A stretch of DNA of 64,000 nt from Candidatus Micrarchaeota archaeon (GTDB lineage: Archaea > Micrarchaeota > Micrarchaeia > Micrarchaeales > CABMGC01): contig JAJZYR010000003.1 in assembly GCA_021797995.1 (NCBI GenBank), forward strand, positions 8,798 to 72,797. The letters are read 5' to 3'. Under the pieces are notes generated by a model, which was not told where the DNA came from, did no database searches, and saw only the letters and a list, made by a program, of their open reading frames with translations. How positions within the stretch are numbered: position 1 is the stretch's first letter; every line of letters starts with the position of its first letter. Shown here piece after piece: positions 1 through 64,000 of the stretch. The position numbers were made by a program, and so were the translations under genes.

Positions 1-104
1 TGATAAACGGCATGAACTGCCTGCTTGACAGGCGCGCTTCGCGGGGAAGCATCGCCAGCCATGCAGCAGAAGCGGAGCGGAATCAGGAGAAGAGGTAAGA
101 GAAC

Positions 105-1208
105 ATGGTAGAGAAAAATATAGCGGTGCTCGCAGGCGACGGAATAGGCCCCGAGATAATGGCAGAGGCAGTGAAGGTGCTGAAGGCCGTAGGCGACAAA
201 TACTCGCACACGTTCAATCTCGAGTACGCGCCTTTCGGGGGCGAGGGATATGACAAGGAGGGCAATCCGTTTCCCGAGAGGACAAAAGAAGCATGCGACT
301 CTGCTGATGCGATACTGAAGGGGCCGATAGGCGGCCCAAAGTACGACAAGATACAGCCCCCCGAGCTCAGGCCCGAAAGGGGAGGCCTTCTACCGCTCAG
401 GAGGAGATACGACACCTTTGCGAACCTGAGGATAGCCAGGCTCCCTCCTGAACTTGCCTCATTCTCGCCGCTGAGGCCTGAGGTGATAAAGAACGGCATC
501 GACATTCTTTTCGTAAGGGAGCTTGTCGGAGGCATATACTTCGGGAGGAAGGAGGAAGGGAAGGACGAGAGCGGCACGGAGCGCGCAATTGACGTTATGG
601 AATATACAAGGCCGCAGGTCGAGAGGATAGCGAGAGTCGCATTTGCAGAGGCAAGGAAGAGGAAGGCGAAGCTCCACAACCTGCACAAGTCCAACGTACT
701 CCAGTGCAGCATCTTCTGGAACCGGATTGTCGACGAGATAAACAGGAAGGAGTATCCCGATGTTGCAGTGGAACACATGCTCATAGACAACGCAGCGTAT
801 ACAATGGAGATAAAGCCTTCTAGTTTCTCCGTGGTCCTTGCGGAGAACATGATGGGCGATATAATAACGGACCAGGCAGCAGGCGCGATAGGGTCGCTGG
901 GCCTGATGCCTTCTGCGTGCATGGGCCCTGAGAAGGCGTACTTTGAACCTGCCCACGGCTCCGCCCCTGCGCTTGCTGGCACCAATACGGCAAATCCGTA
1001 TGCCATGATAGCCAGCGCGGCAATGATGCTGGACAAGGCATTTGGGCTGAAGGCAGAATCGGAGGAGGTATTCAACTCCCTGTTCCGCGTCTTTGGCACA
1101 GGCCACATAACTGCAGAGCTCACTGCCGAGGGCAGGGCATCCGGGATCCAGCTCAGCACGAGCGCCTTCGGGGACATGGTGGCAAGCGGCATAGAGGGGG
1201 TAAAATGA
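105..1208 (+). CDS. leuB: 3-isopropylmalate dehydrogenase
   Basis: 367-aa ORF with N-terminal [13 protein letters not shown] motif and full-length isopropylmalate/isocitrate dehydrogenase pattern. Its stop overlaps the leuC start (ATGA). Confidence 0.9.
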
Positions 1209-2611
1209 CTGGAGAGAGCCTTTTCGAGAAGGTATGGAAGCTGCATGCCGTGGCGGAGCTGCCCACAGGCCAGACACAGCTCTTCATAGGCATGCACCTC
1301 GTACACGAGGTCACGAGCCCCCAGGCGTTCGACATGCTTCGTGAGAGCGGGGCCGGGGTGGCATTCCCCAAGCGCACGTTTGCCACCGTGGACCACATAA
1401 TACCCACGGACGAAGGGCGCGCGAGGCCCTTCAAGGACGCGATGGCAGAGAAGATGATCGCAGCACTGGAAAAGAACGCGAAGGAGTCCAACATAACCCT
1501 CTTCAACCTCGGCGACGCACGCCAGGGCATAGTCCATGTCATAGGGCCTGAGCTGGGGCTTACGCAGCCGGGCATGACCATTGTCTGCGGAGACAGCCAT
1601 ACGAGCACCCATGGGGCGTTGGGGGCGCTCGCGTTCGCGATAGGCACCACGCAGCTCAGGGATGTCCTTGCCACGCAGTGCGTGGCGGTGAGCAAGCCAA
1701 AGACAAGGCGGATAGAGATAAACGGGGCAATGCGGAAGGGCGTATACTCAAAGGACGTCATACTTGCGATAATAAGGAAGCTGGGCGTAGGCGCCGGCGC
1801 CGGATACGCATACGAATATGCGGGAAGCGCAATCGAAGGAATGAGCATAGAGGAGCGTATGACCGTGTGCAACATGAGCATAGAGGGCGGAGCCACGGTA
1901 GGATACGTAAGCCCTGACGAGAAGACGTTCGAGTACATCCGCGGCAGGCCGTATGCTCCCCCGGAGGAATCGTACGACCTTGCAGTCAGGTACTGGAAGT
2001 CGGTGGCTTCGGATCCTGATGCAAGATACGACGACACGTGCACCATAGACGCCGCAAGCCTGGAGCCCATGGTCACGTGGGGCATAAATCCGGGGCAGGC
2101 GGTAGGCATCTCGGAGCGGCTCCCGCCCCTCTCCGGATTTCCCGAGGCCGAACGCGCCAATGCGGAGAAAGCGTATAAGTACATGGGCGTTGCTCCTGGA
2201 GAGGAGCTTGCAGGAAAGAGGATAGATGTCGCATTCATAGGATCGTGCACCAACTCGCGGATCTCGGACCTCAGGGAAGCTGCGGCAATCCTCTCCGGCA
2301 GGAAGGTAAGCGGTCACGTCAAGGCGCTTGCGGTGCCCGGCTCGTCCAGCGTCAAGGCGCTTGCCGAGCGCGAGGGAATCGATAGGATCTTCAAGGAGGC
2401 GGGATTCGAGTGGCGCAGTGCCGGATGCTCAATGTGCCTTGGGATGAACCCCGACAAGCTTGTGGGAACGCAGCTGTGCGCATCCTCGTCAAACCGGAAC
2501 TACATAGGCCGCCAGGGAAGCCCCACGGGGCGCACAATGCTTATGAGCCCGGCAATGGTCGCTGCAGCTGCGATAGAAGGCAAGGTTACCGATGTAAGGG
2601 ATATGGAGTGA
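1205..2611 (+). CDS. leuC: 3-isopropylmalate dehydratase large subunit
   Basis: 468-aa aconitase-family ORF with [19 protein letters not shown] and CSMCLGMN cluster-ligand contexts, located between leuB and leuD. Confidence 0.9.
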
Positions 2612-2615
2612 CAGA

Positions 2616-3257
2616 ATGGATACTATAATAAAAGAGATCGTAGGAAGGGCGCTTCCCCTCAGGGGCAATGACATAGACACCGACAGGATCGTACCTGCCA
2701 GGTTCCTCAAAGAGATAACCTTCTCGAGGATGGGCGAGTACGCGTTCTACGATGAGAGATTCGGCGACTCCGGAGAGAAGAAGGAGCATCCGTTCAACAA
2801 TCCCGCATATGCCGGTGCCAGCATACTGATAGTTAACAAGAACTTTGGCTGCGGATCGTCGAGGGAGCATGCACCGCAGGCAATAAAGAGGTTCGGCATC
2901 CGCGCCATAATAGGCGAGTCGTTCGCCACGATTTTCTCCGGGAACTCCTTTGCCATAGGCATGCCGCTGCTGCGGGTCAGCGCCGAAGACGCAGAGTACC
3001 TGCTGAAGGCGGTAGAGGAAAACAAGAGCGCCGAGCTCCGCATCTCGCTTCCTGACAAATCCATAACACTTAATGGCAGGGCGATCGGGTTCTCAATCCC
3101 CGAAGCGGAGCTAAATGCGTTTGTGACAGGAAGATGGGACTCGCTCAGCCTCCTGCTGGCCAACGCGGAGAAGGCAAAGCAGCTCGAAGCAGGCCTCAAA
3201 TATCCGAACAGGTTCGGCGCTGTGCACGATTCGGGAGGCGCGCAGGCCTACGGGTAA
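2616..3257 (+). CDS. leuD: 3-isopropylmalate dehydratase small subunit
   Basis: 213-aa aconitase swivel-domain ORF with GCGSSREHAP motif, directly after leuC. Confidence 0.88.
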   Translation: MDTIIKEIVGRALPLRGNDIDTDRIVPARFLKEITFSRMGEYAFYDERFGDSGEKKEHPFNNPAYAGASILIVNKNFGCGSSREHAPQAIKRFGIRAIIGESFATIFSGNSFAIGMPLLRVSAEDAEYLLKAVEENKSAELRISLPDKSITLNGRAIGFSIPEAELNAFVTGRWDSLSLLLANAEKAKQLEAGLKYPNRFGAVHDSGGAQAYG

Positions 3258-3501
3258 CCGCGACCATCACGGCAACCATGTAAAAGCGGCGATCAAAATG
3301 GAGAACAAAGAGAATAAGGCCATAAATGCATCAGGCAGGAATCAGATATCCGATATCGCCGGTGAGGATGAGCCTGCTTCCTGTAAAGCATGGCCTGTTA
3401 TAAAAAGCCGGTGTGGGCCGCGGCCTTATAAAGGAGGGGTACGAAACCGCAGCAATGCATATAAATGTAAATGAGGAAATAGCTTGGATTGCGGTGCCTA
3501 G

Positions 3502-5280
3502 ATGCAAAGGAAGGAAAATCCAGGGATAAAAGTCACGGATTACATCATAGACCGCCTGCTCAAAGCAGGCATAACGCAGGGCTTCTTCATGAGCGGCGGC
3601 ATGATAGCGCCGATTGCCGATGCATGCTACAGGAAGGGCTTCGGCCTCTTTACCATGCATCACGAACAGGCCGCTGCCTTCGCAGCCGAGGCCCAGGCGA
3701 CCGTGACAAAGAAGATAGGGGTGGCGATGGCAACAAGCGGCCCTGGCGCCACAAACCTCGTCACAGGCATAGGAAGCGCATACTTCTCCTCGAATCCCGT
3801 GCTCTTCATCACCGGTCAGGTCCAGAACAGCGAGATTAACACTGGCGGGAAGAGGAGGCAGGTCGGATTCCAGGAGACGGACATAGTCTCGATAGTAAGC
3901 AAGATAACCAAGTACTCGAGGCTGGTAAAGTCGCCGGATGCGATTGCATACGAGCTGGAGAAGGCGCTTTTCACGGCTACTGAAGGCAGGATGGGCCCGG
4001 TCCTGCTCGACATACCCTTCGATGTGCAGCTGTCAGACGTTGCGCCTGAAAGCCTCGCGCATTTCCTGGGGTCGGAAGAGCACGCCAGGCTTTCGCAGAA
4101 GGCCAAGCCTGACGAAGCAGTGCTTAATATGGTAGCTAAGATGTTTGCCGACTCCAAGAGGCCGCTGATCCTGATAGGCCACGGCGTCAGGCTCTCCAAC
4201 GCCGAGCCGGAAGTGCTGAAGCTGGTAGAGAAGGCCAACGTGCCGTTTGTCACCTCCCTTCTCGGCACAGACGTGATTCCCACGGTCCATCCTCTCTGCT
4301 ACGGGTTCATAGGCACATACGGCCAGAGGCCTGCCAACTTCGCCACTGCGAACGCCGACCTCCTGCTCGTGCTCGGCTCCAGGCTGGATGTCAGGCAGAT
4401 AGGCCCGAGGTCAGGATTCGCCCAGGCCGCCAAGATAATACACGTGGATATAGACCAGTCAGAGCTCAACGCATCGGTAAACGAGGACGTTTCTGTGGAG
4501 ATGGATATCAGCGACTTCGTAAATGCGCTCCTCCCGCTTCTGGCGAGGAAGGAACTTGGCGAATGGCTCAGCTTTCTCGACGGCCTGAAGATCAGGTACA
4601 AGGGGCCTGAGCAGAGAGTGCGCACTAACGAAATCGATCCAATCAAGGCGATAAGGCTGCTCTCGGACAGGTACGGCAGCGACGGCATTGTAGCGGTCGA
4701 TGTCGGATCGCACCAACTCTGGTTCGGTCAGGGATGGGAAACCAAGGAGGGCCAGACGGTGATGACCAATGGGGGCATGGGGCCCATGGGCTTCTCGCTT
4801 CCTGCTGCGGTAGGCGCCTCCATTGCTACTGGCAGGCGCGAGGTGCTTGTAGTGACAGGCGACGGAGGCCTGCAGGTGAACATACAGGAGATGCAAACAG
4901 TGGCAAGGAATAAACTTCCCGTAAAGATAGCCGTATTCGACAACAATGCGCTGATACTCGTTACGCAGTTCCAGTCCGACTTCCTGGGGGGCAGGAACAT
5001 AGGCAGCCTGCCCGCCGGAGGCTACGACTCCCCCGACTTCGTCAAGGTCGCCAGGGCATATGGCTTCAGCGCCGAATACGCGAACACCAGCGGCGAGCTG
5101 GAGGAAAAGATAGGCTGGCTGGTGGGGCAGAAGGGAGCGAGCCTGCTGCAGATCAAGGTGCCGCAGGAATACTGGGTTGTGCCGAAGACAAAGAGCGGCT
5201 CCCCGATGCATGACATGTCGCCGCGCCTGGACAAGGGCGAGTATGCCAGCGCTGTTAAATACGCGAAGGGCATGAAATAA
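3502..5280 (+). CDS. thiamine-pyrophosphate enzyme, acetolactate synthase large-subunit family
   Basis: 592-aa ORF. N-terminal TPP-pyrimidine domain (MATSGPGATNLVTGIGSAYFSSNPVLFITGQ) and C-terminal TPP-binding motif (VTGDGGLQVNIQEMQT...FDNN). No small subunit lies adjacent, so the exact substrate is uncertain. Confidence 0.75.
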   Translation: MQRKENPGIKVTDYIIDRLLKAGITQGFFMSGGMIAPIADACYRKGFGLFTMHHEQAAAFAAEAQATVTKKIGVAMATSGPGATNLVTGIGSAYFSSNPVLFITGQVQNSEINTGGKRRQVGFQETDIVSIVSKITKYSRLVKSPDAIAYELEKALFTATEGRMGPVLLDIPFDVQLSDVAPESLAHFLGSEEHARLSQKAKPDEAVLNMVAKMFADSKRPLILIGHGVRLSNAEPEVLKLVEKANVPFVTSLLGTDVIPTVHPLCYGFIGTYGQRPANFATANADLLLVLGSRLDVRQIGPRSGFAQAAKIIHVDIDQSELNASVNEDVSVEMDISDFVNALLPLLARKELGEWLSFLDGLKIRYKGPEQRVRTNEIDPIKAIRLLSDRYGSDGIVAVDVGSHQLWFGQGWETKEGQTVMTNGGMGPMGFSLPAAVGASIATGRREVLVVTGDGGLQVNIQEMQTVARNKLPVKIAVFDNNALILVTQFQSDFLGGRNIGSLPAGGYDSPDFVKVARAYGFSAEYANTSGELEEKIGWLVGQKGASLLQIKVPQEYWVVPKTKSGSPMHDMSPRLDKGEYASAVKYAKGMK

Positions 5281-5503
5281 CGGACCAAAGGCAGCCCAGC
5301 GGGCAGCAGGCGCCCATCACAATTCCATATCCATAATAGGAGAGATTACCGTACTTTGCATCAACAGCAAGTTTCCTTGTCGCAAGCGCAAAGACTATCG
5401 CGCCTATTATCATTACTATCACTGTAAGCGTAATTCGGCATTCCTCTTTATCATATGAGACCTCTTCTATGCCTACGGGAGTCCTTATCGGACCGAATAG
5501 CAA

Positions 5504-5513
5504 GATATAAATA
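5504..5513 (+). promoter_or_regulatory. TATA-box-like element upstream of the MNT gene
   Basis: GATATAAATA sits about 30 nt upstream of the ATG at 5538, a spacing typical of a leaderless archaeal transcript. Confidence 0.45.
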
Positions 5514-5537
5514 CCTTTAGGGATAAAGATACTGAAT

Positions 5538-6059
5538 ATGGCAGAGACCAAGATCTACATTGACGATAATGTCGACAAGAAACTGCGGGAGGAGGCGATG
5601 GCCAGGTTCGGCTACGGCCGCGGTTCCATAAGCAGCGCGGTCGAGGAGGCGATAGTGCAATGGCTCCGGCGCGACGGCATCATAAGGAAAAGGCTCGATG
5701 CCATCGTAGACATGGCCAAGAAGGACAATGGCGTCATCGCTGTACTGCTCTTCGGCAGTTATGCCAGAAAGGAGCACGACTATGTTGATGTTGATGTGGC
5801 ACTGCTGCTTGAAAAGGATGCCGCATCGTCGGACGAAAGGCTTTCGTACTCGAATGCCGAAGGCGGCTATGAAGATCATCTGGTTGACCTCTCGATACTG
5901 AACAAGATGCCGCTTGATGCCCAGAGTAAGATACTGAACGAGGCGGAAATATTGTATGTCAGGGACAAGGCAAAATTATATGACTACAGTATAGACGTAA
6001 TCGGCCGCTGGTCTGATTTCAAGCCAAGGCTTGAAGCGACATTGAACTTGAACAGGTGA
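5538..6059 (+). CDS. minimal nucleotidyltransferase (MNT antitoxin-type) with N-terminal ribbon-helix-helix-like segment
   Basis: 173-aa ORF with NTase core LLFGSYARKEHDYVDVDVALLL (GS...DxD). The N-terminus KIYIDDNVDKKLREEAMARFG...AVEEAIVQWL resembles CopG/Arc RHH. Confidence 0.75.
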   Translation: MAETKIYIDDNVDKKLREEAMARFGYGRGSISSAVEEAIVQWLRRDGIIRKRLDAIVDMAKKDNGVIAVLLFGSYARKEHDYVDVDVALLLEKDAASSDERLSYSNAEGGYEDHLVDLSILNKMPLDAQSKILNEAEILYVRDKAKLYDYSIDVIGRWSDFKPRLEATLNLNR

Positions 6060-6114
6060 TCCCCTGATTGATATCATCAGGATAAAACGCAAGCTGGCCG
6101 ATCTTGAGCGGTAC

Positions 6115-6486
6115 ATGAAGAGGCTTGAGGCTCTGGCTCCGAAGAGCGCGGATTCCTATATAAAAGCCGATCCTAACATAAAGGATGCCGTTGAGAGGAA
6201 CCTTCAGCTGGTCAGCGACGCGGAACTCGACATAGCGATGCAGCTCTACAAAGGGATGGAGCTGAGGCTGGGAGGAGATGACGAGTCGGTGCTGGAACGC
6301 GTTGAACCTAAGCTCGGAAAGAGCATAGTCTCGAAGCTTAAGGAGAGGAGGAAGTTGAGGAACGCGCTGATACACGCATATGCCGAATCGGCATATGACA
6401 AGGAAGCGTTCGCACAGGCGCATGGCCGTGATGACATAGGAGCTTTCATCAGGAAGGTAAACGAGCTAATGAAGGCAAGCGCCTGA
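6115..6486 (+). CDS. HEPN-domain protein, DUF86 type (putative toxin partner of MNT)
   Basis: Contains RNALIHAY (Rx4H plus Y), the DUF86/HEPN signature, immediately downstream of the MNT gene. The real N-terminus may lie upstream of the first ATG (see findings). Confidence 0.75.
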   Translation: MKRLEALAPKSADSYIKADPNIKDAVERNLQLVSDAELDIAMQLYKGMELRLGGDDESVLERVEPKLGKSIVSKLKERRKLRNALIHAYAESAYDKEAFAQAHGRDDIGAFIRKVNELMKASA

Positions 6487-6699
6487 CCCGTCCGGCATCA
6501 TCGCTTGCAGCAAGGCCGAGCACGCCAAAGCTGAACTGCGCCTCAACAACATCTGAGATGCAGGGCGAACCACGCCGGTTTTGTTTATAAAATAGGGGAT
6601 ATGTTTATAAAAAGAATTTATCAACACATATTATAAACAAAGCCCGTGCAGCCTGCACATTTAAATATTCTTTCCAGCAAAATAGTATCAGATGGGTCT

Positions 6700-7014
6700 A
6701 TGCTAGAGCTAACCAAGGATAATTTCGAGGACGGAGTGAAGAAGTCGCAGCTTCCTGTTATAGTCGACTGCTGGGCGAGCTGGTGCGGCCCATGCCGTGT
6801 CTTTGCCCCTGTCTTTGAAGCGCTTGAGGGCGACTTCGCCAAGAGGGTCAAGTTCGCAAAACTCAACGTAGACGACAACCAGGAACTTGCCGGCCAGTAC
6901 AATATAATGAGCATACCGACCACGCTCCTCTTCGAGAAGGGCGAGGTAAAGGCCATGTCCGTGGGCGCGCTGCCGAAGGAGAGCCTCAGGAAGTGGCTGG
7001 AGAAAAACCTATAA
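6700..7014 (+). CDS. trx: thioredoxin
   Basis: WCGPC active site in PVIVDCWASWCGPCRVF. The ORF is open from 6646; Met at 6700 gives the usual thioredoxin length, but 6646 remains a possible start. Confidence 0.88.
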   Translation: MLELTKDNFEDGVKKSQLPVIVDCWASWCGPCRVFAPVFEALEGDFAKRVKFAKLNVDDNQELAGQYNIMSIPTTLLFEKGEVKAMSVGALPKESLRKWLEKNL

Positions 7015-7034
7015 CTCTTCCTGTCACATGATAA

Positions 7035-8324
7035 ATGAAAGCGGAGGCTATGCCGATAGAACTATTGCGCGGCACGCGCGACTATGATCCCGAAGGCGCG
7101 ATAAAGCTAAGGGAGATAACGTCGAAGATAGAGGAGGTGTTCAAGAGGTTCGGCTTCTATCCGATAGAGACCCCCAGCCTGGAAAGCACAGAGACGCTCA
7201 ACGCGAAGGCATATGGCCAGGAGGCCAGGAAGGAAATGTATACGATAGACGGCAGCGAGGCCGGGTTGATATACGACCTCACCGTGCCCCTGGCAAGGTA
7301 CTTCTCATCGAACAGGAGCATAAGCCTGCCATTCAAGAGATACCAGATAGGGAGAGTGTGGAGGAGGGAGGAGCCGCAGAAGATGAGGTCAAGGGAGCTG
7401 ATACAGGCAGACGCTGACATCGTGGGGAGCGCGGAACCGGCAAGCGATGCGGAGGTGATTGCCTCAACAGCCATAAGCCTTGAGTCAGTGGGCCTGACGG
7501 GATACACGATCCTGCTGAGCAGCAGGGTGTTCCTGAGCGAGGTGCTGTCCCTGTTCAAGGTGCCCCAGGAAAAGCAGAGCCAAGCCATAACTGCGATAGA
7601 CAAGCTGGAGAAGATAACCGCTGGAGGCGTCAGGGAGCAGCTGCTGGCGCTCGGCATCGACAGCCAGAGTGCCGACTCCCTGCTTAACTTCATCGCCGAG
7701 GAGGGCGGAAACAGCGAGAAGCTGCACAAGCTCGCGACAAACTGCCCCGGGGCGAAGGCGGAGGTGGACAGGATGCTCATGGTGCTCGGGCTCCTCTCGA
7801 ACTACCATCTTAACGGCGAGGTGAAGATAGACCTTTCGCTCGCAAGGGGGCTTGACTATTACACCGGGGCGGTATGGGAATTCGTGGAGTTCGAAGACGG
7901 CAGGAGGCTGCCGACGATTGCCTCTGGAGGCAGGTACGACAGACTCATCGGCATATACGCGAAGACGCAGCAGCCCGCAGTTGGATCGTCGATAGGCATA
8001 AGCAGGATATATGACCTGGTGCAGATCCCGGATCCGAGGCCGACCTATGCAGCGGTATATGTTGCAAACATAGGCCCAGAAAACCTGGATTATGCCATGA
8101 CGATTGCAAACTTCATGAGGGCCGCCGGCATATACACCGACCTCAATCTCACTGCGAGGAGCATATCAAAGCAGCTCGAGTATGCTAATTCGATGAAGGT
8201 AAGATACGCCGTAATAGTAGGCACGCAGGAGAGGGCCGCAAACAAGGTAAGGATGCGCGACATGTCCTCAAGAAGCGAAGAGTTATTATCCCTTGATGAA
8301 GCAATATCAAAGGCGAAGGGCTGA
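7035..8324 (+). CDS. hisS: histidyl-tRNA synthetase
   Basis: 429-aa class II aaRS pattern with LLRGTRDY N-terminus, RYFSS...FKRYQIGRVWRREEPQ motif 2 region, GGRYD and a C-terminal anticodon-binding domain. The start could be the Met at 7050. Confidence 0.9.
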   Translation: MKAEAMPIELLRGTRDYDPEGAIKLREITSKIEEVFKRFGFYPIETPSLESTETLNAKAYGQEARKEMYTIDGSEAGLIYDLTVPLARYFSSNRSISLPFKRYQIGRVWRREEPQKMRSRELIQADADIVGSAEPASDAEVIASTAISLESVGLTGYTILLSSRVFLSEVLSLFKVPQEKQSQAITAIDKLEKITAGGVREQLLALGIDSQSADSLLNFIAEEGGNSEKLHKLATNCPGAKAEVDRMLMVLGLLSNYHLNGEVKIDLSLARGLDYYTGAVWEFVEFEDGRRLPTIASGGRYDRLIGIYAKTQQPAVGSSIGISRIYDLVQIPDPRPTYAAVYVANIGPENLDYAMTIANFMRAAGIYTDLNLTARSISKQLEYANSMKVRYAVIVGTQERAANKVRMRDMSSRSEELLSLDEAISKAKG

Positions 8325-8328
8325 CCTA

Positions 8329-8838
8329 ATGGCAAGATCTGAGATGGAGGACGTAACGGCAAAGGCGCTCGGGAAAGGCGGCATACTGGTAAAGCTGTAC
8401 TTTGACATGCACAGCAAGGAGCAATCAGGCTTGCAGCCGATACTCGCCGACCTGATCAACAACAGGCTGCTGAAATCAAAGGGCGTAATCTACGGCTTCG
8501 GGAGCATAGAGGAGCCCATCTTTGACCGCGACATGTACACGACAACGGCCACCGTCACCGTGCTCGTCGACAGCCTGGAGGACCTTGCAGGAGTGGTATT
8601 CATGTTCGCACCAGCCGCAATAGAGGTGATGAAGCCGGAGATGCAGTATGTCATCAAGCAGTCTGAGCTGCAGGACCTGCTCCTCAGCCTCTCCACAATC
8701 TCAGCGAACTATTCGGAGCACATCCTGAAGAATACGATGTCAGAAGAGGAATTCGAGAAGGTCCGCCAGGACCTGAAGTCGAGGGAGGAGCTGGGCAGGA
8801 AGATCCTAAAGAAACCAGGCGGCGCGGAAGGCGCATGA
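8329..8838 (+). CDS. hypothetical protein
   Basis: ORF open from 8293. Met at 8329 avoids overlap with hisS. No recognisable motif. Confidence 0.5.
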   Translation: MARSEMEDVTAKALGKGGILVKLYFDMHSKEQSGLQPILADLINNRLLKSKGVIYGFGSIEEPIFDRDMYTTTATVTVLVDSLEDLAGVVFMFAPAAIEVMKPEMQYVIKQSELQDLLLSLSTISANYSEHILKNTMSEEEFEKVRQDLKSREELGRKILKKPGGAEGA

Positions 8839-8960
8839 CCCTTCCGCAGGCAAAGTGCGCCGGCCCCCCGCCGGCTATGACAGGCCGTGGCTATGCGCAG
8901 AATATTCTGGATACAATGAAATGCGGCAGCAGTGTTATACAAGATACGCAAACGAGGCAT

Positions 8961-10067
8961 CTAGTCCGCGAGCCCCCTGAGGAAGAACCTCCTTATTACG
9001 AGGCTAGGCCTGTCCATATCGCCGTATCTCTCGAGAAACCCCTCAATTCCAATCGCCTTAGACATGCTTATGATCCTGCCTATCGACTCCGGACCGAGGG
9101 ATGAATAGAGCCTGTTTATCATCGAATGCAGTTTCATATCCATCCCATACCTGGACATGAACCTCTTCTCATAGGCAGAGAGATCCAATCCGTTCCTTAT
9201 ATGCCCCTTTATCGCATCGGCCGCCATCAGTGCGGCATTGCCCCCAAATATAATGCCCCCTCCTGTAGTCGACTTTACCTGACCCGCAGCGTCACCGACA
9301 AGCAGGACCTCCCTTTTGGGGTCTACGATCCTCTCCCTTCTTGCCATAGGTATTATGCTCGCGCCGCCGCAGATCGGCCTGCTTTTGCCTATTGCCTCTG
9401 CAACTTCCTTGGTCCTCAGGAATCGTTCGAGCACGTGCCTGCTGTTTACCGAATGGGCCGTAGTCCCGACCCCCACCTCAAGCACGTCCTTTGCGTTTGG
9501 GCAGAGCCAGGCGAAGAGGCCAGGCCACGACCTGCTGTCGAAGAAGAGATCTGCAGCATCGGGTTCGGCCATTGTCACGTTGTACTCCTGCTTGTAAGTG
9601 ATCGCATAAGGAGGTGCGGCCCCCATTCCGAAGTGCTTTGCCACCGTGGACACTGCGCCGTCGGCCCCGATTATTACCGAGTCCTCCGCAAGTGCGTCAA
9701 GCTCCTTCCTCGCGATTCTCTTCCCGGTCACTATGCTTGTGCCGGCTCTCTCTGCATTATCAATGCAGATTTCGTTGAGCCTCTTCCTGTCGAGCACAGC
9801 GGCCACGGCACCCCTGGCGCGTATCCTCATCGTCCTTCCATTCGCATGTATGTTCGCACCCCTCAGCGTGTTCGTTACCGCCTTGGTGTAATCGAGGCCG
9901 AGCGTTCCCAGTCCGGTTAGGGAGAGTATGCCGGAGGCATGGATTCCCTCTCCAGGAACCGGTTTCTGGTCGTAAACAGTGGTAATTATCCCGTCCGCGG
10001 ACAGGCTCCTTGCGGCTATGAGCCCGGCGGTGCCGCCTCCTATCACAGCAACAGACTCCTTCTTCAT
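8961..10067 (-). CDS. geranylgeranyl reductase-family FAD-dependent oxidoreductase
   Basis: 368-aa ORF with N-terminal VAVIGGGTAGLIAA Rossmann motif and LLVGDAAGQVKSTTGGGI, typical of digeranylgeranylglycerophospholipid reductase relatives. Confidence 0.75.
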   Translation of the reverse strand: MKKESVAVIGGGTAGLIAARSLSADGIITTVYDQKPVPGEGIHASGILSLTGLGTLGLDYTKAVTNTLRGANIHANGRTMRIRARGAVAAVLDRKRLNEICIDNAERAGTSIVTGKRIARKELDALAEDSVIIGADGAVSTVAKHFGMGAAPPYAITYKQEYNVTMAEPDAADLFFDSRSWPGLFAWLCPNAKDVLEVGVGTTAHSVNSRHVLERFLRTKEVAEAIGKSRPICGGASIIPMARRERIVDPKREVLLVGDAAGQVKSTTGGGIIFGGNAALMAADAIKGHIRNGLDLSAYEKRFMSRYGMDMKLHSMINRLYSSLGPESIGRIISMSKAIGIEGFLERYGDMDRPSLVIRRFFLRGLAD

Positions 10068-10144
10068 GCTAACTACGATTGATGGATTATTAGAGAGAAG
10101 ATTCTTAAATGGGGTGGGAATAGATTAAATCATGGGTTGGGGCA

Positions 10145-11389
10145 TTGGCGCATAGGGTATACGGTAACACGGTGTTAAAGGGGCTTGCGCGCCTGCCAGG
10201 CACCGAAGCGCAGCAGGAGCGGAGGGTTCTGCCGGCAACACTTACCTCAGAGATAGACAGGCTCAGGTCCCACGACGGGTGGCTCAATGCAGGCATTCCA
10301 AAGTACAATCGCCTATTCGGGAGGGATGCTGCGATAAGCGCCTGGCAGCTCTTGAGATACGATCCTGAGATAGCAAGAAGCACGCTGCTTGAGCTGGCGA
10401 GGCTGCAAGGAACAAAGAACGACCCCGAGACAGGGGAGCAGCCTGGAAAGATACTGCATGAGAACACTGCCGTGGCGATACCTGGGATCAGCTGGCTCAG
10501 GCCTAACAGGCCCGTTTACTTCTCCATCGACTCGACTCCGCTATTCCTGATACTAGCCGGGAAGTATTATGAAGCGACGGGAGACAAGATGACGCTAAGA
10601 AAGCTGCAGCCCAACCTTGTCTCCGCAGCAAAATGGATTCTTGATTACGGAATGAGTTCAGGACTGGTAAGGTACGACAAGCCTGCCGGCGGGAAAGGGC
10701 TTCAGAGCCAGAGCTGGAAGGACGGAATAGGGGTCCTCATGGACACGCTGGAGGGGCCAGTCGCGGTGGTTGAAGTCCAGGGGTATGCATACTGCGCGCT
10801 TAGGTCAACTGCCGCCATCCTCGCCGGCTTTGCCGATGGCGCGCTTGCCGTAAGAATGAAGGAGGCGGCAGTGCTGCTCAAGAAGCGTTTCAACGAGGAA
10901 TTCTGGCCCCCAGGCGCCGATTTTCCGTACCTCACGATAGACGGCATGGGAAGGAAGCAGGCGGCGATAACGAGCAATCCTGGCCATCTGCTTTTCACAG
11001 GCATACTCAACGCCGACCAGGCCAGCCGCATAGTCTCAAGGATCTTCAAGCCAGACATGTTTACGCGGTGCGGCATAAGGACGCACTCCGCGGCAAGCCC
11101 TGACTTTGATGAATACGCTTATCAGCTCGGTTCGGTCTGGCCTCACGACAACTGGGTCATAGCGCAGGGTCTAAAATCTGCCGGATATCCTTGGCATTAC
11201 GACGCGATAAAGAGGGCAGTATCAGGCGCGCTGGTCGGTATGGGAAGCAGTCCGGAGTATATGCCCATTGGGTTTAACGGCTCTGCCATGGGCCTGGCCG
11301 ATAGCAGGCTGGTCTCGCCGCCGTGCACGCCGCAGGCATGGAGCTCAGGCGCCCTTGCTGACTTCCTGACGGAAGTGCGCAGGGGCTGA
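10145..11389 (+). CDS. glycogen-debranching-enzyme-like (alpha/alpha)6-barrel glycosidase (amylo-alpha-1,6-glucosidase family)
   Basis: 414-aa ORF whose YNRLFGRDAAISAW, STPLFLIL, VQGYAY and GSVWPHDNW blocks resemble the archaeal GDE C-terminal domain. The listed start is TTG with no in-frame ATG nearby. Confidence 0.6.
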   Translation: MAHRVYGNTVLKGLARLPGTEAQQERRVLPATLTSEIDRLRSHDGWLNAGIPKYNRLFGRDAAISAWQLLRYDPEIARSTLLELARLQGTKNDPETGEQPGKILHENTAVAIPGISWLRPNRPVYFSIDSTPLFLILAGKYYEATGDKMTLRKLQPNLVSAAKWILDYGMSSGLVRYDKPAGGKGLQSQSWKDGIGVLMDTLEGPVAVVEVQGYAYCALRSTAAILAGFADGALAVRMKEAAVLLKKRFNEEFWPPGADFPYLTIDGMGRKQAAITSNPGHLLFTGILNADQASRIVSRIFKPDMFTRCGIRTHSAASPDFDEYAYQLGSVWPHDNWVIAQGLKSAGYPWHYDAIKRAVSGALVGMGSSPEYMPIGFNGSAMGLADSRLVSPPCTPQAWSSGALADFLTEVRRG

Positions 11390-11574
11390 CAGCGTAAGCG
11401 GGAAACCGCGTCCTGTCCATTGGCGGGGGTAGGTCATGAGCCAAGACCAACGCGCACAGCACCACAATATTTTAATATGTGTACATCCTATCCTTATTCA
11501 TATCTTGCCAGCTAACTAAGTTGTCTGTCATCTTCTGGCAGGATCGTTTATCCAGGCTTCAAACGTGGCGCTGA

Positions 11575-14500
11575 ATGGGCTTAATTACCGCAGTATTGGT
11601 GGGCTTTTTATCGATCATAGTTCCTGGGTTCTTCATAGCTCTCGGGCTGCTGAAGAAGACGAAATTCAACATGTTCGAGATAGTGGTAATAGGGTTCATA
11701 CTGGGGATGGTGCTGCCGCCAATGGCCGTATGGCTCGAGTCATACCTCATCCCCTATTCATCCGCCTTCTCCTTCTCGGCAGGCTTATACAACCTCAACG
11801 TCCTTGCAATAACCATAATAGGAATTGCGCTCTCCTTCAAGCAGGGCGCGTTTGACTCCCTTCCAGCGCTCCTAGGTACGAAGGCCGGGCGGTATCCTGG
11901 CATAAAGGCAGTAAATGCCGACTACAAAAAGAGATTAGCCGAGGTCAGGGATACGATTTCAAGGCTAGGCATGGACCTTCAGGTAATAAAGGAGCACCAG
12001 AAGGAGGAAGACAGCCTTGCGAGAAGGCACGAGGATGAGATTGCGCTCCTGCAGGATGCAGGCCCCGAAGAGCGCGCAAAGGTGGCCGAGCTGCACCGCA
12101 ATCAGGAGAAGACGCTTTACGAGGAGCACGAGCAGGAGGAAAAGCTGCTGATAAGCAGGGCTTCAGGCGCAGCCGCACCGCAGCGCAAACCCGGCATAAA
12201 GCTGGTCTGGGTGCTCCTGGCGCTCCTCATGGTATTCACCTTTGCGACAAGGTTCGTAAACGTCGGAATCTCTCCAAAGTACTTCGAGTTTGATCCGTAC
12301 TTCGACATGGTCAGCACGCAGTACATCCTTACCTTCGGATACCAGCTCTACCTGGACCATTCCGCGTGGCCAGCAGTGCCTGCCGGCACGAACCACAGAG
12401 CCGAGCCCCTGATACCGTATATCGAGGCATACTGGTACGACGTTGCAGGTCCGCAGCCGCAGGCAACCCTTGGCGGAACGGTGCCGATTGCCGGAAGCGT
12501 TAAGTATACACCACCAAATACGAATCTGCTGAGCCTTGTCTCGAGCTACTATCCCCCTATTGCAGCAGCGCTTCTCGTATTCGTGGTGTTCCTCTTCCTG
12601 TACCACATATACGGCGAGTATCCTGCGGTGATAGGCGCCGTGCTTGTTGCCGCAATGCCCACACTCATAACCACGTTCATAGCAGGCGAGCAGCTCCTTG
12701 AGCCCTTCGGCATCATGCTGCTCTTCTTTTTCTTCGGCACCTACCTCATAGCGGCCGAGAATCCGAAGAACCCCAGATACGCAGTGCTTGCAGGGCTTGC
12801 ATTCGCTGCAAACTTCCTCGGAGCGCAGTACTACACCGTACCTACTGGCATACTTGCGGTGTATATCGTAGCCCAGGGCCTCTTCAATGTGATTAAGGGC
12901 AGCCAGATGCGCGACTTCTACAAGATGAACGCAATTGTTATCGCCGTATTCGCCGTGCTGTTTATACTCTACATGCCGTACGCGGCGACGCTGCAGAACA
13001 GGATCCCTGCATACTTCGGGATTCCGATAATAATCAGCTTCCCCCTCATAGCGCTTCTGCTTGTTGCGGTCTTCCAGGCGGTGCCGGTGCTGCTGAAGAG
13101 ATACGGCGTGCTGGTCCGCCAGCTCGACTGGAGAGTCTATCTCGGATGGCTCGCGGTCCTGCTCCTAGCGCTCATAGTCGCGGTTGCGCTCACGCCGCTG
13201 GGGGGCCCCGTAAAGGCATATCTCTCGTTAAGCTCGCACTTCACCCATCCCTCAACTCCCCTCTTCATGACGGTGCAGCAGTACGCGCCCACGGGCCTTG
13301 ACTTCAATTTCGGGGCTGCTGGCTTCGGGCCCATCGGAGCAAATCTCTTCGCCGGAAGCGGGAGCAACGGCTACTCGTTCATAATCTGGCCTGTGCTAAT
13401 CGCATTCGCCGCCCTGGAATTCTATGCCATCTTCGTCAAGAACTCGCAGACCGGAATAATGGTGCTTGCCATAGTGGTTCCGCTGGCATACGCAGGCATG
13501 TCGGAAGTGAAGTATCTGCCCCACTTCGGGGTTGCGTACATCCTTGCCATCTGCGTGGTCATAGGCGAGGTGATGGTCTGGCTCAAGATCAAGCCAGGCG
13601 AGACAGAGAGACCAGCCATGTTCTTCTACGCCTTCATCATAGCGCTCCTGTTCCTGAGCGTCATTGCCAGCGCACTTGTACCCCAGAATTCCGGAACCGC
13701 GAACCTTGCCGCAGCAATAATCGCACTGGTCCTGTTTGCCGCAGGCATGATATTCTATGTCATCGCCGGCGCCTGGGGCGCCATAAGCGGCAGCCCGAAG
13801 GTGCCGGTAACCGGCATCATAACGGCAATACTGCTCATGGCTATACTGTCGGTGTCCGGCGTGCCGTTCGGTTCCGCCCTTCTTGCCAGCCTTGCCATGG
13901 GAATCGTGGTGCTTCTTGTAATGAGCCTCAGTAGTCTCTCTGTATCGAGGAACTACAAGTACTTTATGTGCTTATATATGTTCATGGCCCTGGTTGTCCT
14001 CATAGAGCTCGTGCCAAGCTTCACGTCTGTCTTCTCGGCATCCATGAACCAGAATTGCAACAGCATAATCAGAAGCAACAATGCGGTCGGAGAGGACATG
14101 TTCTGCAGCACTGTCCCACAGTACTGGCTCCAGGCCACGGCGTGGATGCGCGAGAACATAGGCCCGTACGGCCCAAGGATACTGGCGTGGTGGGACTACG
14201 GCGACTGGATTAACTGGTTCGGCAACAGCAACGCCGTGATCAGGGGCGACAACTCCGTGCCAACCGAGGACTATGCCACTGCCGCGAGATACGTGCTCGG
14301 GCAGTCCGACGGCTACGGCCCGTCAAACCTCGCAAGCTACATGAACTCGATACAGTCAAAGTACGTGCTCTTCGACGACCAGCTTGTCCCGAAGTGGGGC
14401 GCTCTGGACTTCCTCGCGTGCATATACACGAACCAGACGAGCCAGGCGTATGCGTACAGCGCCGGCAAGCAGTACGGCCAGCCTTTCCTGCTCGGTACCT

Positions 14501-15072
14501 CCCCATGCGAGGTCTCTCACTCCCCTGCAGAGCTGCTCGTTCCTGTAAACGTCACGTCCCCGGGAGCATACTGCTCGTTCTCCAATGCGACGTCAGCCTA
14601 CCTCAACAGCGTCGTGATCATAGGGTCATCAGTGCCGCAGGCCGTCAACCAGACATACTGCCTGCCTACGAGCTTCCTGAACAACTATCCCAACTCCTCT
14701 CCCACAAGGCTGCTTACGTCAAACGGGCTTAAGACAAACGCGATAGTGACGGCGCAGCTCTTCCAGGGGCTGCTTAACGCAGGCCCGGGCCAGCAGTTCG
14801 CAGAGTTCATGATACTCTACCTTCCAAACGGCCCGAACGGCACGGTTACCGATGCTCCGTCAAGGTTCTACAGCTCGAACTACTATCGCGGCTTCTTCCT
14901 GGGCAAGCTTCCAGGCTTCACGCTCGCATATCCGTCTAACTTCACCGGCGTGAATTACGTCAATGCGTCCAGCGGGATAATGATCTTCTCCGTGGACAAT
15001 TATACCGGCGGCAACGCGCCGACGACGCCAAAGCCGTCATACGCGAATAACAGCTACACGATGCCTGGCTGA
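11575..15072 (+). CDS. aglB: oligosaccharyltransferase AglB (STT3 family) with about 205-aa N-terminal extension
   Basis: 1165-aa multi-TM ORF with a WWDYG motif (ILAWWDYGDWINWFG) and an EL1-type acidic motif (YFEFDPYFD). The C-terminal soluble domain is rich in N-x-S/T sequons. Confidence 0.85.
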   Translation: MGLITAVLVGFLSIIVPGFFIALGLLKKTKFNMFEIVVIGFILGMVLPPMAVWLESYLIPYSSAFSFSAGLYNLNVLAITIIGIALSFKQGAFDSLPALLGTKAGRYPGIKAVNADYKKRLAEVRDTISRLGMDLQVIKEHQKEEDSLARRHEDEIALLQDAGPEERAKVAELHRNQEKTLYEEHEQEEKLLISRASGAAAPQRKPGIKLVWVLLALLMVFTFATRFVNVGISPKYFEFDPYFDMVSTQYILTFGYQLYLDHSAWPAVPAGTNHRAEPLIPYIEAYWYDVAGPQPQATLGGTVPIAGSVKYTPPNTNLLSLVSSYYPPIAAALLVFVVFLFLYHIYGEYPAVIGAVLVAAMPTLITTFIAGEQLLEPFGIMLLFFFFGTYLIAAENPKNPRYAVLAGLAFAANFLGAQYYTVPTGILAVYIVAQGLFNVIKGSQMRDFYKMNAIVIAVFAVLFILYMPYAATLQNRIPAYFGIPIIISFPLIALLLVAVFQAVPVLLKRYGVLVRQLDWRVYLGWLAVLLLALIVAVALTPLGGPVKAYLSLSSHFTHPSTPLFMTVQQYAPTGLDFNFGAAGFGPIGANLFAGSGSNGYSFIIWPVLIAFAALEFYAIFVKNSQTGIMVLAIVVPLAYAGMSEVKYLPHFGVAYILAICVVIGEVMVWLKIKPGETERPAMFFYAFIIALLFLSVIASALVPQNSGTANLAAAIIALVLFAAGMIFYVIAGAWGAISGSPKVPVTGIITAILLMAILSVSGVPFGSALLASLAMGIVVLLVMSLSSLSVSRNYKYFMCLYMFMALVVLIELVPSFTSVFSASMNQNCNSIIRSNNAVGEDMFCSTVPQYWLQATAWMRENIGPYGPRILAWWDYGDWINWFGNSNAVIRGDNSVPTEDYATAARYVLGQSDGYGPSNLASYMNSIQSKYVLFDDQLVPKWGALDFLACIYTNQTSQAYAYSAGKQYGQPFLLGTSPCEVSHSPAELLVPVNVTSPGAYCSFSNATSAYLNSVVIIGSSVPQAVNQTYCLPTSFLNNYPNSSPTRLLTSNGLKTNAIVTAQLFQGLLNAGPGQQFAEFMILYLPNGPNGTVTDAPSRFYSSNYYRGFFLGKLPGFTLAYPSNFTGVNYVNASSGIMIFSVDNYTGGNAPTTPKPSYANNSYTMPG

Positions 15073-15103
15073 TCCGGGCTGCAAAGCCGATTGCGGTGAC
15101 CTG

Positions 15104-16243
15104 ATGAAGCTCCTGATACTGCAACCTTATCTGAACCTGATGGGCGGCGTGGACAGGGTGATCCTGAAGATAGCGCAGCATTACGATGCGAAGATCCTCA
15201 CGCTCGAATACGACAGGAAAACTGCCTTTCCCGAGTTCTCTGACCTTGATGTAGAGGTTGTTGGCCCCCGCCGCAGTTCCGGAATCCTTCCATACAGGGC
15301 CGGGCAGGGCTTCAGGTACGGCTACGCTTTCTACAGGATGCGGATAAAGGAGGACTATGACGTCTTGAATCCGCACATCTCGCCGAGCGAGTGGATAAGG
15401 CACAGGAACGAAAGGGTGCTGTGGTACTGCCATACCCCTCCGCGCGAGGTCTATGACCTCTATTCGACCAGAATGCAGGGAAGGTCTGCGCGGGAGAAGC
15501 TGCTCTATGCTGCCATGGCCAGAACCTACAAGTTCATCGCCGGAAGGGTGGTAAGGAAGATAGAGGGCATAGCGACAAACAGCAGCATAACGAACGAGAG
15601 GATAAAGCGCTACTTCGGAAGGCAGGCCGAGGTGATAAATCCTGGGATAGACTGCGGCAGGTTCAGCAACAGGGGCGACGGGCGCTTCTTCTTCTGCCCG
15701 TCAAGGATAGTGGCCAATAAGCGACAGGATTACGTGATAGACGCATACAAGCAGTTCGCCAGGAGGGCGAAGGGCAGGAAACACAGTCTGGTGATTGCCG
15801 GAACAGTATCGAAGGATCCCGAGCATGCCGCATACCTGGAAAGGCTGAAGAGGTCCGCGAAGGGGTTCGACATAAAGATAATGGAGAACGTAAGCGATGC
15901 CGCGATGCTGAGGATGTACTCGAGATGCAGCGCTGTGCTCTTCTCGGCGGTAGACGAGGACTTCGGTTTCATACCGCTGGAGGCGATGGCGAGCTCAAAG
16001 CCTGTGATCTCGGTGAACGAAGGAGGCCCAACGGAAACGGTCGCAGACTCGAAGACAGGATTCCTGGTAAACTCCCCTACGGAGATGTCGAGGCGCATGC
16101 AGTTTATCGCAGAGCACGGCGACCTTGCGGAGAGGATGGGCAGGAACGGGAGGAGAAGGGTGGAGCAGAGATACTCCTGGGCTGCCTTCTTCGAGAAGCT
16201 CGATCCGCTGCTCAGGAAGGTGGGAAGGTCCGGGAACAGGTAG
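15104..16243 (+). CDS. GT-B glycosyltransferase (GT4-like)
   Basis: 379-aa ORF with EDFGFIPLEAMASSKPVISVNEGGPTETV (E-x7-E region) typical of GT4/GT1 enzymes, directly downstream of aglB. Confidence 0.8.
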   Translation: MKLLILQPYLNLMGGVDRVILKIAQHYDAKILTLEYDRKTAFPEFSDLDVEVVGPRRSSGILPYRAGQGFRYGYAFYRMRIKEDYDVLNPHISPSEWIRHRNERVLWYCHTPPREVYDLYSTRMQGRSAREKLLYAAMARTYKFIAGRVVRKIEGIATNSSITNERIKRYFGRQAEVINPGIDCGRFSNRGDGRFFFCPSRIVANKRQDYVIDAYKQFARRAKGRKHSLVIAGTVSKDPEHAAYLERLKRSAKGFDIKIMENVSDAAMLRMYSRCSAVLFSAVDEDFGFIPLEAMASSKPVISVNEGGPTETVADSKTGFLVNSPTEMSRRMQFIAEHGDLAERMGRNGRRRVEQRYSWAAFFEKLDPLLRKVGRSGNR

Positions 16244-16400
16244 CTGCAAAAGCACTGGCAGGCGCCGCCAGGTCCGGGTTCGCCGCCGCACAAAACGCGA
16301 ACAAACGTTTATATAAAATCAGCGCAAGTTTCTACGCAGGCGGAGCCGGGCGAGGAGCGAACCGCCCGCATGTTCAGAGCCGTGAGGCTGCAGTGACTAT

Positions 16401-16964
16401 ATGTCAGTGGTTAAGGCTGCAAGGCGGGAGATACAGCAGGCAAGGGTAGTTCCTGTGTCAATCACGCAGGAAGAGTGCTCCTTGAACGGGATAAAGGGCG
16501 CGCTGCCTGAAGGTTGCGTCGCCGCAACGCTGCAGCAATGCACCTTGTGGTATTTGAATAGTAAAGAATTCAGAGACGAGCTTGACTACATGAAGAGTCA
16601 CAAGCTAAGGGTATGGACGGCAACGAAAGGACTCAAGACGGGAGGGGCCTTAAAGCTCGACAAAATCGATTATGATGGCGAAATGACAGTGACCCAGACG
16701 CCAGGGTGCTGCTACAGGATCCTTGCCGATGGCACATTCGAAAGCGTGAGCGAAGAAACGTACAAAGGGCTTCCCGGCCACACCAGGGCATTCCACTTGA
16801 AGGGAGAAGGGCGCGTATCCATCCTCAGGCTCACGGACGGACGCGGCTTCAGCGAGCTCCTCGTCATCGGCGAAGCATACGGCGGGCGGTGTCGGGTAGC
16901 CTATGTAGCAGAGCATGATGCAGCAGCAGATGCAGGCCCGCTGCGCAATGCCGTAAGGAAATAA
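16401..16964 (+). CDS. hypothetical protein
   Basis: 187-aa ORF with no recognisable motif. A TATA-like GTTTATATAAAA lies at 16307-16318, about 85 nt upstream. Confidence 0.4.
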   Translation: MSVVKAARREIQQARVVPVSITQEECSLNGIKGALPEGCVAATLQQCTLWYLNSKEFRDELDYMKSHKLRVWTATKGLKTGGALKLDKIDYDGEMTVTQTPGCCYRILADGTFESVSEETYKGLPGHTRAFHLKGEGRVSILRLTDGRGFSELLVIGEAYGGRCRVAYVAEHDAAADAGPLRNAVRK

Positions 16965-17185
16965 GGGTAGAGAGTCGAAGCTGTCATGAGGAGCAAGAGT
17001 TTAAAGGCTTGTGAGCGGGAAATCCCTGCGTGCAGAAGGATAGCTCCGCCGTCCAGGAATTACGGAAGTAAGCCAATTCTTAGGAAACGCTCTTAAATGA
17101 TTATAATAAAAGAATTATTAAGGTGAAAAGATGGACAGTCATCGTGCTGCACCATAAGTTCCGACTCTGACGTTAGTGCCGCTGC

Positions 17186-18643
17186 CTATTCCAATGCCGC
17201 TGATTTTGCGCCGACTGGCTGTTGCTGATATACGGTAAATTCCCTCTCATTCCTGAAGCCCTGAAGTTTAAATCTGTCCCTCAGTGTTTTATACTGCAGT
17301 GCGTATTCGTTGTCGAACCTCCTGCGGCATAATGTGCCTGTTATAAAACCAGTAACGACCATTGCCCCTACCTCTATCCCGCCGACCTTCGCAGCCAGTG
17401 CCTCCGTCAGTTCCTGCAGGCCAGATTCCTTGAATACCGGCGCTGCCAGAAGGACGCCCCTCGGCATGTCTATGTCGCCGACAAGAGCGTACTTGCTAAA
17501 GCCGTTTGGCAAATACCTGATTATGTCAAGGAGCAGGGCAGGCCTTGTCTTTGCGAATTCCGCCCCTGATATAATCTTTATCTGTATAAACGCAAAATAC
17601 CTTATCGCTAGCGATTCCATATTTATTGTCACCCTCTTTATGACCCCTCTTTCAATAAGTTTGTGGTAGGTATACGCCGATGTACCCGCATGGAATCCGT
17701 ATTTCAGGTCAATCTCCCCGAATCCGACGCTTGCATTCTTATTCAGCTCCCTAAGGACTATCAACTCCCGCTCCAGCAGGTTCCAGCTAAGTGGCCGCGG
17801 GGTTTCCTTTGATCTCACCCAGACATTTGATTTAAGCTCCTCAAAGAATTCGTCCCTTAAGGGGATAAAATTGTAAGTAAGCCTGTTAGGGCTTGCATAC
17901 CATTCTGCCCTATACATGCGTAATGCAGATGTATTGCCGAATTCGGCCATGTAGAATGTCAATTCATCATTGCCCCTTTCGAGGACATATAAGACAAGGT
18001 CGTATTCCCCTTTAGTTAGTACGGCCAACTGTATCTTGGGCTCTTTGGTTATCGCATCCCTCAATATGCGCTCTGTTGGCTTTTCTTTTCTGAATTTTAC
18101 AAAGACCACGTAACTAAGATATCCAAGTTTTATCATATCCGGTTCTATCGTATATCTAATCCCCAGGTTCTTTTCCAGTTTCCTCACTCTGCTGTCAACC
18201 GCCGATATGCTCAAGTGCGTGCGCTCCGAGATAAAGGGCAGGCCGGCCCTTCCGTTCATGCTCAGTATTGTAAGGATCTTAGAGGTTATCTCGTCAGGAG
18301 TGAAGGCCTCTTTCTGTTCTCCAGCCTCCGTCTTTCCAGGAAAGAAGACCTTCCCGCCGCGCGAAAGTATCACTGCCTCGGCATTATCCAGTTCGTCATC
18401 CTTTGATAGCGCCCTCTTTATGAAGGCGCCTTCCTCGGTTATCTTCCCGAGATATTCAGAGGTGTTATGCCTCCTCTTTTTTTCCGCATCAAAAGATACA
18501 ATATCCTTATAGGCGTAGTATCTGCCCTGTATCCTTCTTACTACGATATAAGGCGGAGGAGGAGACTCCCGTCGCAGTTTCTCCAAGGCCTCATAGACTT
18601 TCTTAGGCAGCTTGTTCATATAATATCCTTTATAATAATACAT
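17186..18643 (-). CDS. tandem Lrp/AsnC-type transcription regulator (two HTH+RAM modules) with unknown N-terminal domain
   Basis: 485-aa ORF. Module 1: ILTILSMNGRAGLPFISERTHLSISAVDSRVRKLEKNLGI plus YVVFVKF...GEYDLVLYV. Module 2: LIVLRELNKNASVGFGEIDLKYGFHAGTSAYTYHKLIERGVI plus RYFAFIQIKI. Met at 18619 is an alternative start. Confidence 0.65.
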   Translation of the reverse strand: MYYYKGYYMNKLPKKVYEALEKLRRESPPPPYIVVRRIQGRYYAYKDIVSFDAEKKRRHNTSEYLGKITEEGAFIKRALSKDDELDNAEAVILSRGGKVFFPGKTEAGEQKEAFTPDEITSKILTILSMNGRAGLPFISERTHLSISAVDSRVRKLEKNLGIRYTIEPDMIKLGYLSYVVFVKFRKEKPTERILRDAITKEPKIQLAVLTKGEYDLVLYVLERGNDELTFYMAEFGNTSALRMYRAEWYASPNRLTYNFIPLRDEFFEELKSNVWVRSKETPRPLSWNLLERELIVLRELNKNASVGFGEIDLKYGFHAGTSAYTYHKLIERGVIKRVTINMESLAIRYFAFIQIKIISGAEFAKTRPALLLDIIRYLPNGFSKYALVGDIDMPRGVLLAAPVFKESGLQELTEALAAKVGGIEVGAMVVTGFITGTLCRRRFDNEYALQYKTLRDRFKLQGFRNEREFTVYQQQPVGAKSAALE

Positions 18644-18949
18644 TATATAGACTTTATGTTATCGGATAGGTTGCAGAATATATAATAAAATACAGAATAT
18701 AGTAAAATGATTGTTATATTTCAAAAGCGCCAAGATATTTCATGCGCATCGTACAGCACAACAAGCTCGTTTTTATATAGAAGCTTAACCATAGTACTAC
18801 CGTGGGACAGGGGAGTGATGGGTTGAGCGAAGAACACTGTACGTCTTTTTTCTCGTGCATATACCGACACCCCAACGTCGTAGATGCGAATCTGTCGCCT
18901 CTGTTCTGCAATTATATATGGGGCTCGCGCCTGTGAATCGGTGGAATCG

Positions 18950-19075
18950 ATGGGAATAAGGAACATGCTATTCGGGAAGAGAAGGGTGGAGATATACAGC
19001 ACGCCTGACGACAAGAGGCCGGTGAAGCTGGTGCCTGACGGCCCAGACTCCTGGAGGGTCGTCTACGACGACTGA
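18950..19075 (+). CDS. small hypothetical protein (41 aa)
   Basis: The ATG at 18950 lies about 33 nt downstream of the TATA-like AATTATATATG (18911-18921). Inside the longer 18884 ORF of the track. No homology recognisable. Confidence 0.3.
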   Translation: MGIRNMLFGKRRVEIYSTPDDKRPVKLVPDGPDSWRVVYDD

Positions 19076-19150
19076 GCTCTCTGCGTCTTTGCTTCGGATA
19101 CGCAGTGCCTGCGCACGCCGTCTGCCGCGCAGGAGGGACGGTGGGCAATA

Positions 19151-19324
19151 ATGGCAAAACTGGTAAGCGTATCGAACAGGATTGCGGAATACTTCTTCAA
19201 GGAGATAGAGAAGAATATAACAGAGGCAGAAAGGTGCTGGAATGCCGGCGACGCAAGTTATGCGACGTACATGCATAACGTCCGCAAGCTCCTTGACGAG
19301 TTCCACAGCATGTTTAACGACTGA
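19151..19324 (+). CDS. small hypothetical helical protein (57 aa, below the ORF-track cutoff)
   Basis: Hand-translated as MAKLVSVSNRIAEYFFKEIEKNITEAERCWNAGDASYATYMHNVRKLLDEFHSMFND, with stop TGA at 19322-19324. Confidence 0.3.
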   Translation: MAKLVSVSNRIAEYFFKEIEKNITEAERCWNAGDASYATYMHNVRKLLDEFHSMFND

Positions 19325-19357
19325 CTACTGACTGCTGTCTGCAACTGACTCATACTG

Positions 19358-19630
19358 GTGGGAAAAATGGATAAAATTGCCAAGAATAGCAGAGCGTACA
19401 GCCTCTTCTTCGTGAGGCCACAGAGGCAGGGGAACCTGCACGATAGCGCGAAGAGGCTCATGGGAATCAAGAGGGTGAGGCAGGTCCTCGTAACCGAGGG
19501 CGAATACGGCTTCGTGGTGATGGCCGACTCGCTCCTTGAGGACAGCGTGCCCGTATCTGACAGCATCTCGAGGGCGGTAGGTGGAAGGTCCAGCGCCGCG
19601 GTGTGCCACTGCCACTACAGAAGGCACTGA
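19358..19630 (+). CDS. stand-alone RAM (Lrp/AsnC ligand-binding-like) domain protein
   Basis: AYSLFFVRPQRQGNLHDSAKRLMGIKRVRQVLVTEGEYGFVVMA matches the beta-alpha-beta-beta-alpha-beta RAM pattern (..V..v..vtGeyD..v). No HTH is present. Confidence 0.5.
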   Translation: MGKMDKIAKNSRAYSLFFVRPQRQGNLHDSAKRLMGIKRVRQVLVTEGEYGFVVMADSLLEDSVPVSDSISRAVGGRSSAAVCHCHYRRH

Positions 19631-19728
19631 TCCTGAAGAGGATATTCATAGAGGACAAAATGTCACCGGAGCAGCACGACACAGGATTGCGCCAAAACAG
19701 ATATAAGACTTGACTGAGAAATAATGCC

Positions 19729-20355
19729 ATGGCACCTCTGTCATCAAGGCAACGCAGGTCCCAGAATACGGTTCCTGTCCTATATACCCGGAATCCAGGA
19801 TTTGCATTGCAGAGGCAGAAGGCGCTGCGGGATGCACATGGGGACCTTAAGACCTCCGACGAAGAGCTGATAAAAAGCATACTGAGGGATAAGAGGATAG
19901 TCGCATGCTATGAGGCAGATGCCCTGCCTGTAGGCGACAAGATACATGCCTTCAGGCCGGACTTCTTCCTTGAGGGCGTCAGGCAGGGCAAGAACACAAT
20001 GCAGCAGATAAGTATGGGTGGCAGGCAGATACTCCTCGAAGTGCACCACAATTGCAGCCCGGAATACATGCGCAAGGTAAGCCTGCTGCTGAAGAGTCGC
20101 GGAGACGAGTTCCATGTTATAATGGCATCCGACATGCCTGCGCTAAGCGTGATGGGAAACGGCACAACTATGAACAGGGCAGCATATGTGAGCGAGTACT
20201 GGCACCTCCCACAGCTGACTTCCTCCGGAGGCGACCGCGAGCCAGTGGAAAAGGAACTTGAAGCACGGATATCGGACCTGCTTAGAAAAGCCGACTTCGC
20301 CATGGTAGAGGTTAATCCTACAAGCTGGACAGAACAAATGCGCAGGGCTTCCTGA
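19729..20355 (+). CDS. hypothetical protein with PD-(D/E)xK-nuclease-like motif
   Basis: 208-aa ORF. FRPDFFLEG...GGRQILLEVHHNCS resembles the pDF...vEvdG..H core of Vsr/DUF559-like endonuclease folds. Weak, motif-level only. Confidence 0.35.
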   Translation: MAPLSSRQRRSQNTVPVLYTRNPGFALQRQKALRDAHGDLKTSDEELIKSILRDKRIVACYEADALPVGDKIHAFRPDFFLEGVRQGKNTMQQISMGGRQILLEVHHNCSPEYMRKVSLLLKSRGDEFHVIMASDMPALSVMGNGTTMNRAAYVSEYWHLPQLTSSGGDREPVEKELEARISDLLRKADFAMVEVNPTSWTEQMRRAS

Positions 20356-20480
20356 CTGCGCTTGCGGCGCCATTAACCTATAATGGGTGCTTACCATTAC
20401 TTAAGGCTTGTCTGCAGTTATCCTTGGTCCAGCCGCATTTAAATATGATGAGAAGAAAAGTTGATAGCGGAGGGGAATCC

Positions 20481-20888
20481 ATGCTGGCCGAAAGACCGGT
20501 AAGGGCATCGGCAGATCCCCTTGTTGCCATACTGCGCCGCCAAGAGGCCGATTATCCTGCAACAAACCCGGCCGGGGAGGAAGAGAGGAATACAGGGGCG
20601 CCTGCCAGTGCAGGCGGCAACATTCGCTGCGCCCTGCTCAAAGACGCCATAAGGTCTGACGACGGCGAGATGTTCGGTTCTATGCTGCAGACCAACTTGC
20701 GGATAACTATCACGAAACTCACGGTAGATGGGATTGGAGAGGTGCAGCCTGGACCCTCCACGGCCGTGATCCAGTTTTCTGGCATAAAGCGCGCGGAGGG
20801 CAGGTCCTCCACGGTCACCGCAGTCTTTGGCGAGTCTGGAGGCTTCGCAATGGCCGATGCAAGGGAGAAAAATGCAGAGAGCGGATAA
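20481..20888 (+). CDS. hypothetical protein
   Basis: ORF open from 20424 (TTG). The ATG at 20481 lies about 35-40 nt downstream of ATTTAAAT (20438-20445). Its end abuts the convergent metG stop. Confidence 0.4.
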   Translation: MLAERPVRASADPLVAILRRQEADYPATNPAGEEERNTGAPASAGGNIRCALLKDAIRSDDGEMFGSMLQTNLRITITKLTVDGIGEVQPGPSTAVIQFSGIKRAEGRSSTVTAVFGESGGFAMADAREKNAESG

Positions 20889-22343
20889 TCACGCAACCTT
20901 CCTGAAGAGGTGCTCGCCCTTTGTTATCCTTCCCCTGAACTCCCCGAACCTGCAGTCCTCCAGCATTCCTGCACCGACACCGAGCTGGCTGTTTATTTTC
21001 GCAGAGGTGTCGGGCATGAACGGCGAGATGAGTATGGAAATTATCCTGCATGCCTCGGCGAGATTGTAGAGCGCGTTTGCAAGCTCGCTCCCCTGGAGCC
21101 TCCACGGCGCCTTGTCATTGACGTACTTGTTCGTCGACCTTATGAAGGACCATATCTCTTCAAGAGCTCCGAAAGGATCAAACCTGGCCATAAGCCCGTT
21201 AATCCTCTCAAGCCTCAGGTAGCTTTCAAGTTCCGGCTTCCCTGATATAGGGCCATTGAATCTGCTTGCCAGCGTTACCGTTCTTGAGACCAGGTTCCCG
21301 AGGTCGTCAACCAGCTCCCCGTTTATCCTCGTAACCATTGCCTTATCAGAGAAGTCCCCGTCCTCGCTTAGCGGCTTCTCCCTTATCAGGAAGTACCTGA
21401 AAGGATCGGCAGAGTACTTCTTCACCATCCCCACAGGGTCAACGATATTCCCAATGGACTTCGACATCTTCTTTCCATCGACCGTCCACCAGCCATGGGC
21501 AAAGATCCTTTTCGGGACCGGAAGTCCAGCGGACATAAGCATGGCAGGCCAGATCACCGAATGGAACCAGTTTATCTCCTTGCCTACAAGATGCGTATCA
21601 GCCGGCCAGATCGACCCTGAGTCGCCATTAGGCCATCCTATTCCGGAGAGGTATCCGACGAGAGCTTCGACCCATACATAGACGGTCCTGCTCCTGTCCA
21701 GAGGGAACGGAACGCCCCACTTTATCGAGGCTCTCGTTATTGAGAGATCCCTGAGCCCCGCCTTGACCCTGTTCTTTATCTCACCGGACCGCAGCTCCGG
21801 GGAGAGGAATTCCGGATTATCGGAGTAATGGTCAAGGAGCCTCTGCTGGTATCTGCTCAGCCTGAAGAAGTAACTCTCCTCCTTCACCTTCTTGACCTCC
21901 CTTCCGCAGTCCGGGCACTTGCCGCCGGCAAGCTGGAAATCCGTGAAGAAGGTCTCGTCAGGCACGCAGTACCATCCTTCATACTCGCCCTTGTATATAT
22001 CGCCGCTCTTGTTCATCATTTCGATGAACTTCGCCGCGGCAGCCTCGTGCGACGGGCTTGAGGTCCTTATGAACGCGTCATAGGAGATATTGAGGCACTT
22101 CCATACATCCTTGTAGGTGTTGGCAAGTCCGTCAACGTACTGCTGCGGGGTAAGCCCGTTGGTCTCTGCCGCCTTCTGGTTTTTCTCCCCATGCTCGTCT
22201 GTGCCTGTAAGGAAGAAGACCTTTTCGCCATTGAGCCTATGCCACCTCGCCATGACGTCGGCAGCTACGGTGGTGAATGCATGGCCTACGTGGGGCTTGT
22301 CGTTTACGTAGTACAACGGTGTCGTTATGTAGAATTTTCTCAC
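20889..22343 (-). CDS. metG: methionyl-tRNA synthetase (core enzyme, no C-terminal tRNA-binding domain)
   Basis: 484-aa ORF with a HIGH-type motif (KPHVGHAFT), KMSKS and a zinc knuckle (CPDCGRE). Confidence 0.92.
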   Translation of the reverse strand: MRKFYITTPLYYVNDKPHVGHAFTTVAADVMARWHRLNGEKVFFLTGTDEHGEKNQKAAETNGLTPQQYVDGLANTYKDVWKCLNISYDAFIRTSSPSHEAAAAKFIEMMNKSGDIYKGEYEGWYCVPDETFFTDFQLAGGKCPDCGREVKKVKEESYFFRLSRYQQRLLDHYSDNPEFLSPELRSGEIKNRVKAGLRDLSITRASIKWGVPFPLDRSRTVYVWVEALVGYLSGIGWPNGDSGSIWPADTHLVGKEINWFHSVIWPAMLMSAGLPVPKRIFAHGWWTVDGKKMSKSIGNIVDPVGMVKKYSADPFRYFLIREKPLSEDGDFSDKAMVTRINGELVDDLGNLVSRTVTLASRFNGPISGKPELESYLRLERINGLMARFDPFGALEEIWSFIRSTNKYVNDKAPWRLQGSELANALYNLAEACRIISILISPFMPDTSAKINSQLGVGAGMLEDCRFGEFRGRITKGEHLFRKVA

Positions 22344-22346
22344 TGC

Positions 22347-22784
22347 CTATCCCCTCCCCTTCCCCGAGATGCTGCGCACAGCCTTCTCGCACATAGCCAC
22401 TACCCTGCCTGCAGAACCTTCAAGTGCATTATACTGTTTCTCGAAGTTGGCAAACTCATCGCCTGATTCGAACATATATCCTGCCACCGAGCGCAACTCC
22501 AACAGTTTGTTGAAGGTTCCTATGGTCTCAGTGAGCGATGACGAGAATTCCAATGGCACCCTCCCGTTTTCCTTGACCACCTTGGCAAATGCGTCCCCGA
22601 TCGCGTGTATCTTTGGGGTTTCTACTCCGATCGAAAGCATGACGGCCTTAAGTGCGATCTCCACCGACATCTCTAGTCCATAGATTGCAACGTCGTAATT
22701 GCCGTCCTTTGCAGTTGCCTGCGACGACTCCAGCCACCTCCTAGCGCTTAGGATGGCTTCACCGGCTATCTCTTTATTCTCCAT
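22347..22784 (-). CDS. HEPN-domain protein (classical HEPN family), no obvious Rx4-6H motif
   Basis: 145-aa helical ORF overlapping the upstream MNT gene by 19 nt. The only candidate motif is RSVAGY, with Tyr where His is expected. Confidence 0.55.
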   Translation of the reverse strand: MENKEIAGEAILSARRWLESSQATAKDGNYDVAIYGLEMSVEIALKAVMLSIGVETPKIHAIGDAFAKVVKENGRVPLEFSSSLTETIGTFNKLLELRSVAGYMFESGDEFANFEKQYNALEGSAGRVVAMCEKAVRSISGKGRG

Positions 22785-23359
22785 CTAACCATCACCGAAT
22801 CACCAACTATGGCCTTCTCATAGTCGACACTCCCCCTGATATCGTTAAGGAAGTTTGTGAGGACGTCGTTCCTCTCGAAAAGAACCACGCCGTCCTCAAG
22901 GAAGTCTATGTAGATTGGCCTGAACGAGCCAAGGCTCTTCTTAGACAGTATAATCGGCATTATGCGCAGTATCTTCCCAGACTCTCTAAGCGGGACCCTG
23001 AACTTCTCAGCGTGCTCTATAATGTCGTGAACAGCATCGAAATAGTCCATGGCTGCACCGTCCACAACGACCAAAATGTCTATGTCGCTGTTCGGCCCGA
23101 AAGTTCCCCTCGCCACGGATCCAAAGAGGAGAAGGCCCAGGACACGGCTGTTTGCGGCCGCCGTGCTCGTAAATGCGTTCATGTACGCCCTCATCTTCTC
23201 ATCGAGCCTGAGAAGGCGCAGCCTCCTTCCAAGGAACTCGTCTATCACCTCCTTCGAGTTGAGCTTCCTTCCGCTCAGCCTGTAAATGATCTCCTTGGCC
23301 TCCTTTATCTCGGCGTGGGTCTCGCTGTCGATGAGCATCTGTTTGTACTGCCTTTCCAT
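22766..23359 (-). CDS. minimal nucleotidyltransferase (MNT-type) with N-terminal RHH-like segment
   Basis: 197-aa ORF with LLLFGSVARGTFGPNSDIDILVVVDG (GS...DxD). The N-terminus MLIDSETHAEIKEAKEIIYRL is RHH-like. Confidence 0.75.
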   Translation of the reverse strand: MERQYKQMLIDSETHAEIKEAKEIIYRLSGRKLNSKEVIDEFLGRRLRLLRLDEKMRAYMNAFTSTAAANSRVLGLLLFGSVARGTFGPNSDIDILVVVDGAAMDYFDAVHDIIEHAEKFRVPLRESGKILRIMPIILSKKSLGSFRPIYIDFLEDGVVLFERNDVLTNFLNDIRGSVDYEKAIVGDSVMVRWRIKR

Positions 23360-23393
23360 GATAATATGTATATTAAAGATATATATAAATATT

Positions 23394-23570
23394 ATGTATA
23401 AATCTTCTCCAACAAGACTCGCAAAAGGCGCCAGGTCAGAGTACGAGGGGCTGCTGAACCATCCTGATGAGACAGTGCGTGCAAACGCGGAGTCCGTACT
23501 GAAAAGGATGCTAAGCCAAGGCAGCCTGGACTATGACGTGAATCCGCTTCCCCTCCTTCGCCAGGCGTGA
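23394..23570 (+). CDS. small hypothetical protein (58 aa), HEAT-repeat-like
   Basis: LLNHPDETVRANAESVLKRML resembles a single HEAT/PBS-type repeat. The start sits in an AT-rich divergent promoter region. Confidence 0.3.
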   Translation: MYKSSPTRLAKGARSEYEGLLNHPDETVRANAESVLKRMLSQGSLDYDVNPLPLLRQA

Positions 23571-23701
23571 TGGCCAACCCTCCTTACAGAGGCCTTTATA
23601 ACTTCCTTTCAGGAACCGGTGCAGTTCCACTATTCCCCTGACATATCCCCCTTTTTATTCCTTTATGTGCCATTTCCTAGAGCCTGAGACGAGGGAGCCG
23701 C

Positions 23702-25786
23702 ATGGAAGGGAAAGATGAAGGTGACAGCACAGTAGAGGGAAAGGTGGTGGAGGACAGGTTCATCGACTTCTACCATACATATTATCCGGCCCAGCTCGAC
23801 GAGCTTTATGTAAGCTACCCTAAGAAGAGGAGCCTTGACCTTGATGTAAAGAACCTGGAGCGCTTCGACATCGAGCTGGCAAACGAGCTCATAGAGAAGC
23901 CAGACACTGTCATACCTAAGGCTAACGCTGCCCTCGCGAGGCTGAATCCCGACCCGAACCCAAAGCACCCGATACATGCAAGGTTCTTTGGGATAGACCT
24001 CCAGATGCCTATGATACAGGACGTGGGGTCGGAGTACATAGGAAAGCTCCTGACGCTGGACTGCCTTGTGGTGAAGCGGGCCGAGATAACGCCAAAGGTC
24101 GACATCGGGGTCTTCAAGTGCTCATTCTGCGCCACCGTCACAAAGGTCAAGCTCGACAACGAGATGCCGCCTGACATCTGTCCGCAGTGCAAAAGGAGGT
24201 CGCTCAAGCAGGTGAACAGCGAATCCGGATTCATAAACCTACAGAGGGTGGCTGTGCAGGACCCGCTGGAGAAACTCAAGGGCAGCACGCCAACCTGGCA
24301 GCTCGAGGTCTGGCTTGAGGACGACATGGTCAACACCGTGATTCCGGGGGACCGGGTGGACATAACCGGCATACTGAGGATCAGGCCAAGGAAGAGCTTC
24401 AAGGGCAAGGAGGAGCAGAAGGTGCTCTTTACAATGTTCTTCGATGCAATTTCAATACAGCAGAAGCAGAAGGAGTTTGCCGAGCTCGACATAAACTCCG
24501 AGGAGGAGAAGCAGATAAGGGAGATTGCCACTGACCCCCATGTCTTCGACAAGATATCGAAGTCCATCGCTCCGTCTATATACGGATACGATGAGATCAA
24601 GCAGGCTCTTGCCCTGCAGCTATTCGGAGGTACGCCTGGCAAGATGCTTGTCGACGGAGGAATGATAAGGAACGACATGCACGTGCTTCTTATCGGGGAT
24701 CCGGGAAGCGCGAAGACGAGGCTCCTGCAGGCCGTTGCGGCGATAGTGCCGAAGGGCATCTATGTAAGCGGAAAGTCCACCACCGCCGCCGGCCTTACGG
24801 CCACAGCGGAGCGCGACGACTTCGCCGAGGGGGGCTGGACGCTCAAGGCCGGTGCGCTGGTGCTGGGATCCGGAGGAATGGTTTCCATAGATGAATTCGA
24901 CAAGATAAGCGAGGAGGATAAGTCCTCGCTTCTCGAAGCCCTGGAGTCGCAGACGATAAGCGTGGCCAAGGCCGGGATAGTCGCAAAGTTCAGTGCAAAG
25001 ACGTCGATTCTCGCCGCGGCAAACCCGAAGTTCGGGAGGTTCGACAGGACCATGCTGCTGGCAGAGCAGTTCGAGATACCTCCTGCGCTTCTCTCAAGGT
25101 TTGACCTCATCTTCCCTATTACCGACGTCATAGACGAGGAGCGCGACAAGCAGATAGCGCAGCACATCCTTATACAGCACAGTGCCGCCGGAGCCAAGCT
25201 CTCCCAGATGGTCGACTATCAGCAGGTAAGTGCGTCTCCGATAGAGTCGTCGCTGCTCAGGAAGTATGTTGCATATGCAAGGAAGAACGTAAAGCCAAGG
25301 CTCACCACAGAGTCAGCAAAGAGGATAGAGAGCTACTATCTGGAGCTCAGGAGGATAGGGATGAAGCAGGGCGCGACGCCGATAACGCCAAGGCAGATAG
25401 AGGGCCTGATAAGGCTCGCGGAGGCGAGCGCGAAGACGAGGCTGTCCGCAACCATCGAGACAAGGGACGCGGAGCTGGGCATCTCGCTCTTCGAGTACAT
25501 GCTTACAACGCTCGGGGTCGACAAGGCCGGCAGGAAGGACATAGACATACTCACCACGGGCATATCGCGCGAGAAGGTCGACAAGATAACCAAGCTGCTC
25601 GGGATAATAACGAGGCTTGAGCAGGAGGAGGGAGGCGCGAAGATCGTAAGGATATTCCAGGAGGCGGAGAAGGAGGGCATAGACAGCACCACGGCAAAGC
25701 GTTACATAGACGAGCTCGACAAGAGGGGAGAGCTATACCATCCCCGCCCTGGCGTATACGAGAGGGTAAAGAGGGAGGAGGGATAG
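23702..25786 (+). CDS. mcm: MCM replicative helicase
   Basis: 694-aa ORF with zinc motif CSFCATV...CPQCKRR, Walker A LLIGDPGSAKTRLLQ, Walker B VSIDEFDK, arginine finger SRFDL and a C-terminal wHTH. Confidence 0.95.
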   Translation: MEGKDEGDSTVEGKVVEDRFIDFYHTYYPAQLDELYVSYPKKRSLDLDVKNLERFDIELANELIEKPDTVIPKANAALARLNPDPNPKHPIHARFFGIDLQMPMIQDVGSEYIGKLLTLDCLVVKRAEITPKVDIGVFKCSFCATVTKVKLDNEMPPDICPQCKRRSLKQVNSESGFINLQRVAVQDPLEKLKGSTPTWQLEVWLEDDMVNTVIPGDRVDITGILRIRPRKSFKGKEEQKVLFTMFFDAISIQQKQKEFAELDINSEEEKQIREIATDPHVFDKISKSIAPSIYGYDEIKQALALQLFGGTPGKMLVDGGMIRNDMHVLLIGDPGSAKTRLLQAVAAIVPKGIYVSGKSTTAAGLTATAERDDFAEGGWTLKAGALVLGSGGMVSIDEFDKISEEDKSSLLEALESQTISVAKAGIVAKFSAKTSILAAANPKFGRFDRTMLLAEQFEIPPALLSRFDLIFPITDVIDEERDKQIAQHILIQHSAAGAKLSQMVDYQQVSASPIESSLLRKYVAYARKNVKPRLTTESAKRIESYYLELRRIGMKQGATPITPRQIEGLIRLAEASAKTRLSATIETRDAELGISLFEYMLTTLGVDKAGRKDIDILTTGISREKVDKITKLLGIITRLEQEEGGAKIVRIFQEAEKEGIDSTTAKRYIDELDKRGELYHPRPGVYERVKREEG

Positions 25787-25877
25787 CGGGCAATCCCGGC
25801 AGTAGTCGGATAGAGCAGCATTCCCATACGGGCAGAAGCCACTTATTCCGCGCCGTTTTATAAATGTGGGCGTAAAA

Positions 25878-25898
25878 CCCACTCCCTACAGGAGTGGG
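25878..25898. repeat. 8-bp-stem hairpin (CCCACTCC ctaca GGAGTGGG), probable IS200/IS605 left-end structure
   Basis: Perfect 8-bp inverted repeat with a 5-nt loop, about 55 nt upstream of the tnpB-like start. An alternative pairing GTGGG (25866-25870) / CCCAC (25878-25882) overlaps it. Confidence 0.5.
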
Positions 25899-25953
25899 AT
25901 ATAAGTCCACTGCAAAGTATATAGATTTGAATGGTGTAACAAACGTGGTCGTC

Positions 25954-26418
25954 ATGAAAACTGCATATAAGTACAGAGCGTATCCTTCAAAGGAACAGCA
26001 AGAAATGCTTAATCGGCAGATGTTCCTCGCAAAGGAACTTTACAACATGCTCCTTGAAAAGTCAAAGACATACCATAAAGAGACAGGAAAGACGCTAATA
26101 GAATACAGGATGAATATACGGCTCACGCAGCTTAAGAAGGAAAGACCGGAATTTGCAGAACTGCACTCGCAGGTTCTCCAGAACGTTTCGAAAAGGGTAT
26201 CGGATGCTTACAGGCACTTCTTCAGAAGGTGCAAAGAGAAGAAACAGGGAAAGAAAGTAAAGGCCGGATTTCCACGGTACAAGAAGTTCGTGCGATCCTT
26301 AACCTATCCTCAACCGAGTGGTTTCAAGATTGAAAAGAAGAGAGTAGAACTTTCAAAAATAGGAAGAATAAACTTCACAAACCACAGGGAGATGGAGGGA
26401 ATTGTCGAGATTAGGTGA
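25954..26418 (+). pseudogene. tnpB: truncated tnpB (IS200/IS605-family OrfB, N-terminal about 154 aa only)
   Basis: MKTAYKYRAYPSKEQQEMLNRQMFLAKELYN...LHSQVLQNVSKRVSDAYRHFF is the conserved TnpB/OrfB N-terminus. The ORF stops after about 154 aa, whereas full-length proteins are far longer and carry RuvC and zinc-finger regions absent here. Confidence 0.75.
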
Positions 26419-27490
26419 TGGTTTGGAGAGGAGGATAGAAAAGAGGCAGCTGGCGAACATAGTCGCGCTCTTCCTCATAGTGCAGTTCGGGGGTCTCCTC
26501 ATAGCCGCATTCAGCTTTCCCCCATCGCAGCTGGTCCTGCTCAGGTCCTACCAGACGCTCGGATCCGGCGGCGGAGCGTACGTCTTGTATCTCGTCCTAT
26601 TCATAATAGCTGCGGCAGCGGCGATGATGGTGGTGTTCAGGCTATACAAGGGCATGCTTCTCTTCAGGGCCTTTGAGGCCTATGCGATCGGCCTGCCATC
26701 GCTCTTCCTCTTCCTCCTGCTCATATCGGACTTCTTCCCGGAGCTGAATCAGCTCAGCGCACTGGCGGTCTCGGCACTCCTGGCCGCGTTTCTTGTCATA
26801 GCCAAGAACAGGAAGCCAGGTCTCAGGAACACCGCGACTGTCATCTCAAGCATAGGGATCGGCGTGATCATAGGCCTGCAGGGGTTCTATCTAGCGTATC
26901 TGATAATGGCAGTAATAGCCCTGTACGACTATATCGCCGTATTCGTGACAAAGCACATGCAGGTAATGGCAAAGGCAATGGCGGAGAGAAACCTTGCATT
27001 TCTGATAGGCTCGTCGGATACGGAGATGGTCCCTGGAAGCAGCCTCACAGCAAAGGAGAGGGCCGCGATAGCCAAGAACATAAAGCCCGCAGCGGTCAGG
27101 AACCCCGAGGTCAGGGCAATGATGAAGAAAGGCGCGTATCCGACGGTCTCGCAGGTCGCTCTTGGTGCAGGGGATCTTGCCCTGCCGCTCATGCTCGTGG
27201 TCGGCGCCTACATAAGCTTTGCAGGATTCTTCATACCGGTAATGGCTGCGGTAGGCGCAGCATTCGGCCTCCTGCTCACGATGAGGCTCCTGCAGAGGTA
27301 CATGGCTCCGCTTCCCGCAATCCCGCCGCTCTTCGCATCAATGAGCCTGTTCATAGGCGCGGCCCTGATCCTCAGCGGACTGGTTGCCGCGATTACCGGG
27401 CTCGAATTCGCGGCGCTTTTTGCATTTATAATGCTGGCGCTTATACTGACCCTGAAGAGAAACGCAGTCAAGGCGCGCCAAGCGCCATGA
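26402..27490 (+). CDS. presenilin/signal-peptide-peptidase homologue (GxGD intramembrane aspartyl protease)
   Basis: 362-aa multi-TM ORF with a YD motif (ALYDYIAVF), GxGD (LGAGDLALP) and a PAL-like PAIPPL. The only available start is TTG at 26402. Confidence 0.8.
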   Translation: MSRLGDGLERRIEKRQLANIVALFLIVQFGGLLIAAFSFPPSQLVLLRSYQTLGSGGGAYVLYLVLFIIAAAAAMMVVFRLYKGMLLFRAFEAYAIGLPSLFLFLLLISDFFPELNQLSALAVSALLAAFLVIAKNRKPGLRNTATVISSIGIGVIIGLQGFYLAYLIMAVIALYDYIAVFVTKHMQVMAKAMAERNLAFLIGSSDTEMVPGSSLTAKERAAIAKNIKPAAVRNPEVRAMMKKGAYPTVSQVALGAGDLALPLMLVVGAYISFAGFFIPVMAAVGAAFGLLLTMRLLQRYMAPLPAIPPLFASMSLFIGAALILSGLVAAITGLEFAALFAFIMLALILTLKRNAVKARQAP

Positions 27491-28493
27491 CCGCCCTCAG
27501 CGCGCCCTCAATTGAGAGGCTATCCTTCCTTACCAGCGATGCCATTATCTCATCCCTCTGTACGCCCGGAGAGGTCAAATTTCCCCTAAGCGCCTCTTCT
27601 ATGCTAAAGCCCCTGACAGCGAAGCCGACTACCGCGAGCATTCCTGGCACGCGTCTCAGCGGAACGTCCCGCAGCGCCGCAAGCTGCTCTACGTTGGCCG
27701 GCCCGCGGGGGCTTGCGGAGTTCCAGGCAGCTGTCGCAGCAGCCTCAAACAGGATGTCAAGACCCTCCCTCTTTATGCGCCTCCTGCCCCTGTCCAGCTT
27801 TTTGAATTCGTTTACGAATGCCTTTATCTCTTCAGGGTCTGCCCTGAGCCTCTCAAGTATGTGCCTCTCCCTGGCATATCCCGTACCCTCATTTCCTCCT
27901 GCCATGCCAAGCGAGGCATATGCCTCGGCAAAGAAGGCGGCGTTTCCCTCAAGCAGCGCCCTTCTGCTCTCGCCGTTCCTGAATCTCCTAACATGACTGC
28001 AGCGGAGCAGCATCCTAGATGCTGCCGCCCCTGCGTTCTGGTATGCCTTCCCAGCCCTTGCCCACCATTCTTCCTTGCGCCTTTGCCAATCATGCATGAC
28101 GAGGTGCGCCACGTCACGCCTTAGCTGCTCCGGCCCAAGACCGGCAGGAACAGCAGCGACGGTGGAAAAGCCGAGGACTCCTTTCAGCACCTCGATGTGC
28201 CTGCCAGTGTAAGTACCGACTTCAATTTCAGGGGCGCATATGCGGCAGCCTCCAATTCCGTGCAGCCAGTCCATTCCAAAACTGCTGGCGTAATCTATGC
28301 AGAAAGGCTCTGGATCAGGGGACGTTATACGGCTCAAATACAGCGAGCTGCCCCTAACCTCCCTCTTTATGCCCTCCCTGTACCATGCGAGGCCGTCGGT
28401 GTTCCAAAGGCCTTCACGGCCGCTCCCTGCGGTGCGTATCGAATCCACATCTCCCCTGCGCCTGCATCTCCTTTGCACATTGATCGGCCTCAA
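27468..28493 (-). CDS. hypothetical protein
   Basis: 341-aa ORF starting 15 nt downstream of the pilin-like gene on the same strand. No recognisable motif. Confidence 0.45.
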   Translation of the reverse strand: MRPINVQRRCRRRGDVDSIRTAGSGREGLWNTDGLAWYREGIKREVRGSSLYLSRITSPDPEPFCIDYASSFGMDWLHGIGGCRICAPEIEVGTYTGRHIEVLKGVLGFSTVAAVPAGLGPEQLRRDVAHLVMHDWQRRKEEWWARAGKAYQNAGAAASRMLLRCSHVRRFRNGESRRALLEGNAAFFAEAYASLGMAGGNEGTGYARERHILERLRADPEEIKAFVNEFKKLDRGRRRIKREGLDILFEAAATAAWNSASPRGPANVEQLAALRDVPLRRVPGMLAVVGFAVRGFSIEEALRGNLTSPGVQRDEIMASLVRKDSLSIEGALRAVMALGAP

Positions 28494-28508
28494 ATCCGGC
28501 GAACCGGG

Positions 28509-29057
28509 TTATGTATACTTGGCGTTTATCGACGCAATCTGCTGTATCTGCGGAACCCCGTATCCCGGAGAAGTATAATTGAGCCAGATGTATCCTGTAA
28601 ATGAGCTTCCGAGCTGGCCGGTGGCGACGATGCCGCCGGGCCCGTAGCACGGAACCTCAAACTGCATCTGCATGCCGCTGTACATGCTGTTCTTTGAGAA
28701 GACCATTCCCGGGTAATACAGTGAATTCGCCGTTACGTAGATATTCCCCTCGCCGGGCGTGTCTCCGATGGAGTTTGCATCTGCGGCACACGCAATCCCG
28801 TTGATCTCTATCTGCGCCCCGGTATCCTGGGCGAGGGAGAGGCTGAGTATCCCGCTGACCGAGTTTATCGAAAAGGAGCCGCATGAGAATTCCGCCGTGG
28901 GGTTGCAATACGGCATTGCCGTGTACGAGTTATTCAATCCTATCTTGTAGAGGGCGATGATCGCTATGCCTATCGCCAGAATGGCCACTCCGTAAGAGAT
29001 GAGGAAGTCAAGCGCCGCCTGCCCCCTCGAGCTTCTACCAACGCGGCAGTCTTCCAA
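28509..29057 (-). CDS. archaeal type IV pilin-like protein (class III signal peptide)
   Basis: N-terminus ...RSSRGQAALDFLISYGVAILAIGIAIIAL matches the [KR]G-Q/A plus hydrophobic helix prepilin signal. TTG start directly abuts the rps2 stop. Confidence 0.7.
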   Translation of the reverse strand: MEDCRVGRSSRGQAALDFLISYGVAILAIGIAIIALYKIGLNNSYTAMPYCNPTAEFSCGSFSINSVSGILSLSLAQDTGAQIEINGIACAADANSIGDTPGEGNIYVTANSLYYPGMVFSKNSMYSGMQMQFEVPCYGPGGIVATGQLGSSFTGYIWLNYTSPGYGVPQIQQIASINAKYT

Positions 29058-29681
29058 TTAGTTCGCCTTCATCTCCAATTTTGCCTCGAAGTCGGAGATC
29101 TTGTAGTTGAACTCCTCAGTGCTCTTTATTAACCCTTTCTCCCTGAGGAACTCCCTCGCAAGCAGGTAGTATATCAGCGCAAGCGACCGCCTTCCCTTGT
29201 TGTTGCACGGGATTATCAGGTCGACGTACTTGATGATGTTGTCGGTGTCGCAGAGTGCGATTGTGGGAATGCTGGTCTTGCTCGCCTCCTTTATCGCCTG
29301 CCTCTCGTTTCTCGTGTCGCTTACCAGCATGATTCCAGGCTCAGAATAATCATCCCTTCTCGGGTTCGTGAAGCTGCCCGGCATGATCCTGCCCGGCATG
29401 GGCCTCGTTCCGGTTATCTCGGCGAATTTCGATGCGGCAGAGATTGCGTATATCCTTGAGGCAGTTACGACGATGTCCTTGGGCTCGAACCTCGCCAGCA
29501 GCTTCGCGGCAAGGCCTATCCTCTCGTTTATCGTGGAGAGATTGAGCAGGAAGAGCCCGTCCTCCCGTATCTTGTATACGAAGCGCCGCATGCCTGGCGT
29601 GGTGACCTTCGTGCCTATATGCACCCCCGCCTCCAGGAACGCCGCCTGGTCGAGCAGCAGCTGTTCAGTTTCCGATGCCAT
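29058..29681 (-). CDS. rps2: 30S ribosomal protein S2 (uS2)
   Basis: LLLDQAAFLEAGVHIGTK... uS2 pattern. The track ORF extends to 29720, but the ATG at 29681 has a GGTGA Shine-Dalgarno-like box 8 nt upstream, and the extension overlaps the tRNA-like gene. Confidence 0.88.
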   Translation of the reverse strand: MASETEQLLLDQAAFLEAGVHIGTKVTTPGMRRFVYKIREDGLFLLNLSTINERIGLAAKLLARFEPKDIVVTASRIYAISAASKFAEITGTRPMPGRIMPGSFTNPRRDDYSEPGIMLVSDTRNERQAIKEASKTSIPTIALCDTDNIIKYVDLIIPCNNKGRRSLALIYYLLAREFLREKGLIKSTEEFNYKISDFEAKLEMKAN

Positions 29682-29699
29682 TGTTTCACCATTTGATTT

Positions 29700-29812
29700 C
29701 GGGGTCGCCGAGACTTTCATAGGCTAAAGGAGCCTAATTTGAATTCCCGAAACGGATTCTCGGGTCATATGCTCCCTAAGCACATAGCCTTACCAAGCTA
29801 GCAGACGACCCC
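29700..29812 (-). tRNA. tRNA-Pro-like gene (anticodon read as AGG) with about 39 extra nt in the T-arm (putative non-canonical intron(s))
   Basis: Minus strand: GGGGTCG TC TGCT AGCTTGGTAA GGCT A TGTGC TTAGGGA GCATA TGAC CCGAG [46 nt containing TTCAAAT] CTCGG CGACCCC G. Acceptor stem pairs 7/7, T-stem 5/5 and anticodon stem 5/5 (one G-U). A TATA box lies about 30 nt upstream. Not a canonical contiguous tRNA. Confidence 0.5.
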
Positions 29813-29836
29813 GCACTTTATTGCTTGGTAGAGGTT

Positions 29837-29847
29837 CTTTTTATACC
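29837..29847 (-). promoter_or_regulatory. TATA box (GGTATAAAAAG on minus strand) upstream of the tRNA-Pro-like gene and rps2
   Basis: Immediately after the rpoN stop. Its centre is about 30 nt from position 1 of the tRNA-like sequence. Confidence 0.5.
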
Positions 29848-29848
29848 T

Positions 29849-30049
29849 TTACCTGCGGCCATAACTTATTATATTATCTATGAGCTCGACATTGCCGATG
29901 AACATCCTGCGGCAGCAGTACCTCTTAATGCCCATCGAGTCAAGAACCTTTCCCGGTTCTTCCTTGTCGACGTTTACGCGCTTTGCATACTCCTCCCACC
30001 TGTCCGCCACTACCTGGCCGCAGGAAAAACACCTTACCGGAATCATCAT
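29849..30049 (-). CDS. rpoN: DNA-directed RNA polymerase subunit N (Rpo10)
   Basis: 66-aa MMIPVRCFSCGQVV...KRYCCRRM zinc-binding pattern typical of RpoN/Rpb10. Confidence 0.92.
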   Translation of the reverse strand: MMIPVRCFSCGQVVADRWEEYAKRVNVDKEEPGKVLDSMGIKRYCCRRMFIGNVELIDNIISYGRR

Positions 30050-30068
30050 AGCAATCTACCAAATGCAA

Positions 30069-30614
30069 CTATCTGTACGATTTCTGGAATCTCGCGCGGG
30101 CCTTGGTGCCTAAGAACTTCTTCGGCTCAACCCTCCTGTAATCGTCGACTATCAGCGTCCTGTCATAGGCCATATAAGCCTGCCTGAGGGCCGGCGTGCC
30201 CGCTGCGGCGGAGAGCGCCTTTGCTATGGCACTCCTCACGGCCTGCGCCTGCCCGCTCCTTCCGCCACCGTACACGTTTACCGAGATGTCTGAATTATTC
30301 ATTATCGAAGCCGCCTGCTGCGAGATCCTGGCTGGCTCCAGCATGAGCTCCCTCAGTATGTCAGGCATGATCTTGTTCACGTCCACGCCGTTGATGAGCA
30401 CAATACCGCTACCCTGCGTAAGAGAGGCCCTCGCCACAGCCCTCTTCCTCTTGCCCTTGGTCATTATCGCCTCCTTCTTAGCCTGCGCACGGCGGACTCC
30501 GGCAGCCTTCGACCCGGAGACCCTGACCCTCTTCTGCTTCTGCACTGCCTTCGGCTGATAGAGCGCCTCGAGCTCCTTGTCGAGATTTCCTGTTCCCTTT
30601 GAGTCAGCAGCCAT
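30069..30614 (-). CDS. rps9: 30S ribosomal protein S9 (uS9) with about 50-aa Lys/Ala-rich N-terminal extension
   Basis: The C-terminal 130 aa (TKGKRKRAVARASL...GTKARARFQKSYR) are canonical uS9. Start at 30614 is 4 nt from the rpl13 stop, supporting the extension. Confidence 0.88.
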   Translation of the reverse strand: MAADSKGTGNLDKELEALYQPKAVQKQKRVRVSGSKAAGVRRAQAKKEAIMTKGKRKRAVARASLTQGSGIVLINGVDVNKIMPDILRELMLEPARISQQAASIMNNSDISVNVYGGGRSGQAQAVRSAIAKALSAAAGTPALRQAYMAYDRTLIVDDYRRVEPKKFLGTKARARFQKSYR

Positions 30615-30618
30615 ACAA

Positions 30619-31050
30619 TCATCCTCTGTATCCGAGTTTCCTTGAAAGTTCGCCCACCGTCATCACCGCCTGGTAAATCTCCGAGGGCCGCTTCGATTCC
30701 ACCACCGCGAGCTGCGCATTCTTGAATTCCTCAGGAACGCCTATGTAGACCCTGAGGTTCTTGAAGGCCGCCTTGCCCCGCGGCATCTTGTACGGCAGCA
30801 TGCCTCGTATCACCCTCTTGACGAAGAGGTCCGGCCGCCTGGACCAGTAAGGCGAATGCTCCGGATTCGCCTTGTCCTTGAGCTCGACCAGGCGCTTGTA
30901 CTTCGCGATCAGCCCGGCCTGGCTTCCGCTTATCGAGATCCTCTCGGCGTTAAGCAGCACGACGCTCTTTCCGTCGAGCAGCTGCTTTGCCACATGGCTG
31001 CCAATCCTGCCAAGCACCCTGTCGCTTCCGTCTATCACATAATCTGCCAT
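30619..31050 (-). CDS. rpl13: 50S ribosomal protein L13 (uL13)
   Basis: 143-aa ORF with VIDGSDRVLGRIGSHVAKQLL...RGMLP uL13 pattern. Confidence 0.9.
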   Translation of the reverse strand: MADYVIDGSDRVLGRIGSHVAKQLLDGKSVVLLNAERISISGSQAGLIAKYKRLVELKDKANPEHSPYWSRRPDLFVKRVIRGMLPYKMPRGKAAFKNLRVYIGVPEEFKNAQLAVVESKRPSEIYQAVMTVGELSRKLGYRG

Positions 31051-31059
31051 AAAAATAAC

Positions 31060-31410
31060 CTATATGATTACCCGTACCCCGTCCCGTTTCATCATCTCTT
31101 CAAGGCCAAGCACCTTGCCATTCGCGCCGATTATCTTCTCCCTTGCTCCGGCGGAGTATTCCACTGCAGCTATGTTCAGCCCTTTCCTTATGGCTCCGCC
31201 GCCGAGGACCTTCCCCGGAACGATGATGTTCTCCCCCTCTTTTCCAAACCGGTCGAGATCGGACAGGTTTACCTTTATCCTGCTTCTTCTGGGCCGCGAG
31301 GCCAGCGAGTGAACGTACTTCCAGAGCCCCGCATTCTTTCCGTCCGGTCCCGCCCTGCTCAGCTCCTCGATCCAGCGCCCCGTGCTGCTCTTCTCGACTT
31401 CTCGTTGCAT
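31060..31410 (-). CDS. rpl18e: 50S ribosomal protein L18e
   Basis: L18e/L15-like pattern in the operon position after rpoD. The track start 31425 would overlap the tRNA-Leu discriminator. The ATG at 31410 is preceded by GGTGAAAGGT (SD-like). Confidence 0.8.
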   Translation of the reverse strand: MQREVEKSSTGRWIEELSRAGPDGKNAGLWKYVHSLASRPRRSRIKVNLSDLDRFGKEGENIIVPGKVLGGGAIRKGLNIAAVEYSAGAREKIIGANGKVLGLEEMMKRDGVRVII

Positions 31411-31424
31411 ACCTTTCACCATCA

Positions 31425-31510
31425 TGCAGGGGGAGAGATTTGAACTCTCGCAAACACAAAGTTACTGACCCCTCAAGCCAGCGCATTTGACCAAGCTCTG
31501 CCACCCCTGC
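31425..31510 (-). tRNA. tRNA-Leu (anticodon GAG), class II with long variable arm
   Basis: Minus strand: GCAGGGG TG GCA GAGCTTGGTCAAA TGC G CTGGC TTGAGGG GTCAG TAACTTTGTGTTTGC GAGAG TTCAAAT CTCTC CCCCTGC A. Acceptor 7/7, T-stem 5/5, canonical T-loop, no encoded CCA. Confidence 0.88.
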
Positions 31511-31511
31511 G

Positions 31512-32102
31512 TCATTTAAGCTCCTTGTATACCTCTTTGAGGCTGTCGCTTATAATACCCAGCGCCTTAGCCAGTATCTCTGCAGGCGGCATCTGTCCAA
31601 ACGTCTCTATATAGAACTCAAATTCGCTGTCGGAAATTCCTTTGTAGGTTATAAGCCCGGGCTGGAACTTGGAGCTCCGTGCCCCGCTGCCCATCACGGC
31701 CTTGCCGTCAAGCCTGAGGGACTGGCCCGCGGCAAGCTTCATGAGCGGAATGCGCTCGTTTGCGACCTTTACCGACTTGTCATCGCTCTTGAGGTCCTTT
31801 GAGTATACGGTCGCAGGTCCTTCGGCACCGAGCGTGAAGAGGATCTCGTCCTTCTCGTCGTATCCCTTTGCAGGGGTCGTAAGCGGCACCAATCCTATTC
31901 TGTGCGCTATGTATTCGTCGAACATCGAGGTCGTGTTCTCGTAAAAGGTTACGCTATCCACTGCAAACGAGCTTACGCTGCCTGATGCCGCCCTCCTGAT
32001 CGTGTTAGCCACACTGTAGTTCGCGCCGCTAAGCCTGAAGCGCAAATGTGACGGCGTGCTCTCTATAACCTCCAACTTCACGGAATCAGCCAAAATCAGC
32101 AC
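31512..32102 (-). CDS. rpoD: DNA-directed RNA polymerase subunit D (Rpo3), short form
   Basis: 196-aa ORF whose NTIRRA, HRIGLVPL and dimerisation-domain pattern resembles RpoD/Rpb3. No Cys-rich Fe-S insertion is visible. Confidence 0.8.
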   Translation of the reverse strand: MLILADSVKLEVIESTPSHLRFRLSGANYSVANTIRRAASGSVSSFAVDSVTFYENTTSMFDEYIAHRIGLVPLTTPAKGYDEKDEILFTLGAEGPATVYSKDLKSDDKSVKVANERIPLMKLAAGQSLRLDGKAVMGSGARSSKFQPGLITYKGISDSEFEFYIETFGQMPPAEILAKALGIISDSLKEVYKELK

Positions 32103-32239
32103 TTAACGGGCTAATAGCAATAGAGATATGCCATGATAAGATATTTAAACCTGATATCGGGTCAGTCGCGTTCCACTATTCGGAAGCCGTAGCGACACAC
32201 AAAGCTCAAATACGTTACCGAAGTATAAATACAGGTATA

Positions 32240-32830
32240 ATGGGCAATCTATTGGATGCGTATCTGAAAGAGGCTTCAAAACCACAGTTCGGCAGCTCAA
32301 GGCTCGTGCTCAGCACGGGAAAGAGGCAGCATGCCTCCATCGCCATGGTAGAAGACAGGAGCCGCGAACTTGCGGAGAACCAGGCCATCAGCCAGGTATG
32401 CACGGAATCCTGCAGATATGTCCTTGCCAGAAACATAACATACGACTTCATAGTATCGGTCTACGACATCAGCAGCACTGCCGCCGTCATTGCCAGGCCG
32501 TCTATGTTGCTGAATGCTGCGGCAATAGCAAGGTTGCTGGCGCACCAGCCTGCTGGAATCTCCAGGAGCGTAGAAATAAGGATAATAGGCATGCAAAACG
32601 GCGCTACGGAACTTGCAGCTACGGCAACAGAAATACAGAAGAGGGCGCGAGGACTGCTTGCCGAGGTGGACTTATTCGGCAACGAGACAAGGAACATCGC
32701 GATAGACCTGAAGACCGGGACGAGCTACGACCTTCTCCTTAACAGCAGGATATACGGGCCTGCCGAGCTGATAAACAAACAGAGCCGGGCGGAGTTCGAC
32801 GCTACTAGGTCAGAGCTCGCTTTTGTGTAG
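32240..32830 (+). CDS. hypothetical protein
   Basis: 196-aa ORF with no recognisable motif. Its 3' end overlaps the convergent ligT by 21 nt. Confidence 0.4.
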   Translation: MGNLLDAYLKEASKPQFGSSRLVLSTGKRQHASIAMVEDRSRELAENQAISQVCTESCRYVLARNITYDFIVSVYDISSTAAVIARPSMLLNAAAIARLLAHQPAGISRSVEIRIIGMQNGATELAATATEIQKRARGLLAEVDLFGNETRNIAIDLKTGTSYDLLLNSRIYGPAELINKQSRAEFDATRSELAFV

Positions 32831-33337
32831 CTCCTCGTAGACCGAGCCATTAGGCGTCAGCGTGCTCGTCTTCAGCACGATGCTTCCTACCTCGAAGGAG
32901 CCGAAGTCGTAGTCCTCGTACTCGCTGGCGATCTCAAGGAACGCCTTCCTGTCCTGCATTCCCCTAATCCTGCCTATCGTTGCATGGGGAACGAAGCGCT
33001 CCGGATCTCCTATACCAAGCTTTCCAAGCAGTGCGTCGTGCACTTCCGTTATCCTCCCGGCGCCGTCAGAGATGCCGGCGTATATGACGCGTATGCGCCT
33101 CGGCTTGAAGTAGGAGATGCCGTGCACGCGCGCCTCGAACGAACTGCAGTGTATTCCGTCCATCGCCTTCGCTATCTCCGCCGCCATGCGCTCGCCAACC
33201 TCTCCGAAGAAGCCAAGCGTTATGTGGAGTGCCTCCCTCTTTACGAGCGTGACTCCCCTGAAGCTGAAGTATCTCGATGCGTCGATAATCCTGTCCTTGA
33301 CGGCGTCGGGGATATCAATCGCAGCGAAGGCCCGCAT
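32810..33337 (-). CDS. ligT: RNA 2',3'-cyclic phosphodiesterase / 2'-5' RNA ligase family (2H phosphoesterase)
   Basis: 175-aa ORF with the two H-x-T-x motifs (ALHITLGF and VPHATIGR). Confidence 0.85.
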   Translation of the reverse strand: MRAFAAIDIPDAVKDRIIDASRYFSFRGVTLVKREALHITLGFFGEVGERMAAEIAKAMDGIHCSSFEARVHGISYFKPRRIRVIYAGISDGAGRITEVHDALLGKLGIGDPERFVPHATIGRIRGMQDRKAFLEIASEYEDYDFGSFEVGSIVLKTSTLTPNGSVYEELHKSEL

Positions 33338-33374
33338 ATTATATAATCCTGCGTTTAATCTTTAAAGGATAACC

Positions 33375-33707
33375 ATGGCTACGTATGACGACTTCGCAAA
33401 GCTCGATATCCGCGTAGGTAGAATAACAGACGTCGAGGACCACGACAAGGCGAAGAAGCCGATGTACAAGGTCACGCTGTATTTAGGCCCTGAGCTTGGC
33501 ACGAGAACGGTGGTGGCGGGAATAAAGGCCCGGTATACCAGGGAAGAGTTGATAAACAAGAAGGTTGCCTGTATAGTAAACCTTGACCCGAAGACGATTG
33601 TAGGGGTTGAATCTCACGGCATGCTGCTGGCTGCCGGGGACGGCGCGCTTGCCCTTTCGCTGCTAACAGTCGACAGGGATGTAGCAGAAGGGAGCAGGAT
33701 AAGTTAG
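33375..33707 (+). CDS. stand-alone tRNA-binding domain protein (Trbp111/CsaA/EMAP-like OB fold)
   Basis: 110-aa ORF. FAKLDIRVGRITDVEDHDKAKKPMYKVTLYLG...VACIVNLDPKTIVGVESHGMLLAA matches the MetRS C-terminal/Trbp111 pattern. Confidence 0.8.
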   Translation: MATYDDFAKLDIRVGRITDVEDHDKAKKPMYKVTLYLGPELGTRTVVAGIKARYTREELINKKVACIVNLDPKTIVGVESHGMLLAAGDGALALSLLTVDRDVAEGSRIS

Positions 33708-33709
33708 GT

Positions 33710-34291
33710 GTGGAGATGATACTGGTTATCGTGGGTCTTCCAGGTTCCGGCAAGAGCACCGCCGTGCAGCTTCTTAAGGAGAATGGCTTTGAGGTAATAG
33801 AGCTCGGCGACATATGGAGGGAACTACTAAGGAAGCATAATATCCCGCGCAGCGATCCCAAGAAGACCCGCGAGTTTACTAAGCAGATAAGGGAGAGATA
33901 CGGCAAGGACATCTATGCAAGATATGCCTACAGAAAGGTAAGGAATTCCACAAAGCGGCTAGTCATAATGGGCGTCAGGAGCACATACGAGATGGACTAT
34001 CTAAGGAAGCATATAAAGGGGATCAAGGTCATAGCGATTACCTCTCCGTTTAGCTTGCGTTTCAGGAGGATCAGATCCAGGGCAAAGCCTGAGGATCCCA
34101 GGAACATCAAGGACTTCCGCTGGCTGGAAAATAGGGAGAAGCGTGGCTTCCTTACTGAGAAGAGCGAGGAGAAGCACGGCGTCATGGTGCTGATAAACGA
34201 TGCCGACTATGTGATTGCAAATACATCAAGCGTAGGCAGGCTCGAGCAGGATATGGAAAGCCTGATAAAGAAGATCCAGGCAAGCAGGTAA
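33710..34291 (+). CDS. P-loop nucleotide/dephospho-CoA-kinase-like protein (archaeal UPF0200-like)
   Basis: Walker A VGLPGSGKST at the N-terminus, about 190 aa. The listed start is GTG; an ATG follows at 33716. Confidence 0.6.
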   Translation: MEMILVIVGLPGSGKSTAVQLLKENGFEVIELGDIWRELLRKHNIPRSDPKKTREFTKQIRERYGKDIYARYAYRKVRNSTKRLVIMGVRSTYEMDYLRKHIKGIKVIAITSPFSLRFRRIRSRAKPEDPRNIKDFRWLENREKRGFLTEKSEEKHGVMVLINDADYVIANTSSVGRLEQDMESLIKKIQASR

Positions 34292-34375
34292 AGTCCAGGC
34301 ATGCCCAAGGAACAAGGAACATCGGCGAAGGAAACCGTTCCAATGCGGGTGGACTGGCAGCTCTTGCACGATGAG

Positions 34376-34414
34376 CGGGCAGGCATCTGGCTTGTAGCTC
34401 CGTATGCCTGCCCG
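34376..34414. other. strong hairpin (11-bp perfect stem CGGGCAGGCAT / ATGCCTGCCCG, 17-nt loop) in a 262-bp non-coding gap
   Basis: Read directly from the sequence. Lies inside the 34292-34553 intergenic region, which has no credible ORF. Confidence 0.5.
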
Positions 34415-34553
34415 AATGCCCGTTCTGACAACTGTTTACAGATACATCTCCACCACCCGCGGACACCCCCAAGGTCCAAACATAATATGAGGAAGGCCGG
34501 GATAAGCATGGCTGCAGCGCCCGTAACCCACCCAACACCGCGGGCAGCCGCAG

Positions 34554-34895
34554 TCATACGCTTATCTGGGCCACTCCCCTCATCACATACTGACCTGCCC
34601 CGGCGTTCCTCGCGCCTCTCCTTAGCACGTTTATCCCATCTTCTGTAAGCGTCAGCGGCCTGCTGCTCTCACCTTTCTCGGTGAAGTCAAGCAGCCCCTT
34701 CCCCTTGAGCTTCTTGAGCGTATACCAGATGCCGCTCTGCGAGGCGCCGTATGCCTCAGCTATGTATTCTACAAATTCAGTAGCTGTAGGAATCTGATCA
34801 AGGCCAATCTCGGAAAGGAGCACCGCCTCCTTCTCACTGACCCTTGGGTATTTCTTCCCAGCATCCTCGCTATATTCATATTTGACCACTTGCAT
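34554..34895 (-). CDS. winged-helix transcription regulator (MarR/ArsR-like)
   Basis: 113-aa ORF. FVEYIAEAYGASQSGIWYTLKKLKGKGLLDFTEKGESSRPLTLTEDG is a typical wHTH recognition helix plus wing. Confidence 0.65.
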   Translation of the reverse strand: MQVVKYEYSEDAGKKYPRVSEKEAVLLSEIGLDQIPTATEFVEYIAEAYGASQSGIWYTLKKLKGKGLLDFTEKGESSRPLTLTEDGINVLRRGARNAGAGQYVMRGVAQISV

Positions 34896-35150
34896 AAAGC
34901 ACCACCAACCTGGAAAAAATCGCAGGACTTTATGCAGCAGCCATATAGCAATATACTGTATTGCATATGTCTATGGCTGTAAACCTTGACACTACCAATG
35001 CCGGCATTCCTGCCCACATATGTACACCCCGCATCTGGTAAGTCATCTTCACAGCCCTTAAATTCTCTTCATCACTCTACCTCAGGTCAAGTATTTAAAT
35101 CTTTTGTACAAAGAACAGCATGTACATAATGAAAAACTGCCGGTCCATAA

Positions 35151-36050
35151 ATGGCGTGGGCCACCTTGTCAGGATTAGATAACATGCTGCTTGCCGATCT
35201 GCTCCGTATCTTAATCCTCGTCATCATAACGCTGGCGTACGCGCTCTTCGACATATTCAATAAGAGGAACGTGCCTAATTTATTCGCATACGCAACCATC
35301 GCCGTAGGCGTGCTGGTAGCCCTCACATACGGGGCAGGCACGGCCGCGTATGGCTTCCTAATTGCAATAATAGCTGCCGCGCTCGGATATCTGGCGTACA
35401 GGGCCGGGTTTCTCGGCGGCGGCGATGTCTTCGAATTCGCATTCATCGGGCTCGTACTTCCAATGCAAGCCATGCCCCTGCTTGCCAGCATCCCACAGTT
35501 CGGCCTTCCGTTCCTGCTCTCTGTTTTCATAGCAACGGGATATGCGACGATAATCTTTACCCCGCTGTATTACATAATTAAAGGAAAGAGGAAGCTCGGG
35601 CACAAAAAGCTTGAGGCAGACCGTAACAAGGCAATAGCTGGGTTTGTAATTCTGGCGATATACGCGGGTATGATACTGTTTACCAACTATAAGATACATT
35701 ACAGCCTGCTGGGCATGGCTATCCTGCTCCTTGCGGCAGTACCGTCTGCGGCAATACTTATTTACGAGAAGTACATATACGAGGGAATGATCCTCAGCGT
35801 ATACCCGTCAAAGCTTGAGGAGGGAGACATGATTGCAACGAACCTGATGAGCAAGGACGATATTGCATACTTCAGGGAAAGGTCAAGGCACTTCGGCAGG
35901 CTGGTGGACAAGAAGGTTCTTGCAAAGATAAAGGGCGCAAGAAGGAAACTTCCGGTGTACAAGAATGCGATACCACTGGCCCTCTTCGTCTTTATAGGGG
36001 TGGCAGTCTCGCTTGCAGTAGGAAATATCCTCCTCCTGGTCTTCTTCTGA
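35151..36050 (+). CDS. A24-family prepilin/preflagellin peptidase (FlaK/PibD-like)
   Basis: 299-aa multi-TM ORF with the two catalytic Asp contexts (LFDIFNKRNVPN and FLGGGDVFEF, a GxGD type). Confidence 0.75.
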   Translation: MAWATLSGLDNMLLADLLRILILVIITLAYALFDIFNKRNVPNLFAYATIAVGVLVALTYGAGTAAYGFLIAIIAAALGYLAYRAGFLGGGDVFEFAFIGLVLPMQAMPLLASIPQFGLPFLLSVFIATGYATIIFTPLYYIIKGKRKLGHKKLEADRNKAIAGFVILAIYAGMILFTNYKIHYSLLGMAILLLAAVPSAAILIYEKYIYEGMILSVYPSKLEEGDMIATNLMSKDDIAYFRERSRHFGRLVDKKVLAKIKGARRKLPVYKNAIPLALFVFIGVAVSLAVGNILLLVFF

Positions 36051-36152
36051 AGCGGCTTTGGGATGCGGATCAAATGCAGCAACGCAGTGCAATCAGCCAA
36101 CGCACACGAAACCTGTCCTTTCTGCCGTGGCATTTCCCGAAGAAGAGCGGGA

Positions 36153-37052
36153 TTATCCGACGCCAGCTCTTTGCAATGCCTCTAGATACCCACCAATCTC
36201 GCCATGATTCCGTATATACACCTTCTCGTCGACTATCGACTCTGTGCTCTCCTTAAATACAAAGGCCGGCGACTCGCCTTTGAAGACAGCATAATGTGGT
36301 AGCCCAGGCGGCACAACCAGCACGTCTCCCTTGTCTACTATGGTCTTCTGCATCTTCCCATTGCGTGGGTAAAACATCGAAAGCTTGCCTTTTATTGGGA
36401 TAAATATCTCATAAAGCCAATTATGGTAGTGGAAGTCCTGCCTGGAGTTTGAGTTCGAGGCTGATATAAACTGGTTCTCTGGGCCGAGAATGACACTTTT
36501 GCCACGGCTGATCGAGGGCAACATGCCCCCTCCCTCTGTTATAACGCGTTCTCCCCGCGTATTTTTCGGTATCATCATCAGCATGGGGTCCTCACCTGCC
36601 AAATGCGTGCTTATGTCCTCTAAAGTAAAACCAACCGGAGAGGCAACCGACATCTTTCCATGCCTGGCGTCATATTTCATCTTCAGTACATATATCCTGG
36701 AGCTAGATCCTGCCTGGTCTACCGTAACGGTGGTATTAGGTGGCACAATCGCGCCATTTACCGAGTCTATGGATCCCTTGCCTCTTCCAACGGCGCTATA
36801 AGAGATATTGACCCTGCGGTCAGTAAGTATCGTGGCACTGGTATTCCCTTCCGTCTCCATGCGTACAGGTTCGGCAGTCCTGTAAAAGACGCTCAAGTCA
36901 ATGCCATGCAATGCGAAATGCCTGCAATCACCCTCCTCCCTTCTCAGCTTCTCCAGAAGTATCGGCTCAATCCCAGTGCCCCCTGTGTTGCCATTCATTC
37001 CCTCCGTTAGGGCGTACTTAATAACCCGCCCCCTTACTATGGGTATAGGCAT
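36153..37052 (-). CDS. cupin-domain protein, sugar-phosphate-isomerase-like C-terminal cupin
   Basis: C-terminal FHYHNWLYEIFIPIKGKLSMF...GDVLVVPPGLPHYAVF follows the H-x-H...E...PP..H metal-site layout of cupin-type phosphoglucose/phosphomannose isomerases. N-terminal half unknown. Confidence 0.5.
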   Translation of the reverse strand: MPIPIVRGRVIKYALTEGMNGNTGGTGIEPILLEKLRREEGDCRHFALHGIDLSVFYRTAEPVRMETEGNTSATILTDRRVNISYSAVGRGKGSIDSVNGAIVPPNTTVTVDQAGSSSRIYVLKMKYDARHGKMSVASPVGFTLEDISTHLAGEDPMLMMIPKNTRGERVITEGGGMLPSISRGKSVILGPENQFISASNSNSRQDFHYHNWLYEIFIPIKGKLSMFYPRNGKMQKTIVDKGDVLVVPPGLPHYAVFKGESPAFVFKESTESIVDEKVYIRNHGEIGGYLEALQRAGVG

Positions 37053-37193
37053 TGTAGCATCAAGCAGGCATCTGCATCAGAACATACCCATCAATCCTAT
37101 AAATACATTTGCTTATGCACCTGCCGTCCGCCATCTGTAACTTCGCTGCAAGCCAATGCGACGGCTTATGCCTTCAGCGGCAGTAATTCCATT

Positions 37194-39416
37194 TCAGTCG
37201 GCCTCCTGGCTATTCATCACGACTGCCATCCTTTCCCTTGCACGCCTGCTGATAAGCTCGCGGAACAGGGCCAACTCCCTCCTAGCGGTCTCGTCCCAGC
37301 TAAATGACCTTGCATTATCTATCGCATTTCTTGATAGCATTGACCATGTCCTCCTGTCAGTAATAACCCTCATGATCGCTTTCTCTATCTGTTTCCTGTC
37401 AGTGGGTTCTATGAGCAGCCCGTTGACATTATCCTTTATTATCTCCCCGGGGCCGCCGTGCCTGGTCGCTATTACCGGCAGTCCGCAAGCGCTCGCCTCA
37501 AGCACTGTAAGTCCGAATGGCTCTATAAGCGCCGGGTTTACAAAGACACCACGGCTTTCGGCAGCAAGGCGATACAGGGCGCCCAGTCCTTCCTTGGAGT
37601 CTATAAACCTGACAAATGACACCGAACCGGCAGAGCGTGTCGCCTCGACAGTCCTTTTCAAGCCTTCATATACTGCCCTCTGGCCCTCATCCTGCTTATT
37701 CCTCATACCGGTAACGATAACCAGATTCGCCGCCTTCTTAAGCCCCGGGCTCCTGCAGAACGCGTCTGCCAGCGCGCCCAGGTTCTTTCCCTTCTCCAGC
37801 CTTGATACGGCAAGGATAATTGGCTTTCCTACCTCGTTTAGCCCCTTTGATATGGTCTTCAGCACATCTGTATGCGCGGGCTCATGCGCGCCTGGCGGAT
37901 GGAATATGCGAAGGTCTATGCCTGGAGGTATCACGTGGAATTTCCTCCTGTCTATTGCGTATCCTGAGTATTGGTTCTCCAGCTCATCATGCGTGCTGAC
38001 TATTACGGCATCGGCCTTGTCGATCGCCGACTGTTCTGCGGCAATCCTCCTTGAAAAATTAAACTTCCTGTCCATATCGGAATAGGTATCCCTGTCGACG
38101 CCTAGCCTTTGCATCTTCGGTATCCCAAGGGAATGGCCCGTAAAGGTCAGCACCGCGTCTGTCCTCTCAGAGAGGACCACTCCGGCAAGCCCCGCGTCAG
38201 CATAATTTGCATGTATTATATCAGGCGGCATCCCCTCGGTATTGATATATTCCATGACATTCTCTACATACTCGCCAATGTAAGGCCACAACCTCGTCTT
38301 TTTAATGTACCCCCTGCCTCCGCAGTTTATCCTCACTATCTTAAACTTCCTGTTGATATACTCCATGTACTTCCCATAAACGGGGTACATGGGATCCCTA
38401 ATCCTGCGCGTTATCAAGTCCACCTGCACCACCCCCGGAAGCCTGGAAAGCGCCTTGGCAAGCTCGACCACATATACGACCTGTCCTCCGGTATCCTCAT
38501 CCCTTCCAAGATCCGTATACTTCCCGTCAACAAGCCCGTGCATAGAATGTATCTGTATTACCAGTCCTGTGTTCTTATTCTTGGAGAAGATCCTAAAATG
38601 CAGTGCGCCTTCAAGCACCCCGCATACATCGTTTCCGCTGCAGCATCCATACCTGCCTTTTGAGAGATAAAGGGTAGGAAACGTGGACTTCTTCCTTGTC
38701 TTTCTTAAGATCGTGTGCTTAAGCTGGCTCTCTGCGTTGTTCACCACTATGGTATTTATATTGCTTGTAAGCATGTCGATGTCGTTTCCGCTGTCTCCTG
38801 CAAATATCGTATCATGGCTCCTTATCCCAAGCCTCTTTCTAAGCGTCTCCACGGCCCTTCTCTTCGACGCGCCCCTCGGGAGTATGTCCATCAGCATACG
38901 GTCTTCCTTCCCTTTGCTTAGGATAACGGTGTACCGGACTTTCATCTTGTCTAGTCTGTGATGGAGCTCCTCAAGGGCCTGCCCCTTTCGCGATACAGAG
39001 AGGTAGAAACTGCATTTGAATTCGGACTGTACGCCTTCCCCCTGCTTCTTCACCCCCCTTATCGCGCTCACGGATCTTAATAGGGCATCAGAGGTCCCTG
39101 AAGGCCAGATATTCCTGAGGAACGCATGCAGCGTCCTGTCTTCCGCCCACCTTCCCCCTCTGCCCCTAGAGTATATCTTTGTTCCAACATCTGTTATCAG
39201 GTAGTCGGGTTCGGGCAGCTGATAATCCCTGATGGCTTCCAGCGTCAGTTCAAGGTTCCTTCCGGTGACGTAGCAGCTCCGCACCCATTGGCTCTTCTTA
39301 AGCAAGTCTTTCAGGTGCCCGAGGCACTTCCGGTCCGGCATGCCGTAAAATGGAAACATCGTGCCGTCGAGGTCCGAGCAGAACAGCCTGTAGCTATTAC
39401 TGCCATAGTTTCCCAT
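37194..39416 (-). CDS. fusion protein: N-terminal HAD phosphatase (sucrose-phosphate-phosphatase-like) plus C-terminal sucrose-phosphate-synthase-like GT-B glycosyltransferase
   Basis: 740 aa. HAD motifs DLDGT, VTGR and GDSGNDIDML are followed by the SPS-type signature LGRDEDTGGQVVYVVELAKAL and EPFGLTVLEASACGLPVIATRHGGPGEII. Confidence 0.75.
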   Translation of the reverse strand: MGNYGSNSYRLFCSDLDGTMFPFYGMPDRKCLGHLKDLLKKSQWVRSCYVTGRNLELTLEAIRDYQLPEPDYLITDVGTKIYSRGRGGRWAEDRTLHAFLRNIWPSGTSDALLRSVSAIRGVKKQGEGVQSEFKCSFYLSVSRKGQALEELHHRLDKMKVRYTVILSKGKEDRMLMDILPRGASKRRAVETLRKRLGIRSHDTIFAGDSGNDIDMLTSNINTIVVNNAESQLKHTILRKTRKKSTFPTLYLSKGRYGCCSGNDVCGVLEGALHFRIFSKNKNTGLVIQIHSMHGLVDGKYTDLGRDEDTGGQVVYVVELAKALSRLPGVVQVDLITRRIRDPMYPVYGKYMEYINRKFKIVRINCGGRGYIKKTRLWPYIGEYVENVMEYINTEGMPPDIIHANYADAGLAGVVLSERTDAVLTFTGHSLGIPKMQRLGVDRDTYSDMDRKFNFSRRIAAEQSAIDKADAVIVSTHDELENQYSGYAIDRRKFHVIPPGIDLRIFHPPGAHEPAHTDVLKTISKGLNEVGKPIILAVSRLEKGKNLGALADAFCRSPGLKKAANLVIVTGMRNKQDEGQRAVYEGLKRTVEATRSAGSVSFVRFIDSKEGLGALYRLAAESRGVFVNPALIEPFGLTVLEASACGLPVIATRHGGPGEIIKDNVNGLLIEPTDRKQIEKAIMRVITDRRTWSMLSRNAIDNARSFSWDETARRELALFRELISRRARERMAVVMNSQEAD

Positions 39417-39529
39417 CCGATCCCCGCTACTATTCTCTGCAAAAGTATATTATTCCTTTCGGAGGAAATAAAGGCGCCACCCTGCACATGCTGCCGCCGA
39501 ACTGGACAAAAGGCTATTAAGCCTGCGCC

Positions 39530-40222
39530 ATGCATGACCTCATCATGAACGGAAAACTGTGCGCAGCCATAGTGTCAAGCAATCCGGAGTCAATGATACA
39601 GTCTGCAAGGGAGGCGCTCTCCCTCGGCGCCGACCTGGTGGAGTTCAGGCTGGACCATCTTGACAAGATCAACGGCAGCCTGCCTTCAATGCTTCGGGAG
39701 TTCTCCGACAAGTGCATAATTACGATAAGAGAAAAGAACCAGGGCGGCGCATTCAAGGGATCAGAGCAGGAGCGCCTTGCACTGCTCAGGTCATTCTCGC
39801 TGATACACCCTCTTTATATAGACATTGAGCTTGATGCTGCAGAGCAAAACCCCGAGGTTGTCAGGGAGCTCTCGAAAGGGGCGCAGAATGTAATTGTCTC
39901 GTACCACGACTTCAGCTCAACGCCAGATCTAGACATGCTGATAAGCATCTATAACAGGCAATCGGCCATAGGAGGCATATCAAAGCTGATTACCACCGCA
40001 AAATCGGCGCAGGACAACATAAACATACTCTCGCTCTACAAGAAGGTCAAGCCAAACGGCAAATTAATATCGTTCGCCATGGGCGACCTCGGCGTCCTTA
40101 CAAGGATACTCTGCCTTTATGCAGGGAGTCCTGTTAGTTATGTCTCATTCGGCAAGAGGGCATCGGCACCGGGCCAGATCCCTCTTGAAGTCATGAAGAA
40201 TCTGATCGCAGACCCGCAGTGA
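39530..40222 (+). CDS. aroD: 3-dehydroquinate dehydratase, type I
   Basis: 230-aa ORF with ADLVEFRLDHL, VSYHDFSSTP, ISKLITTA (catalytic Lys context) and ISFAMG. Confidence 0.88.
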   Translation: MHDLIMNGKLCAAIVSSNPESMIQSAREALSLGADLVEFRLDHLDKINGSLPSMLREFSDKCIITIREKNQGGAFKGSEQERLALLRSFSLIHPLYIDIELDAAEQNPEVVRELSKGAQNVIVSYHDFSSTPDLDMLISIYNRQSAIGGISKLITTAKSAQDNINILSLYKKVKPNGKLISFAMGDLGVLTRILCLYAGSPVSYVSFGKRASAPGQIPLEVMKNLIADPQ

Positions 40223-40283
40223 GCGATAAATAAGTGCGCAAATGACCAGAGAGAAAGGATAAAGCGATAAAATCCGTGTAAAT

Positions 40284-41198
40284 ATGATGAAGGTTTCCGA
40301 AACCGGCAATGTAAAATCTTTGGCTGCGGAGATAGCCCGCCTTGAAAATGTGGGTAAGATATCCCAAAATACAGGGCTTTGCATACTCCTTGTAGGGCTC
40401 GACAAGGCATCCCCGCTTAGCCCCACCATGCACAACGCCGCTTATGGGGGCATGGGAGAGGACATCCTATACATACGCGCCGCTACAGATGACCTAAAAG
40501 GGAGGGTCGGAGAGATGCGCAGCCTCGGTGCAAGGTTCAGGGGTGCGAGTGTCGGGATACCTTACAAACAGGATATAATGCAATATCTCGATTCTGTAGA
40601 TGAGACGTCAAGAGCCATAGGGGCGGTTAACACCGTAGTGAACAGGAACGGAAAGCTATACGGCTACAACTCCGACTGGACAGGCGCAGAGAAGGCAATA
40701 GGGGAAAAAGCCAAGTGGGACGATATAAAAAGCGCGACTCTCGTAGGGGCAGGCGGGGCGGGAATGGCGATTGCGTACATGCTCAGGAGGAGGGGGATAA
40801 GGGTCACGGTCTACAACAGGACTCCTGACAGGGCTGAGAAGGTTGCAGCTGCCCTCGGGGTTGCAAATGGCGGAGGACTGGCAGGGCTGGAGAAGGCAAA
40901 ACCCTCCGATCTCATCGTAAATGCAACATCAGTAGGGTCTAAGCTTGGCGGCCATGTTGGCGAATCCCTGGTGCCTGAAGAAGTGCTGAGGAAGAGCAAG
41001 GCTGCATTCGATGCGGTATACCTGCCGCGCGATACGAAATTCCTAGAGCAGGCCAAGGCCGCAGGATTGACGGTAGTCCATGGGGACCGCATGCTCCTAT
41101 TCCAGGCAGTGACGCAGGTCGAGCTGTTCACCGGAAGAAAAGCGCCTGTAGACACTATGGAGAAGGCGCTAAACGACTATCTGCGGTCGATAAGCTAA
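40284..41198 (+). CDS. aroE: shikimate dehydrogenase
   Basis: SPLSPTMHNAAY substrate motif, NTV..NGKLYGYNSD and GAGGAGMAIAYML Rossmann motif. Confidence 0.88.
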   Translation: MMKVSETGNVKSLAAEIARLENVGKISQNTGLCILLVGLDKASPLSPTMHNAAYGGMGEDILYIRAATDDLKGRVGEMRSLGARFRGASVGIPYKQDIMQYLDSVDETSRAIGAVNTVVNRNGKLYGYNSDWTGAEKAIGEKAKWDDIKSATLVGAGGAGMAIAYMLRRRGIRVTVYNRTPDRAEKVAAALGVANGGGLAGLEKAKPSDLIVNATSVGSKLGGHVGESLVPEEVLRKSKAAFDAVYLPRDTKFLEQAKAAGLTVVHGDRMLLFQAVTQVELFTGRKAPVDTMEKALNDYLRSIS

Positions 41199-41215
41199 CA
41201 GGCTTGCACCGCCGC

Positions 41216-41995
41216 CTACCCAGAGCTGCTCATGTCCGCCGCAAACCTCTCTACTTCATCAAGAGCTCTATGGTCTACGCGGAGCCCGCTACCAATGTAT
41301 TTTGAGTAGATATCGATCAATTTGCTTCCTACTATAATCCCATCGGCTCCGGCACCGGCAAACTGCCTTGCATGTTCCGCACTTGAAACCCCGAATCCAA
41401 CGCACAGCGTCCTGTCTTTTCCTGCCAGGTTCCTGATCCTCCTGACAAAAGACAGGCTGGAGCTGCTTATCCTTTTCACCGCACCAGTAGTTCCGGCCGC
41501 AGACACCAGATATGTAAACAGGTGGTTTCCCTTGTTAGAGTCATTCAGTATCTTTACCGCCCGTTTGCTGCTCGTATTCGGCGCAATTAAATTGACTATG
41601 GAAATCCCGTGCCTTCTGGCCATTCTCTCGAATCTTATATCCTCATTAAACGGCAGGTCAGGGACGATTATCCCCTGAATCCCGACCTCTTTCATCTTTT
41701 TCAGGAAATTTTCCCGGCCGTAGGCATATGCAGTATTGTAGTATGCCATGAAGACAAACGGAACGCGGATGCCCTCCCTGCGCAGCCGCCCTGCCATTGA
41801 GAATATCTTGTCAACATTTGCGCCGTTTCTCAATGCCCTGTTTGCTGCGGCCTGGATCGTTTTTCCGTCCGCTATCGGATCCGAAAAGGGGATTCCCAAT
41901 TCGATCATGCTGGAGTATGGGGCCAGCTTCTTGACCATCGCACGCGTGAACTTCATGTCAGGGTCTCCGCAGCAAACGTATGGTATAAACATCAT
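41216..41995 (-). CDS. trpA: tryptophan synthase alpha chain
   Basis: 259-aa ORF with [13 protein letters not shown] and the GFG..S pattern. Overlaps trpB by 4 nt. Confidence 0.9.
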
Positions 41996-43170
41996 GCCAG
42001 CTCCCCCTCGATCCTGGCCACGTACTCAACATCCTTATCCCCTCTTCCGGAGAGGTTCACGATTATCACGGCGTCTTTCCGGCATTTCTTGACCAGCGTT
42101 GGAAGATATGCCACCGCATGCGACGACTCCAGGGCCGGAATGATTCCCTCGACCTGCGAGAGCATATGAAAGCCGCGTAGCGCCTCCGAATCCCTTACAG
42201 AGACGTAGTTCACCCGTCTCTGTTCGTGCAGGTATGCGTGCTCAGGGCCTACCGCAGGATAATCAAGGCCCGCAGAGACAGAATGCGTCTCCCTAATCTG
42301 CCCGTATTTGTCCTGCAGCACGTAAGAGAAGGACCCGTGCAATACGCCCTTCCTGCCGTCCCCGCTCAGGCGTGCCGCATGTTTTCCGCTCCTGATTCCC
42401 CGGCCTCCGGCCTCGACGCCTATCATCCTTACTCCCTTGTCTTTCAGGAATGCAGAGAATATCCCAATCGCATTGCTCCCTCCGCCGACGCAAGCCACAA
42501 TATAATCGGGAAGCCTGCCCTCCGCCTTCAATATCTGCTGCCTTGCCTCTTTTCCTATGACTGACTGAAAGTGCTTTACTATTGTGGGATATGGGTGCGG
42601 CCCCAGCGCGGATCCTATGACGTAGTGCGTGTCCTTAAAGCTCGTGGCGTAGTCCCGAAGGGCCTCGTTTATCGCATCCTTCAGGGTGCGCGACCCGGAA
42701 TCGACGATATTGACCTTAGCGCCAAGCAATTTCATCCTGTAGACGTTAAGGCTTTGGCGCTTTGCGTCCTCGGCCCCCATATAAATTTCGCATTTCAGCC
42801 CGAACAGCGCTGCGGCTGTTGCAGTTGCGACCCCATGCTGTCCAGCCCCCGTTTCGGCAATTACCCTGCTCTTGCCAATGTATCTTGCCAGGAGCAGCTG
42901 TCCGATCGTGTTGTTTATCTTATGGGCCCCCGTGTGCAGAAGGTCCTCTCTTTTTAGGTAGATCCTTGCGCCTCCAAGCTTCTTGCTGAGCCTCTCCGCA
43001 AAATAGAGCGCCGTAGGCCTTCCGGCATACTCAAAGAGGTAGTAGTGCAGCTCTGAATTGAACTTCGGATCCCGTCTTGCCCTCTTAAAAGAGGACTCCA
43101 GTTCCTGCAGCACAGGCACTAGCAATTCCGAAATGTATGTGCCTCCAAACTCCCCAAATCTAGTATTCAT
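41992..43170 (-). CDS. trpB: tryptophan synthase beta chain
   Basis: 392-aa ORF with [15 protein letters not shown] (PLP lysine), GAGQHG and GGGSNAIG. Confidence 0.93.
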
Positions 43171-43171
43171 G

Positions 43172-43945
43172 TCAATCCTTCAAGCTGAGTTCACTGATCT
43201 TCGCGCGCTGATCAGCAGCGAGCCACAGGGCAGTGCCCACCAGTATGCCCTTTATTCCGCACTTTCTCACAAAATCCACATCTTTTCTGGACTTTATCCC
43301 GCTCTCGCTGATGACCGGCTTGCCGGAATTGGCTGGAGCCCTCTGCATTATGCTTGACGTTCTCGTAAGATCCACATGCAGGGTCTTTAAGTCCCTGTTG
43401 TTTATTCCCAGTATGTCTGCCTTTGTAAGCGCCGCCCTCCTCATCTCCTCCTCATCATAGCACTCAAGCAGGACTTCCAATCCCAGGGAATGCGCCTCAT
43501 CTATCAGTGCGTCAAGGTCGAGGTCCATCCTGTCGGCCACCTTTACGATCAGCAGCACGCAGTCCGCGCCAAAGTATGATGCTGCATGTATCTGCGCTTT
43601 GCATATGACAAAGTCCTTGAAGAGCACCGGCAGCCCGGTTCTGGCCGCGATCGGTATGTTGTCAAGGCTGCCCTTGAAGATCTTTGGCTCCACCACAACG
43701 GAAATCGCATCAGCTCCGCCTTCCTTGAATACCGAAGAGGTCTTTTCCACGTCAATCCCGCTAAAAGAGTAATCGCCGGCAGGCGAGGCATGCTTTATCT
43801 CGGCAATCAGGGTGAAGCTGTTGTCTGCTAGCCTCCGCCTTAAAGAGACCGGCGTCTTCCTCGTAGGTGCCCTCCCCGGCAGTACGTAATACCCGCTTTT
43901 TACGTTCTCCCGGGCCTGCTCTATGAACTTATCAAGAATGTCCAT
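43172..43945 (-). CDS. trpC: indole-3-glycerol-phosphate synthase
   Basis: [13 protein letters not shown] and INNRDL motifs. The track ORF extends to 44068, but the Met at 43945 (MDILDKF) gives the normal length and only a 14-nt overlap with trpD. Confidence 0.88.
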
Positions 43946-44945
43946 CGTAATCCCTGAATAAATACAGCTTTTCCAAAGCGCGCCCAGAATCGATCGACTC
44001 CGCAGCCGCACTGACTCCGTCCCCGATGCTCTTTGCCAGCCCGCTTGCATAAATGGCGGCCCCTGCATTTAAAACAGTAACGTCTCCTGCTGCCCCACCC
44101 TCCCCCCTGAGAACTCTTAGTATCATCCTTGCGCTCTCCCGGCGTCCGTCCGCCCGTATCTTCGCGATCGGGCTGCGTTTAAGCCCAAAGTCTTCCGGGG
44201 AGATCGAATAGTTATCCACCGTGTTTCCCGAGACCTCATACACCTCGGTTTCGCCAGATATGGAGATTTCGTCAAGGTCGCTGCCTACTACAAGGGATCG
44301 CTCGGTGCCCAATACCATCAGCGCCTCCGCCATCTTCCCCAGAAATGCCTTGTCATAAACGCCAATGAGCTGCCTCTTCGCGTTTGCAGGGTTTGTCAGT
44401 GGGCCCAAAAGATTGAAGATCGTCTTAAACCCGAGTTCCTTTCTCACTGGCGCAACATGCCTCATGGCGGGACTGAAAGAAGGTGCAAACAGAAAGGTAA
44501 TCCCTATCTCTTCCAGCTGCTGCTGGGCAGCCTTCGGATCGGTAATGAGCGATGCCCCAAGTTCTTCCAGCACGTCAGCACTGCCGCTCTTGCTTGATGC
44601 CGCTCTGTTTCCGTGCTTTGCCATGCTTGCACCGGCCCCCGCCGCGACAAATGCCGCACAGGTGGATATGTTAAATGTCCCCATTCCGTCCCCGCCGGTC
44701 CCTGCCGTATCGACAAGATTGTTTACTCTCGGAGATATCTTTATCCCGTTCCTATTCATCGTCCTGGCAAACGCAACAAGCTCTCCCACACTCTCCACCT
44801 TTGTTTTCAGCGATGCGAGTAGCGCGGCGATCCTGACGCTGCTTACCTTCCCTTCCATTATCTCCTGCAGCGCGAATCCGGCCTCGCTCTCCTCAAGGTC
44901 TTTGCGCTCAGTCAATTTCTTAAGTATCTCGGAAAAGTCGTTCAT
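43932..44945 (-). CDS. trpD: anthranilate phosphoribosyltransferase
   Basis: 337-aa ORF with DTAGTGGDG, KHGNRA.SS.SGSADVLE and FAP..HPAM-like blocks. Confidence 0.92.
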   Translation of the reverse strand: MNDFSEILKKLTERKDLEESEAGFALQEIMEGKVSSVRIAALLASLKTKVESVGELVAFARTMNRNGIKISPRVNNLVDTAGTGGDGMGTFNISTCAAFVAAGAGASMAKHGNRAASSKSGSADVLEELGASLITDPKAAQQQLEEIGITFLFAPSFSPAMRHVAPVRKELGFKTIFNLLGPLTNPANAKRQLIGVYDKAFLGKMAEALMVLGTERSLVVGSDLDEISISGETEVYEVSGNTVDNYSISPEDFGLKRSPIAKIRADGRRESARMILRVLRGEGGAAGDVTVLNAGAAIYASGLAKSIGDGVSAAAESIDSGRALEKLYLFRDYDGHS

Positions 44946-45532
44946 GCGGACACATCAACATGCAGGAAATTCTTAAGGATCCTGCTTCCTTCGTCAGTCA
45001 GGATAGATTCCGGATGGAACTGGATCCCAAAGATCGGAAGTGCAACGTGCTGGACCGCCATTATCTCCCCGTCATCCTCGCTCCTTGCGGTTATTCTGAG
45101 GCAATCCGGGAGCGATTTCTCCTCTGCTACAAGGGAATGGTACCTCATGGCCTTTGTAGGGTTTCCAATCCCTGCAAATATCCGCATCCCGTCATGTTTT
45201 ATCATGCTCATCTTTCCATGCATCGGCGTCTTCGCGCGTATTATCCTGCCTCCGAATGCGCTCACAATGCCCTGATGGCCTAGGCAGATGCCCAGTATCG
45301 GAGTCCTGCAGCCCAGCTTGGCAATAACCTGACTGCAGACTCCAAAATCTCTCTTAATGCCGGGATTGCCGGGGCCCGGAGAGATGACAATCTTGTCATA
45401 ACCCCCCTTTTTTATTCCATCTACTGTTATTGCATTATTCCTGGCAACAACCACGTCAGCGCCAAGGCTGCCAAGAGCCTGATAGATGTTGTAGACAAAA
45501 GAGTCAAAATTATCTATTAACAGTATTTTCAT
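44942..45532 (-). CDS. trpG: anthranilate synthase component II (glutamine amidotransferase)
   Basis: 196-aa ORF with LIDNFDSFVYN, GICLGHQ (catalytic Cys) and the HPES triad. Confidence 0.92.
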   Translation of the reverse strand: MKILLIDNFDSFVYNIYQALGSLGADVVVARNNAITVDGIKKGGYDKIVISPGPGNPGIKRDFGVCSQVIAKLGCRTPILGICLGHQGIVSAFGGRIIRAKTPMHGKMSMIKHDGMRIFAGIGNPTKAMRYHSLVAEEKSLPDCLRITARSEDDGEIMAVQHVALPIFGIQFHPESILTDEGSRILKNFLHVDVSA

Positions 45533-46892
45533 TACTAACCACGCTTATTGCCTCAAGCAGCCCCCTTGCCTTATGTTCCGTTTCCTGAAACTCGTTCTCC
45601 GGAACGCTGTCATAGACTATGCCACCTCCTGATTGTATATATGCCTTGCCCTTGTTTGCGAACAGCGTCCTCAACCCAATTGCAAAATCAGAATTGCCAT
45701 TGGAAGAGAAATATCCGACTGCGCCTGCATACGGCCCCCTCCTGGAGTTCTCAAGCCTGTCGATTATCTCTATCGCCCTTATTTTTGGGGCGCCCGACAC
45801 CGTGCCGGCAGGAAAGATGGCGTTAAATGCGTCAAATGCATCCTTGCCTCTATCCAGCCTCGCCGTAACCAGCGATGAGATGTGCTGGACATGCGAAAAC
45901 TTGACTATGCGCATAAGCTCAGGAACCTTTACGGTGCCTATTTCTGCAACCTTTCCTACGTCATTTCTCGTCAGGTCGACAAGCATTATGTGTTCTGCAC
46001 GCTCCTTCTCGTCGCCCAGCAGGTCCTTCTCCAGCTTCCTGTCCTCTTTCAGGGTCTTGCCCCTGGGCCTGGTCCCTGCAATTGTTGCGTAACTTGTAAT
46101 CTTCCTGCCATTTATGCGGATTAAGTTCTCCGGACTTGAGCCGACAATCTGCCTCTCCCTAAATTTCAGGTAATACATGTACGGAGATGGATTTATTGTC
46201 TTTAACCTGTTGTAAAACGGGAGCATGCTCCCGGAAAAATCCGTTTCGTAGCGCTTTGACAGCACCGTCTGGAATACCTCCCCTGCCCTTATGTACTCTT
46301 TTACCGCTTCCACGTTCCTGCAGTACTTCTCCCTTGACACATTGCATTTCATGCCAGACGCACGGAAGGGCGCGCCTGACGGCCCTGCATCTTTCACAAA
46401 CGCAAGTATATCGCCGAGCCGGTTTTCCCGATGATAAATATAATTTATGCTGCCTGACTTATGATCAAATACCACTGCATCGTCAAAAATGCCAAATTCA
46501 AAGTCTGGGAAGTGCACCTCATCCTTGATCTCCCTGAGCCTTTCTATGTACCTAAAATAATCAAAGGAAAAGTATCCTACCGCCCCTCCGGTAAATCCCT
46601 CCGACTTCGCATTGCTCCTGGAGATCTCGTGTTTCAGCATCTTGATAGGGTCTCCCGCGTCGAGCTGATCACCATCCACATCCAGCACCCCGTCCTTGAG
46701 CGCGATCCTCCTTGCCGGTGAGAATCCCAGGAAGGAGTACCGTGCCAGTTTCTCCTGGCCTTCCGTGCTTTCAAGCAGGAATGCAGTATCGCAATGTTCC
46801 AAGATCGCCGAGAACAGCCCTGCCGGCGAGAGCTTCAGTCCTACAGGCATGACCTTAGACGCAACTACATTTCTGCCGCAATCAGCTCTCAT
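45510..46892 (-). CDS. trpE: anthranilate synthase component I
   Basis: 460-aa chorismate-binding enzyme pattern (LESTEG..., SPE.L.R, GAPK..A..II..LE...RG.Y.GAVGY). Confidence 0.92.
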   Translation of the reverse strand: MRADCGRNVVASKVMPVGLKLSPAGLFSAILEHCDTAFLLESTEGQEKLARYSFLGFSPARRIALKDGVLDVDGDQLDAGDPIKMLKHEISRSNAKSEGFTGGAVGYFSFDYFRYIERLREIKDEVHFPDFEFGIFDDAVVFDHKSGSINYIYHRENRLGDILAFVKDAGPSGAPFRASGMKCNVSREKYCRNVEAVKEYIRAGEVFQTVLSKRYETDFSGSMLPFYNRLKTINPSPYMYYLKFRERQIVGSSPENLIRINGRKITSYATIAGTRPRGKTLKEDRKLEKDLLGDEKERAEHIMLVDLTRNDVGKVAEIGTVKVPELMRIVKFSHVQHISSLVTARLDRGKDAFDAFNAIFPAGTVSGAPKIRAIEIIDRLENSRRGPYAGAVGYFSSNGNSDFAIGLRTLFANKGKAYIQSGGGIVYDSVPENEFQETEHKARGLLEAISVVSNENTVNR

Positions 46893-46933
46893 TTGGACCT
46901 CGCCTATCCTTGAGAGTATATCTTATGATATTG

Positions 46934-46946
46934 TATATATTTAAAC
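46934..46946. promoter_or_regulatory. AT-rich bidirectional TATA region between trpE and the ACT-domain gene
   Basis: TATATATTTAAAC lies about 28 nt upstream of the ATG at 46969 (plus strand) and about 45 nt upstream of the trpE ATG (minus strand). Confidence 0.45.
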
Positions 46947-46968
46947 CTTTATGTACATAAATATACAT

Positions 46969-47469
46969 ATGTTAAAGCCATTCGCCAGCGTCTTCGGCAA
47001 CGCAAGGGGAAGAAGGATAGTTGCAACTGAATTCCTGCGCCTGGGGCTGAGAATAGACGGGAACGGAAAGATATACGTTGGAAATATAGAAGTGTCGCCT
47101 GCAAAGGTTGGGAGAGCGCTGAATGTGGACAGGAGGGTCGTAATAGAGACTGCAAAGGCGATTGCAAACGACGACAGACTGCTGCAGGTCTTTTACAGGC
47201 TGGAGTCCCGCGCTTTTATCGGGAACGCCGCAAGGGAGCTCGGATTCGATACGGTAGAGATAAGGGCCGATCCAAGAAAAAAGGGAATAGTCGCGTCTGT
47301 GACCAGAGTCCTTGCTGAAAACGGCATCGTTATAAGACAGATAATAAGCGACGATCCGGACATATTTCCGGATCCGGTGCTTACGATTATAATAAACGGG
47401 AAGCTTGATGCGGGCGTTATCAAGAAATTAAAGGAACTCAGGTTCGCCACACAAATACTGATAAAATAG
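46969..47469 (+). CDS. ACT-domain regulator of amino-acid metabolism (archaeal COG2150-like)
   Basis: The C-terminal GIVASVTRVLAENGIVIRQIISDDP... is an ACT fold. Sits between the trp and aro operons. Start chosen by TATA spacing; the ORF is open from 46951. Confidence 0.65.
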   Translation: MLKPFASVFGNARGRRIVATEFLRLGLRIDGNGKIYVGNIEVSPAKVGRALNVDRRVVIETAKAIANDDRLLQVFYRLESRAFIGNAARELGFDTVEIRADPRKKGIVASVTRVLAENGIVIRQIISDDPDIFPDPVLTIIINGKLDAGVIKKLKELRFATQILIK

Positions 47470-47510
47470 CGCATCGCATGCAGCGCAGTGGCATAAGTTT
47501 TTAACGATGA

Positions 47511-48092
47511 ATGGTAAAGGGTAAGATCATGGGCAATGCCGTCACGGCGTCAAGGGTCAAGATAGGGAAAAAGAGCAACATAGCCCTAATAGGCTTCATG
47601 TGCGCAGGCAAGACCTCTGTTGGAAGGCTCCTTGCAGCTTCCCTTGGAAAGAAGTTCATAGACACCGACAATGTGATAGAGAAGACGGCATACAAGACGA
47701 TCAGTGAAATATTCGATAGCGAAGGGGAGATCGGGTTCAGGGCAAAAGAGATTGAAGCAGTGAAAAAGGCATCAGAGGCCCGCGATGCCGTGATATCCTG
47801 CGGTGGCGGGGTTGTCTATAACAAAATCAACACTGACAGGCTCAAAACGTCATCGTACATAGTATTCCTGAAGGTCTCGCCGAAGGCGGTGCTTGAGAGG
47901 GCTGAAAGAGACGGCATTGACAGGCCTTTACTTAGGGGGAAGGGCAAGATGGCTGCGATAAAAAAGCTTATCGCGTTGAGGGAGCCGCTTTACACCGCAT
48001 ACTCCGACCTGACTGTAGATACTACGAATGCGGGCATAGGCGAGGCTGCAAAGGCGGTAATCTCAAAAATCAAGAATCAGGTGACAAGATGA
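47511..48092 (+). CDS. aroK: shikimate kinase, P-loop (bacterial AroK/AroL) type
   Basis: IALIGFMCAGKTSVGRLLAASLGKKFIDTD, ISCGGGVV and RPLL blocks match AroK. It is not the GHMP-type archaeal kinase. Confidence 0.85.
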   Translation: MVKGKIMGNAVTASRVKIGKKSNIALIGFMCAGKTSVGRLLAASLGKKFIDTDNVIEKTAYKTISEIFDSEGEIGFRAKEIEAVKKASEARDAVISCGGGVVYNKINTDRLKTSSYIVFLKVSPKAVLERAERDGIDRPLLRGKGKMAAIKKLIALREPLYTAYSDLTVDTTNAGIGEAAKAVISKIKNQVTR

Positions 48093-49345
48093 TAGTCAGC
48101 GTAACTGGCAGCAGCATATCCGGAAGGGCCGATGCGCCCCCTTCAAAGAGTTTCACACATCGCGCAGTAGTCACTGCCGCGCTGGCATACGGAACCAGCA
48201 CGATAGTCAATCCTCTCATGTCCGATGATACAGACGCAACAATAGCCGTTTTCAAGTCCATCGGCGTTGAAACCGAAAGGAAAGGAAGTGAATGGAAGGT
48301 GTTTGGGGGAGAGCTGACTGCGCCTAAAGCGGATCTGTTTTGCAATGAGTCGGGCACGACCCTCAGGCTTGCAACTGCGGTATGCTCCCTTGTAGAAGGC
48401 CGCTGCAGGATAACAGGGGCGCCGTCCTTGCTAAAAAGGCCGATAGGCGAGCTGGTAGGCGCACTAAAGCAGCTTGGGGCAAAATGCTCATGCAACGGAG
48501 GGTTCCCGCCAGTTGTAACGGAAAATTCTTTTCTGGGAGGAACAGCAAGCCTGCGTGGCGATGTAAGCTCGGTATTCGTATCGGCCCTGCTGCTCATTGC
48601 ACCGCTAGGCAAGAAAGAGGTTGTAATAAACCTGAGCACAAGGCTTGAGTCATATCCATATGTCCTTATGACGCTATCGTCGCAGAAGTCGTTCGGGGTC
48701 AGTGTAGAAGCATCAAAAGACATGAGAAGATTCGAGATAAAGAGCCAAAAATACAGGGCGTCATCCTATAAAGTCGAGGGTGACTGGTCGTCAGCCGCAT
48801 TCCTCCTTGCCGCTGCCGCGCTTTCAGGGAGGGTCAAGGTCGCAAACCTGAATATTCAGAGCAGCCAGGCAGATAGGAGCATAATCGATATACTAAATGC
48901 GATGGGCGCATACGTAAAGACAGAGGGGGACACCGTCACTGTAGAAAAGTCGGCACTGAAGGCAATAAATTTTGATGTATCGAACTGCCCTGATGTTTTT
49001 CCGGCGCTCTGCGTGCTGTGCTCCGCTGCAACCGGCATAAGCAGAATTACCGGAATAGAGAGGCTGAAAATAAAGGAGTCTGACAGGATAACGGAGATGG
49101 AAAGAGGGTTGACCGGAATGGGTATAGCATTCAGGCGGATCGGAGGGGCAGTGGAGATAAAGGGGGGCAATGCCCAAGGGGGAATTATAAATTCACAAGA
49201 CCATAGAATTGCCATGGCATTCGGCGTTTTGGGAACCGCTGCAAAAGGCAGGACCATTATAAGAAATGCGGAGTGCGTTTCAAAGTCGTTCCCGGATTTC
49301 TGGGAATGCATGAAGAAGCTAAATGCAGAGATTGAGACGGTTTGA
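48089..49345 (+). CDS. aroA: 3-phosphoshikimate 1-carboxyvinyltransferase (EPSP synthase)
   Basis: 418-aa ORF with PPSKSFTHRA, NESGTTLRL, LKRPIGELV and KESDR motifs. 4-nt overlaps on both sides. Confidence 0.92.
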   Translation: MIVSVTGSSISGRADAPPSKSFTHRAVVTAALAYGTSTIVNPLMSDDTDATIAVFKSIGVETERKGSEWKVFGGELTAPKADLFCNESGTTLRLATAVCSLVEGRCRITGAPSLLKRPIGELVGALKQLGAKCSCNGGFPPVVTENSFLGGTASLRGDVSSVFVSALLLIAPLGKKEVVINLSTRLESYPYVLMTLSSQKSFGVSVEASKDMRRFEIKSQKYRASSYKVEGDWSSAAFLLAAAALSGRVKVANLNIQSSQADRSIIDILNAMGAYVKTEGDTVTVEKSALKAINFDVSNCPDVFPALCVLCSAATGISRITGIERLKIKESDRITEMERGLTGMGIAFRRIGGAVEIKGGNAQGGIINSQDHRIAMAFGVLGTAAKGRTIIRNAECVSKSFPDFWECMKKLNAEIETV

Positions 49346-50442
49346 TGAGCGCAAATAGCATAGGCAGCATTTTCAAGGTAATGAGCTTTGGAGAGAGCCA
49401 CGGCAGATGCGTAGGCGTTGTCATAGACGGATGCCCCGCCGGACTTAAGCTCGACATGGTGCTTATACAAAAAGACCTTGACAGAAGGAGGACAGGGCAG
49501 AACCCCGAACTCTCATCGGTGAGGAAGGAAGAGGACAAGGTGGAGATCCTGTCAGGGGTCTTCAATGGAGTTACCACAGGAGCCCCCGTGTGCATGCTTG
49601 TATGGAACAAAGATACTATCTCAGAAGCATATGAGCAGAGGAGGTACACTCCAAGGCCGGGCCATGCCGACTTCACCGGCTTTGTCAAGTATGGCGGTTT
49701 TGAGGACTATCGCGGCGGGGGAAGATTCTCTGCAAGAAACACGGCCGGTTTTGTCATAGCTGGAACGATTGCAAAACAGCTGCTGGAGCGGTTGAATATA
49801 GAAGTGCTCGCGCATACGACAAGCATAGGGAAGGTAAGCGCCGGCAAGGCCAGCATCGAGGACATACGTGCAAACGTTCCCAAGAACGGGGTGGGATGCG
49901 CGGATCCTGATGCCGCAGACAAGATGGCCGAGGCAATATCCAAGGCCAAGAAGGGCGGCGACAGCCTGGGGGGCACGATAGAAGGGATCGCAATAAACCT
50001 TCCGGTCGGGTTGGGTGAGCCTATATTCGAAAACCTTGACGGAGAGCTCTCAAAAGCGCTCTTTGCCATCCCGGCAGTCAAGGCAGTGGAATTCGGGTCC
50101 GGATTCAAAGGATCAACGGCATTCGGCTCAGAGAACAACGACGAATTCATGCTCAATGGCGGGAAGGTGGTCACAAGGACAAACAACTCCGGAGGCATAC
50201 TTGGCGGAATATCGGACGGCATGCCAATCGTAGTAAAAATAGGGTTCAAACCGATAGCCTCGATACCAAAAAAGCAGACGACTGTCAACCTGAAGGATAT
50301 GAAAGAGGTGGAGATATCATCCATGGGCAGATTTGATCCGTGCCCGATTCCAAGGGCAATTCCAATAGTAGAGGGAATGATGGCAATCGTACTCTGCGAC
50401 TTTGCACTCAGGTCGCATCTCATTCCTCCGGTGTTAAAATGA
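49342..50442 (+). CDS. aroC: chorismate synthase
   Basis: 366-aa ORF with FGESHG, RPGHAD, GGGRFSAR and GRFDPC motifs. Confidence 0.93.
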   Translation: MMSANSIGSIFKVMSFGESHGRCVGVVIDGCPAGLKLDMVLIQKDLDRRRTGQNPELSSVRKEEDKVEILSGVFNGVTTGAPVCMLVWNKDTISEAYEQRRYTPRPGHADFTGFVKYGGFEDYRGGGRFSARNTAGFVIAGTIAKQLLERLNIEVLAHTTSIGKVSAGKASIEDIRANVPKNGVGCADPDAADKMAEAISKAKKGGDSLGGTIEGIAINLPVGLGEPIFENLDGELSKALFAIPAVKAVEFGSGFKGSTAFGSENNDEFMLNGGKVVTRTNNSGGILGGISDGMPIVVKIGFKPIASIPKKQTTVNLKDMKEVEISSMGRFDPCPIPRAIPIVEGMMAIVLCDFALRSHLIPPVLK

Positions 50443-50732
50443 ACGACCCCAAGAAAACATTAGAAGACAGCAGAAAGAGCATAGACGCGATAACGCGCGA
50501 AATGGTTAGGCTTATCCGCAAAAGGGATCTTGTAGTAAGGAAGGTAATCGAGGCAAAGCGCCAGTTGGGCATCCCGGCCCTAAATGCAGTGAGAGAGAAG
50601 GCGCTCATACGCAAAGCGCGAGATATGGCAGAAAAGGCAGGAGTAGACCCGCTACTCATGGAAAAGATAACAAGACTCATAATAGATAACAGCAGGAAAT
50701 ACGAGGAATCCTCACTAAAAAAGGCAAGATAG
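50439..50732 (+). CDS. chorismate mutase, AroQ class (monofunctional)
   Basis: 97-aa helical ORF (LEDSRKSIDAITREMVRLIRKRDLVVRKVIEAKRQLGIP..REKALI). The ATG overlaps the aroC stop (ATGA). The track ORF start at 50340 is over-extended. Confidence 0.8.
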   Translation: MNDPKKTLEDSRKSIDAITREMVRLIRKRDLVVRKVIEAKRQLGIPALNAVREKALIRKARDMAEKAGVDPLLMEKITRLIIDNSRKYEESSLKKAR

Positions 50733-50739
50733 CAGATGT

Positions 50740-50751
50740 TCCCATCGGGAT
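50740..50751. repeat. 12-bp direct repeat TCCCATCGGGAT, identical to the 3' end of tRNA-Glu (52252-52263); candidate att site
   Basis: Exact 12-mer 8 nt after the chorismate mutase stop. The second copy covers the T-stem/acceptor 3' strand of the tRNA-Glu gene. An AT-rich segment lies between the copies. Confidence 0.55.
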
Positions 50752-50887
50752 GTAACATTCAAGTTAAATGCCCACCATGTACCGCCATACTTGCTTAGAA
50801 TCTACAGCTTGAACACTCTTTTTTGACCAGTTTTATCCTGGGATATGTGCCTTTGTTGTTATTTGCTCTATGTTTCTCATGTTATAA

Positions 50888-52162
50888 CTATTTTTTGATC
50901 TGCTCGGTCTCAAGAAGCCATCTCCAGGCAGGTTTTACTTCTATTTTCTTGCCATCGTATTGCAATTCTTGCTCTTGCTCTAACGTAATTATAAAATACT
51001 CCTTTGCCTTTATTCTTTCTACAGCCTTAAGCAAACCTCCTGCTTCTCTCTCTGTATTCCCTGCGTTTAATTCATAGCACACCTGAATCACGGTCTTATC
51101 ATGGGGGATTACAAAATCTGCTTCGCGACCATTTTCATCCTTGTAGTAATAAAACTCTTTTCCAAGTCTTTTCAGATGTACTGCGATTGTGTTCTCTAGA
51201 ATTGCCCCTTTATGTTCAAGTACAGAAGGGGAGTTTTTAACTAATATTCCGCTGTCTATGCAGTATACTTTCCTAGGATTCTTATCTATCATCTTTAGCT
51301 TTCGTTCGAATTTCCTGATTTCAAATAATAGGTACGTCTCTGCTACATAGGACATGTACTTCTCCACAGTTACAGAACTCTTTATCCCGAAGTTTCCAGC
51401 AACTGAACGGTAAGTTATCATATTTGATGCATTTGCAATAAGGAAACGTACGACAGATTTCAATTCGATTGGCTTTCTTATGCTATACCTCGTAAGTATG
51501 TCCTTTCTTACGATGTCATCGACAATTTCTGTCAAGATGCGCTCATTTGACAACACTACAGATTCAGGCATTCCTCCCTTCAGAAGATATTCTTTGAAAA
51601 GTCCAGACAACAAAGCGACCTGGGTGGTCGAATATAAACCCTTCTTTATCACTTCAGGATTCTTAGCTGACAAAAACTCCAAAAACGAGAAGGGGTATAG
51701 CTCAATATCCGTATGTCTGCCGGTCATATGAGTGCCAAGTTCTTTGCTTAGCAGGTTGGCATTTGAACCGGTAATAAATATCGCATACCCCTGCCGCATC
51801 AATCGGTTGACGAAGAGCTCCCAGCCTCTTACATTTTGGATCTCATCAAAGAATGCCTTTTTCTTGTCTCCAAGCATCTCTATTAAGGTTTCCATTACCG
51901 AACGAAGATCATCGGTTGTGAGATCCGAAAGTAGTTCGTCATCAAAGTTGAAGTATAAGAAATCGTCATTGAATTTGGTACGCATTAGCTGCATTAAGAG
52001 CGTGCTTTTGCCGCAGCGGCGGACACCTTTTATTACAAAAGCAGAGGAGCCGCTATAGCTAAGAACCTCATGAAAGACCGTTCTTGGGACAGTATGCTTA
52101 AGGTTCTTGATCTCTTTTAACTGGTCTTCTATGACACTGCGTAAAAGCGGCTTAGTTATCAT
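50888..52162 (-). CDS. AAA+ ATPase (COG1373-like, AAA domain plus DUF4143-like C-terminal domain)
   Basis: 424-aa ORF with Walker A GVRRCGKSTLL, Walker B AFFDEIQ and a C-terminal restriction-endonuclease-like region. Visibly AT-richer than its neighbours. Confidence 0.7.
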   Translation of the reverse strand: MITKPLLRSVIEDQLKEIKNLKHTVPRTVFHEVLSYSGSSAFVIKGVRRCGKSTLLMQLMRTKFNDDFLYFNFDDELLSDLTTDDLRSVMETLIEMLGDKKKAFFDEIQNVRGWELFVNRLMRQGYAIFITGSNANLLSKELGTHMTGRHTDIELYPFSFLEFLSAKNPEVIKKGLYSTTQVALLSGLFKEYLLKGGMPESVVLSNERILTEIVDDIVRKDILTRYSIRKPIELKSVVRFLIANASNMITYRSVAGNFGIKSSVTVEKYMSYVAETYLLFEIRKFERKLKMIDKNPRKVYCIDSGILVKNSPSVLEHKGAILENTIAVHLKRLGKEFYYYKDENGREADFVIPHDKTVIQVCYELNAGNTEREAGGLLKAVERIKAKEYFIITLEQEQELQYDGKKIEVKPAWRWLLETEQIKK

Positions 52163-52228
52163 TGCTGAGTATATGAACGGACATGTATTTAAATCATGTG
52201 TTTTATAATAAACAAAAACATCGATTAT

Positions 52229-52246
52229 TGCTTATTATAATAAGCA
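52229..52246. terminator. perfect 18-bp palindrome TGCTTATTATAATAAGCA followed (minus strand) by a T-rich run, immediately 3' of tRNA-Glu
   Basis: Verified as its own reverse complement. The minus strand continues ...GATGTTTTTGTTTATTATAAAA. May serve as tRNA terminator and/or a recombinase site. Confidence 0.4.
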
Positions 52247-52249
52247 TTT

Positions 52250-52323
52250 GCTCCCATCGGGATTTGAACCCGAGTTGCGGGGTTGAAAGCCCCACGTCCT
52301 TGGCCGGACTAGACGATAGGAGC
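52250..52323 (-). tRNA. tRNA-Glu (anticodon UUC)
   Basis: Minus strand: GCTCCTA TC GTCT AGTCCGGCCAA GGAC G TGGGG CTTTCAA CCCCG CAAC TCGGG TTCAAAT CCCGA TGGGAGC, discriminator A. Canonical cloverleaf, 74 nt, no CCA. Confidence 0.9.
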
Positions 52324-52395
52324 AACACCTTATTATTCTATGTCATGCTTTATTAATACTGTTTGCAAAATACCATTTGCATTTCTGGCTGAAGC

Positions 52396-53034
52396 ATGCC
52401 CGGTATGATAATATCGATAACTGGAATAGACCTTGCAGGCAAGCATACGCAGTCAGAGCTTCTTGCTGGCAAGCTCCGCAAATACGGATACCGTGTGTCT
52501 TCCTATTCGTACCCTGACTACAATTCGGTGTACGGAAGAATAATCCGCGACTATCTTGAAAAGAAAATAACAATGGGCACAGGTGAGCTGTTTCTTGTCT
52601 TTCTTGCCGACATGATGAAGGACAAGGAAAGGATAGAACGCGAGATAAGCACTGGCAGCGTGATAATAACGGACAGGTATTTCGTCGATACGATTGCATA
52701 TCAATCGGCAGGCGGGCTTGACTGCGCGATGCTTAAGGCTGTGGAAGACGCGATGGGCCTGCCAAAACCGGGGATGGTGATATATATCGACATACCGGCC
52801 TCAGTTGCCACGGAAAGGAAGGCCACGCATGGAGGCAGGCCCGATAAATACGAAGAAGATGCCGCATACCTGGAAAAGGCAAGGAGAGCGTATGAAGAGC
52901 TATTTGAGGAACGTTACACAGGGGCAGAATGGATAAAGATCGATGGGACTGATGGCATAGATAACATTCATCATAGGATATCAGAGCATGCAGTAAGGTT
53001 GCTGGAAGCAAAGAAGGTGCCGCAAGCGATTTAA
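52396..53034 (+). CDS. tmk: thymidylate kinase
   Basis: 212-aa ORF with ISITGIDLAGKHTQ P-loop, DRY motif (ITDRYFVDT) and a lid region. Confidence 0.85.
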   Translation: MPGMIISITGIDLAGKHTQSELLAGKLRKYGYRVSSYSYPDYNSVYGRIIRDYLEKKITMGTGELFLVFLADMMKDKERIEREISTGSVIITDRYFVDTIAYQSAGGLDCAMLKAVEDAMGLPKPGMVIYIDIPASVATERKATHGGRPDKYEEDAAYLEKARRAYEELFEERYTGAEWIKIDGTDGIDNIHHRISEHAVRLLEAKKVPQAI

Positions 53035-53080
53035 CAACGTGAGCGGGAAATCCCACACCCTCTTCAGAGGGTTCCCTTTA

Positions 53081-54340
53081 GACCGACATAATTGATTTCT
53101 CCTCCTAGCACCTGACGCCGCAACAAGTCAGATAATGTTGCGGCGTGATGTATAAACAGGTGCAAACATGGAAATAGCAATAGACCTCGGAAAGTGGAAG
53201 AGTTACGTTGTCATGGAAGACAACGGCAAGATTGTAAAAGAAGGATACACGGGGACGACAAAAGAGGAGTTCTTCGCATTCTTCGGACAAGTAAATAATC
53301 CGAAGATAATAGTTGAGGCCAGTAGTACTGTAAACAGGATTGCGAATATTTTTGAAGGATATGACCTTACCGTAGCCCATCCTGCAAAAGTCAAACTGAT
53401 TGCACAGTTGGTAAAGAAGACAGACAAAGTTGATACGCATACGATAATGGATCTGTACAAAAAGGACTATCTTCCGAAGTCTTATCTGCCGTCAAAGGAG
53501 ATAAGGGATATGAGAGACATCTGCAGAGAGAGGTCTTTTCTGGTAGGGCAGAGAACCGCAATCAAGAACAAGATACGTTACCAGTCATATTGCCTCGGAA
53601 TAGAGTTCAAAACATGGACAAAAAGAAACATAAAAATGCTGAAGGAAGAACCAAAACTGAGGCTCCTGATGACACAACTTGAGTCTATTACTCATACAAT
53701 AACCAAATATGAACGTATGATAAAAGACGCGGCAGTAGAAGACGCCAATGCAAGGCTGATAGACACAATACCTGGAATCGGAAAAGTAAGTGCATTGATC
53801 ATTGCATCTGAAATAGGGGATGTAAATCGTTTCCCATCAGAGGAAAACATCTTCGCATACACGGGATTGGTGCCAAGAATATACCAGTCTGGCAATAAGG
53901 AATGGAAGGGCCACATTACAAAAGGCAATGGCTTCCTGAAGTGGACGTTAGTAGAATGTGTAGGGATACACATAATGAACTCTACAGATTCGCCTATAAC
54001 TGCAGCCTATGAACGCATACGAGAAAGAAGAGGAAACAAAAAGGCAAAGATTGCAGCTGCAAGACATATGCTGCGGGCAATCTATTATATGCTCAAACGG
54101 AATCAGAATTTTGATTCCTATTTGGGAGGCAGGAGGATGCGTTGATCCCACCGTGTTGCGATGCAACGTGCTTTAGACTAACGCCCTCCTGCCCTAATGA
54201 AAGTCAGAATATCGCACTGCGATGAATAGTAGAGCATTATGAAAGTATTAAAAGATGAATGGTGATAAATGATTAACCGAGAATATTATTCTGGCCTTGC
54301 GGCTCTTGCCGCTAGGTCGGAGAAATCAATATAGTAGCGG
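53081..54340 (+). mobile_element. IS110-family insertion sequence (IS1111-like layout); boundaries approximate
   Basis: DEDD-type transposase flanked by imperfect inverted repeats: ATTGATTTCTCCtcCTAGC (53091-53109) and GCTAGgtcGGAGAAATCAAT (54311-54330). The 12-mer and 6-mer blocks are exact. The interior is AT-richer than the flanks and interrupts tmk/dcd. Confidence 0.7.
53168..54145 (+). CDS. IS110-family transposase/recombinase (DEDD N-terminal domain plus Tnp_20 C-terminal domain)
   Basis: 325-aa ORF with N-terminal IAIDLGK, C-terminal LIDTIPGIGKVSALIIASEIGDVNRF and YQSGN (Ser nucleophile context). Confidence 0.88.
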   Translation: MEIAIDLGKWKSYVVMEDNGKIVKEGYTGTTKEEFFAFFGQVNNPKIIVEASSTVNRIANIFEGYDLTVAHPAKVKLIAQLVKKTDKVDTHTIMDLYKKDYLPKSYLPSKEIRDMRDICRERSFLVGQRTAIKNKIRYQSYCLGIEFKTWTKRNIKMLKEEPKLRLLMTQLESITHTITKYERMIKDAAVEDANARLIDTIPGIGKVSALIIASEIGDVNRFPSEENIFAYTGLVPRIYQSGNKEWKGHITKGNGFLKWTLVECVGIHIMNSTDSPITAAYERIRERRGNKKAKIAAARHMLRAIYYMLKRNQNFDSYLGGRRMR

Positions 54341-54382
54341 TGGGAGGATGTCACATGCGTAAGCGCATACTAAAGTGGTAGA

Positions 54383-54946
54383 ATGATACTGTCAGATAGG
54401 GACATCAGGGAGTACATCAAGAGGGGAGAGATTAAGATAGTGCCCTGCGACCTCAAGGAGCAGCTCCAGCCGATAGGCGTAGACCTAAGGCTCGGAAACA
54501 CCTTCAAAATATTCAAGATAACCCACAAGTCTCATATCGACCTTGCCGCAAAGAACTACGAGCCCGACACGGAAACCATAGAAGTGGCAGACGGGAAGAG
54601 CTTTGTGCTGCATCCTGACGAGTTTGTCCTCGGAATAACAAAAGAGTATGTGGAGATCCCGAACGACATAATGGCGCACATAGACGGAAGGTCAAGCCTA
54701 GGAAGGCTCGGCATAGGCGTACATTCCACTGCCGGCCATGCTGATCCTGGCTGGAAGGGCAGGCTGACGCTTGAGATAAGCAACATAGGAAAGCTCCCGA
54801 TCTCCATAATACCAGGGATGCGGTTCTGCTGCCTCATATTTGAGACCCTCTCCTCCCCTGTGGAAAAGGGCTACCGCGGAAAGTACTTCAGGACGACATC
54901 CCCAAGCACCTCGAAGATAAGCGAGGAGTTCAATGAAAGAAAGTAG
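54383..54946 (+). CDS. dcd: dCTP deaminase (Dcd family; possibly bifunctional dCTP deaminase-dUTPase)
   Basis: 187-aa ORF with MILSDRDIREYI, GVDLRLG, GRSSLGRLGI and ADPGWKGRLTLEI. Confidence 0.88.
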   Translation: MILSDRDIREYIKRGEIKIVPCDLKEQLQPIGVDLRLGNTFKIFKITHKSHIDLAAKNYEPDTETIEVADGKSFVLHPDEFVLGITKEYVEIPNDIMAHIDGRSSLGRLGIGVHSTAGHADPGWKGRLTLEISNIGKLPISIIPGMRFCCLIFETLSSPVEKGYRGKYFRTTSPSTSKISEEFNERK

Positions 54947-55084
54947 ATAAGCGGAAAAACGGCAGCGTTTGCCTGATAGCGCGTTGCGAGATGGGCAGCA
55001 AAAAACCCCAATCATCAAGATCGGCACAATCGACTTCTACTCTGGTGCCAGATGCTGCAACAAGTCCGTATATAAGAGAAAATG

Positions 55085-55648
55085 TCAAGTCTGTTTTTCC
55101 TTCTCCTTGGCGGCCACCCTGCCGTCCTGCCACTGCCCTCCGTACGGCCTGTGAATGTCACCGACTACCTGCTCGAATACTATGTTTACGAATCTTGCCC
55201 CGAGCTCCAGGGTGAACTGCCGCTTGCCGAGATTAGCGAGCACGAATGTCAATTCCCCATGATATCCGGGGTCTGTCTTTGTACCCCTGAAGTAGATCCC
55301 GGATCTCTGTAGGGTGCTCCTCGGGTGGGCGTTGGCCATCAGGTGCGTAGGAGCCTGCCCTTCGGCGACGGAGACCTTTCCTGCAGGCACGTTTACTGAT
55401 TCTATGGTCTTTACCAGAACCAGCTCTCCAGGCCCTATCACGACCTTCTTGTCGCCTGCCTTGATATCCGCAATCTTCTTCGCTTCCGGAGTCTTCCTCT
55501 CAGTCTCACCTAAATAACCCTCCCCTTCAAGCGTATAAATCTCGCCAGCCCTCAGGTCTATCCCTACCCCTTCGGGGTTTGTCATCTCCCGATCAGAGAG
55601 GTTATGTATAAGGTCAAGCTCAAGCACCTTCTTCGCCGAAAGTATCAT
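55085..55648 (-). CDS. second Dcd/dUTPase-family protein (dUTPase-like paralogue)
   Basis: MILSAKKVLEL..., GIDLRAG, PRSTLQRSGI and DPGYHGELTFVL. The track start 55690 overlaps thyX; Met at 55648 mirrors the dcd N-terminus. Confidence 0.75.
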   Translation of the reverse strand: MILSAKKVLELDLIHNLSDREMTNPEGVGIDLRAGEIYTLEGEGYLGETERKTPEAKKIADIKAGDKKVVIGPGELVLVKTIESVNVPAGKVSVAEGQAPTHLMANAHPRSTLQRSGIYFRGTKTDPGYHGELTFVLANLGKRQFTLELGARFVNIVFEQVVGDIHRPYGGQWQDGRVAAKEKEKQT

Positions 55649-55652
55649 CAGA

Positions 55653-57293
55653 TCACCCATGCACGCCGGTCTTCCCGTCCAGCTCGGCAAGCTTTCTGTC
55701 TATCCTCCTCTCGCTGTCGAGCCTTGCGAGAGCGTAGTCGTTCATATCTACCTGCATGAATTCGGCAAGCACGGGATGCACCTTCTCTATCATCCTCTTC
55801 ATGTTCTGCGCTATCTTCCTATAGTCCGGGTGCCCCTGCTTCGTGGACCTTAGCTCAGCCAGGTGGTATACCTCCCTGAGATTCATCTTCATGTACCAGC
55901 GCATGTGGTAGGAGCGCGGGACTACGTACTGCGCCTCGATAGGCATTTCCACAGCAATCTCCCTGTGGACTTCGGCAACTTCCTCCATCAGCCTTGCGTA
56001 TTCTCTGTCCAAGCCCAGCGCCACAAGCTCCTCTGGCACATCGTATCCAAGCGACGTCCCGAGCACCTGGCGCTCGAGTGTAAGCATCCTGTGCCTGTGC
56101 AAGTCCCTGAATATTCCGTAGTTGGCGCACAGCTCGAACGTGTAGTATGCGCTTTCAAGTGCCCTGCCAGGCTTGTCCCTCCTGTTCCTCCTGTTTGAGA
56201 GATAAGCTTTCACAAGCTCTTTCCTCTGTTCTGGCGCCATCGCCACGACTGCGCCCCGCAGGCTGTTCAAGTCAAGGTTTGAATAAGGGTACAGCATCGA
56301 TGCCAGCACCTTCGCCTCCGCATCCCTGTCATAGTCAACAAGCTCAAGGTAAGGCCCCGCCCTGCCGCCAGCGCCCCCCTGCTTCATGTTCCGCGAGTAA
56401 AAGCCGCCCATTGTCTCCCTCGTCTTTGTTATGTATTCGGAGAGCTGGGATCTCTTGACAAAAGACGGGATTACCAGGGAGAGCTCCGCATGGAGCCTTC
56501 CGGCGAGGTCAACGCCCTCGGCAAGGTTGGACGAATAAAGCCGCGTCAGCAGGTACTCATACGCGCGCCCGTTGCCGAACAAGCCTATATTAGTGAGCCT
56601 CCCTGCGGTAAGCAGGTTCTTCAGCACGTCGCATGCCTTTGCGCGCATTGCATTCTCATAAGCCCTTTCGGTGGTATCGCCGCTTCTCGGGTTATTCTCC
56701 TTTGCATAGGAGATGACGACAGGCAGCCATCTGCTGTACTCGTCAAAAAGCAGGTCCATGGTCCTTTCATACGCATCCCCAAACCTTGATTCCATGAGCT
56801 TCGGGGACCTGAACCAGAGATACTTTCCGTCTACCTTCTTATCAAAAGGTATGTACCTTGCCGACTTCTCCAGGTACGAGAAGCCGATTCTCGAGTCGGT
56901 GATGAGGTCGGCTGCGAGGCTCGATATATTCTCGCAGGCCGCATGCGATCCTGCAAGTTCAGCAACTGAATCATCACCGTATCCGACGAGCACCCGCTGG
57001 TAAAAGTCCTCGGCCCGGCCTATTGCAAGGTTCGCCTCGATCCCCTTCGAGGGCATGTTGCCCTCAATCGCCTCCATTACCTCCTTATTGGGGATGAATT
57101 CATCAAGCAGGAGGCGGCGGGCGCTCTTCTCCGACCTGCTGTACCTCGAAAAGAGGGTGCCCTTTACGACTTCAGGCATGTTGATTAGGGCGAAGACATG
57201 CCTGTCCACATTTGTAAAAAAGGGTCTGACAAGTTCCTTCTCCCTCTCGTCAAGGCCTATCGGGAAGGTATAGCTGCCAGGCATAGGAAACAA
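55653..57293 (-). CDS. thyX: FAD-dependent thymidylate synthase ThyX, double-length form
   Basis: 546 aa. A ThyX signature (FRDLHRHRMLTLERQ, i.e. RHRxxT) sits in the C-terminal half, and a ThyX-like helical region lies in the N-terminal half. Confidence 0.75.
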   Translation of the reverse strand: MFPMPGSYTFPIGLDEREKELVRPFFTNVDRHVFALINMPEVVKGTLFSRYSRSEKSARRLLLDEFIPNKEVMEAIEGNMPSKGIEANLAIGRAEDFYQRVLVGYGDDSVAELAGSHAACENISSLAADLITDSRIGFSYLEKSARYIPFDKKVDGKYLWFRSPKLMESRFGDAYERTMDLLFDEYSRWLPVVISYAKENNPRSGDTTERAYENAMRAKACDVLKNLLTAGRLTNIGLFGNGRAYEYLLTRLYSSNLAEGVDLAGRLHAELSLVIPSFVKRSQLSEYITKTRETMGGFYSRNMKQGGAGGRAGPYLELVDYDRDAEAKVLASMLYPYSNLDLNSLRGAVVAMAPEQRKELVKAYLSNRRNRRDKPGRALESAYYTFELCANYGIFRDLHRHRMLTLERQVLGTSLGYDVPEELVALGLDREYARLMEEVAEVHREIAVEMPIEAQYVVPRSYHMRWYMKMNLREVYHLAELRSTKQGHPDYRKIAQNMKRMIEKVHPVLAEFMQVDMNDYALARLDSERRIDRKLAELDGKTGVHG

Positions 57294-57315
57294 CAGCTAT
57301 CCTTTCACTCAAAAC

Positions 57316-57324
57316 ATATAAATA
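57316..57324 (-). promoter_or_regulatory. TATA box for thyX (TATTTATAT on minus strand)
   Basis: Centre is about 27 nt upstream of the thyX ATG at 57293. Confidence 0.45.
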
Positions 57325-57545
57325 CCATTGCGGACCCGAGCGGAGAAAAAGTGCCGGATGGGCTTGCAGCCGCGCAAAACGACCCGGTATGCATGCAGCG
57401 CATTTGCCCAGGCAAGCGGGATAACCTCACACGGTGTTCCCATGGCTTGCCATAAACGCAACTAAACGCAATAGTGCCGCCTATGCGGGCAAGAATCCAT
57501 CACGTTTACGTACACGGCATCACTGGCAGGGATGCCACACGGGCC

Positions 57546-57824
57546 TTATCGCGACAGGTCGTCAGCTTCCTCCCTGCTCGCCTCCTGGGCAGAAGGTGAC
57601 GGTGAGGAGACAAGGACAACATCCCCAACATTTTTTACGTTCTTGTAAAGTATGCTCTTCTGCTTGAGGACAGACTTTGCATCGCCCTTTGCATTCTTCC
57701 AAGGTATCATAAGCAGCCTGCTTACCTCGCCCTTCTCCAAGTCCACTATTACGTCCTGTACCTCTCCGAGGTATTGGCCTCCGTCGCTGTATATATCCAT
57801 GCGGTAGATTTCCGAAATCTTCAT
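57546..57824 (-). CDS. PRC-barrel domain protein
   Basis: MKISEIYRMDIYSDGGQYLGEVQDVIVDLEKGEVSRLLM is a PRC-barrel pattern. Start chosen 33 nt downstream of the TATA (57851-57862); the ORF is open to 57872. Confidence 0.7.
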   Translation of the reverse strand: MKISEIYRMDIYSDGGQYLGEVQDVIVDLEKGEVSRLLMIPWKNAKGDAKSVLKQKSILYKNVKNVGDVVLVSSPSPSAQEASREEADDLSR

Positions 57825-57850
57825 AAGATCGCCTGCAATCATCTCTGATA

Positions 57851-57862
57851 TAAGATATAAAA
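57851..57862 (-). promoter_or_regulatory. TATA box for the PRC-barrel gene (TTTTATATCTTA on minus strand)
   Basis: Spacing to the ATG at 57824 fits a leaderless transcript. Lies 16 nt outside the left inverted repeat of the insertion. Confidence 0.4.
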
Positions 57863-57877
57863 AGCTTTGCAATAGCG

Positions 57878-57893
57878 GGGCTTTGTTAAATAA
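57878..57893. repeat. left terminal inverted repeat GGGCTTTGTTAAATAA
   Basis: Exact reverse complement of 59540-59555. Preceded by AATAGCG (57871-57877). Confidence 0.8.
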
Positions 57894-57991
57894 CTACCAT
57901 TTTGCCTGACTTCTTTAACTGTTTGCCCACTTTTTAAACAATTGGCGATCCACGGGATTGGGTTCATTACGAAAGGGAATATTCAAGAAGA

Positions 57992-58267
57992 TTAGAAATC
58001 GCCCTTGTCAAGATAAGACCAATAATCGCGAAGTCGGCTTCGGAGTTGCTCAGAAACATAAAACACATCGGGAGGCCTGTTGAGATATCTATCGTAGATA
58101 AAGTGCTGATGTTGCTGATGAAGGACATATTCAGTCTCAGCAATAGAAGAACTGCAGGTTTTTATCCGTCTTGAAGCCGATTTCGAAGATAAAGACAACC
58201 TACAAAACGGTGGAAAGGCTCTACTCTGATCAGTAGTTTCTATCGTTATACACAACATGTTTACCAT
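57992..58267 (-). CDS. hypothetical protein (91 aa) inside the insertion
   Basis: ORF only, with no recognisable motif and low GC. Confidence 0.35.
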   Translation of the reverse strand: MVNMLCITIETTDQSRAFPPFCRLSLSSKSASRRIKTCSSSIAETEYVLHQQHQHFIYDRYLNRPPDVFYVSEQLRSRLRDYWSYLDKGDF

Positions 58268-58389
58268 AATGATACGGAAGAAGGGACTGCGCGGCGAACA
58301 TTATGCGAGGGCACGCCATAAGTACTTTAAGAAGGATATAGACTCATTACTTTTGGATGTTGGATTAAGTGCCTTAGATGCATAAGCTT

Positions 58390-58926
58390 TCATCTTGTCG
58401 TATTTATTGTCAAACCAGCTATAGATTGGTAATATACTATGCTATTTCCAGCGACGCTATAAGATACCCAAATAGTTCCTTCCACATTAGTTCCTTCCAC
58501 ATGGTTTTGAGGGTTGCTTTTCAAGGTTACTCTCACACCATTTGGATTACCAGGTTGTAATTCACCAATAGATGTTACATTGATGCCACTTGCAAAGGAA
58601 GCAGGGCATAAACATTGTTGAGAGTAGTTGTTGTCGTTTATCGAAACGAATGCAACTTTAACATTAGTCCAATTAACATTAGTCCAACTCGCTCCAAGAT
58701 CTTGCATACCCCAATTTAGTGTTATGTCTCCTGTAGAAGCTGAATAACTTATATTTGAGCATACAAAACCAGCATTAGGAAGACATTGACTACTTACAGC
58801 GCTCGGCACACCAAGCAGATTAGATACAGATTTGGGAAGAGATAAATCTCCAAGGAATACCAATACTGCAAGAATAATAACCATAATTACTAAGATTGCA
58901 CCTCCTATTACTCGCATGCCTACCAT
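58390..58926 (-). CDS. pilin-like secreted protein, paralogue of 28509-29057
   Basis: N-terminal hydrophobic helix MRVIGGAILVIMVIILAVLVFLG. It shares C-x-P-x-A-x-F-x-C...G-x-[IL]-[ST]-L...Q-D-x-G-A and a C-terminal IW-x-x-Y block with the chromosomal pilin-like protein. Confidence 0.6.
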   Translation of the reverse strand: MVGMRVIGGAILVIMVIILAVLVFLGDLSLPKSVSNLLGVPSAVSSQCLPNAGFVCSNISYSASTGDITLNWGMQDLGASWTNVNWTNVKVAFVSINDNNYSQQCLCPASFASGINVTSIGELQPGNPNGVRVTLKSNPQNHVEGTNVEGTIWVSYSVAGNSIVYYQSIAGLTINTTR

Positions 58927-58986
58927 AAAATCTGCTAAACATATCTCCTGAGATATTTATTAAAGTGTTACTTCCTATACATAGTT

Positions 58987-59490
58987 ATGACGGAGCAACA
59001 ATCAACATCAAATAGTAACAAATTTTATATTCTGTTAATAGCAGGAGTGATTGTATTACTAATCGGTGTATTTGTAATGGGCTCAGATAGCTGCTTATTT
59101 ACTGGTGAAAACCCGTTTTGTAATATTCTTGGCGTAGACCCAATCCAGCTTGGATTTGTAGTGGCGTTGATTGGAACACTTATATTTTTATTATCGATAG
59201 CCAAGATATGTCTTTCACTATACCAAAACTCACAGATTAAAAATCTGTATTATATTTTACTCACAAGCATAATAGCCTTAATAGTTGGTGAAACGTTGAT
59301 ACTAATGTCAGGTTTCTCTAATACAGAAAGTGATACCCAATTGCTTGTGGCTAATCTCTTTAATATAAATGCGATAACTTCATCTTTTGAAATATATGTA
59401 GAGGGCTACGCATTTATTATAATTGGTGTGTTAGGCTTCGTTGTATCTATCATCTCTGTTTTTCTATATAAGAGAGCTGGAAAAACTTAA
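58987..59490 (+). CDS. small integral membrane protein (about 4 TM helices) inside the insertion
   Basis: 167-aa ORF with four long hydrophobic stretches, divergent from the pilin-like gene across a 60-bp AT-rich spacer. Confidence 0.5.
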   Translation: MTEQQSTSNSNKFYILLIAGVIVLLIGVFVMGSDSCLFTGENPFCNILGVDPIQLGFVVALIGTLIFLLSIAKICLSLYQNSQIKNLYYILLTSIIALIVGETLILMSGFSNTESDTQLLVANLFNINAITSSFEIYVEGYAFIIIGVLGFVVSIISVFLYKRAGKT

Positions 59491-59539
59491 TAGGGTTTCA
59501 CTTTTTAAACAAATTTTAGACTTTTTAAACAAAAGCCGC

Positions 59540-59555
59540 TTATTTAACAAAGCCC
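59540..59555. repeat. right terminal inverted repeat TTATTTAACAAAGCCC
   Basis: Exact reverse complement of 57878-57893. Followed by AATAGCG (59556-59562), and AATAGCGG recurs at 59568-59575. Confidence 0.8.
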
Positions 59556-59577
59556 AATAGCGGCCATAATAGCGGAA

Positions 59578-60753
59578 CTATGGCTGGAGCCAGTCAATCT
59601 CGTAATATTCCTGCCTGCTGTGCGGCAGCCTTATCTGCCTTATACGATAGTAAGTTACCGCCGTTTCCCTGTCCATTATGGCAAGGAGAAGGTCGAGTCT
59701 GCTCTCCCTCGCCCTCCTCAGCGCCCCTGCAAACTCCCTGCCCCCTATATACTCCTCCTCGCTGAGCGAGAGCATCGCGAAACGCGGAGGACCGCTATCA
59801 GGAGACTCCGCGTCTCCCCCCTTTCTATGGTACAGTATGTAGTCGAACCCAACATCGCGTTCGTCAGGGTCCCCAGGCACGGCAAGTATGAAGGTCTTCC
59901 GCACGGAATGCGCAACTCTTATCGCCCTGGCCCATTCGGATATCAGCAGCTTGGACTCCTTCGGGAAGACGTGTATGACGTGTTTCGAGTGGATCCAGCC
60001 TGTGCTCTCGCTCTTGAACGGCCTGGCTCCAGGGAAATAAACCCTGAAGTGGGTCCCAAACTTGAAGCCGGTCTTTATGACATAACCCTTCTCCCTCCAG
60101 TCCTTGTAGACCTGATAGAGCCTCGGGAAATCCCTCCTGCGCGCCGCAGCGTGTCTTTCAAGCTCCTTTACGGTTATGTTGTCCAGCACGAGCATTCCGT
60201 GGTCGATGAGAAACAAGGTTTCATAGACGTCGAGCTTGTTCAGCCTACCCCTCTCCGGGGCCTTGTAGGAGCCGTACTGCCCAAACCACAGCCTGTCATA
60301 GATGTCCCTGCCATGCTCGGCATCATCGATTATCGTAAGCAAGTCCGTCTTGAAGAAGACTCCGTGAAGCTTATAGTCGGGAAGCTTAAGCGAGGACACA
60401 GGGTACTCCTTTACCTGCATCCTGCCCGGCTCCGCATAGCTCGAGTCCGGGCTCTTTATAACCAGTCCGCGATCCCTCCAGTCCTTGTACGTAAAGTACC
60501 TCGACGTGAACTTTCCGGATTTCCAGAATGCCGATGCAATGTCGTTGAACGCTACCGGCTTCCCATTTGCAGTGCACTCGGCGTTCCTTACGTCCATGAG
60601 ATAAAGCGCCTCCTCGATCCCCAGGTAGAGTATGCCGTCGACCATGTTCCCGATATGGCCGCCCTTGAGCTGGTCTATTGTGGACTGGTCGTCGGAAATG
60701 ACCTCTTTTTTCGAGATAAGCTTCAGGTGCAGCATGCCATCATTTGCGCACAT
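59578..60753 (-). CDS. endA: tRNA-splicing endonuclease, three-unit single-chain form
   Basis: 391 aa. Central catalytic unit YKDWREKGYVIKTGFKFGTHFRVY...HSKHVIHV...AHSVRKTFILAV (Y/H/K triad context). An N-terminal degenerate copy (YKDWRDRGLVIKS) and an extra C-terminal about 90-aa unit are also present. Confidence 0.85.
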   Translation of the reverse strand: MCANDGMLHLKLISKKEVISDDQSTIDQLKGGHIGNMVDGILYLGIEEALYLMDVRNAECTANGKPVAFNDIASAFWKSGKFTSRYFTYKDWRDRGLVIKSPDSSYAEPGRMQVKEYPVSSLKLPDYKLHGVFFKTDLLTIIDDAEHGRDIYDRLWFGQYGSYKAPERGRLNKLDVYETLFLIDHGMLVLDNITVKELERHAAARRRDFPRLYQVYKDWREKGYVIKTGFKFGTHFRVYFPGARPFKSESTGWIHSKHVIHVFPKESKLLISEWARAIRVAHSVRKTFILAVPGDPDERDVGFDYILYHRKGGDAESPDSGPPRFAMLSLSEEEYIGGREFAGALRRARESRLDLLLAIMDRETAVTYYRIRQIRLPHSRQEYYEIDWLQP

Positions 60754-60823
60754 AGTGCATGTGTGAAAAAGAAGGGCTTCGCATGTTTAAATACGTTATT
60801 ATTGTATCTACTTCCGAGAGCGA

Positions 60824-61858
60824 ATGAAAATCAGTGCAGATCGGAAAATAACGGTTCAAAAAGCCGCGGCAGTCAATCCCAACATGCCTGGCAAGCTTGC
60901 AGAGAAGATGAGGAAGCAGGGATACCATTTCGTGGGCAGGCACTCGGCAACCAAGATATGCGCATATACGTCGTCCAGCCTGAAGAAGGATGGCACAGGG
61001 TGCTACAAAAGCAAGTTCTATGGGATAGCAAGCCACAGGTGCATACAGGCGACCCCCGCGATAGGCTGCAATCTGGCATGCTCCTTCTGCTGGAGGATAA
61101 TCCCGGAGGAGGAAGGCTTCAAATGGAACGAGATAAACGCCATGGGCGAATGGGATGACCCTGGCAGGATAGCCGAAGGGCTGATAAACGAGCATAAGCG
61201 TATAATCACAGGATACAAAGGCAATGGAGGAGTCGACATTCTGAGGTGGCACGAATCCAACGACCCGGCGCATGTGGCGCTGAGCCTCACAGGCGAGCCC
61301 CTTTTCTATCCGAGGATGGGCGAGCTGCTCCAGGAATTTCACAGGAGGGGGATAAGCACTTTCCTTGTCACTAACGGCACGATGGCAGGCGCACTCAGGA
61401 AGCTCACGGTGATGCCGACGCAGCTCTATGTCTCTGTGCAGGCGCCTAACAGGGAAATCTACGAGCGGATTACAAGGCCGAAGACCCTCAATGCATGGGA
61501 GAGCTTCCAGGAGTTTCTCGGGGTGTTCTCAAGCATGCCTACGCGCAGGGTCTTCAGGCTCACCCTGATAAAGGGGATGAATATGCTTGACGCACAAGGC
61601 TATGCCGGACTCATAAGGAAGGGGAAGCCGCACTACGTGGAGCTTAAGGGATTTGTATTTGTCGGAGGAGCAAGAGGCGCCGGCCGCCACCTCTCATACT
61701 CGCAGATGCCGTCAATGGAGGAGATAATGGCGTTCGCAGAAGAGGTGGCAAGGGAATCTGGATACATTGTTGCCGACTATCATGCTCCAAGCAACGTGGC
61801 TCTCCTGTGCGCTGACGGCAACGCCTCTGCCGAGAGGATAATCAAATTCGCCAAATGA
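60824..61858 (+). CDS. taw1: radical-SAM tRNA 4-demethylwyosine synthase (Taw1/TYW1)
   Basis: 344-aa ORF with CNLACSFCWR (CX3CX2C) and an upstream Cys cluster region (KICAYT...GCYKSKFYGI.SHRC) typical of TYW1/Taw1. Confidence 0.85.
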   Translation: MKISADRKITVQKAAAVNPNMPGKLAEKMRKQGYHFVGRHSATKICAYTSSSLKKDGTGCYKSKFYGIASHRCIQATPAIGCNLACSFCWRIIPEEEGFKWNEINAMGEWDDPGRIAEGLINEHKRIITGYKGNGGVDILRWHESNDPAHVALSLTGEPLFYPRMGELLQEFHRRGISTFLVTNGTMAGALRKLTVMPTQLYVSVQAPNREIYERITRPKTLNAWESFQEFLGVFSSMPTRRVFRLTLIKGMNMLDAQGYAGLIRKGKPHYVELKGFVFVGGARGAGRHLSYSQMPSMEEIMAFAEEVARESGYIVADYHAPSNVALLCADGNASAERIIKFAK

Positions 61859-62934
61859 CTGATCGCATGAGATGGAATAGACGAAGAAGGAAGGGTGCGG
61901 CAGGAAGAGGTGCACTGGGCATAAGCGGCATAAGCCGGATAAGAAAGGGGTCAGAATACCGGCGCAAGATGGAAAACATAAGGTTCATAATAATTGTGGT
62001 GCTTGCAGCAAGCTTTGCCGTTTTTGCTGCGATAGCCGCACTGGCAATATATAGCGAGGGCCTGGCGAAGTTCGTAGGGGGCATAGAGTCGATGAACCCG
62101 TACTACTTTCTTGCGGCGCTGGGAGTAATCTTCCTTGGCTATGTGATAAGGTTTCCAAAATGGGAGTTCTATCTGAGGAAGCTGAAGGTGAAGATTCCAA
62201 GAGCCAAGAACTTCCTCATCTATCTGTCAATGTACTCGATGGACATAACTCCGGGAAGATGGGGAAGGGCCATGGTGTCGTATACTATAAACAGGATATC
62301 AAAGGTGAGCTTCGCGCGCACCTTTCCTGCTGTGGTTGCCGATATCTTCACCGACTTCCTGGGCTTCGTGGTCGTACTGATAGTGTCAATGATATTCGTG
62401 CACAAGTTCTTTGGAATCTCGCTTATAATTACCATATTGCTAGTGATACCGTTCGTATTCGTATACATAAAGGGCCCATTCCTCTACGTAAAGAAGAGGT
62501 TCGGGCACATAAAGAGGCTTAGGAGCGTCTTTGACATAGGGAACCTCTATTTCAGGTATAATAAGATGCTGAAGGGGAGCGCCTATGCCTACTCAATGCT
62601 CTACACGATACCGGCAATGTTCTTGAACGGCCTGGCCCTCTATCTTGTCATACTCGCCTTCGGAGTCAACATGCCTCTATCGTCGCTGCCTACCGTGCTC
62701 TTCATTTTCTCATCATCACTGATACTAGGCATGATCTCTGGCCTTCCCGCAACGCTTGGGGTGACTGATGCGGCACTCATAGGATACCTGACGCTCTTCT
62801 TTCCCGCAACGATAGGCATCGGGCTGGCCTCAATCATAACCATCTTCTTCAGGATAGCAACGGTCTGGTTCGTCGAGGGATTTGGTTTCTCGGCACTGCT
62901 CTATACGATGAAGTACTGGAGCGTGGAGCAGTAA
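61855..62934 (+). CDS. multi-TM membrane protein, UPF0104/LPG-synthase-TM (flippase-like) family
   Basis: 8 or more hydrophobic helices. GLPATLGVTDAALIGYL resembles the P-x-G-x-G-v-x-E/D motif of this family. The probable real start is the Met at 61969. Confidence 0.5.
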   Translation: MTDRMRWNRRRRKGAAGRGALGISGISRIRKGSEYRRKMENIRFIIIVVLAASFAVFAAIAALAIYSEGLAKFVGGIESMNPYYFLAALGVIFLGYVIRFPKWEFYLRKLKVKIPRAKNFLIYLSMYSMDITPGRWGRAMVSYTINRISKVSFARTFPAVVADIFTDFLGFVVVLIVSMIFVHKFFGISLIITILLVIPFVFVYIKGPFLYVKKRFGHIKRLRSVFDIGNLYFRYNKMLKGSAYAYSMLYTIPAMFLNGLALYLVILAFGVNMPLSSLPTVLFIFSSSLILGMISGLPATLGVTDAALIGYLTLFFPATIGIGLASIITIFFRIATVWFVEGFGFSALLYTMKYWSVEQ

Positions 62935-63163
62935 TTGATCCCAGCAGCATCAGGCGGCGCCTGTTCCTGGATCGTAAAAGGCAGGCGAGTTGCAGCATAA
63001 CTAAGCGGATCGGTACGTGAGGTGCGGGAACTGGAAAGCCGGCCCCTGCTGCAGCGACGCAGAGGCAGCAGATTCTCGGATTATGCAGCACACAGGCTGG
63101 GCAGGTACGGTGATGGATAGCAGGCCCGTGCGAGGCTGCAATGATGCGGCAGCGTGCGGTGGC

Positions 63164-63943
63164 CTAATGACCTGCAGCGTACTTCTTCAGCGATTCCTCC
63201 TCTGCGAAGGTCAAGACCGAGGGAATTATCAGCGTCAGTATCTTGCCGCCAAATCTCGATGAGACCCTGCTTACCTCTCCAAGGCTGATATACGCTATCT
63301 CCTGGCTCTCCCTGCCGATATCCCCCATTACCAGTAGCCTGAGCCCGTCGTCCACGATGCCATACCCCTTCTCGCTCTCTGCGGCCCTCAGCAGCTCTGC
63401 AGCCTCTTCAAGGCTCATGGGCAGTTTTCCATTATCGGCACCGAGATCCAGAAGCACGAGTGAGTGTTCACTGTTCTTGAGGTTCTTGTTGATGTAATCA
63501 AGGAACGAGGTCGGCCTGTAGTTCTTGGACCAGAACGCAATCGTCACTATCATTCCGAACTTATACACGTCAAGCCCGCTCTCGCCTATGGCCGCAGACA
63601 GGACCGATGGCGCATGGTATATCCTGAACGGTATTCCCATCTTCCTGGCGGTATTAAGCAGGGTCGAATGATGCGTTGTTGCAATAAGCGGATCTCCTGG
63701 AACGAGCACGGCGAGGTCTGTTACCCTCGCTGCCTCGAGCGTTGGCCTGGCGTTCTCCTCGGCATCAGACCTGCCTATAATCCTTATGTCCTTTCCGCTC
63801 TCCGCTTTCAGGTACGTTATGTACGCATCTGGGATGAAGGCAGTGTACTGCTCCAGGAGCACCGTATCCGCCTTCTTCAGCGCCTCGAGGGCATTTACCG
63901 ATATGTCCTTCGTGTCAAGCCCAAGCCCTATGAGTAGGAGCAT
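63164..63943 (-). CDS. dph5: diphthine synthase
   Basis: 259-aa ORF with MLLLIGLGL...ISVNALEALKKADTVLLEQYT and VLVPGDPLIATTH, a tetrapyrrole-methylase-fold Dph5 pattern. Confidence 0.9.
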   Translation of the reverse strand: MLLLIGLGLDTKDISVNALEALKKADTVLLEQYTAFIPDAYITYLKAESGKDIRIIGRSDAEENARPTLEAARVTDLAVLVPGDPLIATTHHSTLLNTARKMGIPFRIYHAPSVLSAAIGESGLDVYKFGMIVTIAFWSKNYRPTSFLDYINKNLKNSEHSLVLLDLGADNGKLPMSLEEAAELLRAAESEKGYGIVDDGLRLLVMGDIGRESQEIAYISLGEVSRVSSRFGGKILTLIIPSVLTFAEEESLKKYAAGH

Positions 63944-63944
63944 C

Positions 63945-64000
63945 TCAGTCCCTTATTCCGCTTGTGGTTATCTTTATGACGGCTTCGGCCTCCGGCATGC
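63945..64000 (-). CDS. 3' end of an upstream minus-strand gene, truncated by the window edge
   Basis: In-frame ...MPEAEAVIKITTSGIRD-TGA, with the stop 1 nt before the dph5 ATG (operon-like packing). Identity unknown. Confidence 0.3.
   Translation of the reverse strand, partial: MPEAEAVIKITTSGIRD

Follow-up and report, generated by a model that had tools for sequence, protein, structure and literature searches.

Between the tRNA-splicing endonuclease gene endA and a PRC-barrel gene on a Marsarchaeota chromosome lies a 1676-bp element that is present as an insertion polymorphism, with a precise empty site in the same species and the geometry of terminal inverted repeats (TIRs) and a target-site duplication (TSD). 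Most likely, the element derives from an archaeal IS903-like (IS5-family) transposon and is a non-autonomous form that carries passenger genes, much like a ‘mobile insertion cassette’ (MIC). Within the window (the whole 64-kb stretch of DNA that was analysed), it is best parsed as positions 57879–59554, with 15-bp TIRs and a 9-bp TSD, in the following setting:

57546–57824, minus strand: PRC-barrel gene, 92 aa from the ATG at 57824 (Pfam PRC, 8.1e-8)
57870–57878, unstranded: left copy of the 9-bp TSD CAATAGCGG, single in the empty sites L002, L003, L006 and L010
57879–57953, plus strand: End A, consisting of the 15-bp TIR GGCTTTGTTAAATAA (57879–57893) and the subterminal motifs TGACTTCTTTAACTG (57907–57921) and CACTTTTTAAACAA (57928–57941)
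59491–59554, minus strand: End B, consisting of the 15-bp TIR (59540–59554) and two subterminal copies of ACTTTTTAAACAA (59500–59512 and 59520–59532)
59555–59563, unstranded: right copy of the 9-bp TSD CAATAGCGG, from comparison with the empty sites
59568–59575, unstranded: native second AATAGCGG of the target region, outside the element and found in empty sites as CCGCTATT-ATGG-CCGCTATT
59578–60753, minus strand: endA, tRNA-splicing endonuclease, 391 aa (Pfam tRNA_int_endo, 2.6e-31)

Insertion of a cargo element between endA and the PRC-barrel gene had been proposed in a preliminary description of this DNA. The empty site that it predicted is found in the same Marsarchaeota species, in four contigs that read ...CCGCTATTATGGCCGCTATTGCAAAGCTTTTTATATC... 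so that the endA stop runs directly into the PRC-barrel promoter. The empty allele is exactly 1685 bp shorter than the filled one (1676 + 9), and CAATAGCGG, present as two copies in filled alleles, is single in empty ones. L002 matches the window at 100% identity over 1246 + 479 bp of flanking sequence, with zero substitutions between filled and empty, and the endA protein is likewise 100% identical between empty and filled strains. On the left, the BRE/TATA of the PRC-barrel gene (approximately 57851–57869) directly adjoins the TSD copy and is intact, its promoter sequence being the same in both alleles, while on the right the endA stop codon lies 14 bp from the TSD copy. No orthologous locus with the same genes but without the repeats was found.

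The repeats themselves were originally described as 16-bp TIRs flanked by a 7- or 8-bp duplication. The two 16-mers (57878–57893 and 59540–59555) are indeed exact reverse complements, and AATAGCG(G) adjoins both, but the lengths need correction: the empty sites and five related elements assign the outermost G/C of each 16-mer to the duplication, giving a TIR of 15 bp and a TSD of 9 bp. The 16-mer has no further match in the 64-kb window, even at 3 mismatches, and with only its two terminal copies there it does not behave as a common promoter motif; the contigs read likewise contain a single element locus. The 13-mer ACTTTTTAAACAA was correctly placed three times near the ends (57929, 59500 and 59520), every copy on the plus strand, and at ≤2 mismatches the window holds 5 copies against 0.86 expected. 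The reported AT-richness of the interior was also borne out by calculation, windowed GC falling from approximately 0.55 outside to 0.30–0.42 inside. With a GC of 0.366 for the element and 0.529 for the remaining window, its composition is foreign.

Approximately 60 bp at each end of the element match the two distinct ends of elements of 5.5–9 kb from MAGs of Nanoarchaeota and other archaea, and alignment thus shows both ends to be homologous to the ends of transposase-bearing elements. End A aligns with End A of L163 at 83% over 70 nt (E=4e-10) and also with L164, L167, L170, L178, L080 and L172, the common pattern being the TIR, approximately 10 nt and then TGACTTTTTTAACAG. End B aligns with a Methanoperedens End B (L046) at 90% over 61 nt (E=1.6e-14), including the same duplicated motif, and with End B of L075, L080, L172 and L178; matches to one end only came from Methanoperedens and Iainarchaeum contigs. 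Parsed in this way, five complete relatives (L080, L172, L178, L187 and L189) show perfect 9-bp TSDs, and each encodes a 406–416-aa SWIM + DDE_Tnp_1 transposase (Pfam 7e-24) with restriction-modification cargo downstream of it. The called start of the DNA methyltransferase overlaps the end of the transposase gene by 4 nt in four of these five copies; in L172 the two genes are 1 nt apart.

The autonomous partner with the same termini that the preliminary description proposed to look for thus exists as a type, but in other archaea. No SWIM-DDE transposase homologue was found in the element or the 64-kb window (tblastn E>1), and no cognate transposase in the Marsarchaeota sequence examined; lacking one of its own, the element is non-autonomous. 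A scan of genome contigs with the TIR 16-mer gave at least 120 matches, only single ones among the matches listed, and those listed were mostly chance apart from four real family ends (L046, L059, L075 and L080), whereas 22 single matches in viral contigs were noise. The SWIM-DDE transposase itself is represented by more than 6400 protein clusters at E≤1e-10, in a family named chiefly from DPANN MAGs (Nanoarchaeota, Pacearchaeota and Iainarchaeum). The autonomous relatives have a GC of 0.28–0.33, and low-GC copies or single ends also lie within higher-GC Methanoperedens and Marsarchaeota sequence, which suggests cross-phylum transfer.

The left part of the interior is occupied by debris of a different mobile element:

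57954–58294, plus strand: ISNCY-type (ISM1-like) DDE transposase pseudogene fragment (tblastn with P0002)
57992–58267, minus strand: ORF of the ‘91-aa unknown’, no Pfam or NCBIfam match
58295–58389, unstranded: 95-bp spacer between the remnant and the 178-aa gene, outside the ISNCY similarity

The earlier statement that the element carries no transposase therefore holds for a cognate enzyme but overlooked this fragment of an unrelated one. It corresponds to residues 5–117 of the 298-aa P0002 (tblastn E=2e-24, spread over three frames), contains two 1-bp deletions (frameshifts), is truncated on either side and retains neither the catalytic core nor the TIRs of its own IS. It is 88% identical over 147 aa to the full-length P0027, and members of its family carry the NCBI name ‘ISNCY family transposase’. 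At the DNA level, it is approximately 90% identical to an ISNCY/ISM1-like IS with a DUF2080 ORF in L020, the similarity stopping at approximately 58294. That IS differs in its TIRs (GGGATTGGGACGTAAGTCA; L019 and L020), which rules out the ISNCY ends as the source of the element’s own TIRs, and the 11-mer GGGATTGGGAC of the ISNCY family TIR matches the window at chance level only. As the only ISNCY piece present is a dead internal one and its TIRs are others, the remnant is cargo or debris rather than the engine of the element. The pseudogene has at least four disabling lesions and the flanks show no substitution between filled and empty alleles, which suggests that the remnant decayed before the insertion at the endA/PRC-barrel site. 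The idea that it begins at GGGATTGGG through an internal pseudo-end in an aberrant ISNCY transposition was rejected, the motif occurring 14 times against 17.8 expected and no matching 9-bp repeat existing. In a variant seen in L004 and L013, the left part of the element differs; recombination with another ISNCY copy and a chimeric assembly are the only explanations we can offer for this. The ‘91-aa unknown’, presented earlier as one of three encoded proteins, was read from the wrong strand: it is wholly antisense to the remnant, was called in none of the contigs with gene calls there (L001, L005, L007, L011, L012, L182 and L183) and is probably a spurious ORF.

To the right of the remnant, the element carries a divergent pair of intact genes, one of them with a paralogue elsewhere in the window:

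58390–58926, minus strand: passenger gene 1, 178 aa, intact; TM helix at the N-terminus, then a beta-sandwich domain that contains Cys
58927–58986, unstranded: divergent intergenic region with an AT-rich near-palindrome, CTTTAATAAATATCTC...GAGATATTTATTAAAG
58987–59490, plus strand: passenger gene 2, 167 aa, four hydrophobic helices (TM segments read from the sequence)
28509–29057, minus strand: chromosomal paralogue, 182 aa, with the class-III-signal-like N-terminus RGQAALDFL

The 178-aa gene is identical or 99% identical across the 23 contigs read, and the 167-aa ORF was called in every contig with gene calls over it. Neither passenger gave anything above threshold in Pfam, NCBIfam, PADLOC or PHROGs, the 167-aa protein having only a sub-threshold Pfam match to DUF996 (E=1.3e-4, 22.7 bits against a cut-off of 31.3). 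Matches to the 178-aa protein at E<1e-3 comprise 42 cluster representatives; among the fetched related elements, tblastn found no passenger homologues apart from L181. As read from the sequence, the near-palindrome lies approximately 25–35 nt upstream of both passenger start codons, making 58927–58986 a likely bidirectional TATA region with a putative promoter role. We infer that the cargo genes are expressed and that their proteins act at the cell surface; as the preliminary description speculated, the element may conceivably serve to shuffle such proteins.

The label ‘pilin-like’ given to the 178-aa protein fits its architecture, in that the AF2 model (pLDDT 85.8) has a helix at residues 3–26 followed by 8 strands, and so the N-terminal hydrophobic helix and beta-sandwich looked for in a type IV pilin. 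It does not extend to the signal or the fold: the QxSxExxxL-type prepilin-peptidase site of a class III signal peptide is absent from the N-terminus (MVGMRVIGGAILV), and a Foldseek search of the PDB with the model returned only weak Ig/FnIII-like matches (E ~1e-2) and no similarity to solved pilins or archaellins. Pilin-type N-termini occur in the family members P0284 and P0303 and in the host paralogue. The proposed paralogy with the chromosomal gene was confirmed with a profile of 22 family members, the host copy left out, which, searched against 490 window ORFs, matched only ORF 28512–29057 on the minus strand (E=9.5e-14) and the cargo gene itself; by BLASTP the two proteins are 23% identical (E=0.003).

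The most likely course of events would begin with a SWIM-IS5-type DDE transposase, encoded outside the element, binding both 15-bp ends. At CAATAGCGG, which on the Marsarchaeota chromosome lies between the stop codon of endA and the promoter of the PRC-barrel gene, the enzyme would have cut the two strands 9 bp apart; the 1676-bp element would have been joined there, and gap repair would have duplicated the 9 bp. The element would have come from a low-GC source, already carrying what it carries today (a dead ISNCY fragment and a divergent pair of intact small membrane or surface protein genes), and would thus have moved as a 1.7-kb unit with the transposase acting in trans. Among the 23 contigs read with the 178-aa gene, it is found at one chromosomal site only; there is therefore no sign of repeated mobility, and ongoing mobility is unproven.

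Alternatively, a full autonomous transposon of 5–9 kb, with transposase and restriction-modification cargo, might have inserted here and then been reduced by internal deletions and rearrangements, so that the 1.7-kb form was never mobile. Such decay in place would agree with the variable content of the 5.5–9 kb relatives, with the patchwork nature of the element, which includes a foreign IS fragment, and with its restriction to one locus; we nevertheless consider it unlikely, as filled and empty flanks are identical over 1.7 kb and yet the interior has several independent lesions, nothing recognisable of the family’s usual gene set is left in the interior, and the contigs read include no longer intermediate with both family ends. 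We give slightly less weight still to the element being ancestral at the site and lost from the empty strains, either through a deletion running precisely from one 9-bp repeat to the other or through excision by a transposase. While two alleles by themselves do not reveal polarity, the TIRs, the 9-bp duplication and the transposon homology would still mean an original arrival by transposition, and the foreign composition also speaks against this history; moreover, four independent contigs, whose SNP backgrounds differ (L002 versus L003 and L006), all have the single 9-mer exactly, for which an unoccupied ancestral site is the simpler account. A non-mobile reading, in which the inverted 16-mers arose by chance or serve as palindromes for regulation or termination around an island gained otherwise (for example, by site-specific integration), could draw on subterminal T-rich motifs able to serve as archaeal terminators and on the lack of an encoded integrase or transposase, but it is effectively refuted by the empty sites and the relatives’ TSDs and is extremely improbable, given that the 16-mer is nowhere else in 64 kb, that no tRNA or Rfam RNA was found at the insertion site and that unrelated archaea have transposase-bearing elements with the same ends and 9-bp duplications.

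Passenger-gene transposons are central to bacterial gene flow, and archaeal mobilomes are usually described in terms of simple ISs, MITEs, casposons, proviruses and integrated plasmids. In the literature we covered, we found neither the archaeal TIR string nor any archaeal MIC or cargo transposon of the SWIM-IS5 type. According to a 2019 survey, passenger-carrying DNA transposons had gone undetected in archaea (PMC6563490). We tentatively suggest, as a possibility somewhat short of an even chance, that the element is the visible tip of an undescribed, very large archaeal unit-transposon family (with IS903-like ends, a SWIM-DDE transposase, 9-bp TSDs, and methyltransferase and restriction-modification genes), its Marsarchaeota copy representing a case in which surface-protein genes crossed between phyla aboard such an element, the donor possibly being a low-GC episymbiont. 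The locus offers a clean natural experiment: one population has both the filled and the empty allele, the 9-bp duplication is precise, the composition is foreign, and two intact surface or membrane genes were delivered beside essential genes that remain undisrupted. It also draws attention to a family of transposases, with ends like those of bacterial IS903, that mobilises restriction-modification genes along with other cargo in archaea with small genomes, makes the exchange of defence and surface genes among DPANN-type and other archaea testable and, with its defined 15-bp ends, provides a candidate archaeal transposon tool.

The closest known ends are those of IS903 and IS903B. In the IS903B copy of plasmid Rts1, the ends read GGCTTTGTTGAATAAATC and the 9-bp TSD GACACAACG; the element agrees with it at 14/15 terminal positions (GGCTTTGTTAAATAA versus GGCTTTGTTGAATAA) and in the 9-bp length of the target duplication, and at both of its ends GGCTTTGTTAAATAA has the form of an IS903-like TIR (approximately 15–18 bp, starting GGC). 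The archaeal relatives’ transposases score best against the NCBIfam model NF033579 at 117–120 bits, below its curated IS5 cut-off of 140, and the IS903B transposase is also best matched by NF033579 (356 bits); the archaeal and IS903B proteins align over approximately 300 aa at approximately 21% identity (BLASTP E=4e-11). Unlike IS903, the window element has no transposase, and the archaeal relatives add an N-terminal SWIM zinc finger to theirs and measure 5.5–9 kb rather than 1.06 kb, with passenger genes and polar subterminal repeats. Archaeal MITEs, the short, multi-copy, non-coding IS derivatives of Sulfolobus, methanogens and haloarchaea, are similarly non-autonomous, with TIRs, TSDs and an IS-family origin, but the element described here is 1676 bp long, has kept two intact ORFs in all contigs read and was seen in them at a single locus. 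The bacterial cassette MIC231, derived from IS231 in the Bacillus cereus group, has been mobilised in trans experimentally (Chen et al. 1999, as cited in PMC2266710). MIC231 belongs to IS4/IS231 rather than an IS5/IS903-like group and to another domain of life, and the window element stands apart in having been seen in one copy, with a partner type known from other archaeal lineages; both nevertheless consist of IS-type inverted ends and a TSD around passenger genes, without a cognate transposase, and both would presumably move by a transposase supplied in trans, putatively so for the window element.

The insertion between endA, which encodes the tRNA-splicing endonuclease, and the PRC-barrel gene occurs as two alleles in genomes whose source records name the host Candidatus Marsarchaeota archaeon. 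Exact-sequence look-up of the flanking endA protein and of the 178-aa protein carried by the element recovered both. In four contigs with identical endA (L002, L003, L006 and L010), the PRC-barrel gene comes directly after endA and the junction reads ...CCATAGTTCCGCTATTATGGCCGCTATTGCAAAGCTTTTTATATC..., the empty site that the preliminary description had proposed to look for. Filled contigs, which include L001, L005, L007, L011 (GCA_027363825.1), L012 (GCA_023485525.1), L182 (JGI 3300033990) and L183 (GCA_027363965.1), have 1685 bp more at exactly this junction. Since the empty contig L002 matches the window at 100% identity across flanks of 1246 and 479 bp, the two alleles diverged very recently. 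The insertion site lies directly beside the BRE/TATA of the PRC-barrel gene, 14 bp beyond the stop codon of endA, and both genes are intact; the element was found at one locus only among the contigs retrieved with the 178-aa protein.

All sequence statements made earlier about the insertion were reproduced by reading window positions 57600-59900 directly. Even at three allowed mismatches, the 64-kb window holds only two matches to the 16-mer GGGCTTTGTTAAATAA, one at 57878-57893 and the other, in exact reverse complement, at 59540-59555, and both are directly flanked by AATAGCG(G); the 13-mer ACTTTTTAAACAA starts at 57929, 59500 and 59520, on the plus strand in all three cases. The GC profile, at about 0.55 in the flanks, drops to 0.30-0.42 within the element, which overall has 0.366 GC versus 0.529 in the remaining window. 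Because the 16-mer tips are G/C, the junctions can be parsed either as a 16-bp terminal inverted repeat (TIR) with a 7-bp target-site duplication (TSD), as first proposed, or as 15 bp with 9 bp. The 15-bp TIR GGCTTTGTTAAATAA gives perfect 9-bp duplications in five independent complete relatives, and the 16-bp parse leaves mismatched tips in three of the four relatives having the same TIR sequence (L080, L172 and L178). The repeats themselves thus stand with their lengths revised, placing the element at 57879-59554 (1676 bp) with the following features:
57870-57878 and 59555-59563, 9-bp TSD CAATAGCGG
58390-58926, minus strand, first passenger gene, encoding the 178-aa protein
58987-59490, plus strand, 167-aa gene encoding four hydrophobic helices, with only a sub-threshold match to DUF996

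The native target at 59556-59575, just past the endA stop, is a tandem AATAGCGG-CCAT-AATAGCGG that the empty sites also have; the AATAGCGG copy at 59568-59575 is native target sequence. This repeat may have affected the choice of target or may be the footprint of an earlier event.

The 178-aa protein had no match in the family libraries searched. An exhaustive HMMER search defined a family of 42 cluster representatives, most of 146-292 aa with a few large multi-repeat proteins, whose alignment displays a hydrophobic N-terminus, two invariant cysteines and conserved G..W motifs. Pilin-type class III N-termini occur in a few family members (QSSMEYLMTYGWA) and in the chromosomal pilin-like gene product (RGQAALDFL), and are absent from the cargo protein, for which a confident AlphaFold model (pLDDT 85.8) predicts one transmembrane helix and a beta-sandwich with only generic Ig/FnIII-like similarity in Foldseek against the PDB. 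A family profile built without the host copy matched the ORF at 28512-29057 on the minus strand (E=9.5e-14) and no further window ORF beyond that copy and the cargo gene; the proposed paralogy with the chromosomal gene at 28509-29057 is thus correct. The 178-aa and 167-aa genes are divergent, and the 60-bp AT-rich region between them, with its near-palindromic TATA-like sequence, is probably a shared promoter of both.

The element also contains a dead transposase fragment. Window positions 57953-58289 on the plus strand correspond to residues 5-117 of protein P0002, spread over three frames (tblastn E=2e-24); P0002 was found by searching with a 106-aa ORF from a variant contig (L004/L013), and further searching led to a family of ~330-aa DDE transposases with a YREK motif, whose members NCBI names 'ISNCY family transposase'. 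The closest full-length relative of the fragment is P0027 (88% identity over 147 aa), which is carried by one of two complete ISNCY (ISM1-like) insertion sequences:
L020:206-1455, 1250 bp, carrying P0027, with TIR GGGATTGGGACGTAAGTCA and 9-bp TSD TGCTTAGAA
L019:1211-2464, ~1250 bp

Both have TIRs of 19-20 bp, a small antisense-oriented DUF2080 ORF and transposases of 298-328 aa with the YREK motif and no Pfam model above threshold. The window fragment has at least four disabling lesions, including two 1-bp deletions, without the catalytic core and without the TIRs of the L020-type insertion sequence; it is debris of an unrelated insertion sequence and not the engine of the element. The earlier statement that transposase features are lacking therefore holds for a working transposase only, and the 91-aa ORF previously reported (57992-58267, minus strand) is antisense to the remnant and uncalled in all contigs with gene calls there.

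The variant L004:8700-9026 (identical to L013; assembly ERZ27237019) is identical to the window down to ~58070, is ~10% diverged from there to 57954 and then runs into an ISNCY element, of which it has the left part, its diverged part containing the 106-aa ORF resembling a transposase N-terminus. Left of the remnant it has an intact ISNCY N-terminus, upstream region and DUF2080 ORF in place of End A, the left end of the element. Other contigs end inside the remnant (L008, L015 and L017 near 58242-58246; L014 at 58016). The variant and these breaks suggest that the population contains further ISNCY copies; both could be explained by recombination with such a copy or by an assembly chimera.

A second strain-variable insertion-sequence hotspot, ~4 kb from the element, is the region at 53168-54145, where the window has a 325-aa IS110-family transposase gene (plus strand) beside dCTP-deaminase genes and GCA_023485525.1 (L012:10590-11027) has a Cas12f1-like TNB (TnpB-type) ORF at about the same position.

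The bare 16-mer, used as a query against public collections, returned mostly noise. A metagenome scan with TIR + N4-7 + TTTTG and re-analysis of genome matches revealed conservation extending well beyond the TIR. End A consists of the TIR, ~10 nt and TGACTTTTTTAACAG, and occurs at the window left end and in L163, L164, L167, L170, L178, L080 and L172; End B consists of the TIR, ~6 nt and TGTT(T)AAAAAGTC, and occurs at the window right end and in L046 (Methanoperedens), L075 (Iainarchaeum), L080, L172 and L178. Over 61 nt, the L046 and window copies of End B are 90% identical, both with the same duplicated subterminal motif. The 13-mer of the preliminary description hence belongs to a conserved subterminal repeat, whose identical orientation at both ends gives the element polarity; it could bind the transposase or an accessory protein, or could act in termination. 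The L046 copy (L046:5735-8000, from a Methanoperedens MAG) is a lone End B. The DNA after it has 30% GC and encodes unknown ORFs, the other side having 41% GC; neither a second end nor a transposase was found in this 8-kb locus.

Autonomous partners with the same termini, which the preliminary description proposed to look for, do exist in other archaea. One complete element, in L080, is bounded by End A and End B. Its 414-aa protein combines a SWIM zinc finger, scored at threshold, with DDE_Tnp_1 (7e-24), and the element also encodes an MT-A70 methyltransferase and a MunI-like endonuclease. Homologues of this transposase form >6400 clusters at E<=1e-10, and the contigs of four of them yielded four further complete elements that share these ends and have perfect 9-bp TSDs. 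The five complete elements are:
L080, 69-5605, 5535 bp
L172, 381-7281, 6899 bp, TSD GTAATCAAC
L178 (Nanoarchaeota), 5965-14795, 8829 bp, TSD CTTGTGTTT
L187, 8208-13981, 5774 bp, TSD GGTTTTTTG
L189, 6259-15299, 9041 bp, TSD TGGGTTTTG

In all five, a DNA methyltransferase gene directly downstream of the transposase gene is followed by other restriction-modification genes; the two genes, as called, have a 4-nt overlap except in L172, where 1 nt separates them. Some complete relatives have in common a module made up of three unknown ORFs, of 358, 182 and 172 aa, and a 49-aa NikA-like protein. These relatives are a very abundant archaeal transposon family of 5.5-9 kb with IS903-like 15-bp TIRs and a SWIM + DDE transposase, which appears undescribed in the literature searched and may be a more important discovery than the window element itself. 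A cognate transposase was not found in the Marsarchaeota sequence examined.

The best overall explanation, and in our judgement a probable one, is DDE transposition of a derivative that would already have been transposase-less and passenger-carrying when placed at CAATAGCGG. Arrival in the form now seen, moved by a transposase that acted in trans or was available only transiently, is somewhat favoured by the lesions accumulated in the ISNCY fragment together with the identical filled and empty flanks. The main rival, in which a full-length copy decayed in situ, would have to accommodate the same flanks and is unlikely; that the site was filled ancestrally and the element was then precisely lost, a reading that would affect nothing but the polarity of the event, is more doubtful still. 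A non-mobile explanation is effectively excluded. For the transposed derivative, the resemblance in GC between the element (0.37) and its autonomous relatives (0.28-0.33, in flanking sequence of 0.31-0.37), with the step at the L046 end (0.30 on the element side versus 0.41 across the junction), indicates that a low-GC lineage was the source.

Archaeal MITEs are known. Our literature search returned no account of an archaeal MIC (a non-autonomous insertion-sequence derivative carrying passenger genes) or of SWIM-IS5 cargo transposons, and no mention of the archaeal TIR string; according to a 2019 survey, DNA transposons with passenger genes had not been detected in archaea (PMC6563490). MIC231 from Bacillus, as cited in PMC2266710, is a known example of a MIC. 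The mechanistic parallel lies with IS903: a 51-mer of its end matched at 100% in >5000 plasmids beside 'IS5-like element IS903B family transposase' genes, and the IS903B copy of plasmid Rts1 has the ends GGCTTTGTTGAATAAATC and the 9-bp TSD GACACAACG. The IS903B and archaeal TIRs differ at one of 15 positions, and the transposases align over ~300 residues with 21% identity (E=4e-11); the best NCBIfam model for the archaeal transposase, NF033579, scores 117-120 bits, under its 140 cut-off, whereas IS903B scores 356 bits. Judged by this likeness of TIR, TSD and transposase, the archaeal family, with its added SWIM domain and cargo, probably shares its mode of action with the IS903 group of IS5, as distant kin.
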